Shown: in pieces, positions 1 to 64,000 of the stretch
How the letters are laid out: each line of letters starts with the position of its first letter
How positions within the stretch are numbered: the first letter of the stretch is position 1
Assembly (NCBI RefSeq): GCF_003334335.1
Contig: NZ_QOWQ01000018.1
Strand: one strand, 5' to 3'
DNA length: 64,000 nt
Origin: Escherichia coli
Lineage (GTDB): Bacteria > Pseudomonadota > Gammaproteobacteria > Enterobacterales > Enterobacteriaceae
The notes under the pieces: model-generated
What the model was told of the DNA's origin: nothing
What the model saw: the letters and a program-made list of their open reading frames with translations, nothing else
The model's database searches: none
Position numbers and translations under genes: made by a program

Positions 1-1716
1 GAACTGGCCTACGCTCTCTGGCCTGGTGATGTGGATGCCGGAAACATTGACGGCAGCATCCATCGCTGGGCAAAAAATGAAGTTATCGACAACGACCGCG
101 AAGACTGGAAGCGTATCTCGGCATCAATGCGCAAACAGCCTGAAGCACTTGGCTATGACCGTCAGACTATTTTTGGCCTTGTCCGTGAACGTCCGATCGA
201 CATTCACAAAGATCCCGTGGCGCTGAACAAATACATCACTGAATACCTGACTACAAAGGGCGTGTTTGAAGATGAAGGAACAAATCAGAGCACAACTAAT
301 ACTCTCCCGTCGCCAGTACCAGAAGCTGATGCAGTGGAAACGGCAATGCCGGACAACGAAAAAACCGAATGCAAAGTGGAAGTCGAACCATCTGTAGAGC
401 GTGAGGGGCCGTTCTACTTCCTCTTCACCGACAAGGATGGCGAAAAATACGGTCGCGCAAACAAACTTTCTGGTCTGGAAAAAGCACTAGCCTTGGGAGC
501 TACGGAAATCACAAAAGAGGAATACTTCGCACGTAAAAACGGCACGTACTCAGGTTCACAACAAAATACTGGTGCATCTGACACGACCGCACAACCAGAG
601 CCGGTAAAAGTTACCGCTGACGAAGTAAACAAAATTATGCAGGCAGCCAATATCAGCCAGCCTGACGCCGATAAGTTGCTTGCTGCCTCTCGCGGAGAAT
701 TTGTTGCAGGGATTAGCGACCCGAATGATCCGAAATGGGTAAAGGGGATTGAAACCCGCGATTCTGTAGACCAGAACCAGCAAGAATCGGAACAGAACGA
801 CCAGAAAGCGGAACAAAACAGCCCAAATGCGTTACAAAACGAGCCAGAAACGAAACAACCTGAACCAGTAGTGCAACAGGAACCGGAAAAGATCTGCACC
901 GCCTGCGGTCAGACCGGCGGCGGCAACTGCCCTGATTGTGGCGCGGTGATGGGCGACGCAACATACCAGGAAACATTCGATGAAGAGTATCAGGTTGAAG
1001 TTCAGGAAGATGATCCGGAGGAAATGGAAGGCGCTGAACATCCACACAAGGAGAATGCTGGCAGCGCTCAGGATCACGCCAGCGATAGTGAAACTGGCGA
1101 GACGGCAGATCCCTTAATTACGGTGAACGGTCATCACGTTATCACATCCACCAGCAGGTTGTGGCACCATCTGATGATTGACCTTGAAACAATGGGCAAA
1201 AATCCTGATGCGCCAATAAACTCTCTGGCCGGTAAGTTTTTTGATCCGGCAACCGGAGAGATGGGGCCAGAATTCAGCAAAACTATCGATCTGGAAACCG
1301 CAGGCGGAGTCATCGATCGGGACACCATTAAGTGGTGGCTGAAACAGTCACGGGAAGCACAATCAGCCATTCTGACCGATGAAATCCCGTTGGATGACGC
1401 ACTGTTGCAATTACGGGAATTTATCGACGAAAACTCCGGTGAATTTTTTGTTCAGGTCTGGGGAAATGGAGCCAACTTCGACAACGTGATTTTACGCCGT
1501 TCATATGAACGGCAGGAGATCCCCTGCCCGTGGCGTTACACCAATGATCGTGATGTAAGAACGATTGTTGCCCTGGGGCTGGTGATGGATTTCGATGCTC
1601 GAAGTGTCATCACATTTGAGGGTGAACGCCATAATGCCCTGCACGATGCGCGTTACCAGGCAAAATACGTTTCAGCTATCTGGCAAAAACTGTTCCCGAA
1701 TCAGGCTGATTTTTAA
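1..1716 (+). CDS. Prophage protein, 5'-partial (reading frame open from base 1), with a C-terminal DnaQ-like DEDDh 3'-5' exonuclease domain, a central CxxC-x7-CxxC zinc ribbon and an acidic/Gln-rich linker
   Basis: Frame 1 is open from position 1 to the stop at 1714-1716. Exo motifs are visible in the translation: MIDLETMG (Exo I), WGNGANFDNVIL (Exo II), HNALHDARYQAKY (Exo III). It sits directly upstream of xis-int as in lambdoid early-left regions. Confidence 0.6.
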   Translation, partial: ELAYALWPGDVDAGNIDGSIHRWAKNEVIDNDREDWKRISASMRKQPEALGYDRQTIFGLVRERPIDIHKDPVALNKYITEYLTTKGVFEDEGTNQSTTNTLPSPVPEADAVETAMPDNEKTECKVEVEPSVEREGPFYFLFTDKDGEKYGRANKLSGLEKALALGATEITKEEYFARKNGTYSGSQQNTGASDTTAQPEPVKVTADEVNKIMQAANISQPDADKLLAASRGEFVAGISDPNDPKWVKGIETRDSVDQNQQESEQNDQKAEQNSPNALQNEPETKQPEPVVQQEPEKICTACGQTGGGNCPDCGAVMGDATYQETFDEEYQVEVQEDDPEEMEGAEHPHKENAGSAQDHASDSETGETADPLITVNGHHVITSTSRLWHHLMIDLETMGKNPDAPINSLAGKFFDPATGEMGPEFSKTIDLETAGGVIDRDTIKWWLKQSREAQSAILTDEIPLDDALLQLREFIDENSGEFFVQVWGNGANFDNVILRRSYERQEIPCPWRYTNDRDVRTIVALGLVMDFDARSVITFEGERHNALHDARYQAKYVSAIWQKLFPNQADF

Positions 1717-1777
1717 TGTTCAACCGTCGCCGGTTGTAGTTGGTATTCTGCAACTGGCGCGTTCCGGAGTGATGGTC

Positions 1778-2047
1778 ATGAGCGAACAGTACCTGATTAC
1801 GCTCGACGAGTGGAAACCTAAGCGGTTCAGTCTCCCAATAACAAACACTACCCTGGTGAAATACGGAAAACTTGGATACATCGTACCAAGACCACAAAAA
1901 ATTCGTGGTCGCTGGCTAATAGATCGCCGCGCAGTCTTTGTTGGACCGGGTGAAGCTGGAATTGCGCCGGAAATTCATACTGGCGATGATGACGCACTGA
2001 AGGAGATTTTAACCCATGTCACCGAGGCCACGAAAAAACAGTACTGA
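1778..2047 (+). CDS. xis: Phage excisionase (Xis-like, small basic winged-helix protein)
   Basis: 89-aa ORF (MSEQYLITLDEWKPKRFSLP...RGRWLIDRRAVFV) immediately upstream of and overlapping int by 32 nt. GGAG lies 10 nt before the ATG at 1778. Start chosen within ORF 1595..2047. Confidence 0.6.
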   Translation: MSEQYLITLDEWKPKRFSLPITNTTLVKYGKLGYIVPRPQKIRGRWLIDRRAVFVGPGEAGIAPEIHTGDDDALKEILTHVTEATKKQY

Positions 2048-3134
2048 CGTAGCAGCTCTTTACGAAAAGTTTGATCGCAGAACTGGCAAGGTTTACTACC
2101 AGTATAAAAATCCTGTGACTGGAAAATTTCACGGACTTGGGACAGACAAAGTCAAGGCAGAAAAAATCGCTGCAACAGCCAATCAGCGAATAGCTGCAGC
2201 AGAAGCAGAATATTTCATGCGCAAAATTGATGAAAGTCCATCAGCAACAAAACGTCGGGGTATCAGATTAAAGGCATGGGTTGATCGATATCTGAAAATA
2301 CAGGATTCGCGACTGAAAAATGGAGACATTGCAGCTACAACCCACAAAGAAAAAGTGCGAATGGCTGCATACCTGGTTTCCCGCCTGGGAAACCACCCAT
2401 TGAAAGAACTGGAGGTAAGAGACTTTGCATTAATACTGGACGAGTGGATGGATAAAGACATGGTCAGCACAGCAAGAGTAAATCGCGGATTATGGGTTGA
2501 TATTTATAAAGAAGCACAGCATGCGGGAGAAGTTCCTCCTGGATGGAATCCTCCGAAGGCTACCCGTAAACCGATCCCTAAAGTGACCAGATCCAGACTC
2601 ACCCTGGAAGACTGGCAAAAAATTTATAATGCAACGCCAGAAAAACACTTTATCCGTAACGCAATGCTTCTTGCGATTGTTACTGGTCAGCGCCGTGATG
2701 ACATTTGCCACATGCGTTTTTCAGATGTATGGAATGGACATCTACATATAACCCAAGGAAAAACCGGAATGCGTCTGGCCTTACCTCTTACGCTACGATG
2801 CGATGAAATTGGGGTATCGTTAAAAGAAGTTATTGATGGATGCAGGGACAGAATGTTGAGTCCATACCTAATCCATAGTAGGCACCAGAAACAACCAAAA
2901 CCGATGAGTAAAGACAACCTGAGCGATTACTTCGCCAAAGCGCGAGATCTGGCTGGAATAATTCCACCAGCAGGAAAAACACCGCCAACATTTCATGAAC
3001 AACGCTCCCTGTCAGAACGGTTGTACCGCGCACAGGGTGTCGATACAAAAACATTACTGGGACATAAAGTCCAGGCTACCACCGATCGCTATAACGATAC
3101 TCGAGGTCAGGAATGGGTTAAGTTGGTTATTTGA
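2016..3134 (+). CDS. int: Lambda-family tyrosine integrase
   Basis: 372 aa; the C-terminus (PPTFHEQRSLSERLY...LLGHKVQATTDRYNDTRGQEWVKL) matches the lambda Int catalytic region (R..H-x-x-R..Y pattern). AGGAG RBS lies 10 nt upstream. Confidence 0.9.
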   Translation: MSPRPRKNSTDVAALYEKFDRRTGKVYYQYKNPVTGKFHGLGTDKVKAEKIAATANQRIAAAEAEYFMRKIDESPSATKRRGIRLKAWVDRYLKIQDSRLKNGDIAATTHKEKVRMAAYLVSRLGNHPLKELEVRDFALILDEWMDKDMVSTARVNRGLWVDIYKEAQHAGEVPPGWNPPKATRKPIPKVTRSRLTLEDWQKIYNATPEKHFIRNAMLLAIVTGQRRDDICHMRFSDVWNGHLHITQGKTGMRLALPLTLRCDEIGVSLKEVIDGCRDRMLSPYLIHSRHQKQPKPMSKDNLSDYFAKARDLAGIIPPAGKTPPTFHEQRSLSERLYRAQGVDTKTLLGHKVQATTDRYNDTRGQEWVKLVI

Positions 3135-3197
3135 CAAACACCATATGGAATATCCGTCACCATCTCAGGAAAAAAGTGTTGTAAAATGCGTGGCCTT

Positions 3198-3235
3198 GTT
3201 TTGGGGAAAAGTTTTGGAGAGATTTTGGAGAAAGG
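3198..3235. repeat. Three tandem direct repeats (core TTTTGGRGA) between int stop and the potB/potC junction; candidate Int arm-type binding sites
   Basis: gTTTTGGGGAaaa / gTTTTGGAGAg / aTTTTGGAGAaagg at 3199-3207, 3212-3220 and 3223-3231, read directly from the sequence. Confidence 0.5.
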
Positions 3236-3259
3236 AAAAAATTGAATAAATTCAAAATC

Positions 3260-3304
3260 CTGAAAGTGCTCCACCTTATGAATAAGAAGGTGGAACTCGA
3301 ATGA
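3260..3304 (+). other. Putative prophage attachment-site core overlapping the last potB codons (...NKKVELE-stop) and the potC start
   Basis: Frame-2 reading ends ...LMNKKVELE with TGA at 3302-3304 overlapping the potC ATG at 3301. Upstream of about 3280 the sequence is phage (int) rather than potB. Exact core limits are not determinable without a reference. Confidence 0.35.
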
Positions 3305-4095
3305 TCGGTCGACTGCTTCGCGGCGGTTTTATGACCGCTATCTACGCGTACCTGTATATCCCAATCATTATTTTGATTGTGAACTCCTTTAACAGCTCGC
3401 GCTTTGGCATCAACTGGCAGGGTTTTACCACCAAATGGTATAGCCTGCTGATGAACAACGACAGCCTGTTACAGGCAGCGCAGCATTCACTAACAATGGC
3501 GGTGTTTTCGGCGACGTTTGCTACGCTTATCGGTTCACTGACGGCAGTTGCGCTGTACCGTTATCGCTTTCGTGGTAAGCCGTTCGTTAGCGGAATGCTG
3601 TTTGTGGTGATGATGTCACCAGATATCGTGATGGCGATTTCGCTGCTGGTGCTGTTTATGCTGCTGGGTATTCAGCTTGGCTTCTGGTCGCTGCTGTTCT
3701 CGCATATCACCTTCTGCCTGCCATTTGTGGTGGTGACGGTGTATTCGCGCCTGAAAGGTTTTGACGTGCGAATGCTGGAAGCGGCGAAAGATCTCGGTGC
3801 CAGCGAATTTACCATTCTGCGAAAAATCATTCTGCCACTGGCAATGCCAGCGGTGGCGGCGGGCTGGGTGTTAAGCTTTACCCTGTCGATGGACGATGTG
3901 GTAGTTTCTTCGTTCGTCACCGGACCAAGTTATGAAATTCTGCCGTTAAAAATTTATTCGATGGTCAAAGTCGGCGTATCGCCGGAAGTTAACGCGCTGG
4001 CAACCATATTACTGGTGCTGTCGCTGGTGATGGTTATTGCCAGCCAGCTTATTGCTCGTGATAAAACGAAAGGTAACACAGGGGACGTTAAATGA
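3301..4095 (+). CDS. potC: Spermidine/putrescine ABC transporter permease PotC
   Basis: 264-aa ORF recognised as E. coli PotC; 4-nt overlap with potD. Confidence 0.95.
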   Translation: MIGRLLRGGFMTAIYAYLYIPIIILIVNSFNSSRFGINWQGFTTKWYSLLMNNDSLLQAAQHSLTMAVFSATFATLIGSLTAVALYRYRFRGKPFVSGMLFVVMMSPDIVMAISLLVLFMLLGIQLGFWSLLFSHITFCLPFVVVTVYSRLKGFDVRMLEAAKDLGASEFTILRKIILPLAMPAVAAGWVLSFTLSMDDVVVSSFVTGPSYEILPLKIYSMVKVGVSPEVNALATILLVLSLVMVIASQLIARDKTKGNTGDVK

Positions 4096-5138
4096 AAAAA
4101 TGGTCACGCCACCTGCTCGCGGCGGGTGCTCTGGCACTGGGCATGAGCGCCGCTCACGCCGATGACAACAACACGCTGTATTTCTACAACTGGACCGAGT
4201 ACGTGCCGCCAGGACTGCTTGAACAGTTCACCAAAGAAACCGGTATTAAGGTTATCTATTCGACTTACGAGTCGAACGAAACCATGTACGCCAAGCTGAA
4301 AACATACAAAGACGGTGCCTATGATCTGGTGGTTCCTTCAACCTATTACGTTGATAAAATGCGTAAAGAAGGGATGATCCAGAAGATCGACAAGTCGAAG
4401 TTAACAAACTTCAGCAATCTCGATCCAGACATGCTCAACAAGCCTTTTGACCCGAATAACGACTACTCCATTCCGTATATCTGGGGTGCGACGGCGATTG
4501 GTGTTAACGGTGATGCGGTGGATCCGAAATCTGTCACCAGCTGGGCCGATCTGTGGAAGCCAGAGTACAAAGGCAGCCTGCTGTTGACCGACGATGCCCG
4601 TGAAGTGTTCCAGATGGCGCTGCGTAAGCTGGGCTACTCCGGTAACACCACCGATCCGAAAGAGATTGAAGCTGCATATAACGAGCTGAAAAAACTGATG
4701 CCAAACGTGGCAGCCTTTAACTCCGATAACCCGGCGAACCCGTACATGGAAGGCGAAGTTAACCTCGGCATGATCTGGAACGGTTCTGCTTTCGTTGCAC
4801 GCCAGGCGGGTACGCCAATTGACGTGGTGTGGCCGAAAGAAGGCGGCATTTTCTGGATGGACAGCCTGGCGATCCCGGCAAATGCCAAAAACAAAGAAGG
4901 CGCGCTGAAATTGATCAACTTCCTGCTGCGCCCGGATGTGGCAAAACAGGTTGCTGAAACTATCGGTTATCCAACGCCAAACCTTGCGGCGCGTAAGCTG
5001 TTAAGTCCAGAAGTGGCGAACGATAAAACACTCTACCCGGATGCTGAAACCATTAAAAATGGCGAATGGCAGAATGACGTTGGCGCAGCCAGCAGCATTT
5101 ATGAAGAGTATTATCAGAAGCTGAAAGCAGGACGTTAA
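4092..5138 (+). CDS. potD: Spermidine/putrescine periplasmic binding protein PotD
   Basis: 348 aa with signal peptide; recognised as PotD. Confidence 0.95.
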   Translation: MKKWSRHLLAAGALALGMSAAHADDNNTLYFYNWTEYVPPGLLEQFTKETGIKVIYSTYESNETMYAKLKTYKDGAYDLVVPSTYYVDKMRKEGMIQKIDKSKLTNFSNLDPDMLNKPFDPNNDYSIPYIWGATAIGVNGDAVDPKSVTSWADLWKPEYKGSLLLTDDAREVFQMALRKLGYSGNTTDPKEIEAAYNELKKLMPNVAAFNSDNPANPYMEGEVNLGMIWNGSAFVARQAGTPIDVVWPKEGGIFWMDSLAIPANAKNKEGALKLINFLLRPDVAKQVAETIGYPTPNLAARKLLSPEVANDKTLYPDAETIKNGEWQNDVGAASSIYEEYYQKLKAGR

Positions 5139-5145
5139 TTCAGCA

Positions 5146-5176
5146 AGCGGGCGGTGGTATTACCGCCCGTTTTTTA
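5146..5176 (+). terminator. Rho-independent terminator after potD
   Basis: GCGGGCGGTGGTATTACCGCCCG hairpin followed by TTTTTT. Confidence 0.8.
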
Positions 5177-5195
5177 GTTAGCAAGGATGTGGCTA

Positions 5196-5657
5196 ATGAG
5201 TCAGGACAGTAAAGTTTTCTTTCGTATATTCCTCGGTATCGGTCTGGTACTGATCCTCATTTCTGTTGTTGTCTTTTATAACCAGTTCACCTATAGCAAA
5301 GACGCGATTCATACCGAAGGCGTCATTGTTGATACCGTCTGGCACTCCAGTCATTCTCATCGCACGGGTAAAGATGGTTCGTGGTATCCCGTCGTTGCCT
5401 TTCGACCGACGCCAGATTACACGCTAATTTTCAATTCGAGTATCGGCAGCGATTTTTATGAAGACAGCGAAGGCGATAAAGTTAATGTTTATTATTCTCC
5501 CGGGCATCCTGAAAAGGCTGAGATAAATAACCCGTGGGTTAATTTTTTTAAATGGGGGTTTATCGGCATTATGGGCGTTATTTTTATCGCCGTCGGTTTA
5601 TTAATAAGTATGCCCTCCTCTAAAAAATCACGCAGGAAACGGAAGTCCCGCCCATGA
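5196..5657 (+). CDS. ymfA: Inner membrane protein YmfA (DUF3592-like)
   Basis: ORF 5187..5657; start set at MSQDSK to give about 153 aa. Two hydrophobic segments. Position between potD and ycfZ as in K-12. Confidence 0.8.
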
Positions 5658-6442
5658 AAAAATTCATTATACTGCTCAGTTTACTGATACTCCTGCCTCT
5701 GACAGCAGCCAGCAAGCCATTAATTCCAATAATGAAGACACTTTTTACGGACGTTACCGGTACTGTACCAGATGCTGAAGAGATCGCGCATAAAGCCGAG
5801 CTTTTTCGCCAACAAACGGGAATTGCACCGTTTATTGTGGTTTTACCCGACATTAATAATGAAGCCAGTCTCAGACAAAATGGTAAAGCGATGCTGGCGC
5901 ATGCGTCATCTTCATTGAGTGATGTAAAAGGAAGTGTTCTGTTACTATTTACTACCCGCGAACCACGGTTAATTATGATCACCAACGGCCAGGTTGAAAG
6001 TGGTCTGGACGATAAACATCTCGGCCTTCTGATAGAAAATCACACGCTGGCTTATTTAAATGCAGATCTCTGGTATCAGGGAATCAATAATGCATTGGCT
6101 GTTCTACAAGCACAGATATTAAAACAATCGACGCCGCCACTAACGTATTATCCGCATCCAGGACAACAGCATGAAAATGCTCCCCCCGGCAGCACCAACA
6201 CATTAGGTTTTATCGCCTGGGCTGCGACGTTTATCTTATTTTCCAGGATCTTTTACTACACGACTCGTTTTATTTATGCGTTAAAATTTGCAGTGGCGAT
6301 GACTATTGCCAATATGGGTTATCAGGCTTTATGTTTGTATATCGATAATAGCTTTGCGATTACCAGAATATCGCCACTCTGGGCAGGGCTAATTGGTGTC
6401 TGTACGTTTATTGCCGCATTGTTATTGACGAGTAAACGATAA
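5654..6442 (+). CDS. ycfZ: Inner membrane protein YcfZ
   Basis: 262-aa ORF with signal/TM segments; 4-nt overlap with ymfA; synteny. Confidence 0.85.
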
Positions 6443-6470
6443 AAGAGGCCGGAAAAGTGCGCGTGTATTA

Positions 6471-6571
6471 TGCCGGATGGGGCGCGAACGCCTTATCCGG
6501 CCCACAAAACCCGCAAATTCAATTAATTGCGTCCCCTTGCAGGCCTGATAAGCGTAGTGCATCAGGCAATG
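6471..6571. repeat. REP/BIME element pair
   Basis: GCCGGATGGGGCGCGAACGCCTTATCCGGCC and AGGCCTGATAAGCGTAGTGCATCAGGC palindromic units typical of E. coli REP. Confidence 0.8.
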
Positions 6572-7401
6572 CTTCCCGCTTTTAATCCCTTCAGCAACTT
6601 TTCAACAAACTCAGGCACCACCTGGCTTGCCGGGCCGTAATATTTCTCGGCAAATTCATTACCAACCTGACTCGGTTCAAGATTCAGTTCCACGGTGTGC
6701 GCGCCATGCAGTTTCGCTTCGTGAACAAACCCAGCCGCCGGATAAACATGCCCGGATGTGCCAATGGCAATGAAAATATCGGCCATCGACAACGCCATAT
6801 AAATTTCATCCATGCCGAGTGGCATTTCGCCAAACCACACTACGTGCGGGCGCAAGGGTGCCGGAAACTGGCAACAATGGCATTTATCTTCTGGGGTAAC
6901 GTCTCCTGTCCAGTCGAGAACCTGACCACTTTGTGAACAACGCACTTTCAGCAGTTCCCCATGCATATGAATCACATTGGTATTACCTGCGCGTTCATGC
7001 AGGTTGTCGATATTCTGCGTCACCAGCAAAAAGCGATCGCCGAGGGCGTCTTGCAGTTTAGCCAGCGCAAGATGCGCGGCGTTAGGCTGAATTTCTGGCT
7101 GCTGCAGCTGTCGACGACGGGCGTTATAAAACGCTTGCACCAGTTCAGGATCGCGATCGAAACCTTCCGGCGTTGCCACATCTTCAACCCGATGTTCTTC
7201 CCACAGGCCATCTGCGGCGCGAAAGGTACGAATACCTGATTCCGCAGAAATTCCTGCCCCTGTCAGTACGAGTACTCTTGGTTTTTCCATTGCTTCCGGC
7301 ACCACTTTATCTCTGAAAAAAATACGCTGACGCAAACGCTCGCGCAGGCGGCGTTTATTTTTACGAAAACGACTTAACCGATGACCCCGACGCGACAGCA
7401 T
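6562..7401 (-). CDS. cobB: NAD-dependent protein deacylase CobB (sirtuin), long isoform
   Basis: 279 aa with [14 protein letters not shown] Rossmann motif and a Zn-binding Cys cluster; Arg-rich N-terminal extension. Confidence 0.95.
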
Positions 7402-7416
7402 AGCAACCTCTGTTGT

Positions 7417-8328
7417 TTAATCGGTTAGATGTAGGAAGGCCGCACCACGCATTCCTCCCGCATCACCGTGGCGCGCGCGTTCAATGCGCGGAACACGAGC
7501 TACAGGTAAGAGATGACGAGGCAGCCTGTCCGCCAGTTGCGTTGTGATTGCCGGGAAATTCGATAAGCCACCACCAATGACGACCAGGTCAGGGTCAACG
7601 ATGGTCAGGATATTTCCCAGACAAACCGCTAATAAATCCAGATAACGCTCAACGTGCGCCCTTGCCTGCTCATCGCCTTGATCATAAAGCGCAATAATTT
7701 CGGGAGCCTGCAACGGTTGATGATAATAGTGTTGATACAGCCACGCAAAACCGCGACCAGACAGATAATTTTCAATGCAGCCATGCTGACCACAGCCGCA
7801 GCGGCGTAACGGGAAATCCAACCCCATCATGGTTAACGCATCAACCGGCAGACGCATATGGCCAAACTCGCCGGTAATGTAGCTTTTACCGGTAATCGGT
7901 TTGCCGTTGAAAATCAGCCCGCCGCCAACACCGGTGCCGAGAATCAACCCCATCACCAGTGGATATTGAGTAAATTCATCATCCCAGGCTTCTGAAAGGG
8001 CAAAACAGTTGGCATCGTTATCAAGGCGTACATCGCGATCAAGACGTGCGCTCAGGTCGGCACGCAGCGGTTTACCGCTGGCAGCGGGGACATTGGCGGC
8101 ATACAGCGTACCATCTTCTGTTTCCGGCATTCCCGGAATACCGATGCCGACAGAACCTTTACAGCCAAAACGTTGGTCAGCTTCAGCTACCAGCTCACAC
8201 ACTGCATCTAAAAATGCGTCATAGCTGTCACGCGGTGTCGGCACCCGCTTTTCCCACTGCAACTGCCGACCGCTATCAAACACGCCAAGCGCAATTTTTG
8301 TTCCACCAATATCAAACCCGTAATACAT
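7417..8328 (-). CDS. nagK: N-acetyl-D-glucosamine kinase
   Basis: ROK-family sequence; start set at [11 protein letters not shown] within the longer ORF 7417..8388. Confidence 0.9.
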
Positions 8329-8356
8329 TGCCGCTCCTTGTTTTAATGTACTGCCT

Positions 8357-11605
<3,249 letters not shown>

Positions 11606-11755
11606 TCAATCGGCTAAATTGCCATGTTTTATCATCAATCTTGCCGCCTGATCTTAATCTGAAAAATCATCCAATACAGACAGATACCCATTACACCTCG
11701 GGTCATAACCCGCAGGATCAACCGCATGTAAATTAAAAAAGAGCGTGTTGTCCTG

Positions 11756-12829
11756 ATGAAACAAAAAGAGCTATGGATTAACCAGATCAAAGGGTTATGT
11801 ATTTGTCTGGTGGTGATTTATCACTCGGTCATTACCTTTTATCCGCATCTGACCACTTTTCAGCATCCGTTATCGGAAGTCCTGAGCAAATGCTGGATCT
11901 ATTTCAATCTTTACCTTGCCCCCTTTCGTATGCCGGTTTTTTTCTTTATATCCGGCTATTTGATTCGCCGCTATATCGACAGCGTACCGTGGGGAAATTG
12001 TCTCGATAAACGGATCTGGAACATCTTCTGGGTGCTGGCGCTTTGGGGCGTGGTGCAGTGGCTGGCGTTAAGTGCGCTGAACCAGTGGCTGGCACCTGAG
12101 CGCGATTTAAGCAATGCCTCCAATGCCGCTTATGCCGATTCCACCGGTGAGTTCCTGCACGGGATGATCACCGCCAGCACCAGCTTGTGGTATCTGTATG
12201 CGTTAATTGTCTATTTCGTGGTATGTAAAATTTTTAGCCGTCTGGCGCTGCCACTATTCGCCTTGTTTGTACTGCTGAGTGTGGCGGTTAATTTCGTTCC
12301 CACGCCGTGGTGGGGAATGAACTGTGTGATCCGCAATTTGCCTTATTACAGCCTTGGCGCATGGTTTGGCGCAACAATAATGACCTGTGTTAAAGAGGTG
12401 CCGTTGCGCCGCCATCTGCTGATGGCTTCTTTGCTTACCGTTCTGGCGGTCGGTGCCTGGTTGTTTACTATCTCGCTGCTGTTGTCGCTGGTATCGATTG
12501 TGGTGATCATGAAGCTGTTTTATCAATACGAGCAACGATTCGGTATGCGCTCCACCAGCCTGCTGAATGTGATTGGCTCCAACACCATTGCTATCTACAC
12601 CACCCATCGCATTCTGGTTGAAATATTCAGCTTAACTCTGCTTGCGCAAATGAACGCAGCACGCTGGTCGCCGCAAGTCGAACTGACACTCCTGCTGGTT
12701 TATCCCTTTGTCAGTTTGTTCATCTGTACTGTTGCGGGCTTGCTGGTAAGAAAACTTTCACAGCGTGCATTCAGCGATCTGTTGTTCTCCCCGCCTTCAC
12801 TGCCCGCTGCCGTCAGTTACTCCCGCTAA
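11756..12829 (+). CDS. ycfT: Inner membrane protein YcfT (acyltransferase-3 family)
   Basis: 357 aa, multi-pass hydrophobic; synteny upstream of mfd. Confidence 0.85.
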   Translation: MKQKELWINQIKGLCICLVVIYHSVITFYPHLTTFQHPLSEVLSKCWIYFNLYLAPFRMPVFFFISGYLIRRYIDSVPWGNCLDKRIWNIFWVLALWGVVQWLALSALNQWLAPERDLSNASNAAYADSTGEFLHGMITASTSLWYLYALIVYFVVCKIFSRLALPLFALFVLLSVAVNFVPTPWWGMNCVIRNLPYYSLGAWFGATIMTCVKEVPLRRHLLMASLLTVLAVGAWLFTISLLLSLVSIVVIMKLFYQYEQRFGMRSTSLLNVIGSNTIAIYTTHRILVEIFSLTLLAQMNAARWSPQVELTLLLVYPFVSLFICTVAGLLVRKLSQRAFSDLLFSPPSLPAAVSYSR

Positions 12830-12956
12830 GCCATCGCCCCAGCCGGGGCGATTCAATTTGCTAAACCATGTCGATTACGGATAATGAACAGCATTGCTTA
12901 TCAGAGATATGCCCCCATATGTTGAGGCATATCCTAACGAGAATCTGACAACCGTT

Positions 12957-15900
12957 ATGCCTGAACAATATCGTTATACGCTGCCCGTCAAAGCGGGTGA
13001 GCAGCGTCTGCTGGGCGAGTTAACCGGCGCAGCCTGTGCAACGCTGGTAGCGGAAATTGCCGAACGTCACGCCGGTCCGGTGGTACTCATTGCACCAGAT
13101 ATGCAAAATGCTCTGCGTTTGCATGATGAAATCAGCCAGTTTACCGATCAAATGGTGATGAATCTGGCGGACTGGGAAACTCTTCCCTACGACAGTTTTT
13201 CGCCTCATCAGGACATTATCTCCTCGCGCCTTTCCACCCTTTACCAGCTACCGACGATGCAGCGTGGCGTACTGATTGTTCCGGTGAATACGCTTATGCA
13301 GCGCGTTTGCCCACACAGTTTTCTCCACGGTCATGCGCTGGTGATGAAAAAAGGTCAGCGCCTGTCACGAGATGCATTACGAACCCAACTGGACAGCGCC
13401 GGTTATCGCCATGTTGACCAGGTGATGGAGCACGGCGAATACGCCACGCGCGGCGCGTTGCTGGATCTCTTCCCGATGGGGAGTGAGCTGCCTTATCGTC
13501 TTGATTTCTTTGATGATGAAATCGACAGCCTGCGGGTGTTTGACGTCGACAGCCAGCGCACGCTGGAGGAAGTAGAAGCGATCAATCTGCTGCCCGCGCA
13601 CGAATTTCCGACCGATAAAGCGGCAATTGAACTGTTCCGCAGCCAGTGGCGCGATACCTTCGAAGTGAAGCGCGATCCAGAACATATTTACCAGCAAGTG
13701 AGTAAAGGCACATTACCTGCCGGGATCGAGTACTGGCAGCCATTGTTCTTCAGCGAACCACTGCCGCCGCTGTTCAGTTATTTCCCTGCCAATACCTTGC
13801 TCGTGAATACTGGCGATCTGGAAACCAGTGCCGAACGTTTCCAGGCTGACACGCTGGCGCGTTTTGAGAATCGCGGCGTCGATCCGATGCGCCCGCTGTT
13901 GCCACCACAATCGCTCTGGCTGCGGGTGGACGAGCTCTTCTCAGAGCTGAAAAACTGGCCCCGGGTGCAGCTAAAAACTGAACATTTACCGACAAAAGCC
14001 GCGAATGCCAATTTAGGTTTCCAGAAACTGCCAGACCTGGCCGTTCAGGCACAACAAAAAGCGCCGCTGGATGCGCTGCGTAAGTTCCTCGAGACTTTCG
14101 ACGGTCCGGTGGTGTTCTCGGTAGAAAGTGAAGGTCGCCGTGAAGCGCTGGGTGAACTGCTCGCACGAATTAAAATTGCTCCGCAACGCATTATGCGTCT
14201 TGATGAAGCCAGCGACCGTGGGCGTTATCTGATGATTGGCGCTGCCGAACATGGTTTTGTCGATACGGTGCGTAATCTGGCGCTGATTTGCGAAAGCGAT
14301 CTGCTCGGTGAACGCGTTGCCCGTCGTCGTCAGGATTCTCGCCGCACCATCAACCCCGATACACTGATCCGTAACCTTGCGGAACTGCATATTGGTCAGC
14401 CGGTGGTCCATCTGGAGCACGGCGTCGGTCGTTATGCCGGAATGACCACGCTGGAAGCGGGTGGCATTACTGGCGAGTATCTGATGCTCACCTATGCCAA
14501 CGACGCCAAACTGTATGTTCCGGTGTCGTCACTGCATCTGATTAGCCGTTACGCAGGTGGCGCGGAAGAAAACGCCCCGCTGCATAAACTTGGCGGCGAT
14601 GCGTGGTCACGCGCGCGGCAGAAAGCGGCGGAAAAAGTGCGTGATGTGGCGGCGGAATTGCTGGATATCTACGCGCAACGCGCCGCCAAAGAGGGCTTCG
14701 CGTTTAAACACGATCGTGAGCAGTATCAGTTGTTCTGCGACAGCTTCCCGTTTGAAACCACGCCGGATCAGGCGCAGGCCATTAATGCGGTACTTAGCGA
14801 CATGTGTCAGCCGCTGGCAATGGATCGTCTGGTGTGCGGCGATGTTGGCTTTGGTAAAACAGAAGTGGCGATGCGCGCAGCTTTCCTGGCAGTAGATAAC
14901 CACAAGCAGGTGGCGGTGCTGGTGCCTACCACCCTTCTCGCGCAGCAGCATTACGACAACTTCCGCGACCGTTTCGCCAACTGGCCGGTACGTATCGAAA
15001 TGATCTCCCGTTTCCGCAGCGCCAAAGAGCAGACGCAAATCCTTGCGGAAGTGGCGGAAGGGAAAATCGATATTCTGATCGGTACGCACAAACTGCTGCA
15101 AAGTGACGTCAAGTTTAAAGATTTAGGCCTGCTGATTGTCGATGAAGAACACCGCTTCGGGGTGCGTCATAAAGAGCGCATTAAAGCGATGCGCGCGAAC
15201 GTGGATATTCTGACGCTTACTGCAACGCCGATCCCACGTACGCTGAATATGGCAATGAGCGGAATGCGTGACCTGTCGATTATCGCCACGCCGCCCGCCC
15301 GTCGTCTGGCAGTTAAAACCTTTGTCCGTGAGTATGACAGCATGGTGGTCCGGGAGGCGATCCTGCGTGAAATTTTGCGCGGAGGACAGGTTTATTATCT
15401 CTACAATGATGTGGAAAACATTCAGAAAGCCGCCGAACGGCTGGCAGAACTGGTGCCAGAAGCGCGGATCGCCATCGGTCACGGGCAGATGCGCGAGCGC
15501 GAACTGGAACGGGTGATGAATGATTTCCATCATCAACGTTTCAACGTGCTGGTTTGTACAACCATTATCGAAACCGGGATCGACATCCCGACAGCCAACA
15601 CTATTATCATTGAACGCGCGGATCACTTCGGTCTGGCGCAGCTGCACCAGTTACGCGGTCGCGTCGGACGTTCGCATCATCAGGCATATGCATGGTTGCT
15701 GACACCGCATCCAAAAGCGATGACTACCGATGCACAAAAACGTCTTGAAGCAATTGCCTCGCTGGAAGATCTCGGGGCAGGTTTTGCGCTGGCAACGCAC
15801 GATCTGGAGATTCGCGGCGCGGGTGAACTGCTTGGCGAAGAACAAAGCGGCTCAATGGAAACCATCGGTTTCTCGCTGTATATGGAGTTGCTGGAAAACG

Positions 15901-16403
15901 CCGTCGATGCACTGAAAGCCGGACGCGAGCCGTCGCTGGAAGATCTCACCAGCCAGCAAACAGAAGTCGAGCTGCGGATGCCGTCGCTATTGCCAGATGA
16001 TTTCATCCCTGACGTGAACACGCGTCTGTCGTTCTACAAACGTATTGCCAGCGCCAAAACGGAAAACGAACTGGAAGAGATCAAAGTCGAGCTTATCGAT
16101 CGCTTCGGCCTGCTGCCAGATCCGGCGCGTACCCTGCTGGATATTGCCCGTCTGCGCCAGCAAGCGCAGAAACTGGGGATCAGGAAGCTGGAAGGTAATG
16201 AGAAAGGCGGGGTGATCGAATTTGCCGAGAAGAATCACGTTAATCCGGCCTGGTTGATTGGTTTGCTGCAAAAACAGCCGCAGCATTACCGCCTTGATGG
16301 TCCGACGCGCCTGAAATTTATTCAGGATTTGAGTGAGCGGAAAACGCGTATCGAATGGGTACGCCAGTTTATGCGTGAACTGGAAGAGAACGCGATCGCT
16401 TAA
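12957..16403 (+). CDS. mfd: Transcription-repair coupling factor Mfd
   Basis: 1148 aa from MPEQYRYTLP; helicase motifs GDVGFGKTEVA and DEEH. Confidence 0.97.
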   Translation: MPEQYRYTLPVKAGEQRLLGELTGAACATLVAEIAERHAGPVVLIAPDMQNALRLHDEISQFTDQMVMNLADWETLPYDSFSPHQDIISSRLSTLYQLPTMQRGVLIVPVNTLMQRVCPHSFLHGHALVMKKGQRLSRDALRTQLDSAGYRHVDQVMEHGEYATRGALLDLFPMGSELPYRLDFFDDEIDSLRVFDVDSQRTLEEVEAINLLPAHEFPTDKAAIELFRSQWRDTFEVKRDPEHIYQQVSKGTLPAGIEYWQPLFFSEPLPPLFSYFPANTLLVNTGDLETSAERFQADTLARFENRGVDPMRPLLPPQSLWLRVDELFSELKNWPRVQLKTEHLPTKAANANLGFQKLPDLAVQAQQKAPLDALRKFLETFDGPVVFSVESEGRREALGELLARIKIAPQRIMRLDEASDRGRYLMIGAAEHGFVDTVRNLALICESDLLGERVARRRQDSRRTINPDTLIRNLAELHIGQPVVHLEHGVGRYAGMTTLEAGGITGEYLMLTYANDAKLYVPVSSLHLISRYAGGAEENAPLHKLGGDAWSRARQKAAEKVRDVAAELLDIYAQRAAKEGFAFKHDREQYQLFCDSFPFETTPDQAQAINAVLSDMCQPLAMDRLVCGDVGFGKTEVAMRAAFLAVDNHKQVAVLVPTTLLAQQHYDNFRDRFANWPVRIEMISRFRSAKEQTQILAEVAEGKIDILIGTHKLLQSDVKFKDLGLLIVDEEHRFGVRHKERIKAMRANVDILTLTATPIPRTLNMAMSGMRDLSIIATPPARRLAVKTFVREYDSMVVREAILREILRGGQVYYLYNDVENIQKAAERLAELVPEARIAIGHGQMRERELERVMNDFHHQRFNVLVCTTIIETGIDIPTANTIIIERADHFGLAQLHQLRGRVGRSHHQAYAWLLTPHPKAMTTDAQKRLEAIASLEDLGAGFALATHDLEIRGAGELLGEEQSGSMETIGFSLYMELLENAVDALKAGREPSLEDLTSQQTEVELRMPSLLPDDFIPDVNTRLSFYKRIASAKTENELEEIKVELIDRFGLLPDPARTLLDIARLRQQAQKLGIRKLEGNEKGGVIEFAEKNHVNPAWLIGLLQKQPQHYRLDGPTRLKFIQDLSERKTRIEWVRQFMRELEENAIA

Positions 16404-16413
16404 TGGTAAATCG

Positions 16414-16433
16414 GGGGCGTTTCTGCGCCCCCA
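16414..16433 (+). terminator. Possible weak terminator hairpin after mfd
   Basis: GGGGGCG-TTTCTG-CGCCCCC hairpin, but no clear T-tract downstream. Confidence 0.3.
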
Positions 16434-16546
16434 TCTGCAACATTTACAAATTCTTTGCACTTCCCTGCACTATCCGACACTGTCACCATCCATAATTCAG
16501 GCTTATCTGTTTATTACAATAACCTTATATTTATTATGGATTTTTG

Positions 16547-17509
16547 GTGATGATCAAAACGCGTTTTTCTCGCTGGCTAACGTTTTTTACGTTCGCCGCT
16601 GCCGTGGCGCTGGCGCTACCGGCAAAAGCCAACACCTGGCCGCTGCCGCCAGCGGGCAGTCGTCTGGTTGGCGAAAACAAATTTCATGTGGTGGAAAATG
16701 ACGGTGGTTCTCTGGAAGCCATCGCCAAAAAATACAACGTCGGCTTTCTCGCTCTGTTACAGGCTAACCCCGGCGTTGATCCTTACGTACCGCGCGCGGG
16801 CAGCGTGTTAACGATCCCGTTGCAAACCCTACTTCCAGATGCGCCGCGCGAAGGCATTGTGATCAACATTGCGGAGCTGCGTCTCTATTACTACCCGCCG
16901 GGTAAAAATTCGGTAACCGTGTATCCAATAGGTATTGGTCAGTTAGGTGGTGACACGCTGACACCGACAATGGTGACCACCGTTTCAGACAAACGTGCAA
17001 ACCCAACCTGGACGCCAACGGCAAACATCCGCGCCCGTTATAAAGCACAGGGAATTGAGTTGCCTGCGGTAGTGCCGGCTGGACCGGATAACCCAATGGG
17101 CCATCATGCGATTCGTCTGGCGGCCTATGGCGGCGTTTATTTGCTTCATGGTACGAACGCCGATTTCGGCATTGGCATGCGGGTAAGTTCTGGCTGTATT
17201 CGTCTGCGGGATGACGATATCAAAACACTCTTTAGCCAGGTCACCCCAGGCACCAAAGTGAATATCATCAACACTCCGATAAAAGTCTCTGCCGAACCAA
17301 ACGGTGCGCGTCTGGTTGAAGTACATCAGCCGCTGTCAGAGAAGATTGATGACGATCCGCAGCTGCTGCCAATTACGCTGAATAGCGCAATGCAATCATT
17401 TAAAGATGCAGCACAAACTGACGCTGAAGTGATGCAACATGTGATGGATGTCCGTTCCGGGATGCCGGTGGATGTCCGCCGTCATCAAGTGAGCCCACAA
17501 ACGCTGTAA
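16547..17509 (+). CDS. ldtC: L,D-transpeptidase LdtC (YcfS)
   Basis: LysM-like N-terminal region plus YkuD-type domain with HGT...SSGCIRL catalytic motif; signal peptide. Confidence 0.9.
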   Translation: MMIKTRFSRWLTFFTFAAAVALALPAKANTWPLPPAGSRLVGENKFHVVENDGGSLEAIAKKYNVGFLALLQANPGVDPYVPRAGSVLTIPLQTLLPDAPREGIVINIAELRLYYYPPGKNSVTVYPIGIGQLGGDTLTPTMVTTVSDKRANPTWTPTANIRARYKAQGIELPAVVPAGPDNPMGHHAIRLAAYGGVYLLHGTNADFGIGMRVSSGCIRLRDDDIKTLFSQVTPGTKVNIINTPIKVSAEPNGARLVEVHQPLSEKIDDDPQLLPITLNSAMQSFKDAAQTDAEVMQHVMDVRSGMPVDVRRHQVSPQTL

Positions 17510-17550
17510 AGCCCGGATAAAAAAATCCCCGCGACACGGCATGTCGCGGG
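17508..17550 (-). terminator. Rho-independent terminator for bhsA (minus strand)
   Basis: CCCCGCGACACGGCATGTCGCGGGG hairpin; on the minus strand it is followed by a T-tract (plus strand ATAAAAAAAT). Confidence 0.7.
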
Positions 17551-17590
17551 GAAAAAATCAGCAGTAGCAGGCATTAATGAGGGTTAATGC

Positions 17591-17848
17591 TTATTTATAA
17601 ATTACTGCTGTTCCATGGAGGGTATTCGGACCGGTTACAGAAGTAATACGGAAAGATTTTGCGCCCATCTCATCCGCTTTTTGCGCCAGCTGCTCTTCCA
17701 GCGATCCCAGATTTGTCCCCGCGTTAGCACTGATTGTACCGACTTTTTGTTGGCCTTCTGGCGTTGACTGAACTTCGACAGCCGCAAAGCTGGCAAATGA
17801 CATGGAGCTTAAAATCGCCGCAGCGATGAGGGTTTTTACGTTTTTCAT
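17591..17848 (-). CDS. bhsA: Stress/biofilm outer-membrane protein BhsA (YcfR; DUF1471)
   Basis: 85 aa with signal peptide; recognised sequence. Confidence 0.9.
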   Translation of the reverse strand: MKNVKTLIAAAILSSMSFASFAAVEVQSTPEGQQKVGTISANAGTNLGSLEEQLAQKADEMGAKSFRITSVTGPNTLHGTAVIYK

Positions 17849-17916
17849 AATAGTGGCCTTATGCAGATGAATGACGTCGCAAGCAATTACTTAACGATCG
17901 ATAACTAAATGATAGA

Positions 17917-17932
17917 TGTGATCTGGATCACA
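17917..17932. promoter_or_regulatory. Perfect TGTGA-N6-TCACA palindrome (CRP-type or repressor operator candidate) in the bhsA-comR divergent region
   Basis: TGTGATCTGGATCACA read directly from the sequence. Confidence 0.4.
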
Positions 17933-18088
17933 TACAAGATATTTTTTATAACAATCATTAATTAATTTAAAAATCTTTAAATTTCAGTTAAATAGAAAGC
18001 AATTATTTTTATGGGATCTGGACTGGTGAACGGAGGTGATTATTTTTATAATAACCTTTCATTCACAGTCACCAGGTACAACGGCATC

Positions 18089-18721
18089 ATGGCAACTGAC
18101 TCAACACAATGTGTAAAAAAAAGCCGTGGCCGCCCAAAAGTGTTCGACAGGGATGCCGCGCTTGATAAGGCCATGAAATTGTTCTGGCAACACGGTTATG
18201 AAGCGACTTCTCTTGCGGACCTCGTCGAAGCGACCGGAGCCAAAGCGCCCACGCTATACGCGGAATTTACCAACAAAGAGGGGTTATTTCGTGCCGTTCT
18301 CGACCGCTATATCGATCGTTTTGCCGCTAAGCATGAAGCACAGCTGTTTTGTGAAGAGAAAAGCGTGGAGTCTGCGCTGGCTGACTATTTTGCTGCCATC
18401 GCCAACTGCTTTACCAGCAAAGACACCCCGGCAGGCTGCTTCATGATCAACAACTGCACCACCCTCTCCCCAGATTCAGGAGATATCGCCAATACGTTGA
18501 AATCACGCCATGCGATGCAAGAGCGCACTTTGCAGCAGTTTTTATGTCAACGACAAGCGCGCGGGGAAATCCCGCCCCACTGTGACGTGACACATCTGGC
18601 AGAATTCCTTAATTGTATTATTCAGGGGATGTCGATCAGCGCACGCGAAGGTGCATCGCTGGAAAAACTGATGCAGATTGCCGGAACGACTTTGCGTTTA
18701 TGGCCCGAACTGGTGAAATAA
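18089..18721 (+). CDS. comR: TetR-family copper-responsive repressor ComR (YcfQ)
   Basis: TetR HTH (ATSLADLVEATGAKAPTLYAEF); start set at MATDSTQ (210 aa). Confidence 0.9.
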   Translation: MATDSTQCVKKSRGRPKVFDRDAALDKAMKLFWQHGYEATSLADLVEATGAKAPTLYAEFTNKEGLFRAVLDRYIDRFAAKHEAQLFCEEKSVESALADYFAAIANCFTSKDTPAGCFMINNCTTLSPDSGDIANTLKSRHAMQERTLQQFLCQRQARGEIPPHCDVTHLAEFLNCIIQGMSISAREGASLEKLMQIAGTTLRLWPELVK

Positions 18722-18726
18722 GTCGC

Positions 18727-18760
18727 AAAAAAAGCCCCTCAGCCTGAGCGAATGAGGGGC
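18727..18760 (-). terminator. Rho-independent terminator for ycfJ
   Basis: GCCCCTCA...TGAGGGGC hairpin followed on the minus strand by TTTTTTT. Confidence 0.75.
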
Positions 18761-18782
18761 CAAATTGCAGAGTACAGCCTTG

Positions 18783-19322
18783 TTATACTTTGTTATTCAA
18801 AATCAGTTGCCCGTTGCTATCTAGCGGGATCTGCGTACCCGGATCGCGGTCCATGCGGATTTTGCCCTGCTGATCGCCAATCTTATAGGTCACATCATAA
18901 CCGAGCATTTTTTCTGACTTGTCATACACCGTTTTACAACGCTGTTGCGTAGTCGTGTAAGTATCGCTTTCCTGGAGAGAGCCCTGGATCTGGTTACCGG
19001 CATATCCACCACCCAGCGCCCCCACAACAGTGGCGACATCTTTACCGCGACCACCACCAAACTGATGCCCTATCACGCCGCCAGCAACAGCGCCGAGCAC
19101 CGACCCGGTAATGCGATTTTCATCCTGCACCGGTCGACGATGGGTCACTGTGACGTTGCGACACTCCTGACGCGGTGTTTTAACCGTTTCCTTGATTGGG
19201 GTTGCAGAAACAACCTGAGCGTATTGCGGGCCCCGTTCAAACACGTTCAGACTGGCCACTGCCGCTACGCCCAGCGCAGCTGCGACACCAATCCCGATAC
19301 CCGCCAACATTGATTTATTCAC
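18783..19322 (-). CDS. ycfJ: Glycine-zipper membrane protein YcfJ
   Basis: Gly-rich glycine-zipper segments (GAVAGGVIGHQFGGGRG); start set near VNKSMLAG. Confidence 0.85.
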   Translation of the reverse strand: MNKSMLAGIGIGVAAALGVAAVASLNVFERGPQYAQVVSATPIKETVKTPRQECRNVTVTHRRPVQDENRITGSVLGAVAGGVIGHQFGGGRGKDVATVVGALGGGYAGNQIQGSLQESDTYTTTQQRCKTVYDKSEKMLGYDVTYKIGDQQGKIRMDRDPGTQIPLDSNGQLILNNKV

Positions 19323-19531
19323 GGGAACACCTCCTTCTTTGCAGTTATGCCAATCATGCAAGCGAAGGAGAAAAGCAGCTATCAGACAGAAGATGAAAAG
19401 CGCGGGAATGGCTGGAAATACTTAAGGATTCGGAGGAGTCTGAAAGGATGCCTGATACAACGCGGCTGCCGATCGCGCTGTTCCTCAAGGGCGGATGAGG
19501 CGTTTATGCCACATCCGCCAGTGTACGTCGA

Positions 19532-20836
19532 TTAATGCAACTTCAAACGCGGACGGATAACGCGGTTAATACTCCCCACCAGCATCATTAATCCGGTTTT
19601 AAAGTAACCATGCAGCGCAATCTGATGCATTCGGTATAGCGAGATATATACAAAGCGCGCAATTCGTCCTTCAATCATCATTGAGCCGCGCGTCAGGTTA
19701 CCCATCAGGCTACCGACGGTGGAGAAGTTCGACAGCGATACCAGCGAACCATGATCTTTATACTGATAATTTTTCAGCGGCTTACCGTTCATCTGCGCCA
19801 GAATGTTGTTCATTGCGCAAGTCGCCATCTGGTGTGCAGCCTGAGCACGCGGCGGAACAAAGCCCCCTTCCGGACGCGGGCATGACGCGCAGTCGCCAAT
19901 AGCGTAAATGTCTGGATCGCGGGTGGTTTGCAGCGTCGGTTCCACCACCAGCTGGTTGATACGGTTAGTTTCAAGACCACCGATATCTTTCAGGAAGTCT
20001 GGCGCTTTGATCCCGGCTGCCCATACCATCAGATCAGCCTCAATATATTCGCCATCTTTAGTGTGCAGGCCGCCTTCATCAGCACTGGTGACCATGGTTT
20101 GCGTCAGCACGCGAACGCCAAGTTTCGTTAGCTCGTTGTGGGCCGCAGCAGAGATACGTGGCGGTAACGCAGGCAAAATACGTTCTCCCGCTTCTACCAG
20201 CGTTACGTTCAGGGCTTCGTTGGTCAGGCCTTTGTAACCGTAGCTGTGCAGTTGCTTGACCGCGTTGTGCAATTCAGCGGAGAGTTCTACACCCGTCGCG
20301 CCGCCGCCGACAATCGCAATGTTCACTTTGCCATTCGCGCCCAGGTTGGCGGAGTATTTCAGGAACAAATTCAGCATCTCCTGGTGGAAGCGACGCGCCT
20401 GGTGCGGGTTATCGAGGAAAATGCAGTTCTCTTTGACACCTGGCGTATTGAAATCGTTAGAGGTGCTACCCAGCGCCATTACCAGGGTGTCATAGGCGAT
20501 TTTACGTTCCGGAACCAGCAGTTCACCTTTCTCGTCGCGCAGTTCTGCAATAGTGATTGTTTTCGCTTCACGATCAATATCAATGACGGAACCCAGCTGG
20601 AACTGGAAACCATGATTGCGCGCATGGGCCAGATAGCTCAACGCATCGACGCCTTCATCAAGCGAGCCAGTCGCCACTTCGTGCAGCAGCGGTTTCCACA
20701 GGTGGCTGTGGTTACGATCGACCAGCGTAATTTTGGCTTTTTTCTTGCGTCCCAGCTTATGCCCCAGCTGTGTTGCCATTTCCAGCCCACCAGCACCGCC
20801 GCCGACAATCACAATCTTTTTCAATGGCGTAGTCAA
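19532..20836 (-). CDS. ndh: NADH dehydrogenase II (type II NADH:quinone oxidoreductase)
   Basis: Two GxGxxG FAD/NAD motifs ([20 protein letters not shown]); 434 aa. Confidence 0.95.
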
Positions 20837-20863
20837 CGTGACCCCCTTAAATTTATTAACCAA

Positions 20864-20903
20864 TTGTTAATTAATGGTTATTAACATAGCTCTTAATTAA
20901 CAA
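20864..20903. promoter_or_regulatory. 11-bp perfect inverted repeat (TTGTTAATTAA / TTAATTAACAA) upstream of ndh
   Basis: Read from sequence; arms at 20864-20874 and 20893-20903. Confidence 0.35.
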
Positions 20904-21108
20904 CAGGTTACAGCAATGAAAATGTTCTTCGCTATTGAGAATAACATGAATGGTGCATTGGTCATACCAAAATTGATGTTAATCAAGTTTTGTTGCTGAA
21001 AAGATAGGCGACTTTACCGGGTGAGATCAAAAAACAGAGTTTATTGTTTATTATTTGAGCGAATTTGTGAGAGTGATATAGAGTGAGGGGTGTATGCAGG
21101 GCGTTCGG

Positions 21109-21234
21109 TAGGCCTGATAAGAAGCGCATCAGGCATTGATGCTCGACTGTCGGATGCGGCGTGGACGCCTTATCCGACCCACAGAATTCGGAGCGCATCA
21201 GGTACCGGCAAGGTTACCTGATGCGACGAGGGCA
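21109..21234. repeat. REP/BIME cluster (about three REP units)
   Basis: GGCCTGATAAGAAGCGCATCAGGC, GTCGGATGCGGCGTGGACGCCTTATCCGAC, CATCAGGTACC...GGTTACCTGATG. Confidence 0.8.
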
Positions 21235-21235
21235 T

Positions 21236-21778
21236 TTACCCGAGGGTTTTGAACGCTTTAATGCGCTGTAAATGCGGGGAGATATTCTTGAATTTGTGCG
21301 TCTGCTCTTCGTCCCAGACAATCTCGTAATAATGATGCAACTCTTCAGATGTCCGCTGGCTGTTAAGCGCTTCATCATTACGCGACAAAATCACCAGGCA
21401 ACGATCGCGATTCTTCTCACGGAAGTTGGTCACACACTTAGTGGCAATATCGGCATACTCTTCCGGGCGATCAATCTTGCCTTCCATGTTCTCATAAGGG
21501 AACAAATTAGGGTTGAAGATCACCTGGCGGATGTCGCAAAGAAAACCAATCCGTTCCGCCCAGTATCCGCCCAAGCCAACGCCGCAAATTAGCGGACGCT
21601 CGTCAACGTTCAGTTGCAACATTTTGTCCACTTCTTTAAGCAGATGCTGCATATCATGTTTCGGATGCCGCGTACTGTAGCTTATCAAGCGTACATCCGG
21701 GTCAATAAACTGCAATTGTAAGACTTTCTCGTGGTTACCCGGACTGTTAGAGTCAAAACCGTGTAAATAGATAATCAT
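21236..21778 (-). CDS. ycfP: UPF0227 esterase-like protein YcfP
   Basis: Start set at [10 protein letters not shown] (180 aa); alpha/beta-hydrolase-like. Confidence 0.85.
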
Positions 21779-21800
21779 CGCTTCCTCACATAAGCCAGGG

Positions 21801-23641
<1,841 letters not shown>

Positions 23642-23661
<20 letters not shown>

Positions 23662-24283
23662 CTTTACCTGACCAGATAATTTCGCCCGTCTGCACCAGCA
23701 TCAGCTGCATTTGTAGGGTCGGAGCGTTAACGTTGCCAGAGGCGCTGGAGTACAGCACGTAATGAGCGCCGACATTGCGGGCAATGCCTATGGCTTTACT
23801 ACGGGTGCCTAAACTGTCCTGCGGCGACAAACCTAACTGTTGCTTCGCCATCGACAGTTGCTGGGCGGAAACCAGGGTAAATTTCCCGTTATTAGCCAGC
23901 GCATTTCGCAGCGTTTCGGTCGCTTCTGCGGCATTCAGCGAACCGTTAGTACGGTTGTTAACGCTATCAACCAGCAGGACGCTACCCGCAGTCACCCCGT
24001 CAGCCCCAAGCATCTTACTGACCATCGGCTGCATTGCGCCATTCCAGTCATAATGGCGAATATGCGGCGCAGGCGGTGCAGTTTGATCTTCGTGCTCAAT
24101 TGGGCCTGGCTGCTGCGGGATCGTCGGCACCGAGGGCACTGTGGGGACAGGCTGTTGTGGCTCGGCTGGTTGTTCCGGCGCTGGTTTCACTTCTTCTACC
24201 GGTGCAGGTTCACGTTGCCCCACACACCCGGCGAGAAACATCGCCAGCGCGGTAATCAAGGCGTAGCGACTCATTTTTGTCAT
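23642..24283 (-). CDS. lpoB: Outer-membrane lipoprotein LpoB (PBP1B activator)
   Basis: Lipobox LAGC, Pro/Gln-rich linker, C-terminal domain; 213 aa. Confidence 0.9.
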
Positions 24284-24296
24284 CAAGATTCACCCC

Positions 24297-38229: not shown

Positions 38230-39300
38230 CTACCGCAGAGTTCCGCTTTTGCCACCGTCCAGCAGCTCAAAACCAGCTGGGTATACAGATTCCAGGCGAG
38301 CGGCAATTCGCTGAGGAACTTGTCGCTGCACCGCCTGCACTGCCTGTTCAATCGCGACCGCAAAAGCTCGCTGATTGGCTGCACCATGACTTTTTATCAC
38401 CGTGCCGCGCAATCCTAACAGACAGGCGCCGTTATACTGGTCGGGGTTGAGGTGACTGAATCGCCTCGTCAGGCTCTTTTGTAGCCAACGCTTTAATAAC
38501 AGTAGCCACCACGACCGTTTTTTCCCTTCACCCTGAGATTTCAGCAGAGAAAGGAACATCCTGACAACACCTTCCATCGTCTTTAATGTGACATTTCCTG
38601 TAAAGCCGTCACAAACCAGCACATCTGTCTTGCCAGTTAACAACTCATTGGCTTCAAGATAGCCGATATAATTGATAGAAGGGATTGTTTTAAGCACCGC
38701 TGAGGCATCCCGAATACTGTCGAGACCCTTTACTTCTTCTTCACCAATATTGAGCAACGCCACGCGAGGATTGGGAATTTCCACCACCTCTTCAGCCAGA
38801 ACTGAGCCCATAATGGCAAATTGCACCAGCATTGTGCTGTCACAATCGACGTTGGCCCCTAAGTCAAGGACCACCGTTTTGCCCTTTTGCTGATGTGGTA
38901 ATACCGTCACCAGCGCCGGACGCTCAATCCCCTCCAGGGGCTTGAGTAATAATTTTGCCAGCCCCATCAGCGCCCCGGTATTACCGGCACTGACACAGGC
39001 TTGCGCTCGACCTTCTTTCACCAGCTCCAGGGCCACGCGCATTGAACTCCCACGACTGGCGCGGATAGCTTGCGAAGGCCGGGCATCACTGGCGATAACT
39101 GACTGCGCAGGAATAATCTGCAGACGCGAACGTTGTTCAAAGTCAGCTTTAGCAAGTAATGGCGTGATGGCGTCGGGATTGCCGACTAAAAGAAGAGTGA
39201 GTTGCGAATTAGAATTCAGTGCCTGCAATGCTGCAGGCACTGTCACGGAAGGGCCAAAATCCCCTCCCATGACATCTAACGCCAGGGTTAGACGTGTCAA
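38230..39300 (-). CDS. plsX: Phosphate acyltransferase PlsX
   Basis: 356-aa ORF; recognised; synteny. Confidence 0.93.
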
Positions 39301-39380
39301 GGTATCGTCGCCGCCCGGTTTGGTCTTTCCCCAGTTGCCTGGGGAAAATCCTCACTAAGCTTCATCACGCAGATGCGTGA

Positions 39381-39566
<186 letters not shown>

Positions 39567-39605
39567 TCAATTACGGTTTATCCCCGATCCAACGGGGAGC
39601 ACCAA

Positions 39606-40139
<534 letters not shown>

Positions 40140-40163
40140 TTAACTTTGTAACGTCATAGAGTC

Positions 40164-40332
40164 AAAGAAAAAGGCAGCCTGTGGTTGCCTTTTGCCAATA
40201 ATTCGCACACATTGCGGGTTACTGCTTTATTTTCGTTCAGTGCTGATAACAAACATCAACCTGCAAAACGAAGCGCATAGTTTAAAATGGCTATCATCAA
40301 TACGCTATATCTGATGGAAAAAAATATGCCTA
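40164..40332 (-). ncRNA. sraB: Candidate small RNA SraB (approximate limits)
   Basis: Minus-strand terminator (AGGCAACCACAGGCTGCCT then TTTTTCTTT) ending about 37 nt upstream of the yceD start. Placement from remembered K-12 coordinates. Confidence 0.4.
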
Positions 40333-40910
40333 AACTTATTTTAGCCTCCACCTCGCCATGGCGTCGCGCTCTTCTGGAAAAACTGCAAATCTCTTTTGAA
40401 TGTGCAGCACCAGAGGTCGACGAAACCCCACGCAGCGACGAATCACCGCGACAGTTGGTGCTTCGACTGGCACAAGAAAAAGCGCAATCTCTGGCGTCAC
40501 GTTATCCGGATCATTTAATTATTGGTTCAGACCAGGTATGTGTTCTTGATGGCGAAATCACCGGTAAACCGTTAACGGAAGAAAATGCCCGTCTGCAATT
40601 ACGCAAAGCCAGCGGCAATATCGTCACCTTCTATACTGGACTGGCGTTGTTTAATTCGGCGAATGGGCATCTGCAAACAGAAGTGGAGCCTTTTGACGTC
40701 CATTTCCGTCACCTGAGCGAGGCGGAGATTGATAATTACGTGCGTAAAGAGCATCCCCTGCACTGCGCGGGTAGCTTTAAGAGTGAAGGATTTGGCATTA
40801 CGCTGTTTGAGCGTTTAGAGGGGCGTGATCCTAACACGCTGGTTGGTTTACCGCTAATCGCGCTGTGTCAGATGTTACGTCGGGAAGGGAAAAACCCGCT
40901 GATGGGATAG
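40326..40910 (+). CDS. yceF: Maf-like nucleotide pyrophosphatase YceF
   Basis: Start at [14 protein letters not shown] (194 aa); Maf fold. Confidence 0.9.
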
Positions 40911-40918
40911 TTTTTTGC

Positions 40919-40992
40919 GCCGGATGTGGTTACGTCGCATCCGGCAATCGGTGCTGGCGGCCTGATGCGGCGTAAACGCCTTATCAGGCCAA
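40919..40992. repeat. REP/BIME element
   Basis: GCCGGATGTGGTTACGTCGCATCCGGC and GGCCTGATGCGGCGTAAACGCCTTATCAGGCC. Confidence 0.8.
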
Positions 40993-41021
40993 CCGCCCAT
41001 TATCAGGTTTATATGCTTGTA

Positions 41022-41981
41022 TTAGCGCGCGTTACGCAGCTTTTGCAAACAACGCTTCAAACCTTCATCCATCGGAGCTTCGATACGCATCACCTCACCG
41101 GTCCCCGGATGAGTAAACTTCAACGCTGCAGCGTGCAGGAACAGGCGATTTAATCCCGTGCCTGCTTCAGTGAGCTGCCTGTCAAATTCACGGTCACCGT
41201 AGCGATCGTCAAAGGCAATCGGATGACCCGCATATTGTGTATGCACACGGATCTGGTGAGTACGCCCTGTTACCGGGCTACAACGCACCAGGGTGGCAAA
41301 TGCATAGCGTTCTTCCACTTTAAAGCGTGTTTCCGACGGTTTGCCTTCCTGACTCACACGCACGATACGTTCGCCGCTTTGCAGAATATTTTTCAGTAAC
41401 GGTGCTTGAACGCTCTTCACATGCGACTGCCACTGACCGCGCACCAGCGCCAGGTAATCTTTTTGCATCCCTTTTTCACGTAATTGCTCATGCAGAGAAC
41501 GCAACGCCGAGCGTTTTTTCGCTACCAGCAAAACACCTGAGGTGTCCCGGTCAAGACGATGAACCAGTTCAAGGAACCGCGCTTCCGGGCGCAACGCCCG
41601 CAAACCTTCAATAACGCCGAAGCTTAAACCACTGCCGCCATGTACCGCCGTACCGGAAGGTTTATTCAGCACCAGGATGTGATCATCTTCATATAAGATG
41701 ACGTCCGCCAGCGCCGCCACCTTTTGCAGATGTGGCGAAACCGCCTCTTCTTCCCGCTCAGCAACGCGAACCGGTGGAATACGCACCTCATCACCCGCTT
41801 CGAGTTTATATTCAGGCTTAATACGTTTTTTGTTCACCCGCACTTCGCCTTTACGCAAAATACGGTAAATCATACTTTTTGGTACGCCTTTCAATTGGGT
41901 ACGCAAAAAGTTATCGATACGTTGCCCCGCTTCGTCAGCGGTGATAGCAACAATTTTTACGGATGGAGTCTCTGTTTTCAT
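41022..41981 (-). CDS. rluC: 23S rRNA pseudouridine synthase RluC
   Basis: 319 aa; S4 domain plus RluA-family catalytic motif (HRLDRDTSG). Confidence 0.95.
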   Translation of the reverse strand: MKTETPSVKIVAITADEAGQRIDNFLRTQLKGVPKSMIYRILRKGEVRVNKKRIKPEYKLEAGDEVRIPPVRVAEREEEAVSPHLQKVAALADVILYEDDHILVLNKPSGTAVHGGSGLSFGVIEGLRALRPEARFLELVHRLDRDTSGVLLVAKKRSALRSLHEQLREKGMQKDYLALVRGQWQSHVKSVQAPLLKNILQSGERIVRVSQEGKPSETRFKVEERYAFATLVRCSPVTGRTHQIRVHTQYAGHPIAFDDRYGDREFDRQLTEAGTGLNRLFLHAAALKFTHPGTGEVMRIEAPMDEGLKRCLQKLRNAR

Positions 41982-42192
41982 GGTTGGCGATTCTAATTAG
42001 CCAACAGGATTCGCGCCACTCATTTTTCTATGCTTATATTTACTTTTGCACCTTATTACTTCACTGCGTGATCACTTTATTGATGGTTATTAAACCAATC
42101 ACCAGCAAGAAGTGAAAAAACTGTGAGTAAGCGGGTGATAAATGGTAAAAGTCATCTTGCTATAACAAGGCTTGCAGTGGAATAATGAGGCC

Positions 42193-42553
42193 GTTTCCGT
42201 GTCCATCCTTGTTAAAACAAGAAATTTTACGGAATAACCCATTTTGCCCGACCGATCATCCACGCAGCAATGGCGTAAGACGTATTGATCTTTCAGGCAG
42301 TTAGCGGGCTGCGGGTTGCAGTCCTTACCGGTAGATGGAAATATTTCTGGAGAGTAATACCCAGTCTGTTTCTTTGATAATTGCGCTGTTTTTCCGCATG
42401 AAAAACGGGCAACCGACACTCTGCGCCTCTTTGAGCTGACGATAACCGTGAGGTTGGCGACGCGACTAGACACGAGGCCATCGGTTCACACCCGGAAAGG
42501 CGTTACTTTGCCCGCAGCTTAGTCGTCAATGTAAGAATAATGAGTAAGTTACG
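42193..42553 (+). promoter_or_regulatory. rne 5' leader (autoregulatory untranslated region; approximate start)
   Basis: 572-bp divergent interval between rluC and rne; a long structured leader is known for rne. The 5' limit is not determinable by eye. Confidence 0.45.
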
Positions 42554-45500
42554 ATGAAAAGAATGTTAATCAACGCAACTCAGCAGGAAGAGTTGCGCGT
42601 TGCCCTTGTAGATGGGCAGCGTCTGTATGACCTGGATATCGAAAGTCCAGGGCACGAGCAGAAAAAGGCAAACATCTACAAAGGTAAAATCACCCGCATT
42701 GAACCGAGTCTGGAAGCTGCTTTTGTTGATTACGGCGCTGAACGTCACGGTTTCCTCCCACTAAAAGAAATTGCCCGCGAATATTTCCCTGCTAACTACA
42801 GTGCTCATGGTCGTCCCAACATTAAAGATGTGTTGCGTGAAGGTCAGGAAGTCATTGTTCAGATCGATAAAGAAGAGCGCGGCAACAAAGGCGCGGCATT
42901 AACCACCTTTATCAGTCTGGCGGGTAGCTATCTGGTTCTGATGCCGAACAACCCGCGCGCGGGTGGCATTTCTCGCCGTATCGAAGGCGACGACCGTACC
43001 GAATTAAAAGAAGCACTGGCAAGCCTTGAACTGCCGGAAGGCATGGGGCTTATCGTGCGCACCGCTGGCGTCGGCAAATCTGCTGAGGCGCTGCAATGGG
43101 ATTTAAGCTTCCGTCTGAAACACTGGGAAGCCATCAAAAAAGCCGCTGAAAGCCGCCCGGCCCCGTTCCTGATTCATCAGGAGAGCAACGTAATCGTTCG
43201 CGCATTCCGCGATTACTTACGTCAGGACATCGGCGAAATCCTTATCGATAACCCGAAAGTGCTCGAACTGGCACGTCAGCATATCGCTGCATTAGGTCGC
43301 CCGGATTTCAGCAGCAAAATCAAACTGTACACCGGCGAGATCCCGCTGTTCAGCCACTACCAGATCGAGTCACAGATCGAGTCCGCCTTCCAGCGTGAAG
43401 TTCGTCTGCCGTCTGGTGGTTCCATTGTTATCGACAGCACCGAAGCGTTAACGGCCATCGACATCAACTCCGCACGCGCGACCCGCGGCGGCGATATCGA
43501 AGAAACCGCGTTTAACACTAACCTCGAAGCTGCCGATGAGATTGCTCGTCAGCTGCGCCTGCGTGACCTCGGCGGCCTGATTGTTATCGACTTCATCGAC
43601 ATGACGCCAGTACGCCACCAGCGTGCGGTAGAAAACCGTCTGCGTGAAGCGGTGCGTCAGGACCGTGCGCGTATTCAAATCAGCCATATTTCTCGCTTTG
43701 GCCTGCTGGAAATGTCCCGTCAGCGCCTGAGCCCATCACTGGGTGAATCCAGTCATCACGTTTGTCCGCGTTGTTCTGGTACTGGCACCGTGCGTGACAA
43801 CGAATCGCTGTCGCTCTCTATTCTGCGTCTGATCGAAGAAGAAGCGCTGAAAGAGAACACCCAGGAAGTTCACGCCATTGTTCCTGTGCCAATCGCTTCT
43901 TACCTGCTGAATGAAAAACGTTCTGCGGTAAATGCCATTGAAACTCGTCAGGACGGTGTGCGCTGTGTAATTGTGCCAAACGATCAGATGGAAACCCCGC
44001 ACTACCACGTGCTGCGCGTGCGTAAAGGGGAAGAAACCCCAACCTTAAGCTACATGCTGCCGAAGCTGCATGAAGAAGCGATGGCGCTGCCGTCTGAAGA
44101 AGAGTTCGCTGAACGTAAGCGTCCGGAACAACCTGCGCTGGCAACCTTTGCCATGCCGGATGTGCCGCCTGCGCCAACGCCAGCTGAACCTGCCGCGCCT
44201 GTTGTAGCTCCAGCACCGAAAGCTGCACCGGCAACACCAGCAGCTCCTGCACAACCTGGGCTGTTGAGCCGCTTCTTCGGCGCACTGAAAGCGCTGTTCA
44301 GCGGTGGTGAAGAAACCAAACCGACCGAGCAACCAGCACCGAAAGCAGAAGCGAAACCGGAACGTCAACAGGATCGTCGCAAGCCTCGTCAGAACAACCG
44401 CCGTGACCGTAATGAGCGCCGCGACACCCGTAGTGAACGTACTGAAGGCAGCGATAATCGCGAAGAAAACCGTCGTAATCGTCGCCAGGCACAGCAGCAG
44501 ACTGCCGAGACGCGTGAGAGCCGTCAGCAGGCTGAGGTAACGGAAAAAGCGCGTACCGCCGACGAGCAGCAAGCGCCGCGTCGTGAACGTAGCCGCCGCC
44601 GTAATGATGATAAACGTCAGGCGCAACAAGAAGCGAAGGCGCTGAATGTTGAAGAGCAATCTGTTCAGGAAACCGAACAGGAAGAACGTGTACGTCCGGT
44701 TCAGCCGCGTCGTAAACAGCGTCAGCTCAATCAGAAAGTGCGTTACGAGCAAAGCGTAGCCGAAGAAGCGGTAGTCGCACCGGTGGTTGAAGAAACTGTC
44801 GCTGCCGAACCAATTGTTCAGGAAGCGCCAGCTCCACGCACAGAACTGGTGAAAGTCCCGCTGCCAGTCGTAGCGCAAACTGCACCAGAACAGCAAGAAG
44901 AGAACAATGCTGATAACCGTGACAACGGTGGCATGCCGCGTCGTTCTCGCCGCTCGCCTCGTCACCTGCGCGTAAGTGGTCAGCGTCGTCGTCGCTATCG
45001 TGACGAGCGTTATCCAACCCAGTCGCCAATGCCGTTGACCGTAGCGTGCGCGTCTCCGGAACTGGCCTCTGGCAAAGTCTGGATCCGCTATCCAATTGTA
45101 CGTCCGCAAGATGTACAGGTTGAAGAGCAGCGCGAACAGGAAGAAGTACATGTGCAGCCGATGGTGACTGAGGTCCCTGTCGCCGCCGCTATCGAACCGG
45201 TTGTTAGCGCGCCAGTTGTTGAAGAAGTGGCCGGTGTCGTAGAAGCCCCCGTTCAGGTTGCCGAACCGCAACCGGAAGTGGTTGAAACGACGCATCCTGA
45301 AGTGATCGCTGCCGCGGTAACTGAACAGCCGCAGGTGATTACCGAGTCTGATGTTGCCGTAGCCCAGGAAGTTGCAGAACAAGCAGAACCGGTGGTTGAA
45401 CCGCAGGAAGAGACGGCAGATATTGAAGAAGTTGTCGAAACTGCTGAGGTTGTAGTTGCTGAACCTGAAGTTGTTGCTCAACCTGCCGCGCCAGTAGTCG

Positions 45501-45739
45501 CTGAAGTCGCAGCAGAAGTTGAAACGGTAGCTGCGGTCGAACCTGAGGTCACCGTTGAGCATAACCACGCTACCGCGCCAATGACGCGCGCTCCAGCACC
45601 GGAATATGTTCCGGAGGCACCGCGTCACAGTGACTGGCAGCGCCCTACTTTTGCCTTCGAAGGTAAAGGTGCCGCAGGTGGTCATACGGCAACACATCAT
45701 GCCTCTGCCGCTCCTGCGCGTCCGCAACCTGTTGAGTAA
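42554..45739 (+). CDS. rne: Ribonuclease E
   Basis: 1061 aa; N-terminal S1/catalytic domain ([21 protein letters not shown]), Arg-rich and acidic low-complexity C-terminal scaffold. Confidence 0.98.
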
Positions 45740-45760
45740 TAATTAGCTCAAAGTAATCAA

Positions 45761-45789
45761 GCCCTGGTAACTGCCAGGGCTTTTTTATT
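45761..45789 (+). terminator. Rho-independent terminator after rne
   Basis: GCCCTGGTAACTGCCAGGGC followed by TTTTTTATTT. Confidence 0.8.
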
Positions 45790-45934
45790 TCATCTTTGAA
45801 TCAACATATTAAAATTCATCGAATGGCATCCTTGCTAACCAACAATGCAAAATAGGCAAAAAAATGCCCGCCCCAGCGATCCCAGAGCAGGCAGACAAAA
45901 CATACCCAGTTTCATGATATGTTTTAAAGCGAAA

Positions 45935-46888
45935 TTATTTGCTGAGCTGGAAGAGCGACAATCCCTGCATATCGGTAAATGCTTTATACGATGCCTGCAA
46001 TGCCGTTTGCTGCATGATGTAAGATGAAATAGTTGCATTCCAGTCCACATCAACCAGATCGCTCATCTGCTGCGTTTGCCCTAAAGCGCGATCGCTACCT
46101 AATGAATCCAGCGACTCCAGTTCGTTCAGCTGCGTGCCTAATTCCGCGCGAACAGTCAGCACATTGTTCAGCGAGTTTTTCAGTCCGCGGTTGGTTTTAT
46201 CTAACGCCGCAGCGGCGGTTTCTTTATCCGCTTCGCTATCCGCGACCGGCGTTTTCAGGGCTGCGATGGCACTATCCAGCATGGCAAAAAGATTGGTTTC
46301 AGAAGCGCTACCGTCTGGTTCCGCTACCGCGTTGCTGGTAATACTGTCGAAAATTTTGTCACCCGTGTGCCCTATCACCATCGAACGCGAAGCATCGACC
46401 TGTTGTTTAATACTTTCTGCTCCACCGACGTATTTCCCTTTCTCTTCGCTAAACGGCGCAGTCTCTGTTTTATAACCGGCAAAAATGTAGCGCCCGTTAC
46501 CGTCAGTGGTGTTTGCCAGATTCAGCAACTGGTCACGAAGCCCCTGAATATCCGTAGCCAGCGAGGCCCGGTCATCGTCACTCAAGGTGCCATTGCTGGC
46601 GTAGACAATTTTTTCCTGAGCATTCTGGATAGCAGTGGTGACCTGGCTAAGTACACTCTCTTCCAGTGACACTTTTTGAGTGGCGAAAGTACGCGCCAGC
46701 GTGTACTGGCTGTTTTGCGCCTGTGCCTGGGAGAGAACTACGGCTTGTGATGCAGCAATGGGATCGTCAGAAGGGTTAACGACTCGCTTACCCGTCGACA
46801 TCTGTTCGCCGTACTTCATCCATTCTGCCTGAGAATTGGTGATACCACGTATGTTTTGCTGGTACATCATCTGTGTACTGAAACGCAT
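45935..46888 (-). CDS. flgL: Flagellar hook-filament junction protein FlgL
   Basis: 317 aa; flagellin-like N and C termini; synteny. Confidence 0.95.
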   Translation of the reverse strand: MRFSTQMMYQQNIRGITNSQAEWMKYGEQMSTGKRVVNPSDDPIAASQAVVLSQAQAQNSQYTLARTFATQKVSLEESVLSQVTTAIQNAQEKIVYASNGTLSDDDRASLATDIQGLRDQLLNLANTTDGNGRYIFAGYKTETAPFSEEKGKYVGGAESIKQQVDASRSMVIGHTGDKIFDSITSNAVAEPDGSASETNLFAMLDSAIAALKTPVADSEADKETAAAALDKTNRGLKNSLNNVLTVRAELGTQLNELESLDSLGSDRALGQTQQMSDLVDVDWNATISSYIMQQTALQASYKAFTDMQGLSLFQLSK

Positions 46889-46899
46889 CTTATCTCCCC

Positions 46900-48543
46900 T
46901 TAGCGAATGTTAATCAGCGCATCAAAAATCGCGTTTGCCGTCTGCAGAACCTGCGCATTCGCCAGGTAATACTGCTGAAAACGTTGCAGATTTCCGTACT
47001 CCTCATCGAGATTGACACCGGAAATCGACTGCTGCTGATTGGAAAGCTGCGTCACCACATTACCTTGCGTGGCGCTACTGGTTTTCAACGTCGCGGTTTT
47101 ATTACCGATATCACTCACTAACGAGGCATAAGCGTCGTTAAAGGATTTCGCACCGCCCACCGTTTTACTGTTGCTTTGCAGATCCAGCAGGGCCTGACCG
47201 TTGCGGTTATCGCTATCACCCGCATCTTCTTCGCTCGCCATCGCTATTTTCGCTTCGTCGGTGATTAATACATCCATGTTGACGATGGCGTCACTTACTG
47301 GTTTCAGCGTGAAGCTGTCGTTAACGGCAGGCGTTCCTGTAAACGTCAACTCCAGACCATCAAATGCCACTTTACCGTTGGCATCCGGCGTCACCGTAAA
47401 AGTGGTATTGCTGGCAAGGCGGGTGACCTGCCACTGATTATTATCGAACGAGATTTTGTAATCTGTCGCCAGTACCGCGGAGGCATCAGTTACCGTGGCA
47501 CCGATCGCAACGTCACCTTTGTTTTTCGTGTTTTGCAGAACCGCGGGCTTACCGATAGCAAAGAAATCTTCACCGGCATCGCCGTTAGCATCAAATCCGG
47601 CTTTGTGTTGGGTGTTGAAAGCCTCGGCAAATGCCAGCGCCAGTTGTCCAAGCGTATTACGCGTCTGGTCCAGATCCTGAGAACGGAATGTCAGAATGCC
47701 GCCCAGCGACCCGGTATTCAGTAATTTCTCCGGGATCTCAATATTGCCTGCCGTCCCATCAACATAAGCGACAGTCGTACGAGAAGGGTCAGCGCTGGAA
47801 GGAACTGCCGCCAGTTGCCGCGCCGTACTTCCCTGAACCAGTGAGTAACCATTGGCCATCGTGATGTTATAAGTGCCGCCATCCTGAACGCTGACTTCTA
47901 CACCAACAATCTGGTTTAATTCGCTCACCAGTTGATCGCGTTGATCCAGCAGATTGTTAGGTGACGCCCCTGCCCCCACGCCTGTCAGGCGCGAGATTTG
48001 ATCGTTCAGGCTGGCAATTTGTTTAGCGTAGTTGTTGATCTGATCAACGCTGGCACCTATCGCGATATTGACCTGTTTGTCCTGGTCGCGCAGATATTGA
48101 TCGGTGGTTTTAAACTGATTCACCAATCCTTCTGATTTCCCAATCAGCGCCTGGCGCGCTGCCGGGTCTTCCGCGTTACTCACCAGCGTTTGCAGGCTGG
48201 TGAAGAAATCCTGCATCTGTGTTGCCAGCGAAGAGGTACTGGTGGAGAGCATATTGTCGATTTTCGACATCTGCTCATAGCGGGCAGTCAGACCGCTACT
48301 TTGCGTCTGCGCCGCACGTAACTGGTTGGTAATAAACGCATCATACTCACGCTGCACACCAGAAACGTAGACACCATTGCCAACCCAGCCGCCAGCGCCC
48401 AACGTGCTATTGGCCTGCGCCATAATAGTGGTTTGGCGGGTATATCCGGCAACGTTATAGCTGGAGATATTATTACTTGCCGTATTTAACGCCGCCTGGG
48501 CCGCGTTCAGTCCGCTCATGGCGTTATTAATCAAGCTGGACAT
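46900..48543 (-). CDS. flgK: Flagellar hook-associated protein FlgK
   Basis: 547 aa; recognised. Confidence 0.95.
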   Translation of the reverse strand: MSSLINNAMSGLNAAQAALNTASNNISSYNVAGYTRQTTIMAQANSTLGAGGWVGNGVYVSGVQREYDAFITNQLRAAQTQSSGLTARYEQMSKIDNMLSTSTSSLATQMQDFFTSLQTLVSNAEDPAARQALIGKSEGLVNQFKTTDQYLRDQDKQVNIAIGASVDQINNYAKQIASLNDQISRLTGVGAGASPNNLLDQRDQLVSELNQIVGVEVSVQDGGTYNITMANGYSLVQGSTARQLAAVPSSADPSRTTVAYVDGTAGNIEIPEKLLNTGSLGGILTFRSQDLDQTRNTLGQLALAFAEAFNTQHKAGFDANGDAGEDFFAIGKPAVLQNTKNKGDVAIGATVTDASAVLATDYKISFDNNQWQVTRLASNTTFTVTPDANGKVAFDGLELTFTGTPAVNDSFTLKPVSDAIVNMDVLITDEAKIAMASEEDAGDSDNRNGQALLDLQSNSKTVGGAKSFNDAYASLVSDIGNKTATLKTSSATQGNVVTQLSNQQQSISGVNLDEEYGNLQRFQQYYLANAQVLQTANAIFDALINIR

Positions 48544-48576
48544 GGAGGTTCCTTATAAGCCTTCAATTACAGAGTA

Positions 48577-48603
48577 TTATCGGCAGCGACCCGCCGGACT
48601 TGA
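48577..48603 (-). promoter_or_regulatory. Candidate sigma-28 (FliA) class 3 promoter for flgKL
   Basis: Minus strand TCAAGTCC-N11-GCCGATAA, against the consensus TAAAGTTT-N11-GCCGATAA. Confidence 0.55.
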
Positions 48604-48608
48604 GTTAT

Positions 48609-49550
48609 TCAGAACAGATTATCAATGTTCATACTGTAGGTTTTGCTCACCTTGTCGCTTATCGATTTCATCTGCTGAATCATGTTGGTGAGTTTGCGGG
48701 CATAGTGAGGATCGGTGGCATAGCCCGCGTCCTGTAGGGCCTGCGCCCCCTGTTCCGCACTCGCGGCGGTCGTCACGGCGGCGTAGCGCGGGTTACGCGT
48801 TAACAGCCCAACGTAATCCGACAAGGCTTCCAGATACGAGCTGTAGACGCGAAACTTCGCTTTTACTTTCTTCGCTTCGCCGTTTTCATATTCAGTCGTG
48901 GTGATTTCAGTAACTGGCCCTTTCCAGTTGCCAGAGGCTTTGACACCAAACAGGTTATAGCTCGGCTCGCCGTTTTCGCGGCGGATTTGCCGTTGCCCCC
49001 AACCAGATTCCAGTGCCGCCTGAGCGAGGATCAAATGATGTGGCACACCGCTTTGCTGGCTTGCCAGTTGGGCGGGCAGCGAGAGTTGCGCGAGGAATGC
49101 TTTACTGTCACCCGGCAGCGAATCATCGTAGTTACGTGGCACGGCCTTTTGCACCAGCTGCGAAAGCGCCTGATTTTGATAACGCACCACAGTTTCGAGC
49201 GGGAATTTCATCGGTGCTGCTGGCGTGGACTCCTCTGGCAATGGTTGTTCTGGCGTCATCTGTTTAACCATCATCTCTGCAAGCCCCAGACCTTTGCCCG
49301 CCGTCATCTGTTGGGCAATCTGCTGGTCATACATACTGGTATACAGGCGAGTGTGCTCGCTGCTGAACAGGCCATCTTTTGGTAAAGCGTCGCGCATGCT
49401 TTTCAACATCATCTGCACGAACATCCCTTCCACCTGACGGGCCACCGGACGGATATTTGCCGCCGGATCTTCGCCCGCTTTCGCCTTTAGTTCGTTGAGT
49501 GATTGCGCATCCCAGGCCGCACTTGCCAGTAGTTTGCTGTCGCTGATCAT
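48609..49550 (-). CDS. flgJ: Flagellar rod assembly protein / muramidase FlgJ
   Basis: Start at [14 protein letters not shown] (313 aa). Confidence 0.93.
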   Translation of the reverse strand: MISDSKLLASAAWDAQSLNELKAKAGEDPAANIRPVARQVEGMFVQMMLKSMRDALPKDGLFSSEHTRLYTSMYDQQIAQQMTAGKGLGLAEMMVKQMTPEQPLPEESTPAAPMKFPLETVVRYQNQALSQLVQKAVPRNYDDSLPGDSKAFLAQLSLPAQLASQQSGVPHHLILAQAALESGWGQRQIRRENGEPSYNLFGVKASGNWKGPVTEITTTEYENGEAKKVKAKFRVYSSYLEALSDYVGLLTRNPRYAAVTTAASAEQGAQALQDAGYATDPHYARKLTNMIQQMKSISDKVSKTYSMNIDNLF

Positions 49551-50647
49551 CAGATGATTTCCAGTTTTGCCCGCAGACATCCCGCACTTTGCATTGATTG
49601 CAGTATGGACATCAGATCCATCGGCGTAGCGCCCAGCGCATTGAGCGCGCGCACCACGTTATTGAGGCTGGCGCTGGAACGTACGCTTTGCAGCGAACCG
49701 CCGCTCTGGCGTAAATCGATCTGCGTTTGTGGAGTAACCACAGTCTGTCCACCACCAAACGGTGTATCTGGCTGGCTGACATTGGCCTGACGATTAACTG
49801 TTACTGAGAGATTCCCCTGCGCTACCGCGCAGCTGTCGAGGGTCACTTCGCGATTCATCACCACCGAACCGGTGCGCGAGTTAATCACTACTTTAGCGTC
49901 CTGCGGGGTGACATTAACCTGCATATTCTGAATATCGGCAAGGAAGCGGACCTGGGAACTGTTGCCACTCGGTACGCGCACCTGAATAGTCCGCGCATCT
50001 AACGCGGTGGCGCTGCCATATCCACGCACGCGGTTGATGGTGTCAGCGATTTGCTGCGCCATGCTGAAATCTTCGTCGTTAAGTTGCAAATTAAGGGTAT
50101 TCCCGACGCCAAACTGGCTGGGCAATTCACGTTCAATAACCGCACCATTGGTGATCCGTCCACCGTTCAGTTGGTTAACCTGAACACTGCTACCGCCAGC
50201 GGAGGCTCCTGCGCCGCCAACCAGAATATTGCCCTGCGCCAGCGCATACACCTGACTGTCAACGCCCTTAAGCGGTGTCATCAACAACGTACCTCCACGC
50301 AAGCTTTTGGCATTTCCCATGGAAGAAACCACCACATCGATGGTTTGCCCCTGACGTCCAAACGGAGGAAGTGACGCTGTCACCATTACCGCAGCGACGT
50401 TTTTTAGCTGCATATTGGTGCCCGTCGGAACGGTAATTCCCAGCTGTGAGAGCATGTTATTAAGCGTTTGTGTGGTAAACGGCGTCTGGGTTGTCTGGTC
50501 ACCGGTGCCATCCAGCCCCACCACCAGACCATAGCCAATCAGTGAGTTTTGCCTTACCCCCTGAACACTGGTGAGATCGCGAATACGCTCAGCCTGAGCC
50601 GCCGTCGTGACCAGTAGAAGAATTAATGCAGAGAGAAATTTAATCAC
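49550..50647 (-). CDS. flgI: Flagellar P-ring protein FlgI
   Basis: 365 aa with signal peptide. Confidence 0.95.
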
Positions 50648-50658
50648 CACAGCCTCAC

Positions 50659-64000: not shown

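Follow-up and report, generated by a model that had tools for sequence, protein, structure and literature searches.

The 3′ end of potB, where it adjoins potC, is a known integration site of Escherichia coli prophages. The potC gene is listed as an insertion site of Stx phages (PMC8065619), a 'Prophage 5 (potC)' has been described in O157:H7 (PMC10925052), a PP_potB prophage has been described (PMC9997748) and CFT073 is listed as carrying a 44-kb phi-potB (PMC3573123). The Stx2 phages at the potC site, including those of strains 00-3076 and EH41, have one integrase type, and it has already been stated that integration at this site splits the operon into potAB and potCD (PMC9453080). The site and the integrase module are thus already known, Stx2 phages included.

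Here we analysed a 64,000-nt stretch of E. coli DNA (the window), of which bases 1–3304 almost certainly constitute the Int-proximal junction, equivalent to lambda attL, of a lambdoid prophage of this potB/potC-integrating group. A preliminary description had placed the Int-proximal end of a lambdoid prophage at the 3′ end of potB beside potC, and the genes, the junction and the arrangement in relatives all agree with this. The insertion point coincides to the nucleotide with that of the PP_potB, phi-potB and potC-site prophages (including Stx2a-1_00-3076 and Stx2d_EH41), with which the window also shares the xis–int type and the gene order exo–xis–int–potC. In contrast, its exonuclease allele is distinct, with a top identity of only 94.1% in a search of 5,426 complete genomes.

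Phage genes and related prophages

Bases 1–3278 are phage DNA and comprise the 3′ part of an exonuclease gene, an excisionase gene, a lambda-type integrase gene and a 144-bp att arm; the three genes are those that the preliminary description had recognized upstream of potC. The last 561 codons of the exonuclease gene occupy 1–1716 on the plus strand and are open back to base 1, with the start upstream of the window. The ORF matches positions 263–823 of the 823 positions in PHROG 2082 ('exonuclease'), and ~260 N-terminal codons therefore lie upstream of the window. Residues 379–551 of the ORF form an Rv2179c-like 3′–5′ exoribonuclease domain (Pfam PF16473, E=2e-60), while the N-terminal part is RecE/exoVIII-like, its NCBIfam exoVIII match being partial and below the cutoff. 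This is a standard gene of the lambdoid early-left region. The excisionase gene xis (1778–2047, plus strand; 89 aa) matches PHROG 629 (excisionase, E=5e-26) and overlaps the start of int by 32 nt, and an excisionase is annotated at the equivalent position in relatives.

The integrase gene (2016–3134, plus strand) encodes a 372-aa tyrosine recombinase of the lambda type and is read in the direction of the att site and potC. Its N terminus carries an arm-binding domain (Pfam PF09003, Arm-DNA-bind_1, aa 1–64, E=1e-21), followed by a catalytic domain (Pfam PF00589, Phage_integrase, E=1e-18), and it aligns with lambda Int (PDB 1z1b) over nearly its full length, across residues 26–371 (E=2e-55). All six catalytic residues are kept: the motifs TGQR, KTG, HExR, GHK and the Y of DRY supply the equivalents of lambda R212, K235, H308/R311, H333 and Y342. 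The module is therefore like that of lambda in having an Int with an arm-binding N-terminal domain and an R-K-H-R-H-Y catalytic domain, an int gene read towards the adjoining att arm and an xis gene that overlaps int. However, the protein is just 44% identical to lambda Int, and an int gene at ≥99% identity to that of the window was found in only 5 complete genomes.

The first 3.1 kb had also been described as AT-rich. The GC content of 1–3100 is indeed lower than that of the host part (48.3% versus 51.8%), and only 3 of 116 host segments of 3.1 kb are as low; yet the exonuclease part reaches 50.1%, and the dip stems almost wholly from int (45.0%) and the arm (36.8%).

The preliminary description had located the remainder of the prophage upstream of position 1, as borne out by near relatives with the same end. 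LZSFT34, SW070917 and 00-3076 share the exo–xis–int–potC end and carry lambdoid prophages of 44–46 kb with potB at the far end. Strains 00-3076 and EH41 are among the closest matches to the window, and the best match to bases 1–4200 among complete genomes is 96.1%. Among the 5,426 complete genomes, xis–int was found at 90–100% identity in 1,635, the int–arm–potC junction in 1,396 and the empty site in 3,800. The relatives display a full lambdoid gene set, with immunity, replication, Q, lysis, head and tail regions. In Stx-converting phages, stx lies between Q and the lysis cassette, a segment outside the window here. The prophage of 00-3076 carries stx2a, and no stx annotation was found in the fetched parts of LZSFT34 and SW070917.

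By analogy with these relatives, the source genome probably carries a complete prophage. The window opens inside the exonuclease gene, however, and the prophage may instead be a decayed or cryptic remnant that has kept its int end while the rest was deleted or rearranged. Frequent deletion or replacement of PP_potB has been reported (PMC9997748; PMC7067040), the prophages of the relatives contain pseudogenes and IS insertions, and one genome (H114) retains the arm from approximately window position 3171 onwards without int. Against such decay, the exonuclease fragment, xis and int are open and full length relative to those of the relatives, and the att arm is likewise undamaged and retains its three repeats. 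We consider a remnant possible but unlikely; it is in any case compatible with a prophage junction at potB/potC and is no substitute for it.

Since the visible part is limited to int, xis and one gene of the recombination type, the module could in principle belong to a non-phage integrative element sharing the potB site, such as a satellite, a PICI or a genomic island, and close int relatives in the phage collection are limited to two prophage extractions with host potCD. Such an origin is highly improbable, as the exo–xis–int block is 92–96% identical to that of complete lambdoid prophages, a Stx2a phage among them, in which genes for terminase, portal, tail and lysis are present, and the exonuclease gene is of a type typical of lambdoid phages.

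The junction with potC and the two ends of potB

We aligned the junction with that of K-12 MG1655, a comparison proposed in the preliminary description. Homology to K-12 starts at exactly base 3279, which is 22 nt ahead of the potC ATG, and from there to the end of the window (3279–64000) the alignment is gapless at 99.98% identity, with 11 SNPs. Both potC (3301–4095, plus strand) and potD (4092–5138, plus strand) are intact, and potC, K-12-like at this 99.98% identity, is set apart from potAB by the prophage. Beyond the junction, the rest of the 64-kb window, checked for other insertions, tRNAs and RNA families, is collinear with K-12; its sole Rfam matches are the rne 5′ UTR and SraB, both of which are expected.

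The displaced original end of the host potB gene, consisting of the codons VELE and the stop TGA, occupies 3290–3304 on the plus strand, where the TGA overlaps the potC ATG. This segment is identical to K-12, and the body of potB is absent upstream of it. The frame that ends at 3304 reads KVLHLMNKKVELE followed by the stop, compared with a K-12 PotB terminus of WRASRLLNKKVELE followed by the stop; upstream of 3304 it is open from 3185 only, and there it consists of phage arm sequence.

The preliminary description had taken NKKVELE-stop to be a replacement 3′ end of potB supplied by the phage. The codons directly before NKK do differ from those of PotB, as it had noted, and a substitute end is commonly carried by phages that integrate at the 3′ ends of genes. 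The codons before NKK belong to the phage att arm, however, and not to a replacement potB: the open frame begins only at 3185, inside the arm, and no potB body precedes it. Bases 3279–3304 are the same as in K-12 and are contiguous with potC, and so are host DNA. The phage-derived end of relatives is found at the opposite junction, where ATEIDD or VSELDD, rather than VELE, comes before the stop. A replacement end within the window is thus refuted by three-way junction alignments and, as a reading of this locus, retains only a minimal probability. Finally, the possibility that 1–3280 is simply a divergent potA/potB region lacking any insertion, which the preliminary description had named as a refutation of its own reading, can be dismissed outright, as the bases upstream of 3279 have no BLAST homology to K-12 potA/potB, no part of 1–3278 aligns with these genes, and the ORFs encode integrase, excisionase and exonuclease proteins.

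A phage-supplied end of potB does exist, as the preliminary description had supposed, but at the opposite junction, outside the window, where it is seen only in relatives. In related lysogens, PotB at the far junction ends in LLNKK followed by ATEIDD or VSELDD and a stop, whereas K-12 PotB ends in LLNKKVELE, and the protein is annotated as intact in lysogens (287 aa). A 50-mer spanning the ATEIDD far junction was found in 99 genomes, compared with ~1,600 expected, indicating that the far arm has at least two diverged alleles.

Taken together with the genes present, this arrangement shows how the prophage most probably integrated. Its lambda-type Int recombined attP with a host attB lying within the final potB codons, with Xis as the helper for excision. 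In the window, potC accordingly keeps its ribosome-binding site together with VELE-stop, the final potB codons of the host, while at the far junction of relatives the phage contributes the last six codons of potB, ATEIDD or VSELDD, along with the stop. In the source genome, that junction would read potB up to CTGAATAAGAAGG, followed by the phage arm GCAACCGAAATAGATGATTAG or GTGAGCGAATTAGATGATTAA. The potABCD operon is thereby split into potAB and potCD, a consequence that the preliminary description did not mention.

The lambdoid elements e14 and phage 21 integrate in the 3′ end of icd and supply a substitute gene end. The potB site resembles these cases in that the target gene is kept open, with the phage arm giving its last codons and stop in relatives. 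In contrast to icd, just four host codons are swapped for six non-identical ones, the identity extends over 12–14 bp with no long duplicated 3′ segment, and the insertion cuts an operon (between potAB and potCD) and abolishes the potB–potC stop/start overlap.

The att core, candidate half-sites and arm repeats

Aligned three ways, the empty site of K-12 and the potB-side and potC-side junctions define a 12-bp common core, TGAATAAGAAGG, at 3279–3290. It is common to attP and attB, spans the potB codons (L)NKK and was found at both junctions in LZSFT34, SW070917, 00-3076 and 914033. The attB lies within coding sequence, at the 3′ end of potB, whereas that of lambda is the intergenic gal–bio site; the core length of 12 bp is a further difference from lambda. 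Within the searchable literature, we found no paper in which potB, potC and attB occur together, and no description of the att anatomy in comparable detail. No free phage with a matching attP was found in the phage collection, in which the only close int matches were vB_EcoS-640R1 and vB_EcoS-813R8. We rejected these two as a free-phage source of attP, as both are prophage extractions with host potC, potD, ymfA and ycfZ.

A host polymorphism at core position 8 helps to place the crossover. The host allele AAA at this position is present in empty sites, for example that of BL21(DE3), and the lysogens LZSFT34 and ES5 have A on the potC side and G on the potB side, placing the exchange to the left of core position 8. 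On this mapping from two lysogens, strand exchange most likely occurs in the first 7 bp of the core, TGAATAA (3279–3285), which would constitute the overlap region.

Candidate core-type half-sites flank this putative overlap and may correspond to the inverted half-sites that surround a 7-bp overlap in lambda. The phage-side candidate, TCCACCTTA (3270–3278), forms an 8-nt perfect inverted repeat with 3287–3294, which falls within the host-side candidate, GAAGGTGGA (3286–3294), itself identical to K-12. The potC Shine-Dalgarno-like sequence AAGGTGG (3287–3293) sits inside the host-side half-site. The inverted pair TCCACCTT / AAGGTGGA flanks the putative crossover. Its phage half varies among other lysogens, in which the phage-side half-site is only partly kept (CCCGCCTT); apart from the window, SW070917 alone has the inverted repeat in perfect form. 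Any such inverted repeat arose in only 35 of 2,000 shuffles of the 221-bp region (1.75%).

The Int-proximal att arm, equivalent to the lambda P′ arm, comprises 144 bp of phage DNA without K-12 homology (3135–3278) and is ~98% conserved among the four lysogens compared. It contains three tandem TTTTGGRGA repeats on the plus strand (3199–3231, starting at 3199, 3212 and 3223), which lie ~55, ~66 and ~79 bp away from the overlap. These are the only three matches to TTTTGGRGA across the 64-kb window, all inside 33 bp, and they are invariant in the four lysogens. A fourth copy is found on the far arm of relatives, in the same orientation and ~130 bp from the overlap, and is kept between two far-arm alleles that are otherwise only ~60% identical. 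The repeats are probably arm-type sites for the N-terminal domain of Int, and Int would also bind the candidate half-sites.

The layout of three int-side repeats and one far-arm repeat presumably corresponds to that of P′1–P′3 and P1 in lambda, although the arm-site sequence itself, TTTTGGRGA, is unlike that of lambda. The far arm of relatives also contains one exact match to the IHF consensus and two with a single mismatch; the int-side arm has no match at ≤1 mismatch.

Expression of potCD and implications of the junction

The split cuts potCD off from the potA promoter. A search for promoter-like sites in 1600–3400 returned none, and no terminator was found downstream of int. Between the int stop and potC we found neither a consensus sigma-70 promoter nor an intrinsic terminator, and a looser hexamer scan of 2900–3300 gave only weak matches (8–9 of 12) with odd spacers, from which we propose no promoter. 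The expression of potCD in lysogens may therefore depend solely on read-through from phage int. It is conceivable, although we think it rather doubtful, that potCD is transcribed in lysogens only by such read-through from the int region, in which case spermidine uptake by PotABCD would be shut down or tied to the regulatory state of the prophage in ~30% of E. coli strains. The split of the operon is already in print (PMC9453080), and it is this physiological consequence that would be new.

Literature searches on potCD expression in lysogens, combining potABCD and prophage, returned only irrelevant matches (work on Streptococcus and an rpoS study). A potCB change reported in lambda lysogens (PMC2147009) was set aside, as it concerns lambda at its own site and not a phage at the potB/potC site.

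As a discovery the locus has small value, the site being a catalogued one for lambdoid and Stx phages and the integrase module occurring in ~30% of complete E. coli genomes. The att anatomy, with its 12-bp core, probable TGAATAA overlap, TTTTGGRGA repeats and two far-arm alleles, may help annotation and PCR design. The junction also signals a prophage upstream of the window, one whose cargo among close relatives at times includes stx2a.

Phage DNA abutting potC

BLAST of the whole window aligned positions 3279–64000 with K-12 MG1655 at 99.98% identity in two contiguous gapless alignments, with 11 scattered substitutions across this 60.7-kb host part, and found no alignment to K-12 MG1655 upstream of 3279. 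Positions 1–3278 are thus not collinear with potA/potB, and the claim of a prophage edge made in the preliminary description stands. Rfam matched only the SraB sRNA (40164–40332, − strand) and the RNase E 5' UTR element (42193–42529, + strand) in the whole window, both where K-12 has them, and no tRNA genes were found in the window.

ORF listing and translation of the flagged interval gave, all on the + strand, an exonuclease ORF open from base 1 (1–1716), an 89-codon excisionase ORF (1778–2047; PHROG 629, E=5e-26), a 372-codon lambda-type integrase ORF (2016–3134; Pfam Arm-DNA-bind_1 and Phage_integrase), potC (3301–4095), which starts after a 166-bp gap behind int, and potD (4092–5138). The exonuclease C terminus carries an Rv2179c-like 3'-5' exoribonuclease domain (Pfam PF16473, E=2e-60), and the ORF matched profile positions 263–823 of 823 in PHROG 2082 ('exonuclease'), so that the window holds the last 561 of ~820 exonuclease codons. 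The integrase aligns nearly full length with lambda Int structures (residues 26–371, E=2e-55), is 44% identical to lambda Int and, in the alignment to the structures, keeps equivalents of lambda R212, K235, H308, R311, H333 and Y342. The earlier calls of integrase, excisionase, exonuclease and potC proved correct. The first 3.1 kb had also been described as AT-rich; this holds for int (45.0% GC) and for the int-side arm, the phage DNA between int and potC (3135–3278; 36.8%), but not for the exonuclease part (50.1%, with the host part at 51.8%), and the dip is limited to int and the arm.

Attachment core, probable crossover and candidate arm sites

For comparison, we retrieved lysogens with an exo-xis-int-potC end like that of the window. 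E. coli LZSFT34 is 96.1% identical across window positions 1–4200, and the xis-int of SW070917 is 99.9% identical to the window's; in LZSFT34, SW070917 and 00-3076, a 44–46 kb lambdoid prophage lies between potC and potA-potB. Both the element and its potB/potC site had been recognized correctly. When the junctions on the potB and potC sides were aligned with the empty site of K-12, a common core of 12 bp emerged, TGAATAAGAAGG (window 3279–3290). The potC-side junction, the one in the window, runs from the phage arm through the core and TGGAACTCGAATG... into host DNA, and the potB-side junction of the relatives from host potB through the core and CAACCGAAATAGATGATTAG... into phage DNA.

These layouts identify the NKKVELE-stop in the window as the host's own potB end, displaced. 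K-12 PotB ends ...WRASRLLNKKVELE-stop; the equivalent frame in the window reads ...KVLHLMNKKVELE-stop and is open only from 3185, and its TGA overlaps the potC ATG, as had been noted. The preliminary description took NKKVELE-stop for a phage replacement of the potB end; rather, the potC side in the window keeps host sequence. A phage-supplied end does exist, but at the opposite junction, on the potB side of the relatives, where PotB ends ...LLNKKATEIDD-stop. At window 3278–3304, the last arm base and the core make an ATG, giving a mini-ORF, MNKKVELE-stop, whose stop overlaps the potC start and which has no obvious ribosome-binding site ahead of it. This mini-ORF is probably incidental, although translational coupling to potC could be partly re-established through it.

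The host has two alleles at core position 8, AAG and AAA (both lysine codons), and AAA is found in many empty sites, for example in BL21(DE3). In LZSFT34 and ES5, this base is A at the potC-side junction and G at the potB-side junction, the split expected if exchange took place left of core position 8. We infer that strand exchange would fall inside TGAATAA (3279–3285). This heptamer is flanked by TCCACCTTA (3270–3278, phage) and GAAGGTGGA (3286–3294, host), which contain a perfect 8-nt inverted repeat; when the 221-bp region was shuffled 2000 times, any such repeat arose in only 35 cases. In other lysogens, the phage half-site has a different sequence. The candidate 9+7+9 layout would mirror that of lambda core sites.

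The motif TTTTGGRGA occurs three times in the 64-kb window, all within 33 bp (starts 3199, 3212 and 3223). The int-side arm is ~98% conserved among lysogens, and the three repeats are invariant. In an attP reconstructed from the window arm and the SW070917 far arm (the potB-side att arm, beyond the window), a fourth copy lies in the same orientation ~130 bp past the overlap, near an exact IHF consensus. These candidate arm repeats stand 55, 66 and 79 bp and ~130 bp from the overlap centre, a spacing that we take to resemble lambda P'1–P'3 and P1.

Far-arm alleles and consequences for potABCD

There are at least two diverged alleles of the potB-side att arm, with PotB tails ATEIDD-stop and, in strain 914033, VSELDD-stop (...LLNKKVSELDD-stop). 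The ATEIDD-junction 50-mer was found in only 99 complete genomes, versus ~1,600 with the integrase, indicating that the far arm is polymorphic. Among the arms compared (fetched loci L006 4243–4445, SW070917; L004 ~23035–23265, LZSFT34; L010 ~7715–7945, 914033), the two alleles are ~60% identical outside the conserved islands TTTTGGAGAA and AAAATCAA. The SW070917 arm also contains a perfect 14-bp hairpin, GGCATGCTTTTTAC-TTTTGC-GTAAAAAGCATGCC (L006 ~4306–4339), ~30 nt beyond the potB stop codon that the phage provides and kept in three lysogens; it has a T-run on neither strand and could act like a terminator or serve as a binding site for a protein.

After integration, potB is still open and ends in an altered tail of six residues, but potCD is parted from the potA promoter and the potB-potC stop/start overlap is lost. 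The Shine-Dalgarno-like AAGGTGG of potC (3287–3293) is retained because it sits in the core and host part. Scans of the stretch from the int stop to potC found neither a consensus promoter nor an intrinsic terminator, leaving read-through from the int region as the sole apparent source of potCD mRNA; on this sequence evidence, potCD would be transcribed from there. A literature search found no expression data for potCD in lysogens.

Frequency and relatives

The window feature is a prophage junction of an already known, very common kind. Across 5,426 complete E. coli genomes, 3,800 had an uninterrupted potB-potC junction, 1,396 the window-type int-arm-potC junction and 1,635 the window-type xis-int. 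Stx-phage insertion sites include potC (PMC8065619), O157:H7 has a 'prophage 5 (potC)' (PMC10925052), a 'PP_potB' has been described (PMC9997748) and CFT073 is listed with a 44-kb 'phi-potB' island (PMC3573123). Strains 00-3076 and EH41, named for potC-site Stx2 phages (PMC9453080), rank among the window's nearest matches (H5 and H18). The source genome is closely related to K-12 and has a prophage mosaic absent from the complete-genome set. Its exonuclease allele (window 1–1740) reached at best 94.1% identity across the 5,426 genomes, and xis-int was found at ≥99% identity in only 5.

Relatives of this prophage end include Shiga-toxin phages, as also reported (PMC9453080), with stx2a in some close relatives. 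In 00-3076, stx2a lies inside the prophage; three tRNA genes and the stx2a A and B subunits are found downstream of an antiterminator (L011 18559–20141). For the LZSFT34 and SW070917 prophages, the annotation of the regions retrieved lists no stx genes. Just inside the potB-side arm lies a small YkgJ-family cysteine-cluster gene (L006 4440–4742, L004 22711–23040, L009 22483–22812); being co-directional with potAB, it may receive read-through from the potA promoter and could be moron-like cargo. The far end of the SW070917 prophage (L006 5195–11302) carries a 4-kb S6-family peptidase of the serine-protease autotransporter type beside the att site, together with a protein that has a YadA domain at its C terminus; LZSFT34 has neither at the corresponding position. 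An IS4 transposase lies directly upstream of the SW070917 exonuclease gene (L005 16076–17422). Strain 2000-3039 (H114, NZ_CP101302.1 2219927–2220335) matches the window only from ~3171 on, over the att arm with its three repeats and potC, with int not annotated beneath; this junction looks like a remnant after int loss.

Follow-up and report, generated by a model that had tools for sequence, protein, structure and literature searches.

The xis–int recombination module of an Sp6-like prophage at potB/potC in Escherichia coli: start codon of xis, gene overlap and neighbouring sequence

Introduction

In the reference sequence of bacteriophage lambda (NC_001416) xis is placed at 28860–29078 and int at 27812–28882, and the two genes are annotated as overlapping by 23 nt. 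The pI promoter also allows lambda int to be expressed on its own, without xis (PMC2951348), and a stem-loop upstream of lambda xis has been predicted to be the terminator t5 (PMC4195576). A second described pair is XisE–IntE of PPompW, a prophage at ompW (LC567836), in which the overlap is likewise 23 nt. Among the prophages of E. coli, the potB/potC locus is the known insertion site of the Sp6 type in O157:H7 Sakai (PMC8190617), and the same site is used by Stx phages of LEE-negative STEC (PMC8065619).

Here, an xis–int pair was analysed in a stretch of 64 000 nucleotides from E. coli (NCBI RefSeq assembly GCF_003334335.1, contig NZ_QOWQ01000018.1), which is referred to as the window. The pair had been described in an original prediction made from the letters of the sequence, with an overlap between the genes, two possible starts for xis and a suggestion of coupled expression. 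The two genes, their Shine–Dalgarno sequences, the overlap, the att repeats and the prophage/chromosome junction described below all lie on the plus strand of the window.

Materials and methods

Coordinates were taken by direct reading of the window and were compared with the listing of its open reading frames. Alleles at position 1772 were counted in the 80 close relatives that carried enough upstream sequence, and substitutions were analysed in 81 relatives (28 alleles). A scan of viral contigs yielded relatives of 98–100% identity only; these were useful for allele counts and provided no distant comparison. Five diverged loci from Enterobacter, Salmonella and metagenomes, the PPompW module and lambda (NC_001416) were used for comparison over longer distances. 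Protein products were compared with PHROG, Pfam, NCBIfam and the PDB, and the occurrence of the module was counted in 5426 complete E. coli genomes.

Results

The module and its insertion site

Positions 1778–3134 were read, with a probability of about 90%, as the module for site-specific recombination of a lambdoid prophage, at its int-proximal end; in this reading xis begins at 1778, int begins at 2016 and 32 nt are shared by the two genes. The xis–int pair is real, ordinary and already known. The RefSeq annotation is identical, and four independent annotation records, one of them from a genome 99.9% identical to the window, give the excisionase at 1778–2047 and the integrase at 2016–3134. 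DNA of 93–100% identity over the full 1.8 kb was found in ∼1620 of the 5426 complete E. coli genomes.

The prophage is similar to Sp6 of E. coli O157:H7 Sakai; its insertion point is the 3′ end of potB, immediately before potC (3301–4095), which is intact. The junction between prophage and chromosome (3270–3294) comprises an inverted repeat, TCCACCTT / AAGGTGGA, around the core TGAATAAGAAGGTG. Sequence comparison with the potB–potC junction of K-12 showed that homology restarts at ∼3279 of the window, and a Salmonella relative diverges directly after AAGAAGGTG at the junction. Because of these two breakpoints the att crossover core is likely to be approximately TGAATAAGAAGGTG, which would correspond to the last codons of potB. 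Three direct repeats of the form TTTTGGRGA (3199–3233, starting at 3199, 3212 and 3223) were located between the int stop codon and potC. They are kept in Enterobacter- and Salmonella-type relatives, in which the flanking noncoding DNA has diverged, and they may be binding sites for Int, of the arm type, in the int-proximal att arm (cf. P′1–P′3 of lambda).

In the genome closest to the window (L098; NZ_CP027323.1, 1030700–1046000; 99.9% identity) the far end of the prophage adjoins yodB/zinT and not potB, which suggests a prophage-mediated chromosomal rearrangement in that strain. In a lambda-like layout the Xis-binding sites would be placed in the att P arm at the far end of the prophage, beyond the limits of the window.

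The product of xis

The 89-residue product of xis (1778–2047) had been taken for an excisionase, and the profile searches agree in identifying it as a lambda-type excisionase (recombination directionality factor). It matched the PHROG 629 family ‘excisionase’ with an E value of 5e-26 over profile positions 2–81 of 82 and, weakly, the Pfam family Exc (PF07825; E = 9.7e-5). BLASTP aligned it with lambda Xis at 29% identity (E = 0.004), the alignment including the C-terminal LK.I motif. The gene is situated directly upstream of, and is co-oriented with, a tyrosine integrase gene having an arm-binding domain. None of the NCBIfam models matched Xis or Int. When the Xis sequence was compared with those in the PDB, the matches were due to chance (for example, nitrite reductase) and did not include lambda Xis. 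An AlphaFold model of Xis (pLDDT 71.6) was compared with the PDB by fold. The six best matches were all lambda or HK022 Xis; they fell below significance (E = 0.06–2.4), with weak scores (TM 0.33 for the query and 0.5 for the target, r.m.s.d. ∼7 Å).

The start codon of xis

Direct reading and the ORF listing confirmed the GGAG at 1766–1769, the in-frame ATGs at 1772 and 1778 and the TGA stop codon at 2045–2047. The GGAG, which is read as the Shine–Dalgarno sequence of xis, lies 8 nt before ATG 1778 and 2 nt before ATG 1772. The preference of the original prediction for 1778 as the better-spaced start was borne out by these distances and also by conservation in the relatives. RefSeq/PGAP and a GenBank phage record both place the excisionase at exactly 1778–2047 of the window. 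The homologues of 59–86% identity, which come from Salmonella, Enterobacter and metagenomes, share the N-terminus M-[STR]-[ED]-Q-[YFS]-[LM]-I; their first methionine corresponds to ATG 1778, even at the lower limit of 59%. One diverged locus (L094) has an in-frame stop codon 33 nt upstream of the xis ATG, no other start codon between the two and a GGAG 8 nt before the ATG; in PPompW an in-frame stop lies 15 nt upstream of the xis start. A purine-rich block (GGAG, GAGAG or AGGG) is found at −12 to −9 in the diverged relatives.

The substitutions divide sharply at 1778. Among the 81 relatives, 29 of the 31 substitutions in 1778–2015 were synonymous and in the third position, whereas all three in 1772–1777 were nonsynonymous, at codon positions 1, 2 and 3, and changed the encoded pair to M-V, I-A or I-T. 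Purifying selection on the protein thus appears to start at 1778. On these comparisons the true start of xis is ATG 1778, with its GGAG 8 nt upstream, and the two codons ATG GTC at 1772–1777 behave as a noncoding spacer between the Shine–Dalgarno sequence and the start.

Two other accounts of the 5′ end of xis were weighed against a single start at 1778. Initiation at both ATG 1772 and ATG 1778 would give Xis isoforms of 91 and 89 residues. The two ATGs are in frame and both follow a GGAG in the window, and the diverged relative L097 also carries an ATG at −6; against this stand the spacing of just 2 nt between GGAG and ATG 1772 and the free variation of the two extra codons among M-V, I-A and I-T. 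Furthermore, position 1772 begins an ATA codon in 71 of the 80 close relatives and ATG in only nine, ATA is again found at −6 from the xis start in three of the five diverged lineages (L092, L093 and L096), and the family core begins later still, lambda Xis starting four residues further in. Dual initiation is accordingly rated as highly improbable, and the suggestion of alternative xis starts did not survive the comparison: ATG 1772 is best described, from its distribution, as a lineage-specific accident in the spacer and not as a second start. It is scarcely credible that the real excisionase gene is the long ORF 1595–2047 (150 residues) or a 103-residue version initiated at a GTG. The xis frame does run without a stop between 1583 and 1778 in the window, and about 24 database entries carry a call of the 103-residue kind (P0001), from a GTG further upstream. 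This GTG is GTA in the window, however, and the long ORF exists because the xis frame happens to be free of stops where it passes through the 3′ part of the exonuclease gene. The initial 122 nt of the long ORF fall within the exonuclease ORF 31–1716, where 1595–1716 encodes the conserved exonuclease C-terminus in another frame, and the rest of the extension crosses an intergenic stem-loop. In relatives the xis frame is interrupted by stop codons at −15, −33, −63 and −87, the boundaries between mosaic modules (∼1725 and ∼1760) both precede the xis Shine–Dalgarno sequence, and the substitution pattern in the xis frame upstream of 1772 is the opposite of purifying selection. The view that ORF 1595–2047 is over-extended was therefore upheld.

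The int gene

The int gene (2016–3134) encodes a 372-residue tyrosine integrase of the lambda family. The N-terminal arm-binding domain was recognized by Pfam Arm-DNA-bind_1 (residues 1–64; E = 1.3e-21) and the protein was also matched by Phage_integrase (E = 1.4e-18). The identity to lambda Int is 36% over the full length; the catalytic R, K, H-x-x-R, H and Y are aligned, and the motifs VTGQR, KTG, FHExRS and LLGHK and the tyrosine are kept. The int frame has a stop codon 6 nt before ATG 2016 and no start codon between the two. This ATG is preceded by a Shine–Dalgarno sequence, AAGGAG (2000–2005, by direct reading), which is embedded in the xis codons Lys75–Glu76 within the conserved LKEIL motif. 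The spacer of 10 nt from this sequence to ATG 2016 is constant in the relatives, and AAGGAG itself is present in four of the five diverged loci, the fifth having AAAGGA.

A promoter able to express int alone was not found, either in a scan for σ70-like promoters over 1500–3400, which returned no site, or in a search near xis for the lambda CII motif TTGC-N6-TTGC, of which there was no copy between 1200 and 4400 with up to one mismatch. Two terminator-like sites were returned in the scan, both inside int, and such sites were no commoner there than in shuffled sequences. In the nearest full prophage the early region is of the Rac/Qin type (dicB, ydfC and the YdaT family) and cII is not annotated. 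In its sequence this phage type shows no lambda-like pI/CII arrangement, a point that bears on the supply of Int without Xis in lysogenization.

The xis–int overlap

The 32-nt overlap described in the original prediction, from the int ATG at 2016 to the xis stop codon at 2045–2047, was confirmed by direct reading and by the ORF listing; it measures 29 nt if the stop codon is left out. In this dual-frame region (2016–2047) the Xis C-terminus VTEATKKQY and the Int N-terminus MSPRPRKNST are encoded. Both ends are unambiguous because ATG 2016 is the first possible start and the arm-binding domain of Int begins at residue 1. The 32-nt overlap was present in 80 of 80 close relatives (E. coli-type loci). 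In the five diverged loci from Enterobacter, Salmonella and metagenomes, in which Xis is 62–86% identical, it is 26 nt, and with 23 nt in lambda and PPompW the description of the arrangement as lambda-like also held. An rspB/ynfA-type sister module with the same exonuclease gene upstream has a gap of 34 nt and no xis–int overlap. Judged by its presence across the relatives, the overlap is an inherited and conserved feature of the module and not a chance property of one sequence.

The length of 32 nt is itself, from the alignment, a derived state. The xis stop codon TAG of the diverged relatives, at the position equivalent to 2039–2041, is CAG in the window; the T>C change leaves Int unaltered (Asn8, AAT>AAC), and after CAG xis continues for two codons to TGA, so that the residues added are Q and then Y or H. 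The overlap thus grew from 26 nt by loss of an xis stop codon that was silent in int, and the two added Xis residues are unconstrained, since the last of them is either Y or H. In the first 26 nt all of the substitutions relative to the diverged relatives are silent in int and alter Xis (T>A, E>K and K>Q). This indicates that the int frame dominates the constraint, leaving the last ∼8 Xis residues free to vary. Among the 81 relatives one of the 32 sites in the overlap is variable, compared with ∼11% of those elsewhere in xis. Such low variability is what the use of both frames would be expected to produce.

The exonuclease gene and the intergenic stem-loop

The ORF upstream of xis (31–1716; 561 residues, incomplete at the start of the window) matched PHROG 2082 and, in part, the NCBIfam model for exodeoxyribonuclease VIII; the homologous exonuclease genes of two diverged loci (L096 and L097) contain a Pfam Rv2179c-like 3′–5′ exoribonuclease domain. 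The exonuclease gene lies directly upstream of xis, so the phage lacks the lambda-style accessory region between exo and xis. Thousands of E. coli prophages share the 3′ end of the exonuclease gene and then continue into other xis–int modules: after the boundary at ∼1725 the module is of the ompW type and after that at ∼1760, just past the intergenic stem-loop, it is of the rspB/ynfA type.

The stem-loop (1727–1758) occupies the intergenic region between the exonuclease gene and xis and has its 3′ end ∼20 nt before the xis ATG. It is G+C-rich, with 12 pairs formed by CGCCGGTTGTAG and CTGCAACTGGCG around the loop TTGGTATT, and is not followed by a U-run; the equivalent stem-loop upstream of lambda xis has one. 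Stem-loops of unrelated sequence are found at the same position in the rspB-type, Enterobacter-type (L092 and L097) and PPompW modules. The alignable alleles gave no significant covariation (173 of 500 shuffles scored as well, with one compensatory pair), an Rfam search of positions 1–4000 gave nothing at E ≤ 1 and a literature search on the lambda tL3 terminator gave nothing directly relevant.

Discussion

The coupled expression suggested in the original prediction fared less well than the coordinates. In such coupling the synthesis of Int would depend on ribosomes translating xis, which would open the int start or step back 29 nt to re-initiate at ATG 2016, and the ratio of Xis to Int would be fixed on the induction transcript. 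The persistence of an overlap across the diverged relatives (26–32 nt) and in lambda and PPompW (23 nt) favours this, as does the fact that no part of the region varies less than the overlap, but the double coding, in which the int frame prevails, also accounts for that low variability. The int gene possesses its own strong and conserved Shine–Dalgarno sequence, AAGGAG, whereas the downstream start of a coupled pair would be expected to have no independent accessible ribosome-binding site. The predicted folding of the 111-nt region around the int start is weaker than that of shuffled sequences (z = +1.6; 192 of 200 shuffles were at least as good), and because the region is less structured than the shuffles no unmasking of the int start would be needed. 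In the sister module that follows the same exonuclease gene, xis and int are separated by 34 nt and do not overlap, and a literature search yielded no report of coupling between xis and int. Lambda xis amber mutants stay Int+, which was likewise counted against coupling, as was the expression of lambda int from pI. Taken together, coupling is considered rather unlikely. Obligate translational coupling of xis and int is not supported, in that the sequence does not require it; int translation would be mainly autonomous from its own AAGGAG, modulated at most by the ribosomes that translate xis.

It is a long shot, and one rated below coupling, that the stem-loop, recurring in at least five xis–int modules, is a control element at the RNA level. 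It would then be an antitermination-dependent terminator or pause, or a processing site, and would set the ratio of Xis to Int together with the overlap and the embedded int Shine–Dalgarno sequence. Were this true, the element would act in phages without the CII/pI circuit of lambda.

The two genes would close the early leftward operon, in which they immediately follow the exonuclease gene and share its orientation. They would be co-transcribed on induction, and Xis would then steer Int towards excision, as in lambda. Beyond correct annotation the analysis adds little. Evolutionary evidence fixes the xis start at 1778, the additional ATG and the long ORF are artefacts, and the module to which this applies is present in roughly 30% of complete E. 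coli genomes, the Sp6-type prophages of O157:H7 included.

Comparison with known systems

The locus shares with lambda the order and orientation of the two genes and their place in the early leftward operon, at its att-proximal end, an int Shine–Dalgarno sequence inside the codons of the Xis tail, a stem-loop before xis, and the arm-binding and catalytic domains of Int with all of the catalytic residues. It differs from lambda in the length of the overlap (32 nt, compared with 23 nt) and in Xis, which has 89 residues in place of 72, an acidic insert, PEIHTGDDD, and 3–4 extra N-terminal residues. A CII site (TTGC-N6-TTGC) or pI-like promoter at xis, as in lambda, was not found in the window; the nearest full prophage of the window type has a Rac/Qin-type early region and no annotated cII, and the stem-loop does not carry the U-run of its lambda equivalent. 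Finally, lambda is integrated at the gal–bio attB and the prophage of the window at potB/potC.

PPompW has the same exonuclease gene upstream, XisE shows 46% identity across 82% of the length, and its xis and int genes also overlap (23 nt). In contrast, its att site is ompW, its Xis has 82 residues and the sequence of its intergenic stem-loop is unrelated.

Essentially the same module is carried by the Sp6-type potB/potC prophages of O157:H7 and other STEC (excisionase WP_000003742, integrase WP_000074985), in which the gene coordinates are identical, the overlap is again 32 nt and potC is likewise the neighbour. The window departs from most of these relatives in having ATG and not ATA at 1772, Ala and not Thr at Xis residue 60, and Tyr and not His as the last residue of Xis.

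Follow-up and report, generated by a model that had tools for sequence, protein, structure and literature searches.

Positions 1-3278 of the window (the whole stretch of Escherichia coli DNA that was analysed, 64 kb) are the right end of a lambda-like prophage, made up of an exonuclease gene, an excisionase gene (xis), an integrase gene (int) and a non-coding arm. They are followed by the residual 3' end of potB, by potC and potD, and by further host genes downstream of potD (Table 1). The exonuclease gene (exo) is oriented as int and potCD, and all three phage genes (exo, xis and int) are directed towards potC. The integrase is a homologue of lambda Int: the Pfam search assigned residues 1-64 to PF09003 (the lambda arm-DNA-binding domain; E 1.3e-21) and residues 194-363 to PF00589 (the tyrosine recombinase catalytic domain; E 1.4e-18), and the lambda Int structures 1z1b and 5j0n matched residues 26-371 with an E-value of about 1e-55. 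The end of int (3134) is 144 nt before the core sequence described below, and a tyrosine integrase with an arm-binding domain adjoins the junction of phage and host DNA, as at an attR.

Table 1. Features of the prophage end, the junction and the adjoining host genes, in window coordinates.
Feature	Position	Strand	Basis or remark
Exonuclease gene, prophage	31..1716	+	Open reading frame; annotated exonuclease in related lysogens
Excisionase (xis) gene	1778..2047	+	ATG at 1778; maps to the annotated excisionase of SW070917; overlaps the start of int
Lambda-type tyrosine integrase, 372 aa	2016..3134	+	N-terminal arm-DNA-binding domain
Phage-side arm of attR, non-coding (the P' arm of attP, proximal to int)	3135..3278	.	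37% G+C; no K-12 identity, CDS or Rfam match
Reported open frame	3185..3304	+	Chance read-through from the phage arm to the eight final codons of potB
Three tandem direct repeats, TTTTGGGGAAA, TTTTGGAGAGA, TTTTGGAGAAA	3199..3233	+	Candidate integrase arm-type sites
Candidate phage core-type site C, TCCACCTTA	3270..3278	.	Inverted repeat of 3287-3294
Common core TGAATAAGAAGG, 12 bp	3279..3290	.	Three-way attL/attB/attR alignment
Residual host potB 3' end, nt 833-858 of 858	3279..3304	+	100% K-12; encodes ..NKKVELE and stop
potC, intact	3301..4095	+	ATG overlaps the potB TGA as in K-12
potD, intact	4092..5138	+	Open reading frame; K-12 and lysogen annotation

In the alignment to K-12 that was run for the identity boundary, identity is unbroken from 3279 (TGAATAAGAAGGTGGAACTCGAATGA...) and absent before it; host sequence starts at this position and not upstream of 3185. 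From 3279 onwards the host part has 1 mismatch in 1900 nt against K-12. When K-12 potB was searched against the window with blastn, only potB nt 833-858 matched (at 3279-3304, 100% identity, with nothing upstream), in agreement with the preliminary description that only the end of the frame 3185-3304 is PotB. The distribution of the junction was assessed by a megablast search of window positions 2900-3700 (801 bp) against 5,426 complete E. coli genomes, of which 5,425 matched. The whole int-potC junction is present in 1583 of the 5426 genomes (~29%), and 3842 of the 5425 matching genomes gave no match covering at least 80% of the 801-bp query. In phage-free genomes (28 of 28 among the matches listed), the match begins no earlier than query position 380, equivalent to window position 3279. 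The empty site is present in K-12 and other genomes, where potB and potC are contiguous.

The empty site (attB) and the junction in the window (attR) were aligned with the attL of strain SW070917, one of six related lysogens in which attL was read; the attL of the window's own strain lies outside the window and would be expected to resemble these. The three sequences run ...CGTTTGC-TGAATAAGAAGG-CAACCGAAATAGATGATTAG... at attL, ...CGTTTGC-TGAATAAGAAGG-TGGAACTCGAATGA... at attB and ...CACCTTA-TGAATAAGAAGG-TGGAACTCGAATGA... at attR. The edges of the shared 12-bp core were found independently from each side, and in the search from the potB side the identity of the empty site to attL ends exactly at the last G of the core. 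In a second family of P arms, the core extends to 14 bp. Some attR alleles have G or A at 3286 (AAG or AAA, synonymous in potB), inside the 12-bp core, and the dyad centre of an inverted repeat that spans the core region (below) lies at 3282. Judged by this dyad centre and the polymorphism at 3286, strands are probably exchanged within a 7-bp overlap at 3279-3285 (TGAATAA).

The repeats in the phage arm follow the consensus TTTTGGRGARA, which has 3 matches in the 64 kb, all of them at 3199-3233, against 0.15 expected, and 0 of 100 shuffles reached 3. The repeats at 3199-3233 are invariant across all aligned attR alleles, and one more copy (TTTTGGAGAA) stands in the same place in both of the otherwise diverged P-arm families at attL, which puts repeats of this type in both arms at the sequence level. 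In the attachment site of lambda, three arm-type sites (P'1-P'3) adjoin int, and the opposite arm carries others. By analogy, the repeats at 3199-3233 look like candidate arm-type sites to which the integrase would bind. At the host end of the arm, a perfect 8-nt inverted repeat (TCCACCTT, 3270-3277, and AAGGTGGA, 3287-3294, with 9 nt between its arms) surrounds 3278-3286 in attR, with weaker symmetry in attB and in the reconstructed attP, and an allelic variant has CCCGCCTT in place of TCCACCTT. The inverted repeat fits a pair of core-type integrase sites. The IHF consensus (WATCAANNNNTTR) has no match with 1 mismatch or fewer in 3135-3300, and a search of window positions 1-8000 against Rfam gave no family match. 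A perfect TTGACA at 3131-3136 overlaps the stop codon of int, has no acceptable -10 element within 15-19 nt downstream and is probably meaningless. In strain 2011C-4251, an insertion of ~870 bp lies within the int-proximal arm, between the int stop and the arm repeats, all three of which are intact; it carries a gene with a DUF2335 domain and a small hypothetical gene on the minus strand (~400-1200 of its locus).

The body of potB is absent from the 64-kb window by blastn with K-12 potB. The preliminary description had suggested that it lies at the far end of the prophage, and this is where it was found in strain SW070917 (100% identical over window positions 2900-3700), in which potA-potB is ~54 kb leftward with a full lambdoid gene set between. 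The PotB of SW070917 has 287 aa and is identical to that of K-12 through ...RLLNKK, after which ATEIDD stands for VELE. Five further lysogens have the same 864-bp potB (O157:H7 LSU61, ETEC H10407, NMBU-W10C18, War and strain 361), and the two P-arm families at attL differ in the tail they give to PotB (ATEIDD or ATEIDN versus VSELDD). At the distal junction of all six lysogens, the target gene is full-length with a phage-encoded terminus: it encodes a complete 287-aa PotB, with six codons of the phage in place of the four native final ones (VELE). The six tail residues are similar in character to the four replaced and the protein is otherwise intact. PotB in lysogens is neither truncated nor missing, and the suggestion that a lysogen would have no contiguous potB, and with it a truncated PotB, is contradicted by these six attL junctions. 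To judge from these relatives, the true phage-derived C-terminus of PotB in the window's strain would be at attL, outside the window, and potB is expected there, some 40-60 kb to the left of the window, to read ...CTGAATAAGAAGG and to continue with six codons from the phage and a stop. The idea that excision would restore potB holds: since the core is common to attL and attR, precise excision would give the native potB-potC arrangement. The attP expected from excision is ...TCCACCTTA-TGAATAAGAAGG-CAACCGAAATAG... or its equivalent in the second P-arm family (family B). A phage collection searched with the reconstructed attP held no free-phage attP record; it matched only two prophage excerpts that run into potC/potD, and records of Stx1a prophages whose sequence stops at the att site.

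Several other features of the attL side were recorded. A strong hairpin with a 14-bp stem (GGCATGCTTTTTAC..GTAAAAAGCATGCC; z = -4.6) lies 30-70 nt after the phage-supplied stop codon of potB, at 14308-14341 of the SW070917 locus and in the same place in O157:H7 LSU61 and ETEC H10407, and the second arm family has a shorter hairpin (GCCGTT..AACGGC) at the same position. The hairpin has no T-run and is not called by the terminator scan. It follows potB in the lysogen; on the free phage genome its place would be across the core from int, a short way downstream, as with the sib/tI retroregulator of lambda. The cargo beside attL varies among lysogens, with a YkgJ-family protein, an S6-family autotransporter peptidase and a YadA-like adhesin in SW070917 (14440-21302 of its locus), the type III effector EspK in O157:H7 LSU61 (1190-1518 of its locus) and a bfpT-regulated chaperone in strain War. 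The phage tails ATEIDD, ATEIDN and VSELDD resemble VELE in character, and the DNA of the tails is partly alike (GTG-AGC-GAA-TTA-GAT in the phage and GTG-GAA-CTC-GAA in K-12); a diverged 3' end of potB may be the origin of the phage arm, the stretch being too short for statistics.

Taken together, we consider it very likely that 3135-3304 is the attR left when a lambda-like prophage used its lambda-type tyrosine integrase to insert itself at the end of potB, in the last codons of the gene. The crossover would have fallen in the 12-bp core common to phage and host, with TGAATAA as its probable place. The int-proximal non-coding phage arm, with its three tandem arm-type sites and one core-type site, would then lie to the left of this core, and untouched host DNA, namely the last 26 nt of potB and then potC and potD, to its right. 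At attL, the reading frame of potB would continue across the core and end with six codons and a stop codon of the phage, which gives the full-length 287-aa PotB its swapped tail; temperate phages that integrate at the 3' end of a gene usually preserve the gene in this way. The boundaries, the core, the repeats, the family of the integrase, the intact PotB of the related lysogens and the prevalence of the junction were observed directly; we infer the binding of the integrase to the repeats, the exact overlap and the presence of the same attL in the window's strain.

The protein PotC (WP_000580316.1) is identical in K-12 and the five lysogens checked, with no sign of decay. Its gene has a Shine-Dalgarno sequence (AAGGTGGA, 3287-3294) that is contained in the potB remnant and, like the ATG at 3301, is identical to that of K-12; both would be host DNA if the overlap is placed at 3279-3285. 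The preliminary description had proposed that the ribosome-binding site and start codon of potC are supplied partly by phage DNA and that potCD expression could be altered thereby. This did not stand up to the alignment, in which the sequence from 3279 onward is that of K-12, and phage and host do not differ in the part within the core. What differs is the upstream context: a prophage of ~54 kb (in SW070917) stands between potCD and both potAB and its promoter, and the ATGA coupling of potC to the translation of potB is lost in the lysogen. That potCD expression could differ in lysogens is a reasonable suggestion; the cause would be the lost upstream transcription and translational coupling and not an altered ribosome-binding site.

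A stronger version of this expectation, which would extend the attR reading and not replace it, is that integration substantially rewires potCD. With the potA promoter and the coupling to potB lost, transcription would reach potCD by read-through from int and xis (in the pL direction) or from a weak promoter in the arm, and the Shine-Dalgarno sequence would be held in an 8-bp hairpin. Consistent with this are the ~54 kb between potAB and potCD, the direction of exo, xis and int into potC, and the description of the operon as disrupted in PMC9453080. A terminator scan of 1700-3500 found one terminator-like site on the plus strand, which is weak and lies inside int (2660-2675), and none between int and potC. 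RNA folding predicted a hairpin between UCCACCUU and AAGGUGGA, which pairs the phage C site with the potC Shine-Dalgarno sequence (-10.9 to -11.1 kcal/mol, z = -2.9, versus -8.1 kcal/mol, z = 0.1, in the K-12 context), and the variant C site CCCGCCTT would keep this pairing via G-U. However, part of the Shine-Dalgarno sequence is paired in K-12 too, the inverted repeat is fully explained by integrase-site symmetry, and an effect on potC translation is speculative. Also against substantial rewiring, no sigma-70-like promoter was found in a consensus scan of 1700-3500, and a rough position-weight scan gave weak candidates only, no better than ~160 other positions in the window, the best of them in the arm being TTTGGA-17-TAAATT at 3224. 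The 100% conservation of PotC in the lysogens checked argues against long-term silencing. On balance, substantial rewiring is possible and, in our judgement, rather unlikely. We hold as slightly more doubtful again the specific proposal that potCD is phage-dependent in ~29% of E. coli, being low or silent in stable lysogens, transcribed by int/xis read-through on induction and subject to sequestration of the Shine-Dalgarno sequence. Nothing specific was found in the literature on potCD expression or spermidine uptake in lysogens, and an array paper on RpoS in EDL933 mentions potABCD only as a whole.

The frame 3185-3304 had been put forward as a phage-derived C-terminus fused to potB. Reading of the sequence confirmed that the frame is open back to 3185 (it is preceded by TAA at 3182-3184 and closed by TGA at 3302-3304, which overlaps the ATG of potC as ATGA) and that its 39 sense codons translate as given (NAWPCFGEKFWRDFGERKKLNKFKILKVLHLMNKKVELE). 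Stop-to-stop stretches of at least 39 codons make up 17% of all such stretches in the 64-kb window, and an open run of this length occurred in 3.7% of mononucleotide shuffles (AT-rich segment 3135-3301, 37% G+C). The only in-frame starts are TTG at 3242, GTG at 3266, ATG at 3278 and GTG at 3290; there is no ATG before 3278, and upstream of 3242 the frame has no usable start codon or ribosome-binding site. RefSeq has no CDS between the integrase gene and potC (strain SW070917, 100% identical across window positions 2900-3700). Among the attR alleles, 5 of 5 nucleotide differences in the phage-derived part of the frame are non-synonymous (C>S, K>T, L>S, H>R). The peptide FGEKFWRDFGE arises because three TTTTGGRGARA repeats are read in the potB frame. 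A real small gene or fusion reading frame at 3185-3304 would call for a start codon with a ribosome-binding site, for conservation of the protein and for annotation or homologues. It was rejected, with no ATG before 3278, a length not above chance, allelic changes in the phage-derived part that are all non-synonymous and no annotated CDS. The 39-codon open frame is a by-product of an AT-rich arm without a stop in the potB frame. What had been described as a fusion is instead the non-coding arm, which happens to share its reading frame with the eight final potB codons of the host, and in annotation the open frame should be called neither a gene nor a PotB fusion.

A shorter part of this frame might nevertheless be translated and re-create the coupling to potC, either as eight codons from ATG 3278 to TGA 3304 or from TTG 3242 to 3304. 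The phage base (A) at 3278 gives ATG, versus CTG in K-12, and is kept in all attR alleles, and the stop belongs to the same ATGA overlap by which potC is coupled to potB in K-12. However, no Shine-Dalgarno-like sequence precedes 3278, where the sequence TCCACCTT is complementary to a Shine-Dalgarno sequence, and the ATG at 3278 falls at a position on which the core site of the integrase imposes a constraint, so that it can be conserved without any coding role; we regard such coupling as very improbable. Least credible of all is a lysogen with no contiguous potB and with a truncated PotB or a chimera whose C-terminus is encoded at 3185-3304, which would suit a frame open to the potB stop and a window from which the potB body is absent, but which is opposed by the lack of a usable start or ribosome-binding site upstream of 3242 and of an annotated CDS, by the arm repeats of the att site that explain the 94 nt upstream, by the uniformly non-synonymous allelic differences in the phage-derived part and by the 287-aa PotB at attL in all six lysogens examined.

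Read as an attR, the junction has well-described counterparts. In passages of the literature that name the site, Sakai prophage Sp6 is placed between potC and potB (PMC8190617; also PMC7609406), a 'PP_potB' is described in O157:H7 clade 8 (PMC9997748), Phi-CFT073-potB is named (PMC4632033) and potC is listed as an insertion site of Stx phages (PMC8065619). These known potB/potC prophages (Sakai Sp6, PP_potB, Phi-CFT073-potB and the Stx1a, Stx2a, Stx2d and Stx2g phages at potC) occupy the same site with int beside potC. O157:H7 LSU61 and the records of the Stx1a phage have this core together with the P arm of family A, and the Stx1a prophages deposited in GenBank have the same arm at their end. 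The prophage end in the window is a different allele, outside the set of complete genomes, with a best match of 95.3% over 3.3 kb (positions 1-3290). The core sequence and the swap of the PotB tail are not spelled out in the passages of the site literature that deal with potB, potC or attB.

In lambda, inverted core-type sites flank a short overlap, and attB is intergenic, between gal and bio. The site in the window is like the attP/attR and Int of lambda in having a homologous integrase with an arm-binding domain, with xis beside int, and by analogy in three tandem candidate arm-type sites proximal to int, at least one distal, and candidate inverted core-type sites round a short overlap. It differs from lambda in the core and arm-site sequences, in its target, which is the 3' end of a protein-coding gene, and in that no IHF consensus was found here (3135-3300). 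Phage 21 and e14 integrate in the end of icd and supply a substitute end for this gene. As with phage 21/e14 at icd and, in the part of PMC4632033 that describes an analogous change of TtcA, Rac at ttcA, a short phage stretch completes the frame, the host protein keeps its full length with a few terminal residues altered, and excision restores the ancestral end. Unlike at these sites, only 4 residues are replaced at potB, by 6. Unlike icd, potB is inside an operon, so that potCD is separated from its promoter, an issue that does not arise at icd. The feature is an ordinary example of a well-known integration site and as such already known; the core, the arm repeats and the PotB tail swap are details and not a new kind of element.

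The potB/potC site is among the most heavily used prophage hot spots of E. coli and hosts Stx phages. Knowledge of potCD expression and of spermidine uptake by PotABCD in lysogens would be modestly useful to the fields of polyamine transport and prophage-host interaction, and would leave the understanding of phage integration as it is. If potCD is phage-dependent, carrying the prophage would measurably change spermidine uptake, and this would cover O157:H7 and many Stx-phage lysogens.

Follow-up and report, generated by a model that had tools for sequence, protein, structure and literature searches.

Behind the integrase gene int of an Escherichia coli prophage, the word TTTTGGRGA stands three times in tandem, just before the DNA of the prophage passes into the DNA of the host. 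This locus raises the question of which protein, if any, reads the repeats: the integrase (Int) at arm-type sites, the excisionase (Xis), a host architectural protein, or the transcription machinery. The window, meaning the whole stretch of 64,000 nucleotides that was analysed, was compared with related prophages and phages, and the attachment site was rebuilt from both prophage ends.

The int end of the prophage

Window positions 1-3290 form the int end of a lambdoid prophage, which carries the following genes.

31-1716: exonuclease gene
1778-2047, + strand: xis, excisionase gene that runs into the start of int; annotated by RefSeq in the identical region (L002 48004-48273)
2016-3134, + strand: int, open reading frame of a 372-aa tyrosine integrase, with the arm-type DNA-binding domain in codons 1-64 (2016-2207)

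The integrase was assigned by its domains. Pfam Arm-DNA-bind_1 (PF09003) covers residues 1-64 (E=1.3e-21), Phage_integrase covers residues 194-363, and the structure of full-length lambda Int (1z1b) was matched at E=1.8e-55. Int is 44% identical to the Int of phage 21 and 34.5% identical to that of lambda. An integrase with an Arm DNA-binding domain needs arm-type sites somewhere in attP.

In the source-like genome, the prophage has an IS4 near dicB and a frameshifted portal gene (L002 44041-45387 and 18402-19987). Because of these two lesions it may be defective, although its att arms are intact.

Attachment core and host site

The stop codon of int has its last base at 3134, and potC starts with the ATG at 3301. 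The initial annotation gave 165 bp between the int stop and the potB/potC junction; this length holds for the distance from the end of the stop codon to the potC ATG (166 nt), whereas the true phage/host junction is a 12-bp core at 3279-3290. The core was defined by comparing the empty K-12 site ttgcTGAATAAGAAGGtggaactcgaatga, the left junction …ttgcTGAATAAGAAGGcaaccgaaat… and the window …cttaTGAATAAGAAGGtggaactcg…. Homology to K-12 begins at window position 3279, and the core falls inside the last potB codons.

3270-3277, + strand: TCCACCTT, candidate phage-side core-type half-site, C'-like; together with 3287-3294 a perfect inverted repeat of 8 nt, the halves 9 nt apart
3279-3290, + strand: TGAATAAGAAGG, common core, found in both prophage junctions and in the empty K-12 potB site; contains the crossover
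3287-3294, + strand: AAGGTGGA, candidate host-side core-type half-site, B-like; last potB codons, just 5' of the potC ATG

The inverted repeat TCCACCTT/AAGGTGGA, which flanks the core, likely represents the pair of core-type half-sites.

In NZ_CM129862.1, which is 100% identical to window 2900-3400, the entire prophage lies between potB and potC. Among the 5426 complete E. coli genomes compared, 1392 have the int-potC junction, O157:H7 included, and potC is a reported insertion site of Stx phages (PMC8065619). Upon insertion, PotB no longer ends in VELE but in ATEIDD, which is contributed by the far arm (window 3279-3304; L004 5244-5275); type-B arms give a VSELDD-like end instead. The prophage also splits potC/potD from potAB by its whole length; no sigma-70-like promoter that could serve potCD in lysogens was predicted in window 2900-3500.

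At five loci (L115, L119 and L122, with the core at 1843 / 6223; L124 and L127), the P arm was joined to non-potB DNA at core-like sequences, where CTCCATCTTC meets TGAATAAGAAGG and CACGCCTGA meets CGGATAAGAAGG. Such joints suggest either rearrangements or insertion at secondary attachment sites.

Sequence, spacing and chance expectation of the repeats

Window positions 3198-3235 read GTTTTGGGGAAAAGTTTTGGAGAGATTTTGGAGAAAGG. The three repeats proposed by the initial annotation were confirmed as exact 9-mers on the + strand, and its spacing of 11-13 bp was borne out, since their starts lie 13 and then 11 nt apart. They are listed with their distances from the core centre.

3199-3207, + strand: TTTTGGGGA, putative arm-type site, P'3-like, core-distal (-86 to -78)
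3212-3220, + strand: TTTTGGAGA, putative arm-type site, P'2-like, middle (-73 to -65)
3223-3231, + strand: TTTTGGAGA, putative arm-type site, P'1-like, core-proximal (-62 to -54)

On both strands of the 64-kb window, TTTTGGRGA matches only at these three positions, packed into 33 nt, and 1.1 matches are expected for the whole window. A permissive shuffle test, which accepted any 9-mer family with at most one mismatch, reached three copies in 376 of 2000 shuffles; it does not discriminate because the spacer is A/T-rich and of low complexity. A stricter test allowed no base more than four times in the word and demanded that three or more copies fit into 40 nt without overlap. Only 3 of 3000 dinucleotide shuffles of 3135-3300 produced such an arrangement.

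The far arm and the reconstructed attP

The attP site was rebuilt by joining the window arm, the core and the far arm of L004, and distances were counted from the core centre. In the other prophage end, a fourth exact TTTTGGAGA was found on the same strand at +124 to +132. The initial annotation had suggested searching the opposite att arm for the same 9-mer, and this exact copy in the same orientation is what the search returned. By chance, an exact copy appeared in a 200-nt P arm in 137 of 20000 shuffles. The repeated word thus occurs in both arms of attP, three times on the int side and once at +124, and is unrelated to the core-type sequences TCCACCTT/AAGGTGGA.

Predicted sites of integration host factor (IHF) accompany the words. 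The far arm holds an exact match to the IHF consensus, AATCAAATAGTTA, at +103 to +115, with 8 nt between it and the fourth copy. A further site, with one mismatch, lies at +34 to +46; both are kept in the two P arm types. The candidate on the int side is weak.

3250-3262, + strand: ATTCAAAATCCTG, weak H'-like IHF candidate preceded by an A-tract; two mismatches to WATCAANNNNTTR; 23-35 nt from the core centre

In its place relative to the core, this candidate is similar to lambda H' (32-44 nt), but it points the opposite way. No P2-like inverted copy with at most one mismatch was found in the P arm, and the 2-mismatch matches were not kept between arm types; therefore the layout is three plus one, compared with three plus two in lambda.

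Several palindromic elements were seen in the two arms. A palindrome TTGAATAAATTCAA (window 3242-3255), preceded by an A-tract, lies between the repeats and the core and overlaps the weak H'-like candidate. Its TTGA-N6-TCAA pattern is preserved in Citrobacter and in L095. The far arm contains a hairpin GGCATGCTTTTTAC-N6-GTAAAAAGCATGCC (L004 about 5312-5345; attP +57 to +90) and a second strong hairpin TTTTTTCAGCG…CGCTGAAAAAA just past the P-arm site (L004 5391-5427; +136 to +172). Every P arm type has some hairpin in the far arm, where Xis sites are expected, but the sequences differ. These hairpins could be a potB terminator, the Xis region or a sib-like element.

Conservation in related prophages

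Among nine arm haplotypes, part of which was fetched by a pattern spanning repeats 2 and 3, variable columns numbered 1 of 27 within the repeats compared with 14 of 53 elsewhere in the arm (Fisher p=0.011). The only variable repeat column was the R position. Retrieval patterns that contained the motif were used for some relatives and inflate the apparent conservation of the motif, but not the distances or the link with Int. Repeats 2 and 3 were invariant across all haplotypes and Citrobacter. Repeat 1 was the least conserved and reads TTTTGGCGG in Citrobacter, TTTTGGTGA in L095 and TTTTGGAGA in L094.

Citrobacter was the one usable relative from a contig search made with Int, so it was found independently of the motif; IMG/VR loci retrieved by Int mostly end at the int stop, without the arm. 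The Citrobacter prophage occupies the same potB/potC site, its Int is 75% identical, and the sequences diverge completely just past the int stop. A 14-nt insertion lies just upstream of repeat 1, and the longest invariant run is AGTTTTGGAGAGATTTTGGAGAA. Outside repeat 1, a block GTTGTAAAATGCGTGGCC (window 3177-3194) is conserved in Citrobacter despite the 14-nt insertion and has diverged in L154.

In two classes of variants, cargo separates the repeats from the int stop (0.9 kb in L062, 2.1 kb in L154), yet the att arm is untouched and the distance from the triple to the core is unchanged. Therefore the repeats go with the core rather than with the 3' end of int. L014, whose Int is 98% identical and which shows no motif within 723 nt downstream, was considered as a counter-example and rejected: it contains 2.1 kb of cargo, and the triple is intact beside the core.

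The stretch from the int stop to the repeats is thus a cargo spot (L154 6321-8490 in NZ_CP015240.1; L062 2620-3570). In L154, the cargo consists of two reverse-strand genes, which encode a hypothetical protein and an AAA/ATP-binding protein, and is possibly a defence module.

In the far arm, an ungapped comparison gave 48% identity between P arm types A and B, and the distance from the core to the site is the same to the base. The two types share only four identical runs of at least 6 nt, namely the word TTTTGGAGAA, the H2-like site, the IHF core and the alternative PotB end. L094 (12750-13100) has a P-arm-like start, with the alternative PotB end, after the core and no fourth 9-mer at +124; this arm is probably a remnant of an older, decayed prophage arm. 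When the att regions of related phages were compared, as the initial annotation had proposed, the motif was kept in the diverged P arm, in Citrobacter and in the cargo variants.

Association of the word with the N-terminal domain of Int

The association between the word and the integrase was surveyed in IMG/VR. All 16 contigs with TTTTGGAGAGATTTTGGAGA have an Int homologue just upstream (38-99.7% identity), and one of the 16 has a different downstream target. A scan for TTTTGNNNA-N4-TTTTGNNNA-N2-TTTTGNNNA returned 115 matches; in 75 of them, an Int homologue lies no more than 3.5 kb upstream and mostly at a distance of 10-35 nt.

Other phages, too, have the 13/11 triple behind int. It reads TTTTGGGGA / TTTTGGAGG / TTTTGGGGA in the Klebsiella phage ST13-OXA48phi12.4, where it adjoins dcp, and three times TTTTGATAA in the Klebsiella phage Kp4865-4. 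In PPompW, an e14-like IntE prophage with attB in ompW, it reads three times TTTTGCAGA, and a further copy TTTTGCAGG lies about 121 nt past the duplicated att segment at the other end. The words were grouped by the signature of the Int N-domain.

YYQY: word TTTTGGAGA (GGAGA), 6 distinct N-domains
YWQY: word TTTTGGGGA (GGGGA), 10 distinct N-domains
YWRY: word TTTTGATAA, 12 distinct N-domains
YWRY: word TTTTGCAGA, 3 distinct N-domains

The word class tracks the N-domain signature without exception in 31 of 31 distinct N-domains and across different attB sites; as each class is a clade, the pattern reflects lineages that co-evolved and does not amount to 31 independent events. Words of the non-GG type (GATAA, GCAGA) pair with the YWRY signature. 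Since the word partitions with the N-domain signature, its link is with the arm-binding domain rather than with attB or host factors. The pairs of 9-mer word and Int N-domain form a small, ready-made data set on arm-site specificity.

The strand Y-[Y/W]-[Q/R]-Y aligns with GYYCYRDP of lambda. We also considered whether this Int family has a simple, readable code of arm recognition together with a reduced three-plus-one layout, which we regard as conceivable but doubtful. In such a code, two residues of the N-domain beta-strand Y-[Y/W]-[Q/R]-Y would specify bases 6-8 of TTTTGNNNA, the phasing would be fixed at 13/11, and a single P-arm site without P2 would serve both integration and excision. 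If this were true, arm specificity would be predictable from sequence and reprogrammable.

Assignment of the repeats and alternative explanations

The three repeats are very probably the P'3, P'2 and P'1 arm-type Int sites of this potB-inserted lambdoid prophage, with a word of the phage 21 type. The initial annotation had named them as candidate arm sites, and this proposal gains support from the layout, the conservation, the arm domain of Int and the annotation of phage 21, all of which are sequence comparisons.

Binding by Xis, in which a short filament of the protein would bend the arm during excision, appears improbable. In its favour, the Xis sites X1-X1.5-X2 of lambda are closely spaced direct repeats, as are the three words here, and xis lies just upstream of int. 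Xis would also co-vary with Int, and comparison by itself therefore does not fully distinguish between the two proteins. However, the lambda Xis sites lie only in the int-distal arm, between P2 and the core, whereas the triple lies in the int-proximal arm, where lambda has P'1-P'3, and the word recurs in the other arm at +124. Moreover, the word class partitions with a signature inside the arm-binding domain of Int, and the phage 21 record names the homologous words attP subsites P1P2P3. The other protein-binding reading, in which IHF or Fis occupies the repeats, was weighed together with a neutral slippage duplication without function, and we give these the least credence. The arm is A/T-rich, and loose repeat families are common in its shuffles (the 376 of 2000 above), but the strict arrangement was rare (3 of 3000), and the words and their exact spacing are kept in otherwise diverged arms. 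The 9-mers do not match the IHF consensus WATCAANNNNTTR, IHF-like sites lie elsewhere in the arms, and the word changes with the N-domain class of Int while the host factors stay the same. Thus, the alternatives of the initial annotation, Xis or a host factor, are not favoured.

A transcription signal (promoter, operator or terminator for int or potCD) or a gene for a small RNA or peptide is very improbable as well. The prophage cuts potC off from the potAB promoter, so a phage-borne signal at this place would make sense, and an open frame passes through the repeats into the potB stop codon. Nevertheless, no sigma-70-like promoter or terminator-like site was predicted on the repeats, the two terminator-like sites lie elsewhere, and no Rfam match was obtained over the repeats at E up to 1. 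The same triple is also present behind int in phages whose integration targets are unrelated genes. The coding reading was rejected, as the frame is broken by the 14-nt insertion upstream of repeat 1 in Citrobacter and by a 1-nt deletion in L101.

Proposed function of the putative arm-type sites

With the repeats taken as arm-type Int sites, the integrase would act as a heterobivalent protein. Its C-terminal domains would bind the inverted core-type sites TCCACCTT/AAGGTGGA, and its N-terminal domain (residues 1-64) would bind the TTTTGGRGA words. Presumably the tandem sites at 54-86 nt from the crossover would be filled by three adjacent Int protomers, and the lone copy of the other arm (+124) by a fourth. 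IHF would bend the DNA at +103 to +115 and at +34 to +46 and fold the arms back, such that the four protomers could bridge arm and core in the intasome. In the lysogen, the junction on the int side, which corresponds to attL of lambda, contains the triple, and excision with Xis would make use of it again.

The map of this attachment site now consists of the core, the core-type half-sites, three P' sites, one P site and the IHF sites, with the arm and IHF sites being predicted. It concerns a very common E. coli prophage and aids the definition of exact prophage boundaries, the design of integration vectors and the prediction of excision-competent prophages.

Comparison with lambda and phage 21

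In lambda, counted from the crossover centre, P'1-P'3 lie at 53-83, H' at 32-44, H2 at 36-48, H1 at 114-126, P1 at 134-143 in the orientation of the P' sites, and P2 (inverted) at 103-112. In the present attP, the three tandem int-proximal sites lie 54-86 nt from the core centre and the H2-like site at 34-46. The distal site of the same orientation stands just outside the IHF consensus with a gap of 8 nt, compared with 7 in lambda. Both integrases are of the heterobivalent type with a PF09003 N-domain. The distances match the P'/H2/H1/P1 order of lambda, and therefore the layout is lambda-like. The differences are the spacing (13/11 here, 10/11 in lambda), the position of the distal site and the H1-like site about one helical turn nearer the core than in lambda, and the word itself, since TTTTGGRGA is unrelated to MAGTCACTAT of lambda.

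The initial annotation had called the motif unlike the lambda arm consensus, and it does differ from MAGTCACTAT; but it was already annotated, as its reverse complement, in phage 21. In the GenBank record OL657228.1, a misc_feature at 27563-27599 beside int is given as attP with three subsites P1P2P3 and the consensus YYTTCCCCAAAA, which is the reverse complement of the repeat motif described here. In the part of the literature that was searched, no description of the motif or of the arm sites of 21/e14 was found.

On the int strand, the phage 21 subsites are GTTTTGGGGAAGG, GTTTTGGGGAAA and GTTTTGGGGAAGA, and the word, as the reverse complement TTTTGGGGAARR, is the same as TTTTGGRGA(A/G)(A/G) here. 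Site 1 (TTTTGGGGAAAA) matches the phage 21 consensus at 12 of 12 positions, and sites 2 and 3 (TTTTGGAGAGAT and TTTTGGAGAAAG) differ at position 7 and in the tail. Both phages have three tandem direct copies right after the int stop, spaced 13/12 in phage 21 and 13/11 here, and phage 21 has a fourth exact copy about 122 nt past the icd-homology boundary, compared with +124 here. The attB site lies in icd in phage 21 and in potB here. Phage 21 further differs in that its triple is separated from the probable crossover by a 165-bp icd duplicate and a terminator, a distance that is probably more than 200 nt; therefore a lambda-like distance is apparently not universal in the family.

The N-domain strand RTGKVYxQYKxP of phage 21 Int is conserved in the Int described here. 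All phage 21 copies read GGGGA, whereas three of the four copies here read GGAGA, which matches the W-to-Y change in the N-domain. The arrangement is thus mechanistically ordinary, and its motif is not new but is the one already annotated for phage 21.

Follow-up and report, generated by a model that had tools for sequence, protein, structure and literature searches.

Described forms of CobB

In E. coli MG1655, both CobB isoforms (31.5 and 26.7 kDa) were seen with an anti-CobB antibody (2026 NAR paper, PMC12926920). An NAD+-dependent deacylase activity has been reported for both of them (PMC6209979, PMC12926920, PMC10965786). Polyphosphate and dsDNA are bound only by the long form, CobB-L, with KD values of 48.8 nM and 6.42 uM, respectively, and only CobB-L is inhibited by polyphosphate (PMC12926920). 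The two forms of Salmonella enterica, CobB_L (273 aa) and CobB_S (236 aa), are like those of E. coli: the extension, basic and hydrophobic, has 37 residues, the second Met is at position 38, and the sirtuin core is active in both (PMC10965786). The N-terminal segment of the Salmonella protein drives its oligomerisation and makes it sensitive to Zn2+ (PMC10965786), and in the same organism CobB-L is regulated through N-terminal acetylation by YiaC (review PMC8603916). According to the same review, the two isoforms are conserved in Enterobacteriaceae, with the exception of the genus Erwinia.

More distant sirtuins share only a part of this organization. The class III proteins human SIRT5 and Archaeoglobus Sir2-Af1 have a similar catalytic core, matching CobB over residues ~32–273 (E = 1e-44 to 1e-46), but they are without an Arg-rich N-terminal tail of the CobB-L kind. 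The N-terminus of SIRT5 is a mitochondrial presequence.

The cobB locus

We are highly confident that the locus analyzed here is E. coli cobB, coding for a Sir2-family NAD+-dependent protein lysine deacylase, and that it gives two proteins from one reading frame. It is found in the window (the whole stretch of DNA analyzed, 64,000 nt), downstream of nagK. The coding sequences are:

6562..7401, minus strand: cobB long CDS (CobB-L, 279 aa plus stop), from the ORF list, RefSeq and NF001755
6562..7290, minus strand: cobB short CDS (CobB-S, 242 aa plus stop), starting at M38, from K-12 RefSeq YP_010051180.1
7417..8328, minus strand: nagK, the gene upstream of cobB, from RefSeq annotation and sequence

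The nagK stop codon (TAA) lies 15 nt before M1, the first codon of cobB, and the gene order in the annotated identical E. coli locus is nagK-cobB-ycfZ (RefSeq). A 1301-nt query around cobB had a match in 5426 of 5426 complete E. coli genomes, with an identity of at least 99% in 1699 of them. K-12 MG1655 showed 0 nt differences to the window across the cobB CDS and 450 nt upstream. The window therefore holds another copy of the K-12 gene, with the same two start codons, that of CobB-L and that of CobB-S.

The K-12 RefSeq record for b1120 has two CDSs, one of 840 nt (NP_415638.3) and one of 729 nt (YP_010051180.1, “CobB-S”), the latter starting 111 nt downstream. The first 30 nt of the K-12 CobB-S CDS are identical to the window from position 7290 downward. 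A first-pass annotation, made from the letters of the window, had described a 279-codon ORF with an Arg-rich start and a second Met 37 codons on, before the Rossmann motif. Both coordinates, 7401 and 7290, were confirmed; its range of 7290..7401 corresponds to the extension (37 codons) and one further base, the first of the second ATG. It had further proposed that the internal start gives a shorter isoform, and the K-12 RefSeq CobB-S CDS does start at the same ATG. Its statement that long and short isoforms are known in enterobacteria is borne out by the experiments in E. coli (PMC6209979, PMC12926920).

The domain content agreed with this assignment. The Pfam SIR2 domain (PF02146) covered residues 48–221, over model positions 1–180 of 180 (E = 5.8e-54). 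The NCBIfam equivalog NF001755 aligned residues 1–275 to profile positions 1–275 of 278, with a score of 599.8 bits (cut-off 318 bits). A GAGIS Rossmann motif was found 10 residues after M38. Residues G48-A49-G50, S52, H147, C155, C174, C176 and C177 were present, and they were invariant in 48 Enterobacterales sequences. We take GAGIS to be the NAD+ motif, H147 the catalytic His and the Cys cluster the zinc module. Y92 and R95 were also invariant in the alignment, and are presumably the residues recognizing acidic acyl groups.

The PDB entries 1s5p and 6rxj were essentially identical to CobB residues 39/40–279 (E = 1e-161 to 5e-165). Every solved structure of E. coli CobB starts at residue 39 or 40, and thus contains the short-form core only.

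An Rfam scan of the whole 64,000-nt window gave no match at cobB. Elsewhere in the window, the scan recognized the rne 5’ UTR element (RF00040) at 42193..42529 on the plus strand, with 260 bits, and the sRNA SraB (RF00077) at 40164..40332 on the minus strand, with 211 bits; these E. coli features are already known and have no relation to cobB.

At the 3’ end of the gene, a REP-like palindrome, GCCTGATGCACTACGCTTATCAGGC, located at 6543..6567 on the minus strand, overlaps with the end of cobB, in its final sense codon and TGA stop. In a divergent Escherichia genome (78 differences in 900 nt) the stop comes six codons earlier (...KGL*), giving a CobB of 273 aa as in Salmonella. This makes it look as if the final six residues (KAGSIA) had been added recently, by extension into the REP element.

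The N-terminal extension

The part of the protein specific to CobB-L is encoded by the first 37 codons:

7291..7401, minus strand: codons 1–37, Arg-rich extension specific to CobB-L, from sequence, conservation and NF001755

The 37 residues of the extension include 12 Arg, 3 Lys and 3 Asp/Glu. The enrichment in Arg is significant against a background of 5.5% (binomial P = 4e-7), and Lys plus Arg make up 15 of 37 residues in the extension versus 21 of 242 in the core (Fisher P = 3.5e-6). Searched alone, the 37-aa extension still matched NF001755, at profile positions 1–36 (E = 8.9e-12). AlphaFold2, with a 48-sequence alignment as input, predicted a helix at residues 3–28, at low confidence (block-mean pLDDT 54–68). 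This was followed by a non-helical, low-confidence linker at residues 29–42 (pLDDT < 50 for residues 28–36), and then by the confidently predicted sirtuin core.

The first-pass annotation had called the extension basic and amphipathic. The basic character stands, with 12 Arg and 3 Lys. For the amphipathic character, the hydrophobic residues L9, F12, L19, L23 and I27 do follow each other at roughly 3–4 residue spacing, but the helical hydrophobic moment of the extension was not above that of shuffled controls in any window (P = 0.2–0.8), which leaves the “amphipathic” label without support. A more fitting description of the extension is that of a strongly basic helix along which a sparse hydrophobic stripe runs. 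The same results bear on the idea of an amphipathic, membrane-targeting helix, toward which the predicted helix at 3–28 and the spacing of its hydrophobic residues would point. We rejected it as unlikely, due to the hydrophobic-moment test, together with the very low mean hydrophobicity of the extension, and because the published partners are polyphosphate and DNA (PMC12926920).

We compared the extension across 80 Enterobacterales loci, one per species. It was found in 80 of 80 species, at one locus each, and an ATG equivalent to M1 was present in all 80. The median number of Lys plus Arg was 14, and the median net charge +11. R8, R22 and R24 were invariant in the alignment of the 48-sequence subset. 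In Enterobacteriaceae, the basic block opens with R-L-x-R-F-R-K-N-K-R, and variants of it were recognizable in Erwiniaceae, Yersiniaceae, Hafniaceae and Pectobacteriaceae. After the basic block, the 80 loci had a variable linker of about 6–16 residues.

Compared with Salmonella, the extension had a pN of 0.059 and a pS of 0.586. Within Enterobacteriaceae its dN/dS was about 0.05–0.1, similar to that of the core. These substitution patterns indicate that the extension is under purifying selection and translated as protein. They also bear on whether M1 is an annotation over-extension, with the short protein alone being real and codons 1–37 an untranslated leader. Such a reading could draw on the crystal structures, all beginning at residue 39/40, and on the many sirtuin models (e.g., NF040867, NF001753) that start aligning near residue 37–40. 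It has next to no chance of being correct: all 80 species conserve the extension as protein, with a dN/dS similar to the core, the Shine-Dalgarno sequence (SD) is stronger at M1, and CobB-L was detected with a native antibody (PMC12926920). We rejected it because pN is far below pS in the extension.

Start codons and their initiation context

The two start codons and the SD sequences preceding them are:

7399..7401, minus strand: M1 ATG, CobB-L start, from sequence; ATG in 80/80 loci
7407..7411, minus strand: Shine-Dalgarno AGAGG, 5 nt upstream of M1, from anti-SD duplex energy
7288..7290, minus strand: M38 ATG, CobB-S start, from sequence; ATG in 51/80 species
7293..7297, minus strand: GGAAG, a weak sequence of SD type 2 nt before M38, from anti-SD duplex energy

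M38 lies in the same frame as M1, downstream of it by exactly 37 codons (111 nt). By chance, some in-frame Met would occur among the first 60 codons in ~81% of cases, and therefore its presence alone means little. What gives M38 its meaning is where it sits, at the boundary of the domain, together with its conservation, the mRNA around it and the experiments already published.

The anti-SD duplex at M1 had an energy of -6.5 kcal/mol, which ranks among the top 4% of all cobB mRNA positions, and the means at M1 across species were between -6.4 and -7.7. At M38 the duplex reached only -3.6 kcal/mol (22nd percentile). Some relatives have a strong SD before ATG38, as GGAG in Klebsiella (-8.4), GGAGG in Hafnia alvei/paralvei (-10.8) and a sequence of -11.0 in Edwardsiella.

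The mRNA from -30 to +30 around M38 is A-rich and had a minimum free energy of -6.5 kcal/mol, which puts it at the 97th percentile when the windows of the transcript are ranked by lack of structure. In the comparison of species, the z-score for structure in this region was +1.29 where codon 38 is ATG versus -0.12 where it is not a start codon (Mann-Whitney P = 5e-6, in a test that treats species as independent and does not correct for shared ancestry). Codon usage nearby, in codons 30–42 (7276..7314 in the window, minus strand), pointed in the same direction. In Enterobacteriaceae the rare codon AGA is strongly preferred at R30 (32/36) and R42 (38/43), with CGN used for the other Arg of the extension, and GAA39 and AAA40 are nearly fixed after M38. 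This pattern is consistent with selection keeping the initiation region at M38 rich in A and free of structure. Together, the sequence comparisons support M38 as a real initiation site. In the main texts of the literature, we found no ribosome-profiling evidence for an internal cobB start.

The short species could also be a proteolytic fragment of CobB-L, with M38 being coincidental. The linker at residues 28–41 is predicted to be disordered and could be protease-sensitive, and in-frame Met codons within 60 codons are common by chance. This explanation is extremely improbable, because CobB-S also arises from constructs making no CobB-L (PMC6209979), and because ATG38 is kept in 51 of 80 species with co-varying unstructured mRNA, and with strong SDs in Klebsiella, Hafnia and Edwardsiella. 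We rejected it on these constructs and on the conserved initiation context.

Promoters of the two forms

The promoter regions of both forms were delimited by published deletion constructs, and can be placed in the window as follows:

7431..7818, minus strand: interval in nagK with the CobB-L promoter (-417..-30), from deletion constructs, PMC6209979
7720..7748, minus strand: predicted BPROM candidate for the CobB-L promoter, PMC6209979
7319..7351, minus strand: predicted BPROM candidate -35/-10 of the CobB-S promoter (cobB +51..+83), PMC6209979

The published primers cobB-417 and cobB-30 map to 7818–7799 and 7431–7403, and the Umehara primers correspond exactly to the window positions 7818, 7431, 7401 and 7290. 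Both CobB species were detected from His-tagged constructs in which 1218 or 417 nt of upstream sequence were included; those beginning at -30 or +1 yielded CobB-S only, and from one that began at the second Met there was no CobB product (PMC6209979). Since CobB-S was still made from -30 or +1 and nothing was made from M38, its promoter was placed within +1..+111 (7291..7401 in the window), inside cobB, next to the CobB-L promoter at -417..-30, inside nagK (Umehara 2018, PMC6209979). The western blot of tagged CobB and the start-site mapping suggested in the first-pass annotation have therefore, in essence, already been published, with two protein species and two promoter intervals (PMC6209979).

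The sequence itself gave no support for either of these promoters. A consensus promoter scan of 6400..8600 gave no sigma-70-like site, and the published BPROM hexamers were weak on inspection, so that the case for the internal promoter comes from the published reporter constructs. Synonymous sites in codons 2–37, compared in 45 Enterobacteriaceae, had an observed/expected ratio of 0.96, and 21% of the core windows were as low. Without an excess of synonymous constraint, the comparison gives no independent signal for an embedded promoter.

These negative results would fit CobB-S being produced mainly by independent initiation at M38 on the long nagK-cobB mRNA, without a separate internal promoter. 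The unstructured M38 region (97th percentile) can by itself allow initiation, and this feature tracks ATG38 across species. We regard this as possible, with the balance clearly against it: the constructs at -30 or +1, which are without the CobB-L promoter, still gave CobB-S, and the M38 construct gave nothing (PMC6209979). Further, two transcription start sites are reported for cobB in Salmonella (review PMC8603916). Internal initiation on the long mRNA thus cannot be the sole source of CobB-S. The internal promoter, which remains our preferred reading, and internal initiation could operate together.

Codon 38 across Enterobacterales

Among the 80 Enterobacterales loci, codon 38 was ATG in 51, GTG in four and a non-start codon in 25. 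It coded for His in nearly all Erwiniaceae loci and for Tyr in one, for Leu in Serratia, Rahnella, Rouxiella and Hafnia psychrotolerans, and for Thr in two further loci. S. enterica diarizonae was 90% identical and had an ATG at both start positions. Salmonella CobB differs from that of E. coli by ending 6 residues earlier, and by minor substitutions in the extension, e.g., Q2, F6 and L18.

Erwiniaceae CobB shares the conserved basic block, as R-L-x-R-x-K-K-x-R-R...R-F-R-Q-R-I-F-E-R-D, but differs in having His (once Tyr) at codon 38 and no equivalent internal start, in agreement with the review PMC8603916. By sequence, our comparison reproduces, on a larger set of species, the published absence of the short-form start in Erwinia.

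The internal start codon is polymorphic within the Citrobacter species group. Codon 38 was GTG in Citrobacter youngae CCUG 30791 and Citrobacter sp. Cu233, and ATG in another C. youngae strain.

In the lineages with Leu-38 (CTG/CTA), an ATG is conserved at a distance of five codons upstream (...RD[ST]M AAA...), and the internal start may have shifted to it. Inside the basic block, about 20 codons upstream of where codon 38 aligns, a start-type codon recurs in one alignment column: GTG in most Pantoea loci and in Serratia, ATG in Mixta, Brenneria and Pectobacterium, and TTG in most Yersinia. This column may be a conserved hydrophobic position (V/M/L), or an alternative start.

A tentative view, which we consider rather improbable, is that the long form is ancestral across the order and that the position of the internal start shifted between lineages, instead of being simply lost.

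Proposed roles of the two isoforms

From the locus and the published experiments, the following model can be drawn. CobB-L (279 aa) would be translated from the ATG at 7401, with its good Shine-Dalgarno AGAGG, on transcripts beginning upstream, inside or before nagK. CobB-S (242 aa) would be translated from the ATG at 7290, on a transcript from a promoter inside cobB codons 1–37, its start lying in unusually unstructured, A-rich mRNA and preceded by no more than a weak SD. The full sirtuin core is common to both proteins. CobB-L carries in addition a tail with a net charge of about +12, which is probably a single long helix, basic in character, attached by a flexible linker. This tail would act as a polyanion binder, for polyphosphate and, more weakly, for DNA. 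It would give CobB-L its own localization and its own regulation, by polyphosphate inhibition, oligomerisation and, in Salmonella, N-terminal acetylation.

The most likely role of the extension is therefore that of a polyanion-binding regulatory tail, given its basic helix and the published binding of polyphosphate and DNA by CobB-L alone. We infer that the basic helix itself is the surface contacting the polyanion. The guess in the first-pass annotation that the extension affects localization or substrate choice fits with the published polyphosphate and DNA binding and polyphosphate inhibition, found for CobB-L only.

The finding is already known: the literature and the K-12 reference annotation carry both isoforms. 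With all of it published and the short isoform in the reference annotation, no new question is opened by this locus. What our comparison adds are small details, namely mRNA that is unstructured around M38, SDs that are strong in some genera, and an alternative ATG further upstream in the Serratia/Rahnella group. A small practical point concerns annotation. The PGAP annotation of an identical E. coli locus (one pipeline-annotated record, with cobB at 2800–3639) has the long cobB CDS only, whereas the curated K-12 record has both isoforms. The short isoform is thus unannotated in at least that PGAP record.

For the biology of E. coli, CobB is the main protein deacetylase, and its two isoforms matter because the long one alone is tethered to polyanions (polyphosphate, DNA) and regulated through them. 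This ties the control of acetylation to stress and to DnaA-dependent replication initiation. If the shifted starts are used in other lineages, a design with two or three isoforms differing in tail length would have been selected across Enterobacterales, and not only in Enterobacteriaceae.

What the first reader, a model, noticed from the sequence alone, without database searches (positions are those of the whole stretch)
17849..18088. Perfect TGTGA-N6-TCACA palindrome in the AT-rich bhsA-comR divergent region
TGTGATCTGGATCACA (17917-17932) matches both half-sites of the CRP core consensus exactly and lies in the 240-bp AT-rich divergent promoter region. It could be a CRP site or the operator of the adjacent TetR-family repressor ComR, which controls bhsA.
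Basis: seen in the sequence. Interest (0 to 1): 0.3.

Follow-up and report, generated by a model that had tools for sequence, protein, structure and literature searches.

The report
Known CRP site in bhsA promoter
The palindrome is a real, near-consensus binding site for the global sugar-sensing regulator CRP in the E. coli bhsA-comR control region; published genome-wide binding studies already list it, so it is ordinary.

Summary
TGTGATCTGGATCACA lies at 17917-17932 in the 240-bp, 31% GC spacer between bhsA (minus strand) and comR (plus strand) of an E. coli K-12-type chromosome.

It is a CRP site, and it is already known:
- The same 16-mer is printed as a CRP ChIP-seq peak at ycfQ/bhsA in ETEC H10407.
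- The ycfQ<>bhsA spacer is a CRP genomic-SELEX target in K-12.
- EcoCyc/RegulonDB-derived lists give bhsA as CRP-cAMP regulated, with CRP as repressor.

My own tests agree:
- Against a matrix built from 106 other ChIP-seq CRP sites it scores 21.3 of a possible 21.95 bits, above every one of them.
- A matching site sits at the same place in all 76 Enterobacteriaceae spacers examined. The half-sites are conserved and the four central bases vary.

The site fills the spacer of a conserved sigma-70-like bhsA promoter (TTGACG-N18-TATCAT; E. coli TTGTAT-N17-TATCAT). Its centre is about -22.5, so promoter occlusion, meaning repression of bhsA, is the likeliest mechanism. This is inferred, because no transcription start data could be obtained.

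The ComR-operator alternative is not favoured. A separate, near-invariant palindrome (TATCGATCGTTAA, 17892-17903, at the predicted start site) is the better operator candidate.

Novelty: already known. Interest: low.

The parts
17917..17932 (.). CRP core site TGTGATCTGGATCACA. The 22-bp site is 17914-17935; centre 17924.5 = MG1655 1168996.5.
   Evidence: sequence; 21.33 of 21.95 bits, above all 106 other ChIP-seq CRP sites; the same 16-mer is listed as a CRP ChIP-seq peak at ycfQ/bhsA; genomic SELEX target; conserved in 76 spacers.
17920..17929 (.). Two Dam GATC sites inside the CRP site (17920-17923 and 17926-17929). The one at 17920-17923 lies in the half-site next to the predicted -10 and is invariant across species.
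   Evidence: A GATC in the bhsA non-coding region shows time-dependent Dam methylation in K-12 ZK126 (PMC5155068). Which GATC it is could not be mapped.
17909..17914 (-). Predicted bhsA -10 hexamer TATCAT, 2 nt downstream of the CRP site. Predicted start is about 17902 (A; MG1655 about 1169019), giving a 54-nt 5' UTR.
   Evidence: A TA...T hexamer (mostly TATCAT, TATGAT or TATTAT) lies 1-2 nt after the site in 72 of 73 spacers. It is part of the top-scoring bhsA-direction promoter in 67 of 73. The start site is inferred, not measured.
17932..17938 (-). Predicted bhsA -35 region. E. coli has TTGTAT (17937->17932, 17-nt spacer) or CTTGTA (17938->17933). 64 of 73 spacers have TTGACG or TTGACC abutting the CRP site.
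17884..17911 (.). Second palindrome (O1). Core TAACGATCGATA at 17892-17903, centre 17897.5, 27 bp from the CRP centre and about +5 relative to the predicted start. Candidate ComR operator.
   Evidence: 28-bp palindrome, 82% complementary. TATCGATCGTTAA is nearly invariant and sits at a fixed +27 (64 of 73) or +26 (9 of 73).. The assignment to ComR is an inference.
17949..17960 (.). Weaker O1-like element (O2), TAACAATCATTA, 30 bp upstream of the CRP centre. In other genera it is TAACGATCGTTA with about 1 mismatch. It is followed by a conserved TTATAAAAA tract that resembles an UP element.
   Evidence: Its centre is poorly conserved, so function is doubtful.
17591..17848 (-). bhsA (ycfR/comC) coding sequence, 85 aa, DUF1471 family; the likely regulated gene.
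18089..18721 (+). comR (ycfQ) coding sequence, 210 aa, TetR family.
   Evidence: PF00440 + PF16925.
18024..18052 (+). Predicted comR promoter TGGTGA-17-TATAAT (-10 at 18047-18052). The CRP centre lies about -134.5 from its predicted start.
   Evidence: top comR-direction promoter, with the -10 ending 33-39 nt from the comR ATG in 68 of 73 spacers..

Best explanation
The palindrome is a high-affinity operator for the cAMP receptor protein (CRP). A CRP dimer with cAMP bound recognises the two half-sites TGTGA and TCACA.

The site occupies the whole spacer between the -35 and -10 elements of the conserved sigma-70-type bhsA promoter, centred at about -22.5. Bound CRP should therefore exclude RNA polymerase. 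bhsA would be repressed when cAMP is high (poor carbon supply) and released when glucose lowers cAMP.

ComR most likely acts separately, through the adjacent palindrome at the transcription start. The stress and copper signal and the carbon signal would then converge on one core promoter.

What is shown: CRP binding (published, in vivo and in vitro), site quality, and conservation. What comes from curated databases at second hand: CRP as repressor of bhsA. What is inferred: the promoter position and start site, the occlusion mechanism, and the ComR operator assignment.
For: Binding.
- CRP ChIP-seq in ETEC H10407 lists TGTGATCTGGATCACA at ycfQ/bhsA (PMC4287617).
- CRP genomic SELEX on K-12 DNA lists ycfQ<>bhsA (PMC3105977).
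- An EcoCyc-derived table gives bhsA as regulated by CRP-cAMP (PMC5155068).

Site quality.
- It scores 21.33 of 21.95 bits on a matrix built from 106 other ChIP-seq sites, above all of them (median 13.0). The next-best window position scores 12.1.
- The published ptsG CRP site is recovered third in the window, which serves as a control.

Conservation.
- All 73 spacers from at least 15 genera, plus 3 Klebsiella spacers, carry the site 76-84 bp upstream of the bhsA ATG.
- The half-site positions are at or near 2.0 bits; the four central positions are at 0.46-0.81 bits. The profile follows the information profile of the CRP matrix (Spearman 0.62, p=0.01).
- The 86 bp around the site are at least 99% identical in 5094 of 5424 complete E. 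coli genomes.

Mechanism.
- TTGACG abuts the site upstream in 59 of 73 spacers, and a TA...T hexamer (mostly TATNAT) follows 1-2 nt downstream in 72 of 73.
- This is the best bhsA-direction promoter in 67 of 73 spacers.
- A feed-forward-loop study built from EcoCyc/RegulonDB places bhsA in type InCoh2 and states that CRP acts as repressor in that type (PMC6121374).
- A Klebsiella DUF1471 paralogue, KP1_4563, is CRP-repressed, with a footprint 49-85 bp upstream of its ATG (PMC5521740).
Against: - No experimental transcription start site for bhsA could be retrieved, so the -22.5 position rests on sequence prediction and conservation.
- In E. coli itself the -35 is weak (TTGTAT). An upstream candidate promoter (TTCACC-17-AATAAT, 18030..18002, minus strand) scores as well (7.8 against 7.2) and is the one suggested in PMC3946193. 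From that promoter the CRP site would lie at about +70.
- The repressor sign comes to me second-hand, through a paper that compiled databases. I could not read the primary source.
- The half-site next to the -10, GATCACA, is invariant even at positions where CRP has little preference. This hints at an additional constraint.
Confidence: 0.62

Rival explanations
1. The palindrome is the ComR (TetR-family) operator, alone or shared with CRP. ComR dimers bind it to repress bhsA and are released by copper.
For: - It is the most conspicuous inverted repeat in the E. coli spacer (8+8 nt) and lies inside the predicted core promoter, a classic repressor position.
- ComR binds the bhsA (comC) promoter region in vitro according to reviews of Mermod et al. 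2012. The site is quoted as '60 bp upstream of comC', which is not far from 69-84 bp.
Against: - The 8+8 palindrome is specific to Escherichia. Across genera only the CRP-type pattern TGTGA-N6-TCACA is kept, and the inner bases vary.
- CRP occupancy fully explains the site.
- A second palindrome, TATCGATCGTTAA, is nearly invariant, sits on the predicted start site, and spans 36-63 bp upstream of the ATG. This fits '60 bp upstream' at least as well.
- The primary ComR paper could not be read.
Confidence: 0.08
2. CRP bound here activates transcription, either of bhsA from a promoter further downstream or of comR, in the way of Class I or Class II CRP-dependent promoters.
For: - Most CRP sites in divergent spacers are activating.
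- In the ETEC study, CRP sites cluster about 40.5 and 92.5 bp upstream of start sites.
- A weak TAAGTA / AGTAAT -10-like stretch lies 24-31 nt downstream of the site.
Against: - No conserved -10 sits at the distance needed for a -41.5 site. The candidates would put the centre at -43.5 or -46.5, and they lie inside the invariant O1 palindrome.
- The comR promoter's conserved TATAAT puts the site at about -134.5, beyond the usual Class I range.
- Database-derived lists give CRP as repressor of bhsA.
Confidence: 0.15
3. A chance palindrome in AT-rich DNA with no regulatory role, or a site that CRP binds without effect on transcription.
For: - 14% of shuffled 64-kb windows contain an exact TGTGA-N6-TCACA.
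- Many ChIP-detected CRP sites have no measurable transcriptional effect (general knowledge of CRP ChIP studies).
Against: - The half-sites are conserved across at least 15 genera while neighbouring and central bases drift.
- The site keeps a fixed register with the -35, the -10 and O1.
- It is the strongest score among more than 100 in vivo sites.
- It is deleted together with bhsA in lineages that lost bhsA.
Confidence: 0.05

Closest known systems
Canonical CRP (CAP) DNA site: consensus AAATGTGATCTAGATCACATTT, as at lac, gal, mtlA and yibI
   Same: - It has a two-fold symmetric TGTGA-N6-TCACA core and matches the 22-bp consensus at 18 of 22 positions.
- It carries the preferred TGTGATC / GATCACA inner bases.
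- It is bound by CRP in vivo and in vitro according to published screens.
   Different: Most characterised sites sit at -41.5, -61.5 and similar positions and activate. This one is predicted to sit at about -22.5, inside the promoter spacer. It is closer to consensus than any of the other 106 ETEC ChIP-seq sites.
CRP-repressed promoters where CRP overlaps the core promoter (for example cyaA P2 and gal P2, from textbook knowledge), and the CRP-repressed DUF1471 gene KP1_4563 of Klebsiella (PMC5521740)
   Same: The CRP site overlaps the elements that RNA polymerase recognises. The target belongs to the same DUF1471 protein family as KP1_4563, whose CRP footprint lies 49-85 bp upstream of its ATG. 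Here the site is 69-84 bp upstream.
   Different: Repression of bhsA by this site has not been shown directly in anything I could read. The exact filling of an 18-bp spacer by a 16-bp core is a feature of this locus.
TetR-family operators (tetO, the QacR IR1 site): palindromes that overlap the promoter of a divergently transcribed target gene
   Same: The gene layout is divergent (TetR-type regulator and target), and there are palindromes in the core promoter.
   Different: The sequence and conservation pattern of 17917-17932 are those of CRP. The TetR-type operator is more probably the neighbouring TATCGATCGTTAA palindrome. ComR binding to either element was not tested.
Nucleoprotein complexes in which CRP sits between operators of a specific repressor (NagC-CRP at nagE-nagB; CytR-CRP at deoP2), from textbook knowledge
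   Same: A CRP site is flanked at fixed distances (-30 and +27 bp) by two copies of another palindromic motif.
   Different: Here the flanking operators are only 57 bp apart. The upstream copy is poorly conserved, and no interaction between ComR and CRP is known. This is a lead only.

Membership tests
CRP (cAMP receptor protein) binding site | Two-fold symmetric TGTGA-N6-TCACA core within a 22-bp site that scores well on a CRP matrix | tested here: met
   Exact core. 21.33 of 21.95 bits on a matrix from 106 independent ChIP-seq sites, above all of them. 18 of 22 matches to the consensus.
CRP (cAMP receptor protein) binding site | Occupied by CRP in vivo | not testable with these tools
   Published: CRP ChIP-seq peak at ETEC H10407 coordinate 1274886, with this exact 16-mer, at ycfQ/bhsA (PMC4287617). 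The 86 bp around the site are at least 99% identical in 5094 of 5424 E. coli genomes.
CRP (cAMP receptor protein) binding site | Bound by purified CRP-cAMP in vitro | not testable with these tools
   Published: genomic SELEX-chip lists ycfQ<>bhsA among divergent-gene CRP targets (PMC3105977). One paper also cites a CRP gel shift on ycfR upstream DNA, but the cited source could not be read.
CRP (cAMP receptor protein) binding site | Evolutionary conservation of the half-sites with free central bases | tested here: met
   73 + 3 spacers. Half-site positions are at or near 2.0 bits; the four central positions are at 0.46-0.81 bits. Spearman 0.62 (p=0.01) against the matrix information profile.
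CRP (cAMP receptor protein) binding site | cAMP/CRP-dependent change in expression of the adjacent gene | not testable with these tools
   Second-hand only. bhsA is listed as CRP-cAMP regulated and placed in feed-forward loop type InCoh2, where CRP is a repressor, after a cAMP dose-response filter.
Class I / Class II CRP-activated promoter | Site centred near -41.5 (Class II) or -61.5/-71.5/-82.5/-92.5 (Class I) from a transcription start | tested here: not met
   With predicted starts only, the centre is about -22.5 for bhsA and about -134.5 for comR. No measured start site was available, so this verdict is provisional.
TetR-family (ComR) operator | Palindrome that overlaps the promoter of the regulated, usually divergent, gene | tested here: inconclusive
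   This holds for the palindrome at 17917-17932 and also for O1 at 17884-17911, so the feature does not discriminate between them.
TetR-family (ComR) operator | Bound by ComR and released by its inducer | not testable with these tools
   Mermod et al. 2012 was not readable. A review quotes a ComR site '60 bp upstream of comC', which is ambiguous between the two palindromes.
TetR-family (ComR) operator | Sequence co-inherited with the regulator and independent of other factors' motifs | tested here: inconclusive
   Every spacer that has bhsA has both palindromes. In the four loci that lack bhsA but keep comR (L058, L062, L072, L073), both are gone. No bhsA locus without comR was found.

The most novel reading that the evidence does not exclude
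CRP and ComR may not act independently. The CRP site lies in the promoter spacer and is flanked, at distances fixed across genera (-30 and +27 bp), by two copies of a TAACGATCGTTA-like palindrome. The sharp DNA bend that CRP induces could bring two ComR dimers together into one repression complex over the bhsA core promoter. Carbon status would then set how tightly the copper and stress signal is gated.

A second unexcluded twist concerns Dam methylation. The invariant GATC in the half-site next to the -10, together with the reported time-dependent methylation of a GATC in this spacer, could make occupancy sensitive to methylation.
Probability: 0.12. Interest if true: 0.45.

Novelty: already known. 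Interest (0 to 1): 0.12.

Why it matters
bhsA (ycfR/comC) is one of the most widely stress-induced genes of E. coli and Salmonella. It affects biofilm formation, surface attachment and outer-membrane permeability to copper. Knowing that a near-consensus CRP operator sits inside its core promoter explains why its expression depends on carbon source. For reporter work, comR and crp effects must be separated. None of this is new in kind: the site is already in CRP ChIP-seq and SELEX lists and in curated databases. The small additions here are three. The site is placed relative to a conserved promoter. It is shown to be conserved throughout Enterobacteriaceae. A distinct candidate ComR operator is identified.

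Tried and rejected
1. Primary papers. Mermod 2012 (ComR), Zhang 2007 (YcfR), Zheng 2004 (CRP regulon) and Thomason 2015 (start sites) are not held.
2. Start-site data. The Cappable-seq supplement is held, but it is cut at about 12% of the file and does not reach this locus.
3. Mapping the dynamically methylated GATC of Westphal 2016 (ZK126 positions 1072523/4) to one of the spacer's GATCs. I tried to calibrate the coordinate offset with the yccS site, but no consistent offset was found. There is probably an insertion or deletion between the two loci.
4. Looking for bhsA loci without comR, or comR without bhsA, to separate the two palindromes.
   - Klebsiella has both genes and the same architecture.
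   - The four comR-only loci have lost the whole bhsA promoter.
   - A TAATGATCGTT-like match upstream of comR in L058 and L062 lies in sequence homologous to the ordinary comR -10 region, so it is not independent evidence.
5. Rfam scan of the region. Only sub-threshold hits were found, on the bhsA 3' terminator.
6. The simple promoter scan found only the upstream TTCACC-17-AATAAT candidate, because the E. coli -35 is degenerate. The comparative scan was needed.
7. One literature search (ycfR, CRP, repressed, ROMA) was unproductive.

Full report
**What is there**

The window is an E. coli K-12-type chromosome. Positions 17400-18900 are 100% identical to MG1655 and many other strains, annotated ldtC, bhsA, comR and ycfJ. 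The window runs opposite to MG1655 numbering, so MG1655 position = 1186921 minus window position.

- bhsA (85 aa, DUF1471 family) occupies 17591-17848 on the minus strand.
- comR (210 aa, TetR family) occupies 18089-18721 on the plus strand.
- The spacer between them is 240 bp and 31% GC, against 52% for the window.
- TGTGATCTGGATCACA is at 17917-17932, exactly as reported. It is the only exact TGTGA-N6-TCACA in the window.
- The inverted repeat extends to ATGTGATC-tg-GATCACAT. The 22-mer matches the synthetic CRP consensus at 18 of 22 positions.

**Is it more than chance?**

On its own, a perfect core in 64 kb is not rare: 14 of 100 shuffles have one. Three further lines show it is not chance.

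*Matrix score.* I built a 16-position matrix from the 106 other CRP sites in the ETEC ChIP-seq table.
- The site scores 21.33 of a possible 21.95 bits, higher than every one of those in vivo sites (median 13.0).
- It is 9 bits above the next-best window position.
- The scan also recovers, third in the window, the published ptsG CRP site at 29188-29203. This is a useful control.

*Conservation between species.* I fetched 80 comR loci from different Enterobacteriaceae species. Of these, 72 have a divergent bhsA and a spacer of about 240 bp.
- Every one has a CRP-type site 76-84 bp upstream of the bhsA ATG. Three Klebsiella loci do too.
- The half-sites are at or near 2 bits, while the four central bases vary freely (0.46-0.81 bits).
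- The conservation profile follows the information profile of the CRP matrix (Spearman 0.62, p=0.01).
- The longer 8+8 palindrome of E. coli is not conserved.

*Conservation within E. coli.* The 86 bp around the site are at least 99% identical in 5094 of 5424 complete genomes.

**What the literature already says**

- The same 16-mer is printed in Table 1 of Haycocks et al. 2015 as a high-confidence CRP ChIP-seq peak at ycfQ/bhsA in ETEC H10407 (PMC4287617).
- Shimada et al. 2011 list ycfQ<>bhsA among CRP genomic-SELEX targets (PMC3105977).
- Westphal et al. 2016 annotate bhsA as 'regulated by CRP-cAMP', using EcoCyc. They also report that a GATC in its non-coding region changes Dam methylation over time (PMC5155068).
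- A study of CRP feed-forward loops built from EcoCyc/RegulonDB places bhsA in type InCoh2 and states that CRP is a repressor in that type (PMC6121374).

So CRP binding at this site, and CRP control of bhsA, are already on record.

**How it most likely works**

Read in the bhsA direction, the conserved layout is:

1. An A/T-rich tract, GTTATAAAAA.
2. TTGACG, present in 59 of 73 spacers. Escherichia species have CTTGTA or TTGTAT instead.
3. The CRP site.
4. Two bases.
5. TAT(C/G/T)AT.
6. About six bases.
7. TATCGATCGTTAAG.

A simple sigma-70 scoring scheme (hexamer frequencies taken from memory) makes TTGACG-N18-TATNAT the best bhsA-direction promoter in 67 of 73 spacers.

- With the -10 at 17909-17914, the start falls at about 17902 (MG1655 about 1169019). 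The CRP centre is then at about -22.5, so the site fills the spacer between -35 and -10.
- A protein bound there should exclude RNA polymerase. This agrees with the repressor sign in the databases and with CRP repression of a Klebsiella DUF1471 paralogue.
- For comR, the conserved TGGTGA-17-TATAAT promoter puts the site at about -134.5, too far for a canonical direct effect.

There are three caveats.
- I could not obtain measured start sites.
- In E. coli the -35 is weak, and an upstream candidate promoter (TTCACC-17-AATAAT, 18030..18002) scores equally.
- The repression sign reaches me only second-hand.

**CRP or ComR?**

Nothing supports ComR binding to this palindrome.

- The neighbouring palindrome has its core, TAACGATCGATA, at 17892-17903 and extends to 17884-17911. 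It is more strongly conserved than anything else in the spacer.
- It sits at a fixed 27 bp from the CRP centre and covers the predicted start site.
- A review of the ComR paper gives the ComR site as '60 bp upstream of comC'. The second palindrome spans 36-63 bp upstream of the ATG. The CRP palindrome spans 69-84 bp.
- I therefore regard 17884-17911 as the probable ComR operator. This is an inference, not a test.
- A weaker copy of the same motif lies 30 bp on the other side of the CRP site (17949-17960). Its centre is poorly conserved.
- Natural experiments did not separate the two palindromes. Loci that lost bhsA lost both, and no bhsA locus without comR turned up.

**Verdict**

What this analysis adds is the position of the site inside a conserved core promoter, its conservation across the family, and a separate candidate ComR operator. 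Interest is low.

The least ordinary reading still open is that CRP and ComR form a joint complex on this promoter, or that the invariant GATC makes occupancy sensitive to methylation. I give that reading about 12%.

Noticed in passing
window 29188-29203: TTTGACGGCTATCACG is identical to the CRP site listed for ptsG in the ETEC ChIP-seq table. It is the third-best CRP matrix score in the window (12.06 bits).
   Followed up: partly
window 17519-17618 (minus strand): RefSeq annotates a small RNA, BhsB (b4832), over the 3' end of bhsA and its terminator. A GC-rich hairpin at 17526-17552 lies between the convergent ldtC and bhsA genes; the scan calls it as a minus-strand (bhsA-direction) terminator. 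Rfam gives only sub-threshold hits there.
   Followed up: no
window 18002-18012 and 18039-18049: A direct repeat, ATTATTTTTAT, occurs twice 37 bp apart. Both copies are nearly invariant across 73 spacers. The second contains the predicted comR -10 (TATAAT). The first, read on the other strand, gives the AATAAT of a candidate upstream bhsA promoter.
   Followed up: partly
window 18310-18321 (inside comR): TATCGATCGTTT is a third match to the operator-like motif TAACGATCGTTA. Three of the six window matches with 2 or fewer mismatches fall in this locus (shuffles give a mean of 1.95 for the whole window).
   Followed up: no
window 17932-17938; loci L001-L004 compared with L006-L080: Escherichia species carry CTTGTA/TTGTAT where 64 of 73 spacers have the near-consensus -35 TTGACG or TTGACC next to the CRP site. 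The Escherichia bhsA core promoter therefore looks weakened.
   Followed up: partly
L058, L062, L072, L073 (about 1380-1500): In Enterobacter sp. ENT03 (L058) and Pseudescherichia vulneris (L072) bhsA and its promoter are absent and ldtC is followed directly by comR. L062 (Enterobacter sp. Bisph1) and L073 (Escherichia sp. ESNIH1) also lack bhsA and have no strong CRP site upstream of comR, but their gene order was not checked. comR survives without its only known target.
   Followed up: partly
literature table; not in this window: yahO, ybiJ and yjfY also appear in the CRP ChIP-seq list. From my own knowledge of the Pfam family, all three are DUF1471 genes like bhsA. A Klebsiella DUF1471 gene is CRP-repressed. 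This suggests that CRP controls the family as a whole.
   Followed up: no
window 17920-17923: The GATC in the CRP half-site next to the predicted -10 is invariant in 73 of 73 spacers, although CRP has little preference at its G and A. A GATC in this spacer shows time-dependent Dam methylation in K-12 (PMC5155068). Which GATC it is could not be determined.
   Followed up: partly
window 17849-18088: Shimada et al. 2014 mark H-NS in the comR/bhsA spacer, which fits its 31% GC content.
   Followed up: no

Follow-up and report, generated by a model that had tools for sequence, protein, structure and literature searches.

The inverted repeat ahead of ndh in this Escherichia coli sequence is very probably an operator for ArcA-P in the initial transcribed region of the gene, each 11-nt arm being the highest-information direct-repeat element of the ArcA box, TTGTTAATTA. 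The element is part of an ArcA-P binding region that has already been published, and no new regulator is called for; only slightly new are the explicit layout of two boxes in inverted orientation and the conservation of that layout across Enterobacteriaceae and Erwiniaceae. Judged by matrix scores and alignments, we show here that both arms match oppositely oriented ArcA repeat elements, at +27..+44 and +46..+77 of the transcript, and that these are conserved. The gene product, Ndh-II, serves the aerobic chain as its uncoupled NADH dehydrogenase, and the ndh promoter is a textbook example of control by many factors (FNR, ArcA, PdhR, Fis, IHF and NsrR). The most conspicuous sequence feature near ndh would belong to ArcA and not to FNR, Fis or IHF, and it would act downstream of the transcription start.

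The Repeat and Its Place in the ndh Transcript

The window, that is, the whole stretch of 64,000 nucleotides analysed (GCF_003334335.1, NZ_QOWQ01000018.1), carries ndh on its minus strand (CDS 19532..20836), and higher window coordinates lie on the 5' side of the gene; ndh and ycfP are the RefSeq genes annotated here. The 601 bases around the repeat match E. coli K-12 MG1655 at 100% and were found in 5426 of the 5426 complete E. coli genomes. The RefSeq CDS boundaries and the sequence place the TTG start codon at 20834..20836 (minus strand), with a Shine-Dalgarno sequence, AAGGGGG, just before it. A genome-wide in vitro run-off study puts Pndh at U00096.3 1,165,992, with the promoter TTGGTA-21-TATTCT (PMC10301672). 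Mapped via NC_000913.3, in which the ndh CDS starts at 1,166,085, this gives a transcription start (+1, A on the sense strand) at 20929 on the minus strand, a -10 element TATTCT at 20938-20943 on the same strand, and a leader of 93 nt. The placement agrees with an independent anchor, since the perfect FNR box is then centred at -50.5, where Myers et al. 2013 (Table 1) list the ndh FNR site. A simple sigma-70 scan of 20700-21300 returned no promoter, and the scan is uninformative because the real ndh promoter has a poor -35 element and an unusual spacer. As to the start codon, TTG stands behind a strong AAGGGGG Shine-Dalgarno in most genera (20834-20836; loci L026-L045 of the comparison set described below), while the same position holds ATG in most Kluyvera loci and GTG in K. 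georgiana, Pseudocitrobacter, Yokenella and Raoultella.

One arm, TTGTTAATTAA, lies at 20864-20874; after 18 nt of spacer its reverse complement, TTAATTAACAA, follows at 20893-20903. The earlier note, which had described a perfect 11-bp inverted repeat with this spacer in AT-rich DNA, is borne out in each respect: its coordinates are exact, and the local sequence is 66-75% A+T. Its placing of the element immediately upstream of ndh is right for the start codon, as the near arm ends 28 nt before TTG, and wrong for the promoter, as the arms lie downstream of the transcription start, at +27..+37 and +56..+66 within the leader. The symmetry reaches further than the arms, in an extended imperfect palindrome at 20857..20910 whose 25-nt arms (20857-20881 and 20886-20910) are 80% complementary around a variable centre of 4 nt. 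Because TTAATTAA is self-complementary, the two copies are as much a direct as an inverted repeat, and aligned as direct repeats (TGTTAATTAA and TCTTAATTAA) they agree at 90%.

Probable ArcA-P Binding at the Repeat

TGTTAATTAA is the recognition element of ArcA. By the published definition an ArcA box spans 18 bp and contains two direct repeats at 11-bp spacing, to which further repeats are often added (Park et al. 2013, PMC3798270). From 114 boxes in Table S3 of that study, with ndh left out, we derived an 18-bp weight matrix; the training boxes themselves score 9.5 to 21.8 bits. On the plus strand, 20864-20881 scored 18.8 bits with this matrix, higher than any other of the window's roughly 128,000 positions, and outside ndh the next site reached 12.8. 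The same 18 bp are the published ndh box, ttgttaattaatggttat (minus strand, 1165277, 18.7 bits; Park et al. 2013 Table S3, PMC3798270), which consists of one repeat arm and the next 7 nt. The published ArcA-P site around it, TTATTAACCAATTGTTAATTAATGGTTATTAA, contains three direct repeats and occupies 20853..20884 on the plus strand (+46..+77; U00096.2 1165260-1165291; Park et al. 2013 Tables S3, S4 and S7), with Ri values of 3.6, 12.5 and 8.0 bits (Table S4); the 12.5-bit repeat, DR2, is the start-codon-side arm itself. Our own mapping of the transcription start places the site at exactly the +46/+77 given in Table S7 of that study (PMC3798270).

Thus the arm nearer the start codon (20864..20874, +56..+66, plus strand) coincides with the strongest ArcA direct-repeat element, TTGTTAATTA(A), antisense to ndh, and it shows 98% column identity among 81 Enterobacteriaceae. 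The arm nearer the promoter (20893..20903, +27..+37, minus strand) matches the same element, TTGTTAATTA(A), on the ndh sense strand, again with 98% column identity, and forms DR1 of a second, predicted ArcA box of opposite orientation, TTGTTAATTAAGAGCTAT, at 20886..20903 (+27..+44, minus strand). This second box scores 11.5 bits, the sixth best value in the window and inside the training range; the sense-strand box is weaker in K-12 because its second repeat has decayed. Both the 18.8- and the 11.5-bit box combine a GTTA core, repeats 11 bp apart from centre to centre and a score within the range defined by ChIP. Further matches to the matrix were seen nearby. Two of about 10 bits flank the core promoter, one at 20905-20922 (plus strand; +8..+25) and one, of 10.3 bits, at 20976-20993 (-64..-47), which overlaps FNR box I and is the '-57' site predicted by Rolfe et al. 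2012. Elsewhere in the window, matches of 11.5-12.8 bits lie at 35351-35368, 6419-6436, 61463-61480 and 6267-6284.

Binding data from the literature point to the same place. Anaerobic occupancy of the ndh locus by ArcA in vivo has been reported, with ChIP-seq positions at 1165227 and 1165239 and enrichments of 11.9 and 11 (Park et al. 2013, Table S1, PMC3798270). These positions correspond to 20917 and 20905 of the window, 2-14 bp beyond the promoter-proximal arm on the side of the transcription start; they are closer to that arm than to the listed site, which fits occupancy of both boxes, though the difference is within the resolution of the method. In vitro, ArcA~P (0.8-5 uM) represses ndh transcription and a dephosphorylated ArcA control does not (Rolfe et al. 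2012 Fig. 5c, PMC3411108). The same authors predicted ArcA sites at -57, +36, +52, +57, +66 and +68 (Rolfe et al. 2012, PMC3411108), of which '+36' is the promoter-proximal arm and the other downstream sites cover the distal arm and its neighbours. In the literature searched, we found no ArcA-P footprint on ndh or on the two arms. The suggestion of a candidate operator in the earlier note stands, for the element lies inside a published transcription-factor binding region (ArcA, Park et al. 2013), and the mapped sites do not leave it outside every protected region.

Studies disagree on what ArcA does to ndh in vivo, and the effect depends on conditions: Park et al. 2013 (PMC3798270) saw no ArcA-dependent change under their conditions, and both activation and repression are cited there. 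An inconsistent net effect is unsurprising, given that six regulators overlap at the ndh promoter.

We propose the following course of events. The antisense copy of TTGTTAATTA would serve as the middle repeat of the three-repeat site at +46..+77, and the sense copy as the first repeat of the box at +27..+44. In microaerobic or anaerobic growth, when the quinone pool is reduced, ArcB phosphorylates ArcA. ArcA-P would then occupy the leader repeats from about +16 to +77, probably as a complex of several dimers, and lower ndh transcription by blocking RNA polymerase just after initiation. We infer that the sense-strand box, recognised here by its matrix score, is occupied by ArcA-P as well and that the block falls on promoter escape or early elongation. 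The two boxes would read as a palindrome because they converge and have the self-complementary core TTAATTAA in common. The palindrome to which the earlier note drew attention is thus real as a symmetry, and the symmetry is probably not the feature recognised, as ArcA-P reads direct repeats 11 bp apart; it would be a by-product of converging boxes.

Conservation of the Leader in Related Species

The comparison set comprised the closest 80 ndh loci listed from other Enterobacteriaceae species, together with four loci added through protein look-ups (hits listed at >=84% identity), namely Erwinia persicina, Pantoea, Shimwellia blattae and [Pantoea] beijingensis; Yersinia, Serratia and Vibrio lie outside the set. 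Segment identities refer to the majority residue, with 81 distinct upstream regions aligned. Within the leader, conservation is much higher between +20 and the start codon than over +1..+19 (20857-20929; loci L003-L086). Identity is 0.62 over +1..+19, 0.98 in the arm at +27..+37, 0.64 in the central 4 nt (+45..+48) and again 0.98 in the arm at +56..+66; TTAACAATTGGTTAAT, at +58..+73, is invariant in 81 of the 81 regions. Upstream of the transcription start, the PdhR-type box at -35 reaches 0.99, the -10 element 0.95 and FNR box I 0.91, as against 0.45 in the distal FNR II region and 0.49 in the Fis I region. The conserved leader element is clearly functional. The ArcA box is among the best-conserved cis elements of the ndh locus in Enterobacteriaceae and Erwiniaceae, and the distal FNR and Fis sites are not. 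That the distal FNR (-94.5; 21017-21030) and Fis I (-124) regions are 45-49% conserved, compared with 99% for the PdhR-type box, suggests that these inputs are confined to Escherichia and its close relatives.

What is kept in the leader fits the reading of the arms as ArcA repeats. For the antisense box, the median score in 85 orthologous leaders (Enterobacteriaceae, Erwiniaceae and Shimwellia) is 19.4 bits and the minimum 12.2, so that the box is conserved in orthologous promoters, and it still scores 16.4-19.3 bits in those Erwiniaceae whose arms no longer pair. The sense box in the same 85 leaders ranges from 7.2 bits (in two Erwiniaceae) to 21.6, with a median of 12.8, and the best sense-strand boxes, of 17-22 bits, occur for example in Salmonella diarizonae, Enterobacter and Superficieibacter. 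On the antisense strand, the ATAAC conserved at +49..+53 corresponds to the GTTAT core of the following repeat; it stands at the canonical spacing of 11 bp, which is kept even where the distance from arm to arm differs between species. The TTAATTAA cores, measured from start to start, are 26 bp apart in Enterobacteriaceae, 24 in Erwinia and [Pantoea] beijingensis, and 23 in Pantoea; the fixed half-site spacing across species that goes with a symmetric-dimer operator is not seen. Within the arms only one position varies (+34/+59), and it falls on position 8 of either box, where the ArcA motif carries least information (0.26 bit).

The change of A to G at +59, which converts TAATTAACAATTGGTTAA (9.3 bits) into TAGTTAACAATTGGTTAA, yields a match of 17.1 bits as a sense-strand ArcA box in loci L025 and L040 and occurs also in L004, L027, L042-L044, L046, L048, L060, L072 and L076. 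With a 17.1-bit sense box arising in this way, the number and orientation of predicted leader ArcA boxes vary between genera.

The ArcA matrix does not predict everything that is conserved here. Box positions 7 and 9-11, the outer AACC/GGTT and TTAACAATTGGTTAAT are conserved above what the ArcA information content would predict, and the Spearman correlation between ArcA information content and conservation is 0.29 to 0.48. Conservation beyond the ArcA information implies that other constraints overlap the boxes, be it IHF, Fis, repeats on the opposite strand or the mRNA. Overlapping other-strand repeats account for part of the excess, TGGTTAATAA, for example, being a good sense-strand repeat, and the rest could come from IHF, Fis, constraints of translation initiation or a modest role at the RNA level. 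This small residue of unexplained leader conservation is a modest lead for a function of the ndh leader.

Transcript Hairpin and Other Readings of the Arms

A different function has to be weighed for the same nucleotides, in which the ndh leader mRNA forms a long hairpin rich in A and U (+20..+73) and thereby modulates mRNA stability, for instance as a target of a double-strand-specific RNase, or translation from the TTG codon, besides or instead of binding of the DNA by protein. The MFE fold (-23.9 kcal/mol for 114 nt, z = -2.46 against shuffles) has this hairpin, as does the centroid fold, and RNAalifold returns 22 consensus pairs at -15.6 kcal/mol, with 90.7% of cells paired as compared with 24-55% when the partners are slid. 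The variable centre coincides exactly with a 4-nt apical loop, the common non-Watson-Crick pairs are G.U on the sense strand, the pair A43-U50 becomes G-C in Shimwellia, Kosakonia oryziphila (L079) has a perfect 17-bp stem, and the leader conservation above the requirement of the ArcA information content would also suit such a role. However, the leader fold alone carries little weight, since any DNA palindrome gives a hairpin in its transcript, and the G.U pattern is weak evidence, because transitions opposite G or U keep the pairing automatically.

The covariation tests speak against the hairpin. The covariation score is 0.065 against 0.067 in shuffled alignments, 387 of 500 shuffles reaching it, and no compensatory base pairs beyond the shuffled and slid controls were found in the 81 aligned leaders. 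Double-sided changes occur in one pair only (5 cells, matched by 4 of 500 shuffles). That pair, +34/+59 (T to C with A to G), is broken in 13 of the 81 leaders (C.A, U.C and A.A), and the apparent covariation there amounts to two free positions, as position 8 carries little information in both ArcA boxes. Erwinia, Pantoea and [Pantoea] beijingensis lose 2-4 pairs (+25..+28/+65..+68) without compensation, and in these Erwiniaceae the MFE is only about -10 kcal/mol while the ArcA box holds 16-19 bits. Furthermore, the Shine-Dalgarno lies outside the stem, Rfam has no matching family (only sub-threshold hits over 20828-20916, 17-18 bits against gathering scores of 79-97), and our literature search, which turned up chloroplast papers only, found no paper on mRNA-level control of E. 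coli ndh. Taken together, we regard a regulatory hairpin in the leader as unlikely. Similarly unlikely, in our estimate, is a bifunctional element, which would be either a two-box ArcA-P operator in the DNA combined with a selected transcript hairpin tuning the stability or translation of ndh mRNA, or a pair of head-to-head boxes nucleating a complex of ArcA-P, IHF and Fis. Two reading frames in the same DNA were set aside: an upstream ORF of six codons in the K-12 palindrome (20868-20888, minus strand; +43..+63; ATG TTA ATA ACC ATT AAT TAA, MLITIN*), whose ATG is absent in most genera and which is therefore probably fortuitous, and a TTG-extended ORF starting at 20863, an artefact of ORF listing.

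The architectural proteins have a weaker claim to the arms. An IHF-like sequence, TAACAACAGGTTA, at 20898..20910 on the plus strand (+20..+32, antisense to ndh, centre +26.0), has one mismatch to WATCAANNNNTTR and overlaps the promoter-proximal arm, and a mirror-image copy, TAACAATTGGTTA, again with one mismatch to WATCAANNNNTTR, lies on the sense strand at +61..+73 (centred at +67). Scanning with the 15-bp Fis consensus (G...C with an A/T core) gave matches centred at -124, -73 and +58, the last with two mismatches. IHF reportedly leaves footprints at ndh at +26, -17 and -58, and Fis is said to bind at -123, -72 and +51, with repression from Fis III (+51). Our IHF-like match at +26 agrees well with the first of these footprints, and the Fis-like matches at -124, -73 and +58 with the three Fis sites. 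The authors of the IPOD-HR study, too, assign the occupancy at ndh partly to IHF. Going by these matches, IHF and Fis probably overlap the repeat element, and they may compete with ArcA-P for it.

It would be another matter if the arms were primarily IHF and Fis sites, with one IHF-type site in each arm and Fis site III between them, bending the DNA downstream of the promoter so as to repress ndh. This we consider very unlikely. The two consensuses are degenerate, the matches here carry mismatches and were scored without a null, and the exact sequence TTGTTAATTAA, like the fact that it is nearly invariant, is explained by neither. Conservation is only 0.45-0.49 in the Fis I and FNR II regions against 0.98 in the arms, and the ArcA matrix gives the window's top score to one arm. 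The IHF and Fis matches are compatible with an overlap and are not an alternative to ArcA.

The remaining candidates lie elsewhere or do not fit. The perfect FNR box TTGATgttaATCAA, a consensus match (20973..20986, centre -50.5), and a second FNR box at about -94.5 are away from the arms, on which the FNR consensus fits only with 2-3 mismatches. A PdhR-type box, ATTGGTcatACCAAa, at 20957..20971 (-42..-28), with 1 mismatch and 99% conserved, overlaps the -35 region and not the leader; PdhR repression of ndh is cited in the literature. Fur was considered for the arms, by eye or consensus, and set aside. The earlier note had suggested a comparison with FNR, Fis and IHF footprints at ndh. Its mention of FNR does not fit, for the FNR boxes are elsewhere and ArcA, which it did not name, explains the sequence of the arms; its mention of Fis and IHF retains some value, in that matches resembling their sites overlap the element.

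A chance palindrome in AT-rich intergenic DNA, or a cruciform former without any sequence-specific reader, could point to the 66-75% A+T content and to the self-complementary TTAATTAA, which inflates the apparent symmetry, but a chance origin is refuted and the whole notion scarcely credible. When the local sequence was shuffled 5000 times with its dinucleotides preserved, such a repeat appeared in only 0.18-0.24% of cases, and the window has two copies of the 11-mer, one on each strand, where 0.05 would be expected. Over some 80 species, conservation is 98% in the arms and 62% in the flanking +1..+19, and of 5426 complete E. coli genomes 5417 carry the element at >=95% identity.

Relation to Known Systems

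With ArcA-P as the probable reader of the arms, the closest parallels are found among ArcA-P sites of several direct repeats. At icdA, three repeats lie over the transcription start (Park et al. 2013, PMC3798270), and as at ndh two TGTTA-type repeats, spaced by 11 bp, make up an 18-bp box that a third repeat flanks. The boxes score 18.8 bits at icdA and 18.7 at ndh, and both are near or after the transcription start and associated with repression. Unlike the icdA type, the ndh site is wholly downstream of the transcription start (+46/+77), the opposite second box abuts it to give a 54-bp quasi-palindrome, and the effect of an arcA deletion in vivo is small or inconsistent. The dctA site (Park et al. 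2013), with a strong and a weak box on opposite strands, has the inverted two-box layout that we propose for ndh. At dctA, however, the boxes are 24 bp apart without repeats and have been footprinted, whereas at ndh they abut with a 4-nt gap and the layout is known from sequence.

Palindromic operators of symmetric dimers, such as the FNR box TTGAT-N4-ATCAA at -50.5 of ndh, resemble the repeat in their inverted symmetry, conserved arms and variable centre. The ndh arms, in contrast, are 29 bp apart from centre to centre, the spacing shifts in Erwiniaceae, and the arm sequence fits a response regulator that reads direct repeats and not a known symmetric-dimer motif. Structured hairpins of enterobacterial 5' leaders likewise share with ndh a long hairpin predicted in the 5' UTR and a variable apical loop, but ndh differs from them in that covariation support and an Rfam family are absent, the Shine-Dalgarno is free, and the pairing decays where the protein site persists.

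Repeats Elsewhere in the Window

Five perfect inverted repeats with arms of 11 nt or more, spaced by 3-30 nt, lie in the 64-kb window (6 overlapping 11-mer seeds, against 0.56 seeds expected). One of them, CGCATCAGGTA/TACCTGATGCG at 21194-21204/21215-21225, has 11-nt arms and lies in a stretch of REP/BIME-type palindromic units between ycfP and the ndh promoter (21104-21230), where naRNA4 matches of Rfam appear on both strands at 21111-21179 with sub-threshold scores of 56.5 and 52.5 bits (gathering score 59.5). Three more perfect repeats of this kind, with short spacers, were found at 17526-17552 (TCCCCGCGACA/TGTCGCGGGGA), 39217-39242 (CAGTGCCTGCA/TGCAGGCACTG) and 62819-62865 (TGACTCCTCCAT/ATGGAGGAGTCA); they are G+C-rich and probably terminators.

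Follow-up and report, generated by a model that had tools for sequence, protein, structure and literature searches.

The 572 bp that separate the divergent genes rluC and rne in Escherichia coli almost certainly consist of the rne promoter and a self-regulating structured leader, with the minus-strand ORF known as yceQ being a by-product of these elements rather than a gene. On the side of the present computations, this reading draws on an RNA family match, covariation within the leader, decay of the ORF outside Escherichia, absence of codon periodicity and a codon usage unlike that of genes; the feedback mechanism, the absent ribosome footprints and the genetics come from the literature. Both the rne5 leader and the dubious ORF were already known, and the earlier interpretation of this interval, made in a preliminary description of the DNA, is supported. 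Autoregulation of rne through its RNA leader is textbook material, and published arguments that yceQ does not code for a protein date back to 2016. What is at stake is chiefly annotation hygiene, as the curated K-12 record continues to include yceQ, and recoding designs and compilations of 'essential genes' still feature it. The locus also shows how a conserved structured RNA creates a conserved-looking antisense ORF, a setting in which codon-position statistics give the right answer and ORF length and sequence identity mislead.

In the analyzed window (the whole 64-kb stretch of DNA), rluC (41022-41981, minus strand) and rne (42554-45739, plus strand) form a divergent pair 572 bp apart. The start codon of rluC ends at 41981 on the minus strand and the ATG of rne lies at 42554, leaving a gap of exactly that size:

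41982..42553, no strand: rluC-rne divergent intergenic region, 572 bp (ORF coordinates and K-12 annotation)

Every coordinate that the preliminary description had given for this interval, and for a 124-codon minus-strand ORF at 42099..42473 inside it, is correct. Its equation of the interval with the known autoregulated rne leader holds in kind, given the match to Rfam RF00040, the distance to the promoter and the covariation, but not in extent: the leader takes up only 361 nt, the other 211 bp (41982-42192) being promoter and upstream DNA. The gap was found in all 5426 complete E. coli genomes, at an identity of at least 99% in 5172 of them, and the rne5 leader in the stretch at hand is 100% identical to that of most E. 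coli genomes. E. coli and E. albertii share 98.3% identity across the spacer, but only 92.5% in rne and 89.3% in rluC; since the spacer exceeds both of its flanking genes in this respect, it is under constraint at every base, as expected for an RNA combined with a promoter. In a wider sample of 80 gammaproteobacterial rne loci (one genome per species, with the first 400 residues of RNase E as the query), about 75 have rluC and rne diverging across a spacer that measures roughly 260-960 bp.

The leader is recognized by the Rfam rne5 model over its full length (model positions 1-333 of 333), with a score well above the gathering score of 180 and an E-value of 3.4e-82. Its features, all on the plus strand, are as follows:

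42193..42529, plus: Rfam RF00040 rne5 (RNase E 5' UTR element), full model, 260.1 bits
42193..42553, plus: rne 5' untranslated leader of the P1 transcript, 361 nt (from the rne5 start, the position of the -10 element and the published length)
42244..42300, plus: conserved stem-loop with an invariant ACGCAGCAATGGCGTAAGACGT core (helices 1-4, 6 pairs with compensatory changes)
42306..42316, plus: 5' arm of the long-range helix 5, which closes a multibranched domain (pairs with 42510-42520; 97.7% of cells paired; also in the Rfam consensus)
42383..42410, plus: conserved hairpin, helix 7 (10 pairs, 2 of them compensatory, 96.7% paired)
42412..42485, plus: conserved extended hairpin, helices 8-11, with an invariant AACCG.GAGGTTG tip (12-species alignment and fold)
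42510..42520, plus: 3' arm of the long-range helix 5 (pairs with 42306-42316)
42542..42551, plus: invariant GAGTAAGTTA block directly before the rne ATG, the translation initiation region (columns 350-359 of the 12-species alignment)

To this structure the comparative data give independent backing. Twelve Enterobacterales leaders, aligned independently of Rfam and folded with RNAalifold, yield a consensus of 62 pairs in which 96.6% of the cells are paired and 15 pairs show compensatory double changes, a degree of covariation that none of 500 column shuffles attains. When the partners are slid by 1-3 columns, pairing falls to 30-40% and the double changes to 0-5, although in this comparison the structure was derived from the same alignment on which it was tested, which favors the real fold over its slid versions. 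The fold obtained in this manner reproduces the helices of the Rfam consensus.

The element sits directly upstream of rne, on its coding strand, and extends from the P1 transcription start, both here and in the 11 other genomes. These are all of the free-living Enterobacterales loci sampled (E. albertii, Citrobacter, two Enterobacter, Superficieibacter, Klebsiella, two Yersinia, two Photorhabdus and Acerihabitans), each of which has an above-threshold match, scoring 232-320 bits, at the same position. Matches below the threshold, at 31 bits, were recovered in Haemophilus and in one Enterobacterales MAG, and none in a search of Vibrio, Shewanella, Pseudidiomarina and Pseudomonas; the rne5 family as modelled is essentially Enterobacterales-wide. 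In every respect that can be read from sequence the leader is a member of this family: element, strand, place upstream of rne, 361-nt UTR and covarying hairpins are the same, and nothing about it differs. As a separate observation, the divergent rluC-rne arrangement with a long spacer also occurs in Vibrio, Shewanella, Pseudomonas, Xanthomonadaceae and Legionella, where the rne5 model matches nothing, and unrelated long rne leaders may exist in such gammaproteobacteria. A permissive Rfam search of 41500-43000 additionally returned mir-316 on the minus strand, which we rejected as a chance match (E-value 0.53; 20 bits against the required 80).

In mechanistic terms, transcription from P1 at about 42193 would generate a 361-nt structured 5' UTR, a conserved stem-loop of which would be bound by RNase E, leading to a faster decay of the enzyme's own mRNA. 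Cellular RNase E activity would in this way set the half-life of the rne mRNA, with the level of the enzyme feeding back on its synthesis. The studies of Jain and Belasco in 1995, of Diwa and co-workers in 2000 and of Schuck and co-workers in 2009 are said to have shown that RNase E acts on the leader in cis, and it is reportedly the second of these that provided the hairpin names hp2 and hp3 and showed direct binding of RNase E to a leader stem-loop. We take the stem-loop at 42244-42300 to be hp2, the RNase E sensing hairpin of that study. Feedback of RNase E on the decay of its own mRNA via the leader is established in E. coli, according to the part of PMC10989929 that cites this work (Jain & Belasco 1995; Diwa et al. 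2000; Schuck et al. 2009). Upstream of P1, where further rne promoters have been reported, the predicted layout continues with a double DnaA box and the DNA that precedes rluC. The yceQ ORF, for its part, would be a stretch without stop codons on the strand opposite a sequence that hardly varies within Escherichia, a constancy attributable to selection on the RNA and the promoter.

The promoter region comprises two recognizable elements:

42157..42186, plus: rne P1 promoter, with TTGCTA, an 18-nt spacer and a TG-extended AATAAT (promoter scan; conserved in 12 of 12 species)
42121..42142, minus: double DnaA box TTTATCACCCGCTTACTCACAG, upstream of P1 (exact match to a published ChIP-seq site)

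P1, with its -35 element at 42157-42162 and its -10 element at 42181-42186, is the only sigma-70-like site detected in a scan of 41800-42700. The -10 element ends 7 nt upstream of 42193, and this position points to a transcription start at approximately 42193 and thereby to a UTR of 361 nt, which is the length published for E. coli (PMC10989929). A terminator scan of the rluC-rne interval found none. The location of the primary rne promoter inside yceQ has been noted previously (Price et al.; Goodall et al.), and a 555-bp fragment upstream of rne has been described as containing P1-P4 (PMC8361080). The DnaA box corresponds to a DnaA ChIP-seq peak designated '(yceQ) rne' at K-12 coordinate 1144772, where a double DnaA box was recorded (PMC11317965). 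In the intergenic alignment the block with this pair of closely spaced 9-mers is conserved in Enterobacteriaceae. The boxes suggest an added transcriptional input to rne, already published as a candidate (PMC11317965).

Closer to rluC, a stretch of about 60 nt adjoining its ATG (41985-42042, GCGATTCTAA...GCGCCACTCATTTTTCTATGCTTA) is kept from Escherichia to Yersinia and Acerihabitans and contains no obvious Shine-Dalgarno sequence for rluC; presumably it is the promoter or 5' UTR of rluC or an upstream promoter of rne. This Enterobacterales-conserved block is split in some genomes by an IS1A insertion, flanked by a 9-bp target duplication (GCTTATATT) at 42032-42040 (positions 1551-1559 and 2328-2336 of locus L002), which lies between the rluC start codon and P1 and has its transposase pointing in the direction of rne. 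A query spanning the IS1A junction is covered to at least 80% in approximately 330 of the 5426 complete E. coli genomes.

The antisense ORF occupies the strand opposite to P1 and much of the leader:

42099..42473, minus: 124-codon GTG-started ORF antisense to P1 and the leader, judged non-coding (ORF list)
42099..42419, minus: the same frame as annotated in K-12 (yceQ, b1085, 106 aa; mapped from NC_000913.3)

It spans the P1 promoter and the first 281 nt of the leader. The preliminary description had placed it at the position of the doubtful yceQ annotation, and this is borne out: in NC_000913.3, yceQ (b1085) lies at 1144502-1144822 and starts at an internal GTG of the 124-codon frame, of which the K-12 annotation covers 106 codons. 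As frame and stop codon are shared, the 124-codon ORF is the yceQ frame with a 5' end 18 codons longer, beginning at the GTG at 42473. Its K-12 designation as a 'DUF2655 domain-containing protein' is retained in the curated record, in contrast to the RefSeq PGAP annotation of other E. coli, which omits the gene: a spread sample of 60 PGAP-annotated RefSeq E. coli genomes has no feature under the ORF in any of them, and even the PGAP-annotated MG1655 assembly NZ_AKBV01000001.1, unlike NC_000913.3, has no annotation there. The product matches nothing in Pfam-A, even at E-values up to 10, or in NCBIfam at E-values up to 1, and the DUF2655 label is stale, since no current Pfam-A model matches. Its relatives in a collection of 5.8 billion proteins amount to 30 clusters, those with names being all from Enterobacteriaceae, with lengths of 61-156 aa and a query coverage of 30-98%; a spread of this kind is usual where ORFs are called opportunistically in conserved DNA that does not code for protein. 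Consistently, tblastn matches of the product in related genomes fall in differing frames, which has, to judge from these matches, the look of a translated conserved nucleotide sequence.

Could yceQ nonetheless be a real, young gene, restricted to Escherichia, that arose de novo antisense to the rne leader and is expressed weakly or under special conditions? We consider this highly improbable. Essentially all of the 5426 complete E. coli genomes have the frame intact, as does E. albertii. The length of the ORF is exceeded or equalled in only 49 of 5000 dinucleotide-preserving shuffles of the region (that is, it is longer than in 99% of them), an SD-like GAGG precedes the annotated GTG, and the curated K-12 annotation keeps the gene. 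The first three of these points have another source. In the window, 63 ORFs that reach 100 codons or more lie mostly within a longer ORF, and with dozens of equally long shadow ORFs in a single window the length of the yceQ frame is unremarkable at the scale of a genome. The GAGG, 6 nt upstream of the annotated GTG, is the complement of a conserved leader block, CTGCGCCTC, in which one column varies between C and T. Length, intactness in E. coli and E. albertii and the GAGG would all follow from the near-invariance of the underlying RNA, and survival of the ORF within Escherichia from the constraint on every base exerted by RNA and promoter together.

Beyond Escherichia the frame decays. With the E. 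coli frame projected onto the alignment of the 12 intergenic regions, 8 of the 11 other Enterobacterales show it broken, both by indels whose length is no multiple of three and by in-frame stops, of which there are 2-10. Already in Citrobacter werkmanii, from the next closest genus, there are two +1 insertions and premature stops, and Klebsiella, Superficieibacter, both Yersinia, both Photorhabdus and Acerihabitans have several frameshifting indels along with 2-10 stops in the reference frame. Enterobacter BIGb0383 is frameshifted with no stop in the reference frame, its longest antisense ORF having 90 codons, and in Enterobacter sp. Bisph1 the frame is uninterrupted by virtue of two pairs of compensating one-base shifts. 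Every species with a broken yceQ frame has kept the leader. Even within E. coli, a 1-nt insertion in the A-run at 42114 changes the C-terminus of the ORF in strain 30EVA1.

The substitutions that separate these genomes are likewise not those of a coding sequence. Across seven Enterobacteriaceae, the fractions of variable columns at the first, second and third codon positions of the yceQ frame are 0.42, 0.31 and 0.35, as against 0.07, 0.02 and 0.70 in the first 375 nt of rne and 0.18, 0.07 and 0.86 in rluC from the same genomes. Of the 4 substitutions between E. coli and E. albertii in the 375 nt of the ORF, 3 are non-synonymous and 1 is synonymous, which also speaks against a young gene. The same is true of its codon usage: the log-odds, trained on the real genes of the window, is -0.266, below that of all 61 of these genes (minimum -0.112) and inside the range of the 63 shadow ORFs (mean -0.173). 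Counting further against a young gene, 8 of the 124 residues of the product (6.5%) are cysteines, a scan of the minus strand detects no promoter-like site from which it might be expressed, and PGAP does not call it. The conservation and codon-substitution analysis that the preliminary description had named as a check on the ORF has, in short, found a frame broken in most of the Enterobacterales sampled and no third-position excess. Its verdict that the ORF is probably not a real gene stands, on the strength of frame decay, missing codon periodicity, non-genic codon usage, lack of a family and the published profiling without reads. The yceQ ORF lacks every mark of a protein-coding gene that is open to testing at the level of sequence.

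Published experiments point the same way. Price et al. recovered no YceQ ribosome-profiling reads in three conditions, which tells against a young expressed gene, and remarked on strains in which the ORF is disrupted. Its disruption is indeed tolerated: a nonsense mutation at codon 8 of yceQ is present in a viable reduced-genome strain (PMC10249474), and strain Z22-2 (NZ_CP159750.1, locus L084) carries an IS1 that lies inside the ORF, abuts the -35 element of P1 and is flanked by a duplication of its 9-bp target (42148-42156). This IS1 is independent of the IS1A at 42032-42040 and has the opposite orientation; it puts about 780 bp between the double DnaA box and P1 in what is a viable isolate from a hospital. 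Transposon insertions in yceQ were recovered by Price et al. only in the orientation able to drive rne, and TraDIS gave the same orientation bias, with the 'essential' status of yceQ in the Keio and PEC data being ascribed to the rne promoter inside it (Goodall et al.). A CRISPRi screen, similarly, registered a fitness effect only with guides oriented to block rne transcription. In Salmonella Typhimurium the yceQ ortholog is an annotated pseudogene, yet is strongly selected against insertion (PMC3487940).

These strand asymmetries also bear on another possibility, namely that the minus strand gives rise to a non-coding cis-antisense RNA, which would pair with the rne leader and modulate rne in the manner of an 'excludon'. 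An RNA-seq tool does list rne-yceQ among divergent overlapping pairs; the pair is bound to be listed, since yceQ as annotated overlaps the 5' UTR of rne. The asymmetries in the transposon and CRISPRi data are fully explained by rne transcription, the scan of the minus strand offers no promoter-like or terminator-like site for such a transcript, and that strand has no Rfam match beyond a chance miRNA (E-value 0.53). We accordingly accord an antisense RNA only the slimmest of chances. A promoter and leader serving rne, with yceQ as their shadow, remain the reading that we prefer, in which both the 'protein conservation' and the 'essentiality' of yceQ are side effects of the rne leader and promoter.

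The behavior of yceQ in recoding projects fits this reading. Attempts to place synonymously recoded serine codons of yceQ in the genome failed (PMC7614783), and the Syn61 recoding account states that recoding of yceQ disturbs the regulation of the adjacent essential gene. Intolerance of synonymous change argues for constraint at the level of the RNA and is the opposite of what constraint on a protein would predict. The candidate recoding-resistant codons in the 124-codon frame are 20, 25 and 33 (42414-16, 42399-401 and 42375-77), two of which fall in helices 7 and 8; we infer that they are the published resistant positions, their spacing being 15 and 24 nt as compared with the published 14 and 24 nt. 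The same account names yaaY beside yceQ as likewise a hypothetical ORF within the regulatory DNA of an essential neighbor. Both thereby resemble the spurious 5'-UTR ORFs that are scored as essential or resist recoding, both effects coming from the neighboring gene. For its part, yceQ stands out in being antisense to a highly structured, covarying leader, and it is to this position that its unusual sequence conservation can be traced.

The surroundings of the locus provide a few further observations. Two small RNAs mapped from the K-12 annotation lie nearby on the minus strand, namely SraB at about 40164-40332, between yceF and yceD, and FlgO at about 45858-45935, at the 3' end of flgL; Rfam matches SraB in two of the comparison loci as well, those of E. 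albertii and Citrobacter. On the strand opposite the C-terminal half of rne runs a 560-codon shadow ORF (44045-45727, minus strand), for which the biased composition and the repeats of the RNase E scaffold region are the probable cause.
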